This document shows, in pieces, positions 1 to 37,205 of a stretch of DNA of 37,205 nucleotides. The stretch lies in contig RQSC01000030.1 of assembly GCA_013416795.1 (NCBI GenBank), positions 316,079 to 353,283 of the forward strand. Reading direction: 5' to 3'. The translations under genes were made by a program, and so were the position numbers. This stretch comes from Prasinococcaceae sp. CCMP 1430. Taxonomy: Eukaryota; Plantae; Prasinodermophyta. The notes beneath the pieces are model-generated. The model was not told where the DNA came from, ran no database searches, and saw nothing but the letters and a program-made list of their open reading frames with translations. The stretch's first letter is position 1. Every line of letters begins with the position of its first letter.

Positions 1-2
1 CG

Positions 3-934
3 GGCGCGCCCGCCGGCGGCCCGCCGGCGCCCCTCGACTCGCTCGCGCTGGTGCAGCACCCGCCGACGTACACGCTGGGGACGGGCTCGACGCTCGAGCA
101 CGTGCGCTTCGACCCGTCGGCGCCGCCGCACGGCGCGGCCGTGTACCGCGTGGAGCGCGGCGGCGAGGTGACGTACCACGGCCCCGGCCAGCTGGTGCTC
201 TACCCGGTGCTCGACCTGCGCCGCTACGAGCGCGACCTGCACTGGTACATGCGCCAGCTCGAGGAGGTGGTGATCCGCGCGCTGCGCGACGGCGCGGGCA
301 TCGCCGACGCGCGCCGCGTGGACGGCCTGACCGGCGTGTGGGTGGGCGACGCCAAGGTGGCGGCGTGCGGCGTGCGCGTGCGGCGCTGGGTGGCCTTCCA
401 CGGCGTGGCGCTCAACGTGGCGCCCGACATGCGCCACTTCGAGGACATCGTGCCGTGCGGCATCGGCGACCGGCCCGTGTGCTCCGTGGAGGGCGTGCTC
501 GCCGCCCGAGGCGCGGCGGCCGGGGGGGCGTCGCCGACGGAGGGCGACGCGCTGCGCGACGCGCTCGCCGACGCGCTGCTGCGCGCGTTCGAGGAGGTCT
601 TCGGCGCGGAGCTCGTCGGCGCCGANNNNNNNNNNNNNNNNNNNNNNNNNNNNNNNNNNNNNNNNNNNNNNNNNNNNNNNNNNNNNNNNNNNNNNNNNNN
701 NNNNNNNNNNNNNNNNNNNNNNNNNNNNNNNNNNNNNNNNNNNNNNNNNNNNNNNNNNNNNNNNNNNNNNNNNNNNNNNNNNNNNNNNNNNNNNNNNNNN
801 NNNNNNNNNNNNNNNNNNNNNNNNNNNNNNNNNNNNNNNNNNNNNNNNNNTTCGACGGCGCGGACGCCGAAGGCGCGGCGCGCGAGGGGGCGGTGGCGGC
901 GCGCGGCGCCCGAGCGAGCGCGGGAGGGGGATGA
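3..934 (+). CDS. lipB: Lipoyl(octanoyl) transferase LipB/LIP2, 5' partial and interrupted by N-gap 625-850
   Basis: Frame is open from the window start: DSLALVQHPPTYTLG, RVERGGEVTYHGPGQLVLYP, GVWVGDAKVAACGVRVRRWVAFHGVALNV, FEDIVPCG are LipB signature motifs. The 3' end after the gap (stop at 934 in another frame) is uncertain. Confidence 0.9.
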   Translation, partial: RARRRPAGAPRLARAGAAPADVHAGDGLDARARALRPVGAAARRGRVPRGARRRGDVPRPRPAGALPGARPAPLRARPALVHAPARGGGDPRAARRRGHRRRAPRGRPDRRVGGRRQGGGVRRARAALGGLPRRGAQRGARHAPLRGHRAVRHRRPARVLRGGRARRPRRGGRGGVADGGRRAARRARRRAAARVRGGLRRGARRRRXXXXXXXXXXXXXXXXXXXXXXXXXXXXXXXXXXXXXXXXXXXXXXXXXXXXXXXXXXXXXXXXXXXXXXXXXXXFDGADAEGAAREGAVAARGARASAGGG

Positions 935-984
935 ACGACGAGGAAGGGGGGCGATGATGATGACGACGGGGACGTCGAAGGGGG

Positions 985-1018
985 GTGTTGTTGTTGTTGT
1001 TGTTGTTGTTGTGTGTGT
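985..1018 (+). repeat. (GTT)n/(GT)n microsatellite downstream of lipB
   Basis: Direct reading: gtgttgttgttgttgttgttgttgttgtgtgtgtg. Confidence 0.8.
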
Positions 1019-1194
1019 GGGGGGGTGGCGGTGGACGGCGGGCGGCAGAGGTGTGTAGTACATCAATAGACTCCTTTAGGTAATAGAACTCTACAGTAGT
1101 ACTACTTGGTGGTACGCAGCTGCCCGCCCCCCCCCTCTTCCCGACCTTCATCCACACACGCGCGCCCGCCCGGCCTGCTCGCCGGCGTCGCCGC

Positions 1195-1665
1195 TCAGCG
1201 CAGGTGCGCCCGCAGCGTGCGCTGCGTCGCGCGGCGCACCCTGCAGCGGATCGTCTCGAGGCCGAGCCGCTGGTGCGCCTCGTAGCGGTGGCAGCCCGAG
1301 AATCCGTAGTAGAGGTAGCCCTCGCCAGCCTCGTTCTCCACCTCGAGGACGTCTTGTTTCGTGCCGCCGTCGCGTGCGTGCGTGGGTGGGTGGGCGGGTG
1401 CGTGGGTGCGTGGGTGGGTGGGTGGGTGGGGAGTGAGCGGGAGTCCGCGCGCGCGAGCGCGCCACAGAGGGCGCGCGCGAGCGGGTGGAGGAGGGCGGGG
1501 GCGCGCGGGGCGGCCGCGGCGTACCGATGGGCTCCTGCAGGCCAATCTCGGCGATGCTCTCCATGAGCCACTTGACCTTGGCGGCGTCGTTGGCGCGCGT
1601 GCGCGCGAGCGGCCTGCGGATCGCCGCGACGGGCAGCTCGCGCACCTCGGCCGCCATCTCCTCCT
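1195..1665 (-). CDS. SRX: Sulfiredoxin, plant/algal type; exons 1525-1665 and 1195-1352; 5' end in N-gap, possible first exon 2291-2401
   Basis: Splicing the GT-AG intron 1353-1524 (ATC G|gtacgc ... aacaag|AC) gives GLQEPIDVLEV...YYGFSGCHRYEAHQRLGLETIRCRVRR, containing the catalytic FSGCHR motif. Confidence 0.92.
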   Translation of the reverse strand, partial: RRRWRPRCASCPSRRSAGRSRARAPTTPPRSSGSWRASPRLACRSPSVRRGRPARPRPPPPARARPLWRARARGLPLTPHPPTHPRTHAPAHPPTHARDGGTKQDVLEVENEAGEGYLYYGFSGCHRYEAHQRLGLETIRCRVRRATQRTLRAHLR

Positions 1666-2804
1666 NNNNNNNNNNNNNNNNNNNNNNNNNNNNNNNNNNN
1701 NNNNNNNNNNNNNNNNNNNNNNNNNNNNNNNNNNNNNNNNNNNNNNNNNNNNNNNNNNNNNNNNNNNNNNNNNNNNNNNNNNNNNNNNNNNNNNNNNNNN
1801 NNNNNNNNNNNNNNNNNNNNNNNNNNNNNNNNNNNNNNNNNNNNNNNNNNNNNNNNNNNNNNNNNNNNNNNNNNNNNNNNNNNNNNNNNNNNNNNNNNNN
1901 NNNNNNNNNNNNNNNNNNNNNNNNNNNNNNNNNNNNNNNNNNNNNNNNNNNNNNNNNNNNNNNNNNNNNNNNNNNNNNNNNNNNNNNNNNNNNNNNNNNN
2001 NNNNNNNNNNNNNNNNNNNNNNNNNNNNNNNNNNNNNNNNNNNNNNNNNNNNNNNNNNNNNNNNNNNNNNNNNNNNNNNNNNNNNNNNNNNNNNNNNNNN
2101 NNNNNNNNNNNNNNNNNNNNNNNNNNNNNNNNNNNNNNNNNNNNNNNNNNNNNNNNNNNNNNNNNNNNNNNNNNNNNNNNNNNNNNNNNNNNNNNNNNNN
2201 NNNNNNNNNNNNNNNNNNNNNNNNNNNNNNNNNNNNNNNNNNNNNNNNNNNNNNNNNNNNNNNNNNNNNNNNNNNNNNNNNNNNNNNNNNGGCGGCGGCG
2301 CCGTCGGCGGCGCCCGCCTCCGCCTCTGCGCGCGCCGCGCGCGCCTCCGCTCGTTTTCGCGCGACGCGGAGCGCGTTTAGGTTCAATCGTTTGGGTTTCA
2401 TAGTCAGGGTCCAATATAGGGTCCAAAATGCATGTAAATGCTACTGAACGTACTGTAAAAAGCTTTTTTACACTGCACTGTACTTCGAACTCGCACCAAC
2501 GCGCGCGAAGGCACGGAGAAAAGCCCGCACAAAGGTGTACGTACGTACGTACGTACACCACCACCACCCGAGCTCATTTAGGTTTGATAATTGAGGTTTG
2601 AATATGTAGGGTTCCCAAAAAAAATCGCACGGATTCGCGACGGCGCGCGCCGAATCCCGTGAAACCGGGCGTCGAAGGGTGCGGCGCGCGCGGCCCGGCG
2701 CGCGCGGGCGTCCGCGGAATTCGAAGCGCGCGCGCGCGGGCCTCTCGAAGCCGCGCGAGTGCGGTGTGATGGGCCGGGCGCCCCGAGCTGGACCGCCCGG
2801 GCGC

Positions 2805-3022
2805 ATCAAAATAATATTCCGTAAAAAACTTTCACGGTGCTGTAAATAAAAGTATGAAATACGCGGAAGCAACGAAAAAAGAGTGGCCATTTTGGGAGGT
2901 AGGACTCTCTCGAAATCAAAATAATATTACGTAAAAAAATTTCACGGTGCTGAAAATAAAGTATGAAATACGCGGAAGCAACGGAAAAGAGCGGCCACTT
3001 TCGGGAGGTTTGACTCTCTCTC
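2805..3022. repeat. Diverged tandem duplication of a ~110-bp AT-rich unit (copies start at 2805 and 2915)
   Basis: Both copies read atcaaaataatatt(c/a)cgtaaaaaa...ttcacggtgctg...gtatgaaatacgcggaagcaacg...gag(t/c)ggcca...gggagg...gactctctc. Confidence 0.9.
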
Positions 3023-3200
3023 TCGCGCGCCCCTGGAGAGGCGCGGCGCGGCGCGTGGAGCCGCGCGAGGTGCGCCCCGTCTGGGAGACCATGGACGGGC
3101 GGGAGGCGCGCGGGCCGCTGAGGCCGTACGACGCGTGCTGGGCGGGATGCTGACTGAAGAAGCTGGGGGGGGGAGCATCCGTGATGGTAGAGGAGAGGAA

Positions 3201-3485
3201 ATGAATTGCCTCAACCGCGCGCTCGACCTATTCAACACGGCCGTGGTGAGCCCCACATAGTACGTGCTCGTCACCACGCTGAGCGTCCTCGCCGAGGCCA
3301 TCATGTGCGGCGAGCTGGGCGGGCTGGGCGGCGTGCGGAAGCTGGGCGAGCTCAGCGGCTTCACCACCGTCCTCGTCGGCGTCTTCCTGCTGCGGGGGTG
3401 TAGAAAGGACGAGAGCGCGGAGAAGCTGCTGAGCGAGCTCAGCGGCCTCCTGCCTGCGCGCCGGCAAGAGAGCCAGATGCCCTGA
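3201..3485 (+). pseudogene. NIPA-family magnesium transporter C-terminal fragment with an in-frame stop
   Basis: MNCLNRALDLFNTAVVSPT*YVLVTTLSVLAEAIM...ELSGFTTVLVGVFLL matches the NIPA motif QMNYLNKALDxFNTAVVSPIYYV...ELCGFxTxLxGxFLL. TAG at 3258-3260 replaces a Tyr. No upstream NIPA sequence is recognisable. Confidence 0.75.
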
Positions 3486-3567
3486 CGCGCTCGGGGTGTG
3501 GGGGGGCTTCGAGCGGTTGGGGAAGGCGGTCCACGCGCGGCCGCCGCGGGTGCGAGGGCGCTTGGTA

Positions 3568-3619
<52 letters not shown>

Positions 3620-3677
3620 CGCGGCCCTGTAGTCTACACACACCTGTACTGTAACATGCTCAAGAAAACGCACTCGA

Positions 3678-4045
3678 CTAACCGGAGGTGTGCGCGCGTC
3701 TGAGCAGCGCCGCGGCGGCCCCGACGCGGTCATGCGCGTCCCACCGGTGGGCAGATTCCTCGGCGAGTTGGAGCGCCGTGCGGCCGTCGGCATTGCGGGC
3801 GGATGCGTCGGCGCCCGCCTCGAGCAGCACCAGCACGCAGTCGGCGGAGCCGCGTCTGCCGGCGCGGTGCAAGGGTGTGTTGCCCTCGACGTCAGCCTTC
3901 TCAATGTCGGCGCCCGCCTCGAGCAGCAGCCGCACGCAGTCGGGAGAGTCCCAGCCAGCTGCGAAGTGAAGAGGCGTCTCGCCGTCCACATTAGCCTTGT
4001 CCTTTTCGGCGCCCGCCTCGAGCAGCAGTCGCACGCAGTCGGCGC
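3678..4045 (-). CDS. Ankyrin-repeat protein fragment (about 3 repeats), 5' end missing
   Basis: DCVRLLLEAGAEKDKANVDGETPLHFAA, DCVRLLLEAGADIEKADVEGNTPLHRA, GRTALQLAE. The supplied ORF has no in-frame ATG. Confidence 0.75.
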
Positions 4046-4186
4046 TGCTGCCTTCTGCTCCCGGGGCGCACTTTTTTGTCGGCCACAAAAAAGTCACGCG
4101 TCGCCCGCGCCGCGTCGCGCTCTCTTTGCGCGCGCGCGAAAAGAGCGCCGCTGTCACATCGCGCGCGCACGAGCGAGCAAAAGAGC

Positions 4187-4192
4187 AAAAAA
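4187..4192 (-). terminator. RNA polymerase III oligo-T terminator (T6)
   Basis: AAAAAA on + at 4187-4192, i.e. TTTTTT 5 nt after the tRNA discriminator on the - strand. Confidence 0.7.
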
Positions 4193-4197
4193 GTGTT

Positions 4198-4314
4198 TGA
4201 TCAATACCGGGTTTTCGTGCACTCGAACCGATGGCCTTGCTTAACTTGTCACGTGAAATACACGTGCGTAAAGAGTTATTAGCTCCACGCTCTAACCAAC
4301 TGAGCTAATCGATC
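4198..4314 (-). tRNA. trnI-AAT: tRNA-Ile(AAT) with two non-canonical introns (41/42: 4240-4272; 59/60: 4212-4221)
   Basis: After removing both introns (74 nt remain): acceptor GATCGAT/ATTGATC plus discriminator A, D arm GCTC-AGTTGGTTA-GAGC, anticodon arm TGGAG-CTAATAA-CTCCA, variable AGGCC, T arm ATCGG-TTCGAGC-CCGGT. Confidence 0.88.
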
Positions 4315-4941
4315 AAGCCTGTGCGCTCGCGAAAATTGGAGCTCATCAACGTATGTGTCAAAATGCCGGCAAGGATCGCGGCCGCTCCGCTTCGACCGCC
4401 CTGCGCACGCACTCTGCCTGCCCCCCGCAGCGCTCGGCGCGGCGCAGGCGCCCGCCCGCGGAGGGGGCCGCCGATCCCATCGGATCCGATCCGCCCTTCT
4501 CGGCGTGGAAGGCACAGCCTCCATCGAAGAGGGCTCGCTCATCGTCCGCACGACGGGTCGCCTCCAGCCAGCAGCCCGAGAAATTCTTTCAGGTAGCCTT
4601 TTACCACAAAAGGGTTTACAGCACGCGAGATGGATGGGCCGCGCGGCGCACCACCGCTGGCGCCGCTCGATGGCGGACGCGGGGGTCCGGGGGGGGAACG
4701 CCCGCCACAACCGCCACACCCGCCCCCCTCCCCCTCCCCCTTTCCTCCCCCACCCCACGTACTCCCCAACCCCCCCCTCGCGCGCTCCTGAGCTCGCTCG
4801 CACGCCTCCGACGCCCAGCCCGCTCCACGCCTGGGCGAAGGAGAGCGCGAGGACCGAGCCACGCCCCCACTTCCCCCGTCGACGACAGCGACGACGACAC
4901 CGTCGACGACCACCCCCCCCCCCACCCACACACCCACACAA

Positions 4942-6496
4942 CCTCCGACGTTCGAGGACGTGTCCACCGCGGCGTTCCGCATCCGCGAGCGCACCGCGCG
5001 CACGCACTGCCACCGGTCGGAGGCGCTCTCCGCGGCGACGGGCGTCGAGCTGTACCTCAAGCACGAGCACAAGCAGCGCACGGGGAGCTTCAAGGAGCGG
5101 GGCGCGTGCTACGCGCTGCTGACCCTCTCCGCGGAGGAGCGCGGGGCGGGCATCACCGCGGCGTCGGCCGGCAACCACGCGCTCGCCCTGGCCGCGCACG
5201 CGGGCGCGCTCGGGCTGGAGGCGCACGTGGTGATGCCGACGACGGCCCCCCTCACCAAGATCGCGCGCTGCCGCTCGCTGGGCGCGGACGTGGTGCTCCA
5301 CGGCGAGACCATCGCCGACGCCGCCGAGTACGCGCGCGAGCACTTCGTGTCGCGCGGCTGCAAGTACGTCAACGGCTTCGACGACCCGGCGATCATCGCG
5401 GGCGCGGGCACCGTCGGGCTGGAGCTCCTGGAGCAGGTGAAGGACCTGGACTACATCGTCGTGCCGGCCGGCGGGGGGGGGCTGCTGGCGGGCATCCTGC
5501 TGGCGGCCAAGACGCTCGCCCCGGCCGTCAAGGTGGTCGGCGTGGAGCCCGAGCGCTGCGCGAGCCTGTCGGCGGCCCTCGCGGCCGGCGAGCCCACGCT
5601 GCTGGAGGTGCCGGGGCCGACGCTCGCCGACGGCCTCGCCGTGCCGTGCGTGGGGCCCACCTCCTTCGAGGTCATCCGGCCGCTCGTCGACGACGTGGTC
5701 ACCGTGTCCGAGCAGGTGAGGGAAAAGCGCGCGCCCCCATCGGGCTCCTTGCGGGGCGGGATGGCAGTGCGGACGAGGGGCGAGGAGGAGCCCCCTCCCC
5801 ATGCCCCTTACCCCCCCCCCGTTCCCGCCCATGGCGCGAGAGTCTGACGACGACGGGCGCCGTGGCCTCCGCGCCACCCTTCCCACACACACACACACCC
5901 TCTCTCTTGGCTCGCCGGCGCCACGCAGGACATCGCCGTCGCGGTCTTGCGGCTGATGGAGACCGAGCGCATCGTGCAGGAGGGCGCCGGCGCGGCGGGC
6001 CTGGCGGCGGTGCTCGCCGGCCGCATTCCGGGGCTCGCGGGCAAGAGGGTGGGCGTGCCGCTCTGCGGCGCGAACATCGACAGCACGGTGCTCGGGCGCG
6101 TGATCGACCGCGCGCTGGTGTACGACTCGCGCCTCGTGCGCTTCAGCGCGGTGGTCTCCGACAGGTGCGCGCGCGCGACGCCGACCGCTGGCCGCCGACC
6201 GCTGGCCGCTGGCCGCTGGCCGCTGAGCGCTGGCCGCTGAGCGCTGACCGCCGAGCGCTCGCCGCTGAAGGCCCGGGGGCATCGCCGAGCTCACGGCCGT
6301 GATCGCCAAGGCGGGCGCATCGGTCAAGGACATCTACCACGAGAGGTCGTGGCTGCAGTACGACCCGGTGCACGCGGTGGAGTGCGTGCTCTCGGTGGAG
6401 CTCACCGGGCCGGAGCACAAGGTCAAGCTGCGCGAGGCGATGCAGGCGGCCATCGATTCGAAGAGGGTGCACTCGTGGGGTAACATCAAGCTGTAG
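4942..6496 (+). CDS. Threonine/serine dehydratase (PLP-dependent) with C-terminal ACT domain; exons ~4942-5715, 5929-6164, 6271-6496; 5' exon unresolved (candidate ATG 4670)
   Basis: Motifs LYLKHEHKQRTGSFKERGA, ASAGNHA, NGFDDPAIIAGAGTVGLE, VPAGGGGL, TLADGLAV, EGAGAAGLAA, LCGANID. GT-AG introns 5716-5928 and 6165-6270 keep the frame and give SDRPGGIAELTAVIAKAGASVKDIYHER (ACT). Confidence 0.9.
6186..6250 (+). repeat. Heptamer tandem repeat (GCTGGCC/GCTGAGC/GCTGACC) in the last dehydratase intron
   Basis: Direct reading: gctggccgctggccgctggccgctgagcgctggccgctgagcgctgacc. Confidence 0.8.
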
Positions 6497-6630
6497 CCCT
6501 CGCAGCAGGGCGCGCTCCAAACGCTCCCACCGATTCGATCCGAAGAGCTCGCACTGCAAGTGGGGTACCTACCGGCAAGCAAGCTTCCTCTTCGTCCTCG
6601 CGGGTCGCGCTCCAAACACTCAAAACTCGC

Positions 6631-7383
6631 TCACGGCAGCCTCTCGAGCGCGGGTTCGCGCGCCTTGGAGGTGATGCGCCGCGTGCAGCAGGCCATGAGG
6701 GCGCCCAGCACGGAGAACTGGGCGCCGCTGAGGACGCCGAAGGCGATGGCGGCCTTGTAGAGGCTCTCGTTCCAGCCCGAGGCGCCCGCGTCGCCGTGCG
6801 CGAGCTGGAAGAGCCGCAGCGAGCCCAGGAAGGCGAAGGAGGCGTTGAGGAGCACGAGGCCCGTGAAGACGGTGGCGCCCGTCGCGATGCCGAAGCCGCG
6901 CCCCGCGTTGTAGCTGTCGCTCACCATCATGAGGAGGACGAAGACGGTCACGAGCGCTTTTTTTGGTTCGTTGCGTTCGGCGCGCGGAGAGGGGTCCGAA
7001 GGGAGGCGCGTCAGCCGGGTCTGTGGTGGCGGCGCGCGCAGGCGCGCGCGCGCGCGTGGGGGGAGGGGCGGGGAGGTCGGGGGAGGTCGAGCGTGCGCCT
7101 CGCGCGCTTGGATAGCAACACCCTAACTAAAAAGCCGCCCCTCACCGGTGTCGACGATCGTGCCGACCACCGCCACCGAGGTCACGGCGTACAGCGCCGA
7201 CGCCTGGTCCCTGTACGCGTCGCACAGGTCGCCCCCGCTGCACTGGTCGCCGCTGAAGGCGCCGTAGGTGTCGGCCGCGGCGCCGTAGCCCACCCCGACG
7301 AAGACGGCGGCGCAGGCCGCCGCGAAGAAGAAGAGCGTCAGGAACGCGCAGCGGAGGGAGAACCTCGACGACGACGACGACAT
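6631..7383 (-). CDS. Hypothetical multi-pass membrane protein; exons 7146-7383 and 6631-6956
   Basis: ATG at 7383. Phase-1 intron 6957-7145 (ACC G|gtgag ... aaaaag|CG) joins two ORFs with several hydrophobic segments and a CSGGDLC loop. Confidence 0.65.
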
Positions 7384-7708
7384 GGCGGTGGGTGGGGGCG
7401 ACACCGGGGTCTCGGCTTTGGTCACTGGGAGGCGCTTGTTGGCCGGCGCCGACGGTGCGTGGATGCGCCCGCCCGCCCCGAGGCGCCCGCCCCGTCTGTG
7501 GCGCCCGCGGCGCCGCGGCGGCGTCCAATCGGCGCGGAGGCGAGCGAGAGCACCCCAGGCACGCGTGCGCGAGCATGCCCATTTTTTGGCAGGGCGGCAA
7601 TTGATCGTCATAGATAACTCAACATATTCCATTCGTTTGGGTCGGCGAGCACCACACCGCTCGACTCGCCACGTTCTAGAGCTCCTGGAAGCTTAGTCCG
7701 CACGCCGT

Positions 7709-7793
7709 TCACGCCGCCTCCTTGAGAGCGGTCATGTACTCCCCAAGGGCCCACAGAGGGAAGATGTTCCTGTACTGCGCGTAGGTGATCATG
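7709..7793 (-). CDS. CAS1: Terminal exon of an oxidosqualene cyclase (cycloartenol-synthase-like); rest of gene not in window
   Basis: ctcgcag|C ATG ATC ACC TAC reads (C)MITYAQYRNIFPLWALGEYMTALKEAA*, matching the OSC C-terminus [20 protein letters not shown]. Lies 37 nt from the single-N join at 7830. Confidence 0.8.
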
Positions 7794-7989
7794 CTGCGAG
7801 ATCCGCGCGGGCGCGCCCGTCAGCGGCGANATGCGCGCGCGCCCCCCGCGCGCGCGCGGCGGGCGGCGCCAGTGCGGCGACACGGCGCGACAAGGGGGTT
7901 AAGGGGGCAGCCTCCACCCCACCCCAGCCCCACCCCCTCGCTCGTCGGCCGCCGCCCCCGACGCGCGCGCGCTCGTCGTACAGGCGACG

Positions 7990-9255
7990 ATGGCCCACGC
8001 GGGCGGCGGCAGCGGAGGAGCGGGAGGAGCGGGAGGAGCGGGAGGCTCAGGCGACGCGCCGCGGCGCGCGCGCAAGGCGCTGCTGCTGGCCACGCAGGCG
8101 CTCGGCGCGATGGGCGAGGCGTGGGCGGAGCGCGATGCCCTCAGGGACGAGATCCAATGGGCCAGAGAGATAAGGTGCCACGGAGCGACCGAGCGAGCTG
8201 GCGCGACGGACGCCCCGCGCGCCGCGGACCGCGGCGCCGGCAACCGGGCGCTGCTTCCGGATGCCCCTCCTTGCGCGGCGTCGGCGGAGCGCGCGCACCA
8301 GGCGCTGCTACTGGTCACGCAGGCATTGGGCGTGAGCGCCGACGCCGTGCGGGAGGCGCGCGCCGAGCGCGACGCGGCCCAGGAGGAGCACGACCGGTGC
8401 ATAGAGGCTCTACACGGGGAGCTGTTACTCTGGCATGCGGTCAGGGACGGCGCGGATATCGCCCTCCGGAACGCGCTGTCGCGCGGCGCGAATGCGGACG
8501 CAGAGATCGTTGCGGGCCCCTACACGCTGTCGAACGCCACGTACTGGCAATATCAGAGCATAGGGTTTGCTGGCACCGCCCTGGGCCTCGCGGCGCGCGA
8601 GGGCAGCCTCGGCTGCCTGCGGCTGCTGCTCGCTGCCGGCGCCGACAGGGACAAGGCGGACCGCCTCAGAGGCTGGACGCCCCTGCATCGCGCGGCTCGG
8701 AGCCGGAGGGCGGACTCGCTGCGGCTGCTGATTGAGGCGGGCGCCGACGTGGACAAGGCCAACCTCGACGGGTCGACGCCCCTGCATCAGGCGGCCAAGC
8801 GCGACAGCGCCGAGTGCCTGCGGCCGCTGCTGGAGGCCGGCGCCGACGTGGACAAGCCAAACAGCGGCGGGTCGACAGCGCTGCACCACGCAGCGTTGCG
8901 CGAAAACGCCGAATGCCTGCGGGCGCTGCTGGAGGCCGGCGCCGACGTGGACAAGGCCAACCGACACGGGTGCACGCCCTTGCATCACGCGGCGGCGCGC
9001 GACAGCGACGACTGCCTGCGGCTGCTGCTCGAGGCCGGCGCCGACGAGCACAGGGCGGCCTTCGACGGCTCGACGCCGCTGCACCACGCGGCGCGGTACG
9101 GCGGCGCGGACTGCGTGCGGCTGCTGCTCGAGGCCGGCGCCGTCGCGTCCGCTTGCGACGATTTCGGCGACACGCCGCTCGACCTCGCCGAACGCAACAA
9201 GCACAAGGAGGCCGCAGCGCTGCTGCGCCCGTATGCCGCCCCCGGCGCGCCGTAG
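7990..9255 (+). CDS. Ankyrin-repeat protein (about 7 repeats) with a helical N-terminal region
   Basis: Repeated G.TPLH.AA......C.RLLLEAGAD.DKAN units; ATG in GCGACGATGGCC context; single ORF. Confidence 0.9.
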   Translation: MAHAGGGSGGAGGAGGAGGSGDAPRRARKALLLATQALGAMGEAWAERDALRDEIQWAREIRCHGATERAGATDAPRAADRGAGNRALLPDAPPCAASAERAHQALLLVTQALGVSADAVREARAERDAAQEEHDRCIEALHGELLLWHAVRDGADIALRNALSRGANADAEIVAGPYTLSNATYWQYQSIGFAGTALGLAAREGSLGCLRLLLAAGADRDKADRLRGWTPLHRAARSRRADSLRLLIEAGADVDKANLDGSTPLHQAAKRDSAECLRPLLEAGADVDKPNSGGSTALHHAALRENAECLRALLEAGADVDKANRHGCTPLHHAAARDSDDCLRLLLEAGADEHRAAFDGSTPLHHAARYGGADCVRLLLEAGAVASACDDFGDTPLDLAERNKHKEAAALLRPYAAPGAP

Positions 9256-10329
9256 ACGGGCCGAGCCCGTCGAGGAGCCGCCCGCACGCGCCCGCAACGC
9301 CATAAACGCGCGTGTAGTACAGTACAGAATGTGTGTCCCATGGTGATGCACGGCGCCCTCCCGTGCGATTGGACGCGCTCACGTGCGTTTTGACGTGGCT
9401 ATGCCCGTGCGTGCGATGTGACACGCCGCTTCTTTTCGATCTTTCGGTTGCAGTTCTCGAACTGTCTTTCTCTCTGGCGCGCGTGTTCGACCGCCCCCAG
9501 ACGCCGAGAGAGCGCCTCCGTGCGAGCTCGCCTCCTGCACGACGAAGATACAGTTCAATGGACGGACGCACGCACGCGCATGCAGTAGATTTAGATTTGC
9601 CACCTGCCCGTATCACACACAGCTAACTGGCACCCATCAGATTTGGATACGCGCGGCGCATCGGATAACGCCATCAGAACGAAGGCGCGCGGCGCGCGGC
9701 GCGCGCGAGCGAGCGCGAACGCGCGGCGAGGCCGGAAGGGGCGCGGGGGGGGGAGGGAGGCGCAGCAGCAGCGCTCCCTCCCCCCCTTCCCCCTCCTCCC
9801 GACAACAAAAACAACAACAGCGTCGCCTCTCGGTGCCACACAGCGCCCGCGCGCCGTGCGCCACCGGCGGGCGAGGGCCGGCGGCGTGCGCGTCCGCCGG
9901 GCGGAGCAGTGTCAGACCACCCATTCCACTCGCGCGCGTGCGCCAGGCGCTCTGCCACCCTGCCGCCCTCTTTGCCCTCCCGTCAGCCCGCGGTGCCGCC
10001 GCGCCCACGGATGAGCGCTCCGCAGCAGCCGCCCAAATCTGGATTTGGATTTCGCCGAGCGCGGCAAGCTGACGGCGACGCGTTTGTGCCGTGGCCGCCC
10101 CGAGCAGCCAGGCCTGAGATCGCCGTGCTGACCCTCGGCAGAGGTTGGGATGGCGCCGCGGCCGCACACGTTTCGGGCGCCGCGGGCGTGCGGGGTGGGT
10201 CTCGTGGGCCGACTGCATTGGGTAGCGCGGCGGCTGCCTGGACAGGTACATGCGCTATTACTCTGCATCAGTGTCGTCAGCAACGGGTGCGGGTAGCGAA
10301 AGTTGCGGAAGGCAGAATTACAGTCACTA

Positions 10330-12948
10330 CTACCGAATGGTACCGCCCGCAACGGAGGACGTGCACGGTCCCTTAGAAGTGCCAAAGCCCACGCCCTTGT
10401 ACTGGGCCACGCCGCCCGCGTCGGTCTTGAGCTCAGGCTGCACTGCGTCCCACTGCTTTTTCTTGGGATTGAGCACCTCGTCCGGCTCGCCCGCATAGCC
10501 CTCGAATGCCACGCGCTCGCCGGGCTCGACGCCTTCTGGTGGTATCACAAAGTCCACGGTCGCGCCATCTTCGCTCGACGCGCAGAGCACCATGCCCTGC
10601 GAGGCGATCCCGCGCATCTTGCTCGTCTTGATGTTGGCGAGGACCAGCACGCGCGCGCCCATCATCTGCTCCTCAGTCTTGTGCTTGACGAGGCCCGATA
10701 CGATCGTGCGTGGTTCGTCCTCGCCTACGTCGATCTTCTCCACGTACAATGAGTCGGCATCAGGGTGACGCTTCACCTCGACAATCTTGCCCACCACGAT
10801 GTTGACTGCAGACACGTCCATGCGCGCGGGCGCGGGTTTGCCCTTACCCTTGCCCGTCGCAGCCGCAGGCTTGCCGTCCTTGCCCCCTTTCGCTGCCCCG
10901 GCGCCGCCCTTGCCCCCCTTCGAAGCGGCGGCCGTCGCAGCCTTCTTGTCGCTACCCGTCGCCGCAGTGCCCACCGCGCTGCGCGCCTTCTGGTCGCCTG
11001 CGAACTGAGCGCGGAAGTTGGCAACCTGCTCGTCGGTCATCTGCGAGAAGATGGGCGCGGGCGATCCCAGCGTGTGGCCCGCCTTGAGAAGCAGGTGTGG
11101 CCTCGTGCAGCGCTCGGCGAAGTCCGCGTCCCGCAGCGACAGGGGTCCGCCGGCCGCCAGCACCTCGCCAGAGTCAGCCTCGGCGAAGCCCAATTGGCCC
11201 ATCACCTTGCGCGTGAAGGACGGCATGAAGGGCGTCAGCATGGCGCACAGCACGGCCACGAGGCCCGCCGCCGCGGCGACCACCTCCTCACAGCGCGTCT
11301 TGTCAGTCTTGAAAAGCACCCACGGCGCAGTCTCCTGCAGAAAGGCGTTGCCGGCCTTGGAGACCAGCATTGCGACCTTGAGGCCGTCCTTGATGCGGAT
11401 TTTCTCCATGTTCTCGACGTACTCGGCCACCAGCGGCGCAATCTTCTCGCCGAGCGCGACACCGTCGGCCGAGTCGGCGGCAACCTGCGGCACGACGCCG
11501 CCCAGGCGCGCCTTCATGAAGGACAGCGCACGGTTGACAAAGTTGCCAAGGTTGGCCAGCAGCTCCGAGTTGTTCTTCATCGCTAGGTCGTCCCACACGA
11601 ACATCGAGTCCGCCGACTCGGGGCGGTTGACCAGGAGGTAGTAGCGCCACACCTCGGCGGGGATGCCCGTGGACTTGGCGTCATTGCCGAAGACGCCCAC
11701 GCCGCGCGACTTTGAGAACTTGCCGCCCTCGTAGTTGAGGTACTCGCACACCGAGATGGCGCGCATCATGGTCCAGTCCTCGCCGCTGCCCAGCAGGGTC
11801 GAGGGGAAGATCACGGTGTGGAAGGGGACGTTGTCCTTGCCCATGAACTGCACGAGCTCCACGTCGTTCTCCGCGGGATTCTTCCACCACTTCTCCCACT
11901 CGTCTGTGTACGCTGCTGTGATGGAAATGTAGCCGATGGGCGCGTCGAACCACACGTAGAACACCTTGTCTTCGTAGCCCTCCCGTGGCACAGGCGTGCC
12001 CCAACGCAGGTCGCGCGTGATGCAGCGCGTCTTCAGACCCTGCTTGAGCCACGAGTTGGTGACCGCCACGCAGTTGCTCGACCAATTGCCGCGTGTGGAG
12101 GCGTCCTTCACGTAGGCGTTGAGCTTGTCCTCCACGCGCGGCAGGTCGAGGAAGATGTGCTGCGTGGAACGCACCTCGGGCGTCTGGCCGTTGGCCTTGC
12201 AGCGCGGGTTGATGAGCTCGGTCGGGTTGAGCAGCGCGCCGCAATTGTCGCACTGGTCACCGCGCGCGTCCTCATATTTGCACTTGGGGCACGTCCCCTC
12301 CACCAGCCGGTCGGCGAGGAAGCCCACCGACTCGTGGTACAGCTGCTGTATCGTGTCCTCGTGCGTGTTGCCTGCCCTTTCGCACGCACGGAAGATGCCC
12401 TGGCAGATGTCCGACTGCGCGGGCGTCGAGGTGCGGCCGAACTCGTCGAACTCGATGCCGAACCACTCGTAGATGTCCTTGTGAATGGCATGGTACTTGT
12501 CGCAGATCTGTCGGCACGACAGCCCCTCCTCCATGGCCTTGGTCTGCGTGGCGGTGCCGTACTCGTCTGTGCCGCACACGTACACCGTGTTGTACCCACG
12601 CGCGCGGCAGAAGCGCGCGTAGACGTCCGCGCTCAGCACGCAGCCGATGATGTTGCCCAGATGCGGCACGTTGTTCACGTAGGGCAGCGCCGAGGTGATG
12701 AGCACGTTGCGCGCGCCCTTGACCGGAAGGCGCGGCGGCGTCACGCGCAGGCCCGCCGCTGCGCGCAAGCCGGCGGTGAGCGCCGCGGGGTCATCGCCAG
12801 CGGCCTTGAGCGCTGCGCGTGCTGCGGGCGAGCCGCCGACTGCCGCCGCCCACTTCGCGATGGCCGCCGGCAAGGCCACGCCAGAGGCGCCCGCCAGGCT
12901 CGCCCAGCAGCACAAGTCTGCAGCGCCCGGGGCGCCGCCGCCGCTCAA
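10330..12948 (-). CDS. MARS: Methionyl-tRNA synthetase (cytosolic type) with N-terminal GST-like helix and C-terminal EMAP-II/OB tRNA-binding domain; start unresolved
   Basis: ITSALPYVNNVPHLGNIIG (HIGH-type motif), CGTDEYGT, zinc knuckle CPKC...CDNCG, YVWFDAPIGY, FMGKDNVPFH, KFSKS, then VGKIVEVKRHPDADSLYVEKIDVGE...RTIVSGL. Confidence 0.96.
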   Translation of the reverse strand: MSGGGAPGAADLCCWASLAGASGVALPAAIAKWAAAVGGSPAARAALKAAGDDPAALTAGLRAAAGLRVTPPRLPVKGARNVLITSALPYVNNVPHLGNIIGCVLSADVYARFCRARGYNTVYVCGTDEYGTATQTKAMEEGLSCRQICDKYHAIHKDIYEWFGIEFDEFGRTSTPAQSDICQGIFRACERAGNTHEDTIQQLYHESVGFLADRLVEGTCPKCKYEDARGDQCDNCGALLNPTELINPRCKANGQTPEVRSTQHIFLDLPRVEDKLNAYVKDASTRGNWSSNCVAVTNSWLKQGLKTRCITRDLRWGTPVPREGYEDKVFYVWFDAPIGYISITAAYTDEWEKWWKNPAENDVELVQFMGKDNVPFHTVIFPSTLLGSGEDWTMMRAISVCEYLNYEGGKFSKSRGVGVFGNDAKSTGIPAEVWRYYLLVNRPESADSMFVWDDLAMKNNSELLANLGNFVNRALSFMKARLGGVVPQVAADSADGVALGEKIAPLVAEYVENMEKIRIKDGLKVAMLVSKAGNAFLQETAPWVLFKTDKTRCEEVVAAAAGLVAVLCAMLTPFMPSFTRKVMGQLGFAEADSGEVLAAGGPLSLRDADFAERCTRPHLLLKAGHTLGSPAPIFSQMTDEQVANFRAQFAGDQKARSAVGTAATGSDKKAATAAASKGGKGGAGAAKGGKDGKPAAATGKGKGKPAPARMDVSAVNIVVGKIVEVKRHPDADSLYVEKIDVGEDEPRTIVSGLVKHKTEEQMMGARVLVLANIKTSKMRGIASQGMVLCASSEDGATVDFVIPPEGVEPGERVAFEGYAGEPDEVLNPKKKQWDAVQPELKTDAGGVAQYKGVGFGTSKGPCTSSVAGGTIR

Positions 12949-13009
12949 AAACGCCCCGCCGCCAAGCAGTCCCGCAAGCTCCTCGCATGCCGCGGCGAGG
13001 GCGCGCGCG

Positions 13010-14023
13010 TCGCGTCGAAGCGCGAGCGAGAGGAGAGCTCAGCCGGCGTCGCGGGCGTTGGCGCGGGCGTCGATGCGGGCGTTGACGCGGGCACCGGCGA
13101 GCCGCCCGCAAAGAAGGTGGCTGAGGGCACGACGCGCGTGGGCAGCGAGGGCGACCGAGCTAACTTAACGCCCACCCGCCCACCAGTGGGCACGCGGCTG
13201 GAGGTGCTCTGGGAGCTGCACGACGACGGCGTTGGCGGCGGCACCGAAGCGCGGCCGAGCGTCCGGCACGTGTGGTGGAGCTGCAGGGTGGACGCGCACG
13301 ACGGTTATGGCGCGGCGTGCGAGACGGGCGTTGAAGGGCCGGTCGGCGCGCGCGCGCATCTGCTGTACGACGCCATGCACGGCTTCGCGCAGGAGCGCCT
13401 GCTGGTGACTTTCCTAGACGAGGATACCCTGCAGGACGAGTCGAGTGGGGCGCGCCTGCGCTGGCGCCGAGAGGGTGAGGCGTTTGTGCTCGAGGCAGCC
13501 GTCGGTGTGGATGGCGGCACGACGACCCTCGCCGAGGTCGTGGAGGCCCAGAATGCCGCCGATGCGGAGGCAGGGGTCGGGCTCGAGGAGGCGGCCACGG
13601 AGGCCATGGGCACGCTGCCTCATGTTGCGCAGGTGGGAGCTTGCGCCGCGAATGCGTGCGCCTCGGCACGCGTGTTTTCGCACGGAGCCCATCCACTGCG
13701 TGCATGCCGCGCTCAGCTGGCGCGCGCGTTCGCACTGGGGGAATGCCAGGTTGTCCCTGCCGTCGCTTGCGATACTGACTATGACGCTTGCGCTGCGCCG
13801 ACTGCGATGGCTTTCGTGACCATCCCACCACCCCTGCGTGTCCATACCTGCGCGCACGCGTACGCATTCCTAGGTGCGCATGGCCATGGCCTATCGCGAC
13901 ATGTCCGACTTTGTGAAGGCGAGGCTCAAGAAGCTGGTCGACGAGCGAGGCGCGGGCGCGGAAGTGAGCGCGGACGACATCCAGGCGCTCGTGCACGAGT
14001 ACCAGGAGCGCATCGCGTCGTGA
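13010..14023 (+). CDS. Conserved-looking hypothetical protein (Tudor/Agenet-like beta region); intron 13633-13873; start unresolved
   Basis: PPVGTRLEVLWEL...HVWWSCRV...LLYDAMHGF...RLRWRREGE. Intron CAG|gtggga ... tcctag|GTG gives the last exon VRMAMAYRDMSDFVKARLKKLV...ERIAS*. Confidence 0.6.
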
Positions 14024-14235
14024 ACGGCCCTGGGTCGTGAACGGCCCTGCCCGCCCGGGCGGGGGGAGGCGGCGCTTCCCAAGAGACGCGCCCTGCGCTC
14101 GAGGGCGCAGCCTCCGCTCCCAGCCCCTCCCCCCCGACGCCGGGCCAGGCACCACCTCCCCGGCGCCTCGCGCCCGCCCGGCCTCGCGCGCGCCCTCGCG
14201 CACGTGTCGCGCGCGCGCGGCACTCGCGAGCACAG

Positions 14236-14367
14236 TGCGGCAAGATGAGCGACGCCTGCCAGCAGTACTTCATCGATGAGGCGTGCCTGTACGAGTGCGA
14301 CGAGCACGCCGGCCGCTACCGCAAGCATGAGAACTGCTCGGACCCGGACGGCAACCACTGGCAGATC
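14236..14367 (+). CDS. Folate-receptor-family-like cysteine-rich exon fragment
   Basis: cacag|CGKMSDACQQYFIDEACLYECDEH resembles the folate receptor/riboflavin-binding motif CGxMxxxCxxxFxxxxCLYEC. It ends at the single N at 14368. Confidence 0.55.
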
Positions 14368-14368
14368 N

Positions 14369-14976
14369 CCGGCGACGAGGGCCGCGGAGGCAAGCGCAAG
14401 GCGGCGGCCGAGCCGGCGGCGGCCGAGCCGGCGGCAGCCGGGGCGGCCGAGCCTGCGGTGGCAGCAGCAGCCGAGCCGGTCGCGAAGAAGGTCAAGAAGG
14501 CCAAGAAAGAGAAGAAAGAGAAGGAGAGGCGAGACAAAAAGAAGGAGAAGAACCAGGGGGCTGACCAGCAGCAGCAGCAGCCGGTCGATCCGATAGAAGA
14601 GGAGCGGCGCGCGGAGCTCGGGGAGGCGGCGCGCGCAGCGGGCGAGGCGGCGCGCGCGGCGCGAGAGGCGGCGGAGAGCGCGCAAGTCGCTGCGAAGTGC
14701 GCCGCCGTGGCGGCCTACATCCACGACTGGGACGCGCGGGGCTCGGGCTCTGGTTGGAAGTTCAACAAGAACCTGCAGGGCTTTCTTCTGAAGCACTGGC
14801 GCGAGGCGGACATCATCGAGGAGGCGATCTTTGACAAAGCACTGGCCTACTTGAAACCCCTGAAGGGCGGCGCTCGGGACGCGCTCATCGCAAAGGCCAA
14901 GGAAGTGAACGGCGATGGCAACGAGGCGGACCGCGCCCAACGGCTGCTCCAGGCTCTCGGCGTGGCCTCCGAGTGA
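14369..14976 (+). CDS. WKF-domain protein (DUF2373, C7orf50/YCR016W-like), 5' partial
   Basis: Lys-rich linker, then AYIHDW...GWKFNKNLQGFLLKHW...FDKALAYLKPLKGGARDALIAKA, the WKF-domain pattern. Confidence 0.75.
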
Positions 14977-15141
14977 GACTGCGTGCGACGGCCGCGGCTC
15001 GTAAGTAATCATCTAGGCTAGAGACGGAGACACGGGGACGCGTTGCAAGCGCAGCGCGCGTCTGCGCTCGCGCGCGGCCCAAACCTCCCTGGGGTCACCA
15101 CCACGCGAGGGGTATTACATGCTGTACGACCGCGCGTCACA

Positions 15142-17875
15142 CTACGAGTCGGTCACGAGGCAATCCGAAAGCGTCGAGCTGAGCCTCTCCATGAGCGCGT
15201 CGATCTCCGCGGGCGGCGCACCTGAGCCAGCCTCCGAGCCGTCACCAGCGCCACCTCGCCCGGCTGAGGCGTCTGCAAGCTGCACCTCGAGCTCGTCAAT
15301 GCGCGCGCGCAGGTCATCGCTCTCGCGCCGCGCCTCCCCCAGAGCCTCCTGCATCGCCTGCTCGGCGGCCGCGGCCGCAGCGCGCGCCGCAAGCTCGCCG
15401 GCCTCCTCTGCCGTGCGACGCGCCTGCGCGAGCTCCGAACGCAGCGCCGCTGCCTGGCTGGCGCCAGCGGCAAGCGCGCGCTCAGTTGCCTTCGATGCGC
15501 GCGCATCGGCGACGGCCGAGGCAGCACGTGCCTCAGCGTCGGCGGCGTCTGCTTCAGCCTTCTGGAGACGCGTCTCGAGGGCCGCCACGCGCTGGCGCAT
15601 TGCCTCGACCTGCTTCTCAGCATGCTCTTTGGCGGACAGCGACTCGCTGGCCGACGCATCCGACGCGGTCTTCGCAAGCTGCAGCATCTGTGCCGACTTG
15701 GCCTCGCGCTCCTTCGCCTCCGCTTGCGCAGCCTCGGCCTCGCTCTTCAAGCGTGTAATCTCGCGGTTGAGACGCTCCGCCTCCGCTTGTGCGGCGGCGG
15801 CGGCCACCTCCGCCTCCTCCCCGAGCTCTGCAATCCTCTGCTCAAACTCTACCCTGGCGAGCCGCGCGGTCTCGCGTGCCTCGGCAAGTTGCGCCTCGCT
15901 GCGCCGCACCACCTCGCGCTCGCGTTCTATGGCACCCTCGCGGCCTTCACTGGCTGCAGCGGCCTCCTGTGCAGCTGCAGCCATGCGCTTCACAGCCTCA
16001 CCGCGAGCTTCCTTCGCCTCCGCCTCCATCGTAGAGGCGTGCTCTTTCGCAGACGCGAGCTCCTCCCGCATCGCCGTCCGCTCTTCCTCCAGCAGCGACA
16101 AGGACTCCTTGGCGGAGGCAAGCTCTTCTGCTACCTTCGCAAGCTGTGCCTCAGCCTCGGCGGCGCGTTTCTCGAGCAGTGCCGCGTCATTGCGTGCGCC
16201 GACGAGCTGCTCGGCTGCCTCGGCAACTTCCGCCTCCAGCCTTTTGGTCCTCGCCTCGGCCGACTCAGTGCCCTCAAGTGCACGCGAGAGCTCTTCCTGT
16301 ACCTTGGCAAGCGTGCTGGTCGCCTCCTTGCTACTCTCGCGTGCGGTCACGAGGTCCTCCTCCGCCTGTCGCATGGCGCTCGACGCGTTCTCCCTCTGCT
16401 CGACAGCGGCAGCAGTCATGGTGCGCTCGGCTTCTGCTCTCGCTGCGGCGAGCTCGTCGGTGGCTGCCGAGGCCCTCTCCTCTGCGGCCTTGGTCGCGAC
16501 CTTGGCCCCCTCGAGCTCTTTCTGCAGCCCCGCAGCTCTTTTCCGAGCCGCTGCTGCCTCCTGCTTTGCCTCATCCAGCCGCGTCTCGAAGTCCTCTCTC
16601 GTCACACCTGTCGAGTCCGAGGCGCGCACAGCCGCATCGGTGAGAGAAGCCTCGGCGACGCCGAGCTTCGCCCTCGTGCTCGCATGCTCGCGCTTCTCGG
16701 CCTCCAAAGCCGCCTCGAGCTCATTCACCTCCTTAGCCGAGGCACCGTCCGCGGAAGCAACGGCGCTGTCGTCGACTAAAGGGTCCGGAGCATGGGCCGA
16801 TGCGTCCTTTGAGCCGCGTCTCTTTTGTTTGCGGCCTCTCCTGCCCTTGCTCTGTTGCTGCCGGCCCTCTGCCTGATCGCCTGCCTGCGATGCGGCACCC
16901 TCAGCACCTTGGTCTTTCGCAGCGGCAGCAGCCTTGGCAGCCTCGACTGCTCTTCGGAGCTTAGCCATCTCCTCCTCGGCCGTAGCCGCTGCGGCCGCGG
17001 CATCCTTTCGAAGCGCCTCGACCTCTTTGGCGGATGCGACCGCCGCGGACTCGACAGCCTTCTGAAGATCCGCGATCTCTGCCGCAGCTTTCTCAGTGGC
17101 CTCCTCTGCAGCGCGCTGCAGTCGTCCCTTCTCCTCCTGCTCTGCCTGAAGCTGCTGCCTGAGAGCACGCGCCTCCTCGCTAGCGCTCGAGGCCTCCTCT
17201 TCTGCGCGCGCACGATCCCTCCGCGCCTCGTCCAAGCTAGCACGCGCATCGGCCTCAACCTCGTTCGCGCGCGCTTCCGCCTCGTCGGCGCGTCGCCGTT
17301 GATCGGCCGCGTCGGCAGCTGCCGCGGCGAGAGCTTTCACGCTACCATCGCCGTCTACACTGGTCTCGGGGGCCAGATTCGCATTCGCCGGCAGCGCTGG
17401 CTCCGCACCGCCGAGCGCGAGCTGCGGCGCGAGCTATGTCAGCCGCGCGCGCGTTGCGAGCGCGTTCATGAATTCCCCCCACTCAGGCGAGCAAAGGCGG
17501 GCCCGGGAGCGCACACGGCGCACGCAGCCCTCATGCGCCCACTCGCGCGCATTTGTGCGCACGTACGTGAGCGAGATGCCCTCTTGGCGCGCTCTTTGCT
17601 GCCCCATTGTCAACCGCGGCGCCGTCCGCGGCGATGGCGCTGATCACCGACGCAGAGCCGCGCATGAAGCTTAGCGCGGCGGACGCGCCCTTCCTCGCAG
17701 CAGCAGCGGCGGCCTCGGCGGCCTCCTTGCTCATAGCCGCGGCCTCTTCCGCGACGGCGGCCGCCGTCAGGTCCTCATCCTCCTCGCTGTACATCTCGTC
17801 GCCGGACTCCTCCTCGCCGAGCACGGCATCCTCGACACGCGCGAGCGCTTGCGATGCAGCGCTGAAGAAGTTCAT
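15142..17875 (-). CDS. Long coiled-coil protein (golgin-like); exons 17567-17875 and 15142-17421
   Basis: ATG at 17875 (MNFFSAASQALARVEDAVLG). Phase-0 intron 17422-17566 (CAC|gtacgt, branch gctgac, ccgcag|) joins a >700-aa A/E/K/R-rich ORF. Confidence 0.75.
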
Positions 17876-18350
17876 CGCGGCCGCCGCGCGCGCGCCACGT
17901 GCACGCGTCAGCCCGGCGCGCACGCGTGCGGAGTGGGTGTGGCTGAGGGGTGGCTGCGGCGGCGGCGGTGGCCCGCCGAGGGGCCGCGCGCACTGCCCCC
18001 GGGGACGGTCTGCCCTGCCCCCCACAGCGCGCCGCACGCGGGTGTGGCACAGCGTGCGACCGCGCTTGACCTTCCTCCAACAGCCTCACACGAAACACCG
18101 CACTCCCTGCATGCAATGCATTTTGACGTGTGAATGAGAAAACAAAAATCAGGTTGAAGCGGGCGAGGTGGCGCCTCTCTAGCTCTCTAGTTAGCTAGCT
18201 AGCGACCGCCGCACGTGGCGCCCACGGCGCCTCACCCGCGCGACAGACACAGAGGTCGGCGTAGCTGTCGCGTGCGAGCAGGGTTCCCTCCCTCACTACT
18301 CCCAGCAGGGGGCCAAACGCCACTACGTGGTCCACGTAGTGGCGACCGCG

Positions 18351-18650
18351 CTACCGCAGCACCTTCCCTGCGGCGAGCTCGGCCGCCGCGCGCTCCCTCG
18401 CGCGCTGCTGCTGCCAGCGCCACGATTTGTAGTTTTCAACACCAAGGTACACGCACACCCCGACGAACACGCTCGTGCCGACGGCGGCGAGCGCGCGCTG
18501 GCCCGCCGTCGGCCGCGCGAAGAGCTCGAAGTTGACCGCTCGGAAGAAGGTCGTGTTCTCGCGCCCGCCCGCGCGAAAGACGCGCGTCGCCGCGTCGTCC
18601 AGGCGCTTGGCGAGCGGCTCGGCGTCGGGCGCCCCGCCGGCGGGGCATGG
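18351..18650 (-). CDS. Small single-pass membrane protein, SMIM8/DUF4500-like (frame not in the supplied ORF track); start unresolved
   Basis: Manual translation: ...KRLDDAATRVFRAGGRENTTFFRAVNFELFARPTAGQRALAAVGTSVFVGVCVYLGVENYKSWRWQQQRARERAAAELAAGKVLR*. FRAVNxELFxxP followed by a TM helix is the SMIM8 pattern. Confidence 0.6.
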   Translation of the reverse strand, partial: PCPAGGAPDAEPLAKRLDDAATRVFRAGGRENTTFFRAVNFELFARPTAGQRALAAVGTSVFVGVCVYLGVENYKSWRWQQQRARERAAAELAAGKVLR

Positions 18651-19191
18651 CTGCGCTGCGTTTTTTGCACGCGGACGCGAAGGCGCCGCCGGCGACGCCT
18701 GTGGCCCCCGCCGCAGCGCGGCAGGCCGCCGTCAACGCACCCACCGACACGAGAAGGAGGTTACGGGTTTATCATTAGGGTCATGCGCATCGAAACGGGT
18801 TCAAATGATGAGGCGCAAACGCATGCGTTTTCGTACGAGGGTCGGCCGAAGCCCTCACTGCAGGCGGATAAGATGAGCATTTGGGGGTGGCACCCTGCTG
18901 GGGGTGCCACAGCGACGCTGCGGTGTCTGCGTGCTCCATGGGATCGCCTGCGGCGGCGATGGCGCTTCTGCGGCGTGGCGCGGCCCTCGGCGCGAGGTGC
19001 GGCGCGGCGGCGGCGGCGGCGGCGGCGTTTACGATTTACGCGCGCGCGGCGCGCGGCGCGGCGCGGCGCGGCGGTGTACTGCGGCGCGCGGACTTATGGC
19101 CCGGGGCCCTCGCTGCGCGCCGTCTAACGCGGTGTGGGCTGACGCTCGAGCGGCGCTCTGATGCACACGCGCACGCGCGCGCTTTGCTTGC

Positions 19192-21005
19192 ATGGTCAAT
19201 GCGAGCAGCCCGCGCGCCCTGCCCACCTCCCTGCGCGCGCGCGCAGTCGCGTCGAGCGCATTGAACTCTACGGCGGAGGCGACGACACCACTTTGGCCCG
19301 TCAGAGCTGGTGCGGATGCTCTCGATGCGCTCGCTGCGGAGCAACCTGCGGCCGCCGCATGGGCGCGCGCGACTGGGTTCGATGGATCTTGCGGAGCAAC
19401 GTGCTATGTTCCCGGCGAGGGCAACCCCGCTGCGCCTGCTGCCGTGCTCTTTGGCGTTGGCGACGGCAGCGAGCCGCACCAGGCTGCTGGTGCTCTCCCT
19501 GCCGCGCTGCCGGCGGGCACGTACGCGCTCGAGACACTGCCCGGAGGCGCAACTTTCGACGTGGACGAGGCGGATGCCGCGCTGGGCTTCGCGCTGGGGG
19601 CGTACACTTTCAGCACGCACAAGGGGAGAAAGGATGCCAAGGGCAACAGCGACGACGATAGGTGCGGAACGCGCAGCTTACTGGCGCGCGTGTAGTCGTG
19701 CTGAGACGAAGACTGATCCAAATCATTGGGTGCGCGCGCAGGGCCACCTTGCGCGTGTCTGAGGGGACGGCAGAAGCACTCGCGCCCATAGTTTCGGGTG
19801 TGGTTCTCTGTCGCGACCTCATCAACACTGCGCCGAATGCCATGGGCCCTGCGGAGCTCGCCGCCGCCGCGCAAGCACTGGCGGAAGAGTACGACGCGCG
19901 CATCGAGGTGATCACCAACACCGCCGATCTGCTCGAGCGTTTCCCAATGGTTCACGCCGTGGGACGCGCGGCAGCCCCCGGTCGCGAGCCTCGCGTCGTT
20001 GACATGTGCTGGGGTAGCGAGTCGGCGCCCAAGGTCACAATCGTCGGCAAGGGCGTGTGCTTCGACACGGGCGGGCTGGACGTCAAGCCTCCGGCGGCGA
20101 TGGGAAACATGAAGAAGGACATGGGTGGCGCTGCCAATGCGCTGGGCCTCGCCAAGATGGTGATGGCAAGCGGCGTGAACGTGCGCCTGCGCGTGCTGCT
20201 TGGCTGCGTGGAGAACTCAATCGGCCCTGACTCGTTTCGCCCGAGCGACGTGCTCACGGCCGCCAACGGTATCACCGTCGAGGTGGGCAACACTGACGCC
20301 GAAGGCAGGCTGGTCATTGCTGACGCGCTCGCGCTCGCCGACGAAGAGGTACGTGCAGCAGGCGCGAGCCCACGAGCACGATGGCGCATTCGCGTTCCAA
20401 TGCGCGCACTGACCCCTTCACCCCTTCCCCCCCTCGTAACCCCCTCGCCCCACTGTCGCTCCCTGGACCATGCTCTGTCCAGGAGCCCGAGCTGCTGCTC
20501 GACCTGACTACCCTGACTGGTGCGCACCGCGTGGCGCTGGGCTGGGACCTCCCTGGCGTGTTCACTGATGACGAGGAGCTGGCCGCGGAGATCGCGCGCC
20601 ACTCGGAGCTCGCGCGTGACCCCACCTGGCGGCTCCCGCTGTGGAAGCCATATGCCAAGAAGCTGGCATCCAAGGTGGCCGACACCAACAATATCTCGAC
20701 GGGTGGCCTCGCGGGCGCTATCACTGCAGCGCTCTTTCTGCAAAAGTTCACGCCCAAGACCGCCAAAAAGGGATATTGCCACATCGACATGAATGGGTAC
20801 GTGCGCGGCAAGCAGGAGACAGAGCAAATGAGCGCGAGCTGTGCGCGAGCGCCGATGCGCGCGGCAGATGCAATGCTGACGCTCATCTCCGCGCAGGTGG
20901 AATGCTGGGCAGCCCATCCTCGGTGCCATGGGCGAGGGTGGCGAAGCACAGAGTGTGCGCGCGTTCCACTCGCTGATGCTCGAGCGCTATGGCACCGTCA
21001 ACTAG
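19192..21005 (+). CDS. M17 leucyl aminopeptidase (PepB-like); introns 19662-19741, 20349-20482, 20797-20896; possible transit-peptide exon from ATG 18959
   Basis: VGKGVCFDTGGL, MKKDMGGAA, ENSIG, NTDAEGRLVIADAL, DLTTLTGA. All three GT-AG introns restore the frame, ending HIDMNGWN...ERYGTVN*. Confidence 0.92.
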
Positions 21006-21104
21006 TGCTTCGGGTCAGGGCCAAGGGGGGGGGGAGGAGGCGGGGGGGACCCAGTGGGTATACATACAAGAAATTACACACAATGTGGAATGATCGCCCG
21101 ACTC

Positions 21105-24100
21105 TCAGCGCGCTCGCCGTGCTCGCTTGCGCAGCTGCCGTGCATGCGTGGCAGCCGCGCCGCGCACGTCATCCTTAAAGTCGTCCTGGTCGCTGCCTAT
21201 CAGCTTCAGCACCAGCTCCTCGTCATCCCCCTCGCTGTCCTGGCAGCCGCCCTCGTCACTGTCCCCGCCGTCGACGACGTCGCCATCGTCGCTCAATAGA
21301 TCGATGGTCTCGGGCGCAGCCCCCTTTGCGACAGCAGCCTCTCGCCGGCGCTGTTGCTCTCTCTTGAGAACGTCATCGATACGCCGCTGGCCCTTGGGCC
21401 GCGCTGTTCGCCGCTCGTCTGCGCGCTGCTTCGCTTGCTCCTTCGTCACGTTGGCATGGCAAGGCGTGCATAGCGTGCGCATGTTGGCTACGGTGCACAG
21501 TCCTCCTCCTCGAAAGACGGGTACGATATGGTCGGCCTGCCACGCGTACCCCTCCACTGGCGACGCCACCAACCGCTCCAGTGACTTCTTGGACGACGTG
21601 CCGGCAAACTGCGGCGCCACGCGCAGCGCTATATCACGCCGGCGGGCGAGCGCTGCCACGCGCTCGGCGCCACGTTCAGGTGCGCGTATCGCCGCCAACC
21701 GCCGTACGAGATCTACGCAGTCCAGCTTGCACAGCACGCACATACCGCGCTCGAGCTTCCGCAGCTCGTTGCGGAGCCCTGCGGAGCACGCCATCTCGCG
21801 CTCGCGCAGATGGCACGCCCGGCTGCAGAAGAGCTCGGCACGGCAGCTCAGCTTTGCTTCAGGCCTGCGCGCGTGTGGCAATTCGTAGCCGCTCATGCAG
21901 AGCACACACAGTCGCGTACCCGCGTCGCTAAATGGTTGCTCGGCCTCGATGACCTTGGCCGCTTGGTCAGTGAAGCGCACGGTGTGGACCGTCGCACCCG
22001 CAGGCATTTCCGCGGCCGTGTCAGCGAGTCCGGCGTGGCGCACTGGTCTCGAACCTCCAGAGCGGGCGCCGCCTACGCGGGCCGACTGGGCGGCCCGCGC
22101 TGCGGCCTTCTCCTCGGCATCCAGAGCCGCCAGCTCTGAGGTGAGCGGCGGCTGCAGCAACCTACCGACCAGCCTGCGCCGATCGTACGCGCGCAGCATG
22201 CGCCACTCCAACGCGAGCTCGCGCACGATCGCACGCGCGGACGAGCTGCCACAAAGTGGCGCCGGGAGCTCCTGGATCGCGGCCGCCTGCTGGGCGGTGA
22301 CGCACCCTGCGACAGGTTCCTCCAGCAGCGCCTGCTGGGGCAGCACGTTCACGTGCATGGGGCGCGAGCCATCAGCGGCATGGTGCAGGTGCAGCCGGCC
22401 AGTGTGCCCGCTGACCTCCACCCAGAGCGCGGGAGCATCGGTACCACTCGCCGCCGCCGGCTTCGAGGGGAGATCGGGCTGAGGTGGCGCTACAGCCACC
22501 ATCTGCGTGAGAACGACCCCCTTCGAGTCGAGGGGCGCAGCAGACGCGCTCACGTCCCCGTCCACAGGAGGAACCACCTGAGCGGTGCCCTCGAGGTGCG
22601 CTGGTGGCTCGAGAGGCTGCGAGCAGAAGCCGTCGAGGGCCGTGGCGGGCGCCGTCGGCCTAGCCTGCGGCTTGTCCTCGTCCCCGGAGGCTTCGAAGTT
22701 GAGCTTCAGGTCCCCACGCACGCCATCCTGGGCCACACGCGCTGCGTCAGCGCCTGCGCCCTCTTCGTGGTCGACGACCGCATCGATGCGGATGGACATC
22801 GTGCCCTTCTCCAGAGCAGTCTCGCCTGATCGCACCACCTGCAGCATGTCCATGCTCTGCGCGAGGCGCTGCCAGCGCAGCTCCTCGGCGGAGCCCCTTG
22901 CCACCAGGATGTGCACGAGCACCGACGATTTTACGCCACGACGGTGCGCGCGATCCTCGGCCTGTTGTAGGAGGGCTGCTTCCTCGGGAATCTCGGCAAA
23001 GACCACCGCAGACGCTGAGCTGAAATCCAGGCCCGTCGAGGCTGACTTGATGCCCAGGATAGCAACACGCACCGCAGGATCCGATCTGAAACGAGCCACC
23101 AGCTCCTGCCGCTCAGCTGCTGGCACTGTGCCGTCAATGCGCACGAAGCCCACACCGCAGCGCTCAATGGGGCCCGACTGCAATTCGTCCATCACGGCGT
23201 GGTGATGCGCGAAGACGACTATCTTGTGCGACTCCTCCGAGCCATCCAGGATGCCCTTGAGCCACTCGCCGACGGCATTGACTTTCTTGAGGCCAAGCTG
23301 TTGCCAGAAGTGTCCTTCGCGCCTGAATCGGCGCTGGGACGCAGACAAGCGGCTACCGTCCCCATCCCCGTCCAGCTGGTGCTCCTGCGACCAGACTGGC
23401 TCCGCGTCGGGGTCGTAGAGCTCCATCTGCATCAGCACCTCGTCTGCAGCGGTGACCATGCCCTCTGCCTCTGGGCACACCAAGCGCACCACCTGCCGTC
23501 GCTTCGGGGGTAGCTCGGCAAGCACCTCCTCCTTCCGCCGTCGGATCATTATGCACTCGCGCAGCAGCGCGTGTAGCTCGGGAAGGCGCTGACCACCGCG
23601 CATCTCGTAGTGGAAACCCTGCCGGTACCGGCCGTTGCGCACCAGCTTCCGCTCGCAGTACGCGTTGGCAAACGCGGCCTTGCTGTTGCTCAGAAGCTGC
23701 GGCCACAACACTTCGGCCTGCACAAACAGGTCGTAGGGGCGGCTGAGCGCCGGTGTGCCGCTGAGCATGACGACGCGCGGGATTTTGCGCAGCACCTTCT
23801 CCACGGATGCCACGATCTTGTTCTCGCCGTGGCTGAGCGATCCGGTGCGCAGCGCGTGCGACTCGTCGGCGATGGCAACCGCCCAGGGCGTGGCCAGCAT
23901 CTCGGCCTCCAATCGCTGCACCATATTATAGCTCGTTATGACCGCGCGCGGTTTGTGCGCAAGCCCACTCAGGCGGTCCTCGCTACCGAAAACGATGTGT
24001 ATATCTCCCGGGCGAAGCTGCGGCACCCAGCGCTCGATTTCCTCAGCCCACATGAGGCGCAGACTCGCGGGCAGAATCACCAGAACGCTCCCTTCATGGC

Positions 24101-25259
24101 GGTACGCTGATGTGATTGCAATGGCCTGCAGCGTCTTGCCAACCCCCATGTCATCGGCGATGAGGCACCTGCCGTGCCGGCGCAGGCCAAAGCGCACGCC
24201 GTCACACTGGAAGGGGAGCAGGCGTCGCCGCAAGTCCGGCGGGATACGCGCGAATGCGCTGGTGACCTCGCCCTCGGATGCAAGTCTCGTGGGTAGCTCA
24301 AGCAGCGCTGCGCGCACCCACGGGGGGCTAGCACTCACGACTTGCGCGGGCGGCCCTGGCGGTAGCGGCGTGCCCGGCGGCATGCCGTACATCCACGCGT
24401 CGATGGCACCTAGAGCGCCTTTGACTGTCTCCTCGTCCCGCAGGGCGAAGTGCAGTGCGTCTGGAGGCACTTCGCCGATATCTTCGCTACGGCACGCCGC
24501 ACTGCCCTCGAACGCGTCCGCAGGCGGCGAACACACGCGGACCCCACGTCTGTCAGCGAGTGCTGCGAGCACGGGCGCGAGTAGCATCGCGAGACCGCCA
24601 GCGTTCCTCACACTCTCTTCGGCGCCAGGTGCCGGGATGAGTCTGAATCGGTCCCTCGAGACGATCTCCTGCCAGAGGGAAATGCTATGCAATCCCTTTT
24701 GCTGCTGGTGGTATCCGTGGTGCGCAGTCGCACGAGACGTCGTCACCGCTGGCCTGAATGCTCGCGACTGGGGCGCCGACCCGCCGGCTGCAAGCCCGTT
24801 GAGGCCAGCGGGAGAACCCGTCGGTGTTCGTCCCGTGGGAGTCGAGCGCATACTTCGACCCCCGGTCGGGAGAGGCTGCGTCTGGATCGCACGCGGTCCT
24901 TGCTGTACATCGGTGATGAGCTGCGGCAACGCCTGCGCCGGCTGCTGCTGCTGCTGCTGCTGCTGCTGCGGCTGCTGGAATGTGTTTGAGCGCGCGACGG
25001 CAGGCTGTTGAATCGTCTCCGCCTGCACCTGCGCCGAGGCTTGCGGCGGCGGTGGCTGCTGTCGGGCTTGCGGTTGGGCCTGCAACGCCGCACGGCGTGC
25101 GAGAGCGGCGCGACGATTCGCATCCACGCGTGCGCGCTGCTCGAGGCTCAGCCCAACGTCGGGGCCTGCGCTCTCGCCACCGGCGCATACACCTGGCGCA
25201 CCAGCGCTTCCGCCGGCGCTCCTGTCGCCGTCGCCGGCGCACACCTCCGCCATCCGCAC
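21105..25259 (-). CDS. ZRANB3: DNA annealing helicase and endonuclease ZRANB3 (SNF2 helicase plus C-terminal HNH)
   Basis: LLPFQCDGV, IADDMGVGKTLQAI, IADESH, LSGTPALSRP, KIVVFAHH, RIDG, QAEDRAHRRG, and C-terminal WQADHIVPVFRGGGLCTVANMRTLCTPCH. Confidence 0.92.
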   Translation of the reverse strand: MRMAEVCAGDGDRSAGGSAGAPGVCAGGESAGPDVGLSLEQRARVDANRRAALARRAALQAQPQARQQPPPPQASAQVQAETIQQPAVARSNTFQQPQQQQQQQQQPAQALPQLITDVQQGPRAIQTQPLPTGGRSMRSTPTGRTPTGSPAGLNGLAAGGSAPQSRAFRPAVTTSRATAHHGYHQQQKGLHSISLWQEIVSRDRFRLIPAPGAEESVRNAGGLAMLLAPVLAALADRRGVRVCSPPADAFEGSAACRSEDIGEVPPDALHFALRDEETVKGALGAIDAWMYGMPPGTPLPPGPPAQVVSASPPWVRAALLELPTRLASEGEVTSAFARIPPDLRRRLLPFQCDGVRFGLRRHGRCLIADDMGVGKTLQAIAITSAYRHEGSVLVILPASLRLMWAEEIERWVPQLRPGDIHIVFGSEDRLSGLAHKPRAVITSYNMVQRLEAEMLATPWAVAIADESHALRTGSLSHGENKIVASVEKVLRKIPRVVMLSGTPALSRPYDLFVQAEVLWPQLLSNSKAAFANAYCERKLVRNGRYRQGFHYEMRGGQRLPELHALLRECIMIRRRKEEVLAELPPKRRQVVRLVCPEAEGMVTAADEVLMQMELYDPDAEPVWSQEHQLDGDGDGSRLSASQRRFRREGHFWQQLGLKKVNAVGEWLKGILDGSEESHKIVVFAHHHAVMDELQSGPIERCGVGFVRIDGTVPAAERQELVARFRSDPAVRVAILGIKSASTGLDFSSASAVVFAEIPEEAALLQQAEDRAHRRGVKSSVLVHILVARGSAEELRWQRLAQSMDMLQVVRSGETALEKGTMSIRIDAVVDHEEGAGADAARVAQDGVRGDLKLNFEASGDEDKPQARPTAPATALDGFCSQPLEPPAHLEGTAQVVPPVDGDVSASAAPLDSKGVVLTQMVAVAPPQPDLPSKPAAASGTDAPALWVEVSGHTGRLHLHHAADGSRPMHVNVLPQQALLEEPVAGCVTAQQAAAIQELPAPLCGSSSARAIVRELALEWRMLRAYDRRRLVGRLLQPPLTSELAALDAEEKAAARAAQSARVGGARSGGSRPVRHAGLADTAAEMPAGATVHTVRFTDQAAKVIEAEQPFSDAGTRLCVLCMSGYELPHARRPEAKLSCRAELFCSRACHLREREMACSAGLRNELRKLERGMCVLCKLDCVDLVRRLAAIRAPERGAERVAALARRRDIALRVAPQFAGTSSKKSLERLVASPVEGYAWQADHIVPVFRGGGLCTVANMRTLCTPCHANVTKEQAKQRADERRTARPKGQRRIDDVLKREQQRRREAAVAKGAAPETIDLLSDDGDVVDGGDSDEGGCQDSEGDDEELVLKLIGSDQDDFKDDVRGAAATHARQLRKRARRAR

Positions 25260-26093
25260 ACCTCCGCGGCCGGACCTCTCTACCGTCGCCGCTGACGTCT
25301 CGCCGCGAACATCTCCGCGCCGTCACCTCCGCCAAGGGCACGAACCCCGCGGGCGCCGCTCGGCAGGGCGCAACGTGGCGTGGCGGGGCAGGCGCCGCGC
25401 TCTCGCGCCCCCCCCGGGCAGCGCGCGGCGCGCCCGCCGCCTTCTGCGACGCGGGACGCGGCGGGTCGCTACGGCCGCAGCGGCAGCGGCCTCTCGCACG
25501 CAGGCGGGTGAGCGGCACGCGTCGGCGGAGTGTGTGTGTGGTGGTGGTGTGTGTGTGTGGGCGGGTGACACAGCGCGCCTGCCGCGCACTCTGGCGCGCG
25601 CGTTCTCGCGCGCTCGCCCGCCCGCCATCAAAACGCATCCCAACGGCCCCCTCGCCTCCTCGCATGCATTCTGATGGAGAAGTTCAGCGCAGAGAAACCG
25701 CGCGAAAATCACATCAAAATGCAAGGCGTGATTGTCCCCGCTGGGACGGATACGTACGTTCCAGCTCCCCCCAAGCTGGCTCCCCCCCCCGCATGCAAAG
25801 TGGTGTAGGGCGGCGGATTCCAGTGCGCTGGCGGGGGAAGCCATTTTGACCTGAAAATGCATAATGAGGAACCCTCTCGTCCAAAATGTGACCTTTTTGC
25901 ACCTTCAGTATCCGAATTAACCTCAAATCACTGTTAGGGTACCAAACGCGTGTTCCCCGACGCGCGCGGGCGCGGCGGACCCGAATCGCGCCGCGGGCGC
26001 TGCGCAGCGGCGCAGCGCGGCGCGGCGGCGCGTGCGCGCCGCGCGGCCGCCACTGCGCGCGTGGAAGGGGGGGCATGGGCGAGAGGGGGGGGG

Positions 26094-26937
26094 ATGGGGG
26101 GTTTTCGCGCAGGATCTGCCGCGGACATCAACGACAAGCTCGACAAGCTCGAGCAGATTCTGAGCCAGCTGAGCCAGCGGAACGAGGGCCTGATTGCAGC
26201 GCTGAAGAGCACCACAGGAGGCACACACCCCACCGTCACCACAGGCGAGGGGGAGCCCACAGGCGCACGCGGGCCCTCAGGCGCACGCGGGCCCGCACAG
26301 CGCACGCCGCCCACAGCTGAGAGCGGCATCCTGGCCACCGGCGGTGAGGACGTCGGGTTCGATCTGAGAACTGCTACGAAGGAGAGCATTGGCCAGCTTG
26401 TTGGGTGCAGGGTGAACATCTACAAGCGTAAGGCCACGTGCATTCATGTGTACTGCGTCGCCAGAAGGACTCAGTCTTGCAACTTCGCCGCCGTCGTAAA
26501 TCAGAAAGGCGACGTGCACGTGAAGGTGTGTCAGCGCGCGCGCACGCCACCTCACCGCCTGCGCGCGCGCGTCCACGTGCGCATGCAACTGGCTGCTGAT
26601 ACAACCACCACAGAGACGGCATGCAGATTCGTGCAACGGTGGCGCAGGCATCCCGTTCGACGTGAAGCCGTCCGAGCGGACGAGGCTCTTCGCTGGCCAC
26701 CCCAAGCTCCTACAGGCCTGCTACGCGCACGTCCAGCACGGGCGCGGTATGTCTGATGTCTGGAAAGAGATAAGTGCAGGCAAGCACAAGCGTGAGGACC
26801 TGCCTCGGCGCAACTCCGGGGAGTGGTGGGCGTGGAGGAAGCAGGCCGAATCCTGGATCGCTCGCGCGCGCGTGCACGTGCGCATGCAACTGGCTGCTGA
26901 TACAACCACCACAGACACGGCATGCAGTCCCCGCTAA
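26094..26937 (+). CDS. Hypothetical protein with a C-x8-C...H-x3-C zinc-ribbon pattern, possibly a Mutator/FAR1 (WRKY-GCM1) remnant; intron 26526-26613
   Basis: Splicing AAG|gtgtgt ... ccacag|AGA gives HVYCVARRTQSCNFAAVVNQKGDVHVKRRHADSC. Family assignment is inference from Cys/His spacing only. Confidence 0.35.
26562..26927 (+). repeat. 65-bp direct repeat (26562-26626 and 26863-26927, 2 mismatches)
   Basis: cgcgcgcgcgt(c/g)cacgtgcgcatgcaactggctgctgatacaaccaccacaga(g/c)acggcatgcag in both copies. Confidence 0.92.
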
Positions 26938-27021
26938 TTCTTGCCTCTAGTCGACTAGTACTAAACTAGTACTAATTTGTGCTAGAGTCCTACTTTCATC
27001 AGGACCACGAACATGCGCGCC

Positions 27022-28502
27022 TCACATCTTAGCAAGCACCGCCTTGCCGAGCGCGATGGCGCCAAACGTCGCTGTCGCGTACCCCAGCACGCCCACCAGG
27101 ATGCCCGGCACGAGCAGGGAGCGCCAGCCCTTGGCGGTGGCGAAGCCAGCGGCGGTGGTGGGCCCGCCGACGTTCGCATTGGAGGCGACCAGCACGTCGC
27201 GCCGCGGCAGGCCCAGGAGACTGCCCGCGCCGAGGGCAACGCCTAAGTGCACTGCGATTTGTACGAAGCAGAAGCAGAAAAGCGCCGGTGCAGTGCGGAG
27301 GACCTCGACCACAGAGCCCGCCGACGCGCCGATAGCGGCGAAGAAGCTTTGTGAGGGATGTCAGCCGCGAGCACGCGGTCGTGCATCCACACCAGCACAC
27401 CTTTTCTGTGTAGCGAAGACAGGCGCGCATACACCCATCGCGCACGCGCGCGTACGCACATCATCATGACGATAGTGGAAAGGCCCTCCGCTGACGGTAC
27501 GAGGGGTGCCAGTTGTTTTGGCGCAATCGTCGCCAGCACCACCGACAAGGCCGTGATGGCCACCAACGAAAACGCCGGGAAGCCCGCCGCGCGAGCCAAC
27601 GACGTGCCTGCCCAGCAAAGCGCCGCCGAGAGCGCAAGCGCGGTTGCACCGTGCAGCACATTTACGTCCGCGCGCTGCGCACCGCTCTCCCCGAGCTCGG
27701 CGCCCTCAGCTCCCCCGGCCGCCCTGCCCTCGGCCCCATTGCTGATGCTGGTACTCGCTGCCTCGGGCTCGTCGGGGGGGATTCCTCGCGCCAGATAGAA
27801 GAGGGTCGAGAAGTACGCTGCGCACAGGAGGTTGTCGGCAGCGAGGCCGCTCGCGACGACTCCCGGCGACACCTGGAGGGCCTCTGCGACTGCAACGTAG
27901 TTCACCGCGCCTCCGACGTGGCGCGCCGCCAGCGCGCTCGCCACCTTCCAGCCGTCCTCCCCCAGCGCGCGAAGCGGTGCCACCGCGTACGCTGCGAGCG
28001 TGCCCACGACTGTGCCAAGCGAGCCCACGCCGAAGGCAAGTAGAAGACGGCCCGTGCTTCGCAGCACCTTTCGCATGTCGGCGCTCAGCAGCAGCATGGG
28101 GATGGCGAGCGGCAGGAGGGCGCTGTTGACTGTTCCGTACGCAGCGGCGCTGGTGGGGAGCACGCGCGCGTTCGAGAGCGCCAGCGCGAGGAGCGTTGAC
28201 ACGAGCGGGCCGCTCAGGGCCTTGCCGGCGGCGGTGCGCTCGGACCAGAGCCCGCCCGCGCCACACACGAGCAGCATCGTCCACACACCCCACGGGTCCG
28301 TCGACGAAATCAGCGCCTGCGCCTGCGGCGCTGCTGCTGCGGCTGCGGCGGCGGCGGCGCGCGGTGCGCATCGCCTCGGTGCTCGCGCCACTGAGCGCCA
28401 CGTCCGGCTGCCCGCAACGCGGCCGGCTGGACTCACTGCGAGCGGCGCACGGGCTGCTGCAGCAGCCGTCGCGCTTCGCGTGGCGATCAGCGGACCCACC
28501 AT
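27022..28502 (-). CDS. DUF819-family multi-pass membrane protein, probably plastid-targeted; intron 27347-27459
   Basis: Ala/Arg-rich N-terminus, then [62 protein letters not shown]. Phase-2 intron gives [13 protein letters not shown]. Confidence 0.85.
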
Positions 28503-28789
28503 CGCACCTTTCGCCAAGCCCTCCCCGCCCCCCCCGCACGCGCCGGCAGGGCGCGGTGCGTGCGGGGTGTGGAACACGGTTGGCGCCTGGCTGGTAGTAC
28601 GTGTTGCGCGCTCTCGCCCCGGCAAGCGGCTCGGCGGCCTTCGCGGCGCCACAAGCGGCGCGCGGACGCTGCGGGGTTGGGCGCGCCCGCCACCCTCTCT
28701 TGGCTCGTGCCGCGGCTGCGGGGGGCTGGGGCGCGCCGAGATCGCGGCGGGTGCCGCTACCGCAGTCCCGCGGGCGCCAGCGCGGGGGC

Positions 28790-29627
28790 GCGCGTGCGAG
28801 CGCGGCCTGCCGACGTCGCTGCGCGCTGGTCGCTCGAGGGCGCAACCGCAGTGGTGACAGGAGCGTCGAAGGGCATCGGCCTAGCGGCCGCGCGCGAGCT
28901 TGGTGCCCTGGGCGCGAAGGTGCTGCTGGTTGCGCGCACCGAGTCCGACGTGCGCGGGGCGGCCGATGCGCTGTGCGGTGAGGGCGTCGAGGCCGTCGCT
29001 CTCGCTGTCGACATCAGCACCGCGGCGGGCCGCGCCGCGGTCGTGCGCACAGTGGACGAAGAGCTGGGGGGCGCGCTCGACGTGCTGGTAAACAACGCGG
29101 GCACCAATGTCCGCGCGTGTGCCCTGGAGCAGTCCGCCGACGACTACCGCAAGATATTCGACCTCAACGTTGACGCGGCCTACGAGCTCACACGTGCGTT
29201 GCACACGCATCTCTCCTGCTCGGCGCGGGCAAGCGTGGTCTTCGTCGGTAGTGCCGCGGGCGTCGCCTCCACTGGCAGCGGCGCGGCATATGGCATGTCC
29301 AAGGCAGCGCTGGCGTCGCTCACGCGGACCCTTGCCTGCGAGTGGGCCTCGGACGGCGTGCGCGTGAACTGCATCGCGCCGTGGATCACACGCACGCCAC
29401 TACTGGAGGAGGCGCTCAAGCAGGGCGGGGGCTCGACACTCGCCCCCCCGCTCCGGGCCACGCCGCTCGGGCGCGTGGCGGAGCCCGCGGAGATGGGCGC
29501 GGCCATTGCATTCCTAGCCATGCCCGCGAGCTCCTACATCACCGGCATCACGATGCCCGTGGACGGCGGCCTGCTATGCAATGGCTTTGTCGGCGCGTGC
29601 GGGAGCTTTGCGCCGCCGGCAGTGTAG
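28790..29627 (+). CDS. Tropinone-reductase-like classical short-chain dehydrogenase; start unresolved
   Basis: [31 protein letters not shown] (YxxxK), [31 protein letters not shown]...VDGG. Confidence 0.9.
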
Positions 29628-29776
29628 CGCTTGCGCTTGCCCTGCGCTCCCTCCGCTTTGTACTCCATGTTATTATACGTCGCCGCGCCGCCGCCGCAGC
29701 GAGACCCTCGCCGCCCGCGACGACGGCGCGGTGACGCCCGCGCCCGCGCCCACACCCATACCAGCACGTAGCTGCG

Positions 29777-30256
29777 TCATCGCTTGGGCGTCTGCGGCGC
29801 TGCGTCGCGCTGAGTTTGTGCCGGCTGAGGCTTGGCGTCCGCAGCCGGCTCATAGAGGCCGATCATGTGCCCGTCCGGCGCGCGCAGCGCTGCCGCACGA
29901 CCGTGCGGTGGGTACTTGATGGGCCCGTCGAGACGCGCCCCCGCACGCAGCGCCGCGTTAACCACCGTGTCGAGGTCGTCGACGTCGAACGACAGCATGG
30001 GCGAGTACCCAACCGAGAGCGCAGCCTCTGACTCCGTGTGCAGGAGCGCGAGGGTGGAGCCCCCTCCCGCGTCGAGCTCGGCATAGCGCACCTCGCTCTC
30101 GTCCTCGTGCGGATCCCCTTCCCCGAACGCGTGCTCGCGCGCACCCCTCCCTGCAGAGGCTGCGCCGGCCTCGGCGAGTCCGAGCGCGTCGCGGTAGAAG
30201 CGCAGCGCCGCGGGCACCGAGCGCTGCAGCAGCAGCACGCGCCGCAGCGCGGCCAT
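29777..30256 (-). CDS. VOC/glyoxalase-family protein
   Basis: MAALRRVLLLQRSVPAALRFYRDALGL...SPMLSFDVDDLD.VV..AL.AGARLDGPIKYPPHGRAAALRAPDGHMIGLYEP. Confidence 0.85.
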   Translation of the reverse strand: MAALRRVLLLQRSVPAALRFYRDALGLAEAGAASAGRGAREHAFGEGDPHEDESEVRYAELDAGGGSTLALLHTESEAALSVGYSPMLSFDVDDLDTVVNAALRAGARLDGPIKYPPHGRAAALRAPDGHMIGLYEPAADAKPQPAQTQRDAAPQTPKR

Positions 30257-31004
30257 CGCCGCCCCGTCCCGCCCGAAGCAGAAGGCGACCGTCGCCGCCG
30301 CCGTCCGCTCGGCCGCGGGCACCGCGCTCAGCGTGCCCGCGCCCAAGGCGCGCGCGGCCGTGGACGCCGCGGAGGACGCGCTGTTCTCCGCCGACGGCGC
30401 AAAGGCCAGGGCGGCCGTGGACGCGCTGGTCGACGCCATCGCCGACCCGGACGACGCGTCCGTCGACCGGGCGTACGACTCCCTCGTGGCCGTGCTCGAG
30501 ACCGCCGACAAGGACAAGGTGGAGGCGGCCGCGAACGCCGTCCTGGACGCCGCGCTGAGCGTCAACAAGGCCGCGGCCATCGGCACGGCCACCAAGCTCA
30601 CCGGCTTCGCCGACCCCAAGCTCATCGAGGCCGCGCTCAAGGCGGGCGACGCCGTGGCGCCCGAGCTCGTGGCGACCGCCAAGTCGACCGCCACGACGGC
30701 GGCGTGCCGCCGGCGGCGGCGCCAGCAGCGCGCCGCGGGCCTCGTCGTGGCGCGCAATACGTCCGGCGGCGCGGACTCGACGGCCTCCGCGCCCTCCGCC
30801 AGGGCCGTCCGCCAGCCCCCCGCCGGGACCAACTTCGGCTCGATCGCCGAGCGCGCCAACTACCAGCGCCCGGGCACCGTCAAGTTCAGGGCCAGCACGC
30901 CCGCGCCGAAGAAGAAGGCGACGAAGGCCTCCGGCGGCTCCCTCTTCGGCAAGAAGCAGGCGCCGCCGCCGCCGAAGAAGAAGAAGGCGTTCGGCCTGTT
31001 CTGA
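30257..31004 (+). CDS. Ala-rich hypothetical protein ending PPPPKKKKAFGLF, 5' incomplete
   Basis: Strong G/C third-position bias and protein-like helical sequence. The frame is open from 30198 but has no ATG. Confidence 0.6.
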
Positions 31005-31214
31005 GGCGCCCCCTCGGCGGGGAGGCAAGCACGAGCCGCGGACAGACGAGACACAGACCGCCGCGACGGCGCGGCGCCCGAGCGCGCGCGCGGCGGGACG
31101 AGCGAGGGGCCCCCTCCTCTTTTTTTTTTTTTTTTAAAGCCGCGCCAGATCTTCTTCCCCCGCGCGCATCCCCGCGCGCGCATCCCCGCGGCCGTCCGCC
31201 AACCCGAGAGGATC

Positions 31215-34200
31215 TCACACCACGAGCTCCCGCCGCGACTCGAGGCGCTTGAGCACCTCGCTGGGCGTCGCGTCGAGCTGCTCGGCGATGGACCTCTGCT
31301 GGTCGCGGCCGAGCGCGGCGTACTGCTCGCAGAGGTCGCCGTCGATGACGTCCTTGACGGGCGCGAAGTACGAGCGGTACCGCAGGTGGTCGTTGCCGCA
31401 CAGCGGCGGCCCGGCCTGGCGCATGTGCATCTCGAGGTGGCTGAAGAAGTCGACCTCCTCGCGATTCAGGAAGGGCGTCATGGCGCCCAGCGCGCCGCCC
31501 ACGGTGGCGTACAGCAGCGACTGCGTGCCGCCGGCCTGCATCTCCGCGCGCTGGATGGCCGTCACGGTGTCGCCCACGTGGAACATGGTGGCGCACTCGA
31601 TCTTGTGCGGCGCGCCGTTGAGCCGCTCGGGCCCGCGCTTGGACGACCCGCCGGTGGGGTCCTCCTCGGCGACGCCCGACACCTCGGCGGGCAGCCGCAC
31701 GACGAACATGTTGCCGAAGCGGTCGCCGCCCGCCATCGTGTCGTAGTCGACGTACTCGGCGGCCGTCAGGTAGCGCGGCGCGGTGTCGTCGGCGAACACG
31801 TGCAGCTGGTTCTCCGCCGCGCGGTACAGCCCGTAGTGGAAGCTCTCCTGGCCGTCGCCCACGTAGACGCGGTCGCCCTGCGCGTGCAGCGTCTTGATGA
31901 AGGTGGGGATGGCGCGGTTCTCGCACTTGCGCAGCAGCTTCTTCTTGCCCATGTCGTACAGGCGCAGGTGGGAGTCGACGCCCGCCAGCAGCCTCCCCTG
32001 GAAGGCGCACAGCGCGCCGACGACCCCGCCCACCTCCGTCGAGTGCAGGTGCTCCAGGCGCTTGCCCTCGTCCTCGAAGCGGTACAGCCGCACGTGGCCG
32101 GTGCGGCACGACCGCGGCGCGAACGACAGCCCCGTGGCGGTGCCCACCGCCAGCAGCGTGCCCTCGCCGCCGCCGCCGCCGCCGAAGCGCACCGTGCACG
32201 CGCACAGCGCGGCCTCCCCCTCGCCCAGCTCGACCTTGCAGGTGGTCTCGCCGTCCGAGGCCATCACGCGCACGCACGACACCCACGCGCCCTTCTCCGC
32301 GCGCGGCTCGCCCAGCTGGTCGTCCGCCAGCTCGCCGGCGGACGACGCCAGGTCTCAGCGCTCTACGTCCCTGGCGACCTTTGCGGACTCGATAAGGCGA
32401 TCGGGATACGACGCGGCTGGGAGGTGGGTACCGGCTGCGACACGCTGGCACTGAGCCTGTCGTGTAGCGCCGTACTAGGGATCGCGCAGGAATATCCCGC
32501 GGTCGCGTGGGCCTTGTGGCGCGAGACGGCGGTGCAGGCGGGAATCACCGCGGAATGGCTGGTCGGCTTGGGCCGACGCGAACGAGGCCATCACGCGCAC
32601 GCACGACACCCACGCGCCCTTCTCCGCGCGCGGCTCGCCCAGCTGGTCGTCCGCCAGCTCGCCGGCGGCCCCGCCGGCGGCCCCGTCGGCGGCCGTGTCC
32701 ATCATCTGCGCGGCGTCCGCGCCGCCGCCGGCGGCGCCCGCCTGCCGGCTCGCCTCCTTGCGCAGCTCCGCGCGGCGCTCGGCGCTGGGCGCCCGGTGGT
32801 CGGCCTCGACCACCACCAGCGTCTTGTGCTTGGGGTGGTGGCACATGGCGCGCGGCGTGTACTGCAGGGGCGTGCTCGACGCGTTGAACGCCTCGCCCAG
32901 CCGCTCGAGCGTCAGGATGCGCAGCTCGTCGCCCGCCGTGGCGACCACGCCCTCCTGGCACTGGCTCGAGCAGAACGCCGAGGTCGAGTCCAGCGCGTCG
33001 TAGGACAGCGGCGCGAGCTGGAAGCGGCCCTGCCACGCGTAGCCGCACCACGGCCGCGCCGAGAGGGCCATCAGCGCGGGGCGGCCGCGCACGACGGTGC
33101 GCGACAGCTGCGGCGCGCGCGCGCCGAGGAAGCGGGTGCGCACGTCCGACAGCGCGCCGGTGGCGGGGTCGACCTCGGCGCGCAGCAGCACGCCGTTGGC
33201 GAGGCCCACGTTGAGGAACAGCGTGGGGGGCGCGTCGGCGGTCCCCTCGAAGGGGAACAGGCACACGCTCTCGGGCAGCGCGGGCGCGGCCTGCGTCGCC
33301 TTCGGGTGGAACATCTCGGCGGGGTCGAGGGAGAAGAGGCGCACCGTCGAGTCGTACGCGCCCACGGCGAAGAACGCCGACCGCCTGCTGCCCTCGGCGA
33401 GCGGCGCGATGTCCAGCGCGGCGACGTCGCCCGCCAGGTCGCGCCGCTCCACCTCCGCGAGCGTGCCGAGCGTGTCCAGCTCGAAGTACACCAGCTCGCC
33501 GCCCGACATGGCCACCACCACCTGGCCGGCGTTGGCCGCGACCTTGGACACGCGCTTGCGCCCGGGCGCCGCCCACTCCACCAGGCTGCCGTTCGTGCGC
33601 ACGTGGCGCAGGCCGCCGGCGTGCACCTGCAGCATGGAGCCGTCCGACAGCAGCTGCACGTGCAGGGTGGCGACGTCGCCCTTCAGGCCCGAGTCGCTCA
33701 CCTCGGCGACGGTGTCGCCCACCGCGAGCACCAGCGTGCCGTTGGTGAAGCTCACCACGATGTACTTGTCCTCGGCCGCGTCGACGCCCTTGCGCACCGT
33801 CCACACGCCCGTGGGGGTGCCGGGCAGCGGCGAGCGCGCGAGCTCGGACACGCTCAGACCGGGGCGCATCACGCGCAACGACGAGCGGTGCCCGCGGCCG
33901 CAGAGGGCGTACACCTGCTTGGTGTCCTCGTTGTGCAGGTTCTCCACCTTCATCGCGGTCACCGGGCTGAGGCTCTCCACCTCGTCCACCAGCGCCAGGT
34001 TCTTCAGGGGGCGGGGCGTGAAGAACACGGGCTCGAAGCCGCCCTCGGTCTCGACCAGCTGCTTGGACGAGCACTTCACGTCGGCGGCGTCGCCGATGCC
34101 GGCGAACGAGTAGAAGCCGTGGTTGCCCATCTCCGACGCCGCGAAGAGGTGGCCGTTCTTGAGGATGGCGAGCGCGCTGCAGGTGGGGATGGTGTCGAAG

Positions 34201-35449
34201 TAGAGGATCTCGAGCTCGGTCACCTTGCTGTCCTCGCCGTACTCGAGCGAGACCTTGTACACGTCGCCGTACTCGCTCTGCACCAGGAAGAAGAACAGGC
34301 CCTTCTGCCTGTGCAGCGAGGCCGCCGTGATGAGGCAGCCGCGCTCGGGCGGCAGGTCCTTGCGGCGGGGGATGACCGCGCGCACGTCGGCGTGGTCGCG
34401 GTTCTTGTATATTATGAAGTTTTCGGCGCACACCACCACGCCCGAGGGGCCGTCGCCGCCGCCCGGCACCGCCAGCACCAGGTTCGCGCCGTTGTCGACG
34501 GGGTCCGACCACACGCGGCTCACGTGGTTCAGGCTGAGGTCGAGCTCGTAGTACACGAGCGACTTCTGCGCCGCGCGGGCAGCGCTGCCGGTGGGGTCGG
34601 CGTCGGCCTCGGCGTGGTCCAGCTCGATCGCGGCGAACACGGGGTTCTCGTAGCCCACGTCGAGCGCGCACAGCGCGAAGGTGATGGTCGCCGTCTTGTG
34701 CGCCTCGAGGGGCGACGAGATGGTCAGGCGCGCCTCGCCGTCCCGGTTGAAGACGTACACCATCTTCTGCTTCTCAAGGGCCGCCAGCATGCACGCGCGG
34801 CCCTTCGGGTCGCTCGCCGTGAACTGCGATCGGGGGCGCCAGGCAGAGGGCGCGGGCGCGGGGGGTCAGAGGGCGCTCGCACAGGGCGCGCGCGCGCGGG
34901 CGGCCGCCGGGATCGCTTGCGCGCAGAGTCCGCCATGGTTTAGGGTTGGAACGGGAAAGTTCCAGCGCGCGAGCGCGCGAGCGCTTCCCCCCACCACCCC
35001 CACCCTCCCGACCGCCCCTCCCCAGCCGCTCCTTCCCCTCCTCTTCCACCGGAGCGCACGATCGGGGCGCGGGCGGCGACCGCGATGCGCCTCACCTCGC
35101 CCGGGACGATCCGCCTGCATCCCGACTTGCCGAACGTCTCCTGGTGCAGCTTCTCGAAGCCGTTCTTGTCGGCGTTGAACTCGAGCACGACGATGCGCCC
35201 CGAGTCGGAGCCGACGACGAGCTGGTCCTTCTCCCCGCCCGTGAGGCGAAGGGGGGCGAGCGAGCGCACGCATCCGAACACCTCCACGGAGCACACGCTC
35301 TGCACGCGCCCCTGCTCGTCGGGCCGCAGCAGCTCCAGCGTCTTGCCGCGCGCGACGACGACCTCGTGCGCCTTCGCGCCCGAGAAGTTGCCGTACGCGG
35401 CGCCCGTCACGGCGCCCGCCGGCTGCAGCGTGAGGTTGTACAGGAACAT
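31215..35449 (-). CDS. SF3B3: Splicing factor 3B subunit 3 (SF3B3/SAP130); exon 1 35096-35449, intron 34824-35095; CDS interrupted by insert 32342-32582 plus an 86-bp duplication
   Basis: MFLYNLTLQ...GNFSG, LVVGSDSGRI, HQETFGKSGCRRIVPG|FTASDPKGRA, C-terminus FFSHLEMHMRQ..PPLCGNDHLRYRSYFAPVKDVIDGDLCEQY...TPSEVLKRLE. Confidence 0.96.
32342..32582 (+). other. 241-bp foreign insert encoding a Crp/Fnr-family regulator fragment, flanked by an exact 86-bp direct repeat (32256-32341 and 32583-32668)
   Basis: + frame reads RRQVSALYVPGDLCGLD...AQEYPAVAWALWRETAVQAGITAEWLVGLGRRE, resembling alphaproteobacterial Crp/Fnr GRRQIxALxxPGD...ALW...EWxxxLGRR. Codon usage differs from the flanking SF3B3. Confidence 0.7.
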
Positions 35450-36110
35450 GGCAGCGGCGCGGCCGCGCGTGCGCCGCGCCGCGCGGCCCGATCCCCCTGC
35501 CTCCCCTCCCTCCCGATCGGAGCCCGCCCGCCCGCCAGCCGCAGGCAGCGCGCCGCGCGCGCGCCGCGCGCGCCGTGTGCCGGCCCCGGAGCAACCCCTC
35601 CCCCCAATACGAAGAGCGGGGGAGGGAAAAACCAAAACGCCCCAACCCGCGAACAAAATCGAGCTCAAAATGCATGCGAACGCACTCGTCTTCGCGGAAC
35701 CGGCGATTCGTACGTATTGGGAAGGCACGACATTGGCGCGAAGCAAGAGCGAAACCCCACCCCAAACATGAACCGCAACCCCGCACCGAAGGGGACAGGT
35801 GTTTCGGATGGGCAACCAAATTCGATCGATCCGCGGGTTCCGCGTCTTCTGTGCCGCNGAGCGGCCGCGCCTGGCGCCTGCGCGGCGCGGCGGGGCCAAT
35901 GATCTGCGCTGCGACGCCGGTGCGACGCAAGTGGGACCTCGGGGCGCGCTGCTGTTGCAGCGCGGCGCGAGCGGCAGCGCACGGCAGGCCGCTGACCCCC
36001 CTGCTCCCGACCCCCTCTTCAACCCCCCACCCACCCCACCCACCTACGCAACACGCACGCGCGCGCGCGCCATCCCATCACCCGCGCTCCCGCTCCGCGG
36101 CGCCGCGCAG

Positions 36111-36969
36111 ATGACGACGACTTCGAGGTGGACCTCCCTCCTCTCCCGGGTGCCGCGGCCGAGGAGAAGAAGGACGGCCTGAAGTGGGAGGGTGAGGACG
36201 AGGAGGAGGAGGAGCCCGCGGCCGTCGCGTCCGCCCCGTCCGTGCCGCGCCCGGCGAAGAAGAAAACGCTCAAGGAGAAGCTGCGCGAGCGCGAGGAGGC
36301 CGAGCAGAGGAAGGCCGTCGAGCGCGCAGCCAAGGTCGACCCGCTCGCCGACAAGCTCAACAAGCAGAGGCTCGTCGAGCAGTCGGACTTCGCGGCGGCC
36401 AAGGACACCTTCGGTGGTGCGGATGCGGGCGACAGCGCGCTCGACAGCTTCCTGCCGAAGACCGAGGCCGACTTCATCGAGTACGCGGGTATGGTCGCTG
36501 CCAAGCTGACCAACTACGACAACAGCGCGTACTACAAGGTGCTGCTCAAGGAGGTGCTGCGCAAGGCGACGGAGAACCTGTCGTCGGAGGAGACCAAGCA
36601 GATCTCGACGTCGATGACGGTGCTCGTCAACGAGAAGCAAAAGGAGGAGAAGGCCAAGCAGGGCGACAAGAAGAAGAAGAAGAACCAGAAGAAGGCCGTC
36701 GTGATGGACCGCGACGACGAGTACGAGATGTTCGGGCCGGGCGGCGGCAACACGGGCTACGCGGACGAGTGCGTGCCGCGCGCGCGCGAACGCGAGCGAG
36801 CGCTGGGACGCCGTGCGCGCCACCACCGTGCGCCCTCAGGCTTCGACGGTCGCTGCTGCGCGTGCGGTCCGCAGCCGGTGTGGCGCCCATCAAAGTTGCT
36901 GACGCGCCCGCCCCGCCTGGCCGCTCGCCGCTCGCCTCCCCTCTCACGCGCAGGTATGACTTCATGTAA
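36111..36969 (+). CDS. eIF3j: Eukaryotic translation initiation factor 3 subunit J; exons 36111-36768 and 36954-36969; first exon not found
   Basis: Acidic N-terminus, KWEGEDEE, DPLADKLNKQRLVEQSDF, PKTEADF.EYA, STSMTVLVNEKQKEEK. Intron 36769-36953 gives the terminal ADEYDFM*. Confidence 0.9.
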
Positions 36970-37113
36970 AGAGCCCACCTCGTTCGCCCGCGCCGTTCGC
37001 ACGCGCGCCAGCTCCCTCCGCCGCCAGGCCGCGAGGCCCAGCGATGCGCTCCGTGCCCGCGCCCGCCGCCCGCTCGCGTGCGCGCGGGGTGGGTTGGGTG
37101 GCAGCGTGATTAC

Positions 37114-37127
37114 TAGGGTTAACCCTA
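37114..37127. promoter_or_regulatory. Palindromic telo-box-like element TAGGGTTAACCCTA
   Basis: Perfect 14-bp palindrome made of two head-to-head telomeric units. Confidence 0.4.
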
Positions 37128-37205
37128 ACGCGCGCAACCGCAACCGCGCCAGCCACCCCGCATCGGTGGGTTCGCGACCCGCGGCGCCCGGGGCCGCCGG
37201 GGGGA

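What the first reader, a model, noticed from the sequence alone, without database searches (positions are those of the whole stretch)
4198..4314. tRNA-Ile(AAT) split by two non-canonical, archaeal-style introns (41/42 and 59/60)
Seen in sequence: the unspliced gene has no usable anticodon stem or T-loop. Removing 4240-4272 and 4212-4221 gives a fully paired 74-nt cloverleaf (anticodon stem TGGAG/CTCCA, T-loop TTCGAGC), followed by a T6 terminator. Established: eukaryotic tRNA introns normally sit at 37/38. Multiple ectopic introns with bulge-helix-bulge-type motifs are known from archaea (Thermoproteales) and the red alga Cyanidioschyzon merolae, and permuted tRNAs from C. merolae and some prasinophytes. 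Inference: this alga has a broad-specificity splicing endonuclease and probably more hidden split or permuted tRNAs that standard annotation misses.
Basis: partly seen in the sequence, partly recalled or inferred. Interest (0 to 1): 0.88.

Follow-up and report, generated by a model that had tools for sequence, protein, structure and literature searches.

The report
Green-alga tRNA-Ile gene with two odd introns
A nuclear isoleucine tRNA gene of a GC-rich, deep-branching green alga is interrupted by two short inserts at unusual positions, each folding into the archaeal-type splice signal; such genes are known in red algae, and here splicing is predicted, not shown.

Summary
On the minus strand, 4314 to 4198 holds a tRNA-Ile(AAU) gene. 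ARAGORN and Rfam miss it at normal thresholds. After 4240-4272 (33 nt, position 41/42) and 4212-4221 (10 nt, position 59/60) are removed, ARAGORN calls a 74-nt tRNA-Ile(aat) cloverleaf.

Both inserts obey the bulge-helix-bulge (BHB) rule at the boundaries the cloverleaf requires. Each has a perfect 4-bp central helix, and each splice site lies two bases 3' of it. Shuffled inserts do this in 1.45e-4 of trials.

A Tara Oceans metagenome scaffold (L006) carries the same gene with both inserts. Its flanking coding DNA is about 94% identical. Only two bases differ, both at unpaired positions. So the inserts are not assembly errors.

Splicing itself could not be tested.

The host is probably Prasinoderma-like (inference). 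Ectopic BHB introns in nuclear tRNA genes are known from the red algae C. merolae and Chondrus and from nucleomorphs. The papers searched report none for a free-living green alga.

First-stage notes of this scan list at least six other such tRNA genes on other DNA of this genome; I did not check them.

Verdict: a new member of a known kind.

The parts
4273..4314 (-). Exon 1: tRNA positions 1-41 (acceptor 5' strand, D arm, anticodon stem 5' strand, anticodon loop with AAT, and the first 3 nt of the anticodon stem 3' strand).
4240..4272 (-). Intron 1: 33 nt at position 41/42, inside the anticodon stem 3' strand. Relaxed BHB of the HBh' type.
   Evidence: In L006 it is identical except nt 25, C to T.
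4222..4239 (-). Exon 2: tRNA positions 42-59 (last 2 nt of the anticodon stem, variable loop, T stem 5' strand, T-loop 54-59).
4212..4221 (-). Intron 2: 10 nt at position 59/60 in the T-loop. hBH / bulge-helix-loop type.
   Evidence: Identical in L006.
4198..4211 (-). Exon 3: tRNA positions 60-73 (T-loop 60, T stem 3' strand, acceptor 3' strand, discriminator A). No CCA is encoded.
4275..4278 (-). 5' strand of central helix H of BHB 1 (tRNA positions 36-39, TAAC).
   Evidence: It pairs 4/4 Watson-Crick with 4242-4245. The helix is present in the unconstrained MFE fold.
4242..4245 (-). 3' strand of central helix H of BHB 1 (intron 1 positions -6 to -3, GTTA). The 3' splice site lies 2 nt further on (AG|C).
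4250..4266 (-). Hairpin inside intron 1: a 6-bp stem made of two CACGTG palindromes with a 5-nt loop. It is the distal part of h'.
4224..4227 (-). 5' strand of central helix H of BHB 2 (T-loop positions 54-57, TTCG).
   Evidence: It pairs 4/4 Watson-Crick with 4214-4217. The helix is in the MFE fold, stacked on the T stem.
4214..4217 (-). 3' strand of central helix H of BHB 2 (intron 2 positions 5-8, CGAA). It is followed by the 3-nt bulge AA|C and then the T stem 3' strand.
4296..4307 (-). Intact A-box-like internal Pol III promoter element (tRNA positions 8-19).
   Evidence: Read from the sequence. The consensus is recalled from established knowledge.
4219..4229 (-). B-box-like element in the genomic DNA: positions 52-59 plus the first 3 nt of intron 2. 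I read it as matching 10 of 11 positions of the GGTTCGANTCC consensus.
   Evidence: One search prints the region. The consensus is from my own knowledge. Its function here is inferred.
4187..4192 (-). T6 run, a Pol III terminator 5 nt after the discriminator. A second T4 run lies at 4179-4182. The run is T7 in L006.

Best explanation
This is a functional nuclear gene for cytosolic tRNA-Ile(AAU), whose A34 would be deaminated to inosine.

Proposed mechanism (inferred):
- RNA polymerase III transcribes it as a precursor of about 125 nt, ending at the T6 run.
- The precursor carries two protein-spliced introns.
- Intron 1 (33 nt, position 41/42) presents a relaxed BHB motif of the HBh' type. Positions 36-39 pair with intron positions -6 to -3. 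The 5' splice site sits in a UC|U bulge closed by a short h' helix and a 6-bp hairpin. The 3' splice site (AG|C) lies two bases 3' of the helix.
- Intron 2 (10 nt, position 59/60) presents an hBH / bulge-helix-loop motif. The T stem is the outer helix. T-loop bases 54-57 pair with intron bases 5-8. The 3' site sits in an AA|C bulge and the 5' site in a 6-nt loop.
- The tRNA splicing endonuclease (Sen2/Sen34 catalytic subunits) cuts all four sites by BHB recognition, independently of position. A tRNA ligase then joins the three exons. RNase P, tRNase Z and the CCA-adding enzyme finish the ends.

Shown here: the gene, the exact boundaries, the BHB geometry and conservation in a wild relative.

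Inferred: transcription, cleavage, ligation and the identity of the enzymes.
For: - ARAGORN calls tRNA-Ile(aat) only after both inserts are removed.
- By my reading of the spliced sequence, the invariant positions fit: U8, A14, G18G19, U33, G53, T54-T55-C56, A58, C61 and the G15-C48 pair.
- Both central helices are 4/4 Watson-Crick at exactly the prescribed offsets, P = 1.45e-4 under shuffling.
- The unconstrained MFE fold contains both helices, and contains T stem + H + 3-nt bulge for intron 2.
- The geometry rule agrees with the description in PMC4090602 and with the motif types listed for C. merolae in PMC3728597.
- The independent Tara scaffold L006 has 93.6% identical flanking coding DNA and the same gene with both inserts. 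Only two substitutions occur in 117 nt: D-loop position 20a, and intron 1 nt 25, which is unpaired and in L006 would add an A-U pair to h'.
- A T6 terminator is present, and the A box is intact.
- Ile codons in three window genes are 37 ATC, 6 ATT and 5 ATA, so an AUC-reading tRNA is needed.
- An AAT anticodon for Ile is a eukaryotic cytosolic feature (established knowledge).
Against:
- Intron 1 lacks the outer helix h, and its h' is only 2 A-U pairs in the window, so the motif is relaxed.
- The acceptor stem is weak for a 70% GC genome: 2 G-C, 4 A-U and 1 G-U pairs.
- Intron 2, at 10 nt, is one base shorter than the shortest introns quoted for archaea and C. merolae (11 nt).
- It is unknown whether intron-free Ile(AAT) copies exist elsewhere in the genome.
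- The more distant relatives (L001, L007, L008) have no syntenic copy, so no compensatory changes are available.
Confidence: 0.8

Rival explanations
1. It is a tRNA pseudogene or decaying copy. An Ile(AAT) gene picked up two insertions and is no longer processed into a working tRNA. Other, intact copies do the work.
For: Reviews note that short insertions in the D or T arms of eukaryotic tRNA genes are usually read as pseudogenes when many synonymous copies exist (PMC4090602). There is no expression evidence here. The acceptor stem is weak and AU-rich. The outer helix h is missing at intron 1.
Against: Random insertions would not place perfect 4-bp helices at the exact BHB offsets at both sites (1.45e-4). 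No exon base breaks a stem or an invariant position. The terminator is intact. Both inserts are preserved with no disruptive change in a lineage whose neighbouring coding DNA has diverged by about 6%. First-stage notes list several other tRNA species in this genome with ectopic inserts (unchecked). That is hard to explain by decay alone.
Confidence: 0.12
2. Only the 33-nt insert is an intron. The 10-nt T-loop insert is handled differently: it stays in the mature RNA as an enlarged T-loop, or it is removed by another activity.
For: Ten nt is below the shortest protein-spliced introns quoted for archaea and C. merolae. Very short nucleomorph inserts of 3 nt are excised by an unknown mechanism.
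Against: The insert forms a textbook hBH motif (T stem + 4 bp + 3-nt bulge), the commonest form of eukaryotic tRNA intron. A 17-nt T-loop would destroy the T-loop/D-loop elbow. T-loop introns at 58/59 or 59/60 are documented and validated elsewhere.
Confidence: 0.03
3. It is an artefact: the inserts are assembly or sequencing errors, or the cloverleaf is a chance resemblance.
For: The window has N runs and single Ns elsewhere.
Against: An independent Tara Oceans metagenome assembly carries the same inserts, base for base apart from one substitution. Eighteen coded runs that the tool guesses to be DNA hold 88-94% of the sampled words of 2900-6400. By my own rough estimate, the joint probability of a complete cloverleaf plus two BHB motifs in random sequence is of the order of 1e-9.
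Confidence: 0.01

Closest known systems
[quoted passage not shown] 2013, PMC3728597)
   Same: Nuclear genes with one to three short introns (11-69 bp) at ectopic positions, including the T-loop. BHB motifs occur in strict and relaxed forms (hBHBh', hBH, HBh'). Introns can interrupt the A or B box. An upstream AT-rich patch and a T-run terminator are present.
   Different: The host is a green-lineage alga, not a red alga. An intron inside the anticodon stem (41/42) is not among the C. merolae positions listed (D stem, D loop, variable arm, T stem, T loop, 37/38). The 10-nt intron is one base shorter than their minimum. Here the B box is largely preserved by the intron's first bases, so ordinary TFIIIC-dependent transcription is not excluded. 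No permutation is seen.
D-loop and T-loop introns of Chondrus crispus nuclear tRNA genes (Cognat et al., PlantRNA 2.0, doi 10.1101/2021.12.21.473619)
   Same: tRNAscan-type tools call the genes pseudogenes or miss them. Some genes have T-loop introns and some have two introns. [quoted passage not shown]
   Different: In Chondrus the T-loop intron is always at 58/59 and the second intron is the canonical 37/38 one. Here the sites are 59/60 and 41/42, and nothing is validated experimentally.
Multiple-intron tRNA genes of Crenarchaeota / Thermoproteales
   Same: BHB-defined introns at many positions, 59/60 among them. Several introns can sit in one gene. hBH and HBh' forms act as independent splice-site entities.
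   Different: [quoted passage not shown] This gene has AAU, no CCA, a Pol III T-run and eukaryotic nuclear neighbours. The archaeal intron minimum quoted is 11 nt.
Nucleomorph tRNA introns (Guillardia theta, Bigelowiella natans)
   Same: [quoted passage not shown] A gene can hold two or three introns, and the introns are very short (3-24 nt).
   Different: Those sit in reduced endosymbiont nuclei. This gene lies in a 70% GC nuclear region beside ordinary nuclear genes.
Permuted tRNA genes of Mamiellales green algae (Maruyama et al. 2010)
   Same: BHB-dependent processing in a green-lineage nuclear genome.
   Different: The exons here are collinear, not permuted. The host is not a mamiellalean: no named MetRS relative exceeds 62% identity.
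Canonical eukaryotic tRNA intron at 37/38
   Same: The relaxed hBH architecture (a 3-nt bulge at the 3' site, a 4-bp helix that includes exon bases) and presumably the same enzymes.
   Different: The position. The ruler mechanism, which measures from the mature domain, cannot place cuts at 41/42 or 59/60 (established knowledge).

Membership tests
Protein-spliced BHB-type tRNA intron (archaeal/eukaryal endonuclease substrate) | Removing the insert restores a canonical cloverleaf with the invariant nucleotides. | tested here: met
   ARAGORN calls tRNA-Ile(aat), 74 nt, only after both deletions.
Protein-spliced BHB-type tRNA intron (archaeal/eukaryal endonuclease substrate) | A central 4-bp helix H between the 5' exon (positions -6 to -3) and the intron (positions -6 to -3). 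| tested here: met
   TAAC/GTTA for intron 1 and TTCG/CGAA for intron 2, both 4/4 Watson-Crick. Shuffle P = 0.007 and 0.016 singly, 1.45e-4 jointly. Both helices are in the MFE fold.
Protein-spliced BHB-type tRNA intron (archaeal/eukaryal endonuclease substrate) | Two 3-nt bulges flanked by outer helices h and h' (strict hBHBh'). | tested here: not met
   Intron 2 has h (the T stem) and the 3' bulge AA|C, but its 5' site lies in a 6-nt loop (hBH/BHL). Intron 1 has the 5' bulge UC|U with a 2-bp h' plus hairpin, but no outer helix h at the 3' site (HBh'). Both are relaxed forms accepted in archaea and C. merolae. So the strict form fails and the relaxed form is met.
Protein-spliced BHB-type tRNA intron (archaeal/eukaryal endonuclease substrate) | The mature spliced tRNA exists in the cell. 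| not testable with these tools
Protein-spliced BHB-type tRNA intron (archaeal/eukaryal endonuclease substrate) | The genome encodes a splicing endonuclease (Sen2/Sen34) and a tRNA ligase. | not tested
   These lie outside the window. No first-stage note mentions Sen2, Sen34 or Sen54, and I had no query sequence to search with.
C. merolae-type highly disrupted nuclear tRNA gene set | Many tRNA species of the genome carry ectopic and/or multiple introns. | not tested
   Only unchecked first-stage notes point this way: Glu-CUC, Ile-UAU, Val-AAC, Leu-AAG, Lys-CUU and Phe on other pieces of the genome. The rest of this window holds no other tRNA-like match.
Nuclear Pol III tRNA gene | An A box, a B box and an oligo-T terminator. 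| tested here: met
   The A box at 4296-4307 is intact. The genomic B-box region at 4219-4229 matches 10 of 11 consensus positions because the intron starts with TGC. T6 lies at 4187-4192. The consensus sequences are from my own knowledge.
Permuted or split tRNA gene | [quoted passage not shown] | tested here: not met
   The three exons are collinear within 117 nt on one strand.
Group I, group II or spliceosomal intron | A ribozyme core of hundreds of nt, or GT...AG boundaries with a branch site. | tested here: not met
   The inserts are 33 and 10 nt. They begin TT and TG. Rfam finds no intron family there.

The most novel reading that the evidence does not exclude
The host belongs to the deepest branch of green plants (Prasinoderma-like, Prasinodermophyta). 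Its nuclear tRNA set is disrupted genome-wide in the C. merolae manner, with ectopic and multiple BHB introns, including positions not listed for nuclear genes such as 41/42 inside the anticodon stem. Position-independent, BHB-driven tRNA splicing would then be present in early branches of both the red and the green lineages. That would make it a candidate ancestral trait of Archaeplastida rather than a red-algal oddity.
Probability: 0.3. Interest if true: 0.7.

Novelty: new member of a known kind. Interest (0 to 1): 0.55.

Why it matters
Standard tRNA finders miss this gene, which probably encodes the only kind of tRNA that reads the dominant Ile codon AUC. Annotations of this genome likely under-count essential tRNAs.

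If splicing is confirmed, it adds a free-living green-lineage nuclear genome to the short list of eukaryotes with ectopic tRNA introns: C. merolae, Chondrus and the nucleomorphs. That bears directly on an open question restated in a 2026 review (PMC13578239): are such architectures ancestral retentions or independent gains?

It also offers a tractable substrate for testing how a eukaryotic endonuclease picks sites without the anticodon-arm ruler. One precursor holds two minimal motifs, HBh' and hBH, one of them only 10 nt long.

Tried and rejected
- **Reads.** Rfam was rerun only on 1-4190 and 4320-37205, DNA patterns were taken from 4198-4239 only, and those letters were compared only inside the closed script machine.
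- **Synteny through MetRS.** The nearest relative, at 77% identity, sits on Tara contig L001, which has no tRNA.
- **Exact-ORF look-ups** of 4353-6302(+) and 2942-3991(-): not on record. These ORFs are not the true frames.
- **Metagenome pattern scans.** The first gave 0 hits. The second gave 4 hits, all chance matches without tRNA context.
- **More distant PALP-gene relatives** L007/L008 (69% identity): no syntenic tRNA, and an A-box-like match there is not a tRNA.
- **Foreign or viral island.** I suspected one from the apparent low GC of 1-4000, but that is caused by N runs at 626-850 and 1666-2290.
- **Downstream neighbour** (3678-4157, minus strand): it is an ankyrin-repeat exon, useless for synteny searches.
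- **Other hidden tRNAs in the window:** none found.
- **Literature.** No paper in the library links Prasinoderma with tRNA introns. The genome paper's main text does not discuss nuclear tRNA genes.

Full report
**What is in the sequence.** The feature lies on the minus strand, from 4314 down to 4198. Neither ARAGORN nor Rfam at gathering thresholds reports any tRNA in the 37-kb window. In permissive mode, the Rfam tRNA model gives a sub-threshold 23.3 bits (cut-off 29) over 4225-4314(-). The 5' half aligns well and the 3' end is forced wrongly. ARAGORN then calls a 74-nt tRNA-Ile(aat) with a 7-bp acceptor stem, a 4-bp D stem, a 5-bp anticodon stem, a 5-bp T stem and the T-loop TTCGAGC. Deleting only one insert gives no intron-free tRNA. 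The D-loop has 9 nt, so the 42-nt first exon ends at standard position 41 and the 18-nt second exon ends at position 59. The labels 41/42 and 59/60 are therefore right.

**Test for the splice signal.** The BHB motif is a 4-bp helix flanked by two 3-nt bulges that hold the splice sites. At the canonical intron, the first two anticodon bases are part of that helix (PMC4090602). This fixes the geometry. The last two exon bases plus the first intron base form the 5' bulge. Exon positions -6 to -3 pair with intron positions -6 to -3. The last two intron bases plus the first base of the next exon form the 3' bulge. The placement of the cut within each bulge is my own reading of that description together with recalled structural work.

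- *Intron 1.* Positions 36-39 (TAAC) pair perfectly with GTTA at intron -6 to -3. The 5' bulge is UC|U and the 3' site is AG|C. Intron bases 2-3 pair with bases 27-26, followed by a 6-bp hairpin built from two CACGTG palindromes. There is no outer helix on the exon side. This is the relaxed HBh' form.
- *Intron 2.* T-loop bases 54-57 (TTCG) pair perfectly with CGAA at intron bases 5-8, stacked directly on the 5-bp T stem. The 3' site lies in a 3-nt bulge AA|C and the 5' site in a 6-nt loop. This is the hBH (bulge-helix-loop) form, the commonest shape of nuclear tRNA introns (PMC3728597).

The hand-drawn structure contains only standard pairs and evaluates to -22.2 kcal/mol. The unconstrained minimum-energy fold (-29.9 kcal/mol) contains both central helices on its own.

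**More than chance.**
- The 41/42 boundary cannot slide, because the bases on either side differ.
- The T-loop boundary has three formal options, and only the proposed one gives a 3-nt bulge.
- Across 200,000 shuffles of the two inserts, a perfect Watson-Crick helix at the prescribed offset appeared in 0.7% of trials for intron 1 and 1.6% for intron 2. Both appeared together in 1.45e-4 of trials, or 4.1e-4 when G-U pairs are allowed.

So two independent requirements, the cloverleaf and the BHB rule, select the same four cut sites.

**Not an assembly error, and conserved in the wild.** The true neighbour on the plus strand is a PALP-family, threonine-ammonia-lyase-like gene (the 4960-5847 frame has third-position GC of 0.97). 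Its 98% identical homologue lies on a 3.9-kb Tara Oceans metagenome scaffold, L006. The coding DNA of L006 is 93.6% identical to the window. L006 carries the same tRNA gene at 290-406 on its minus strand, with both inserts at the same places and lengths. Within the 117 nt there are two differences:
- D-loop position 20a (window 4294), T to C.
- Intron 1 base 25 (window 4248), C to T. This base is unpaired in the window and in L006 could add an A-U pair to h'.

A third change just downstream lengthens the T-run to T7. Nothing touches either central helix or a bulge. This refutes the assembly-error outcome and shows that the inserts persist in a diverged natural population. With only one intron substitution, it is not covariation evidence. 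More distant relatives (L001, L007, L008) have no syntenic tRNA. Two metagenome pattern scans gave nothing useful.

**What could not be tested.** Splicing itself could not be tested. Eighteen runs that the tool guesses to be DNA and two guessed to be RNA hold the surrounding 3.5 kb. The tool states that this filter is no evidence of anything, and I draw nothing from it.

**Host and context.**
- Outside its N runs the window is about 70% GC.
- Its single-exon MetRS has one 77% relative, on a Tara contig. All named green algae and land plants reach only about 53-62% identity, with chlorophytes and streptophytes about equally distant.
- A first-stage note on another piece of the genome reports a trans-spliced group I intron in an LSU rRNA gene. 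That is the published hallmark of the Prasinoderma coloniale mitochondrion (PMC3873408, listed).
- The P. coloniale genome is 69.8% GC (PMC7455551).

I infer a Prasinoderma-like alga, but this is not proven. The gene is nuclear: it sits between a PALP gene and an ankyrin-repeat exon. An AAT anticodon for Ile is a eukaryotic cytosolic trait (established knowledge). Ile codons in three window genes are 37 ATC, 6 ATT and 5 ATA, so an inosine-bearing Ile tRNA is needed.

**Likely mechanism (inferred).** Pol III transcribes from the intact A box at 4296-4307. The B box is cut by intron 2 after position 59, but the intron begins TGC. By my reading, the genomic sequence at 4219-4229 therefore still matches 10 of 11 consensus positions. 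The A-to-B spacing grows to about 66 bp, which I recall as tolerated. Ordinary TFIIIC-dependent transcription therefore remains possible, unlike the proposal for C. merolae. The splicing endonuclease would cut the four sites by BHB recognition and a ligase would join the exons. From memory, vertebrate and yeast enzymes can cut BHB substrates independently of the mature domain (Fabbri et al. 1998). A novel enzyme is therefore not required.

**Comparison with what is known.** Ectopic and multiple BHB introns in nuclear tRNA genes are established in several places:
- C. merolae: 42 introns of 11-69 bp in the D stem, D loop, variable arm, T stem, T loop and at 37/38.
- Chondrus crispus: introns at 20/21 and 58/59, validated by RT-PCR.
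- The nucleomorphs.
- Many archaea, with 59/60 among their positions.

For green algae, the papers I read report permuted genes and long canonical introns in Mamiellales. [quoted passage not shown] No paper in the library links Prasinoderma to tRNA introns.

This gene is therefore a new member of a known kind, in a lineage where it appears unreported. It has two minor peculiarities: an intron inside the anticodon stem at 41/42, and a 10-nt intron one base below the quoted minima.

First-stage notes of this scan list six further tRNA genes of the same genome with ectopic introns: Glu-CUC, Ile-UAU, Val-AAC, Leu-AAG, Lys-CUU and Phe, the last also at 41/42. These are unchecked leads and I do not count them as support.

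**Verdict.** Splicing and the genome-wide extension remain to be shown. Interest is moderate (0.55). The finding is not a new mechanism. It would be a phylogenetically informative extension of the C. merolae-type tRNA architecture to the base of the green lineage.

Noticed in passing
window 626-850 and 1666-2290; single Ns at 7830, 14368 and 35858: Runs of N (225 and 625 bases) make the first 4 kb look low in GC. There is no real compositional island next to the tRNA.
   Followed up: yes
window about 4672-5847 (+); L006:931-2124: A PALP-family (threonine ammonia-lyase-like) gene is oriented divergently about 360 nt from the tRNA's 5' end. In the window the open frame starts only at 4960, whereas the 98% identical Tara homologue is a continuous 397 aa. 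The window copy may have an intron or an indel near its 5' end.
   Followed up: partly
window 10330-12948 (-): A single-exon cytosolic methionyl-tRNA synthetase with a C-terminal tRNA-binding (EMAP-like) domain. Its best non-self relative is only 77% identical, on a Tara Oceans contig whose gene neighbours differ (no synteny).
   Followed up: partly
window 4250-4266 (-), inside intron 1: The intron hairpin is built from two copies of the palindrome CACGTG (a G-box/E-box core) 5 nt apart. It is probably just a convenient self-complementary stem, and it is unchanged in L006.
   Followed up: no
window 4315-4420 (-), upstream of the tRNA: The 106 nt upstream of the gene differ from L006 at only 4 positions, including two AT-rich patches at about -52 to -27 and -23 to -14. 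The neighbouring coding DNA differs by about 6%. This may be an upstream Pol III promoter element.
   Followed up: no
window 9733-9801, both strands: A GC-rich palindromic hairpin gives weak sub-threshold matches to many unrelated miRNA precursor models (best 31.7 bits against a cut-off of 105). It is probably a generic hairpin.
   Followed up: no
window 24919-24983 (+): A sub-threshold Rfam match to the fungal sRNA family Afu_254 (42.9 bits, cut-off 60, E = 6e-4), inside long overlapping ORFs.
   Followed up: no
window 3678-4157 (-) and 7990-9255 (+): Two ankyrin-repeat coding stretches flank the tRNA/PALP pair. The first starts only about 40 nt downstream of the tRNA terminator region.
   Followed up: partly
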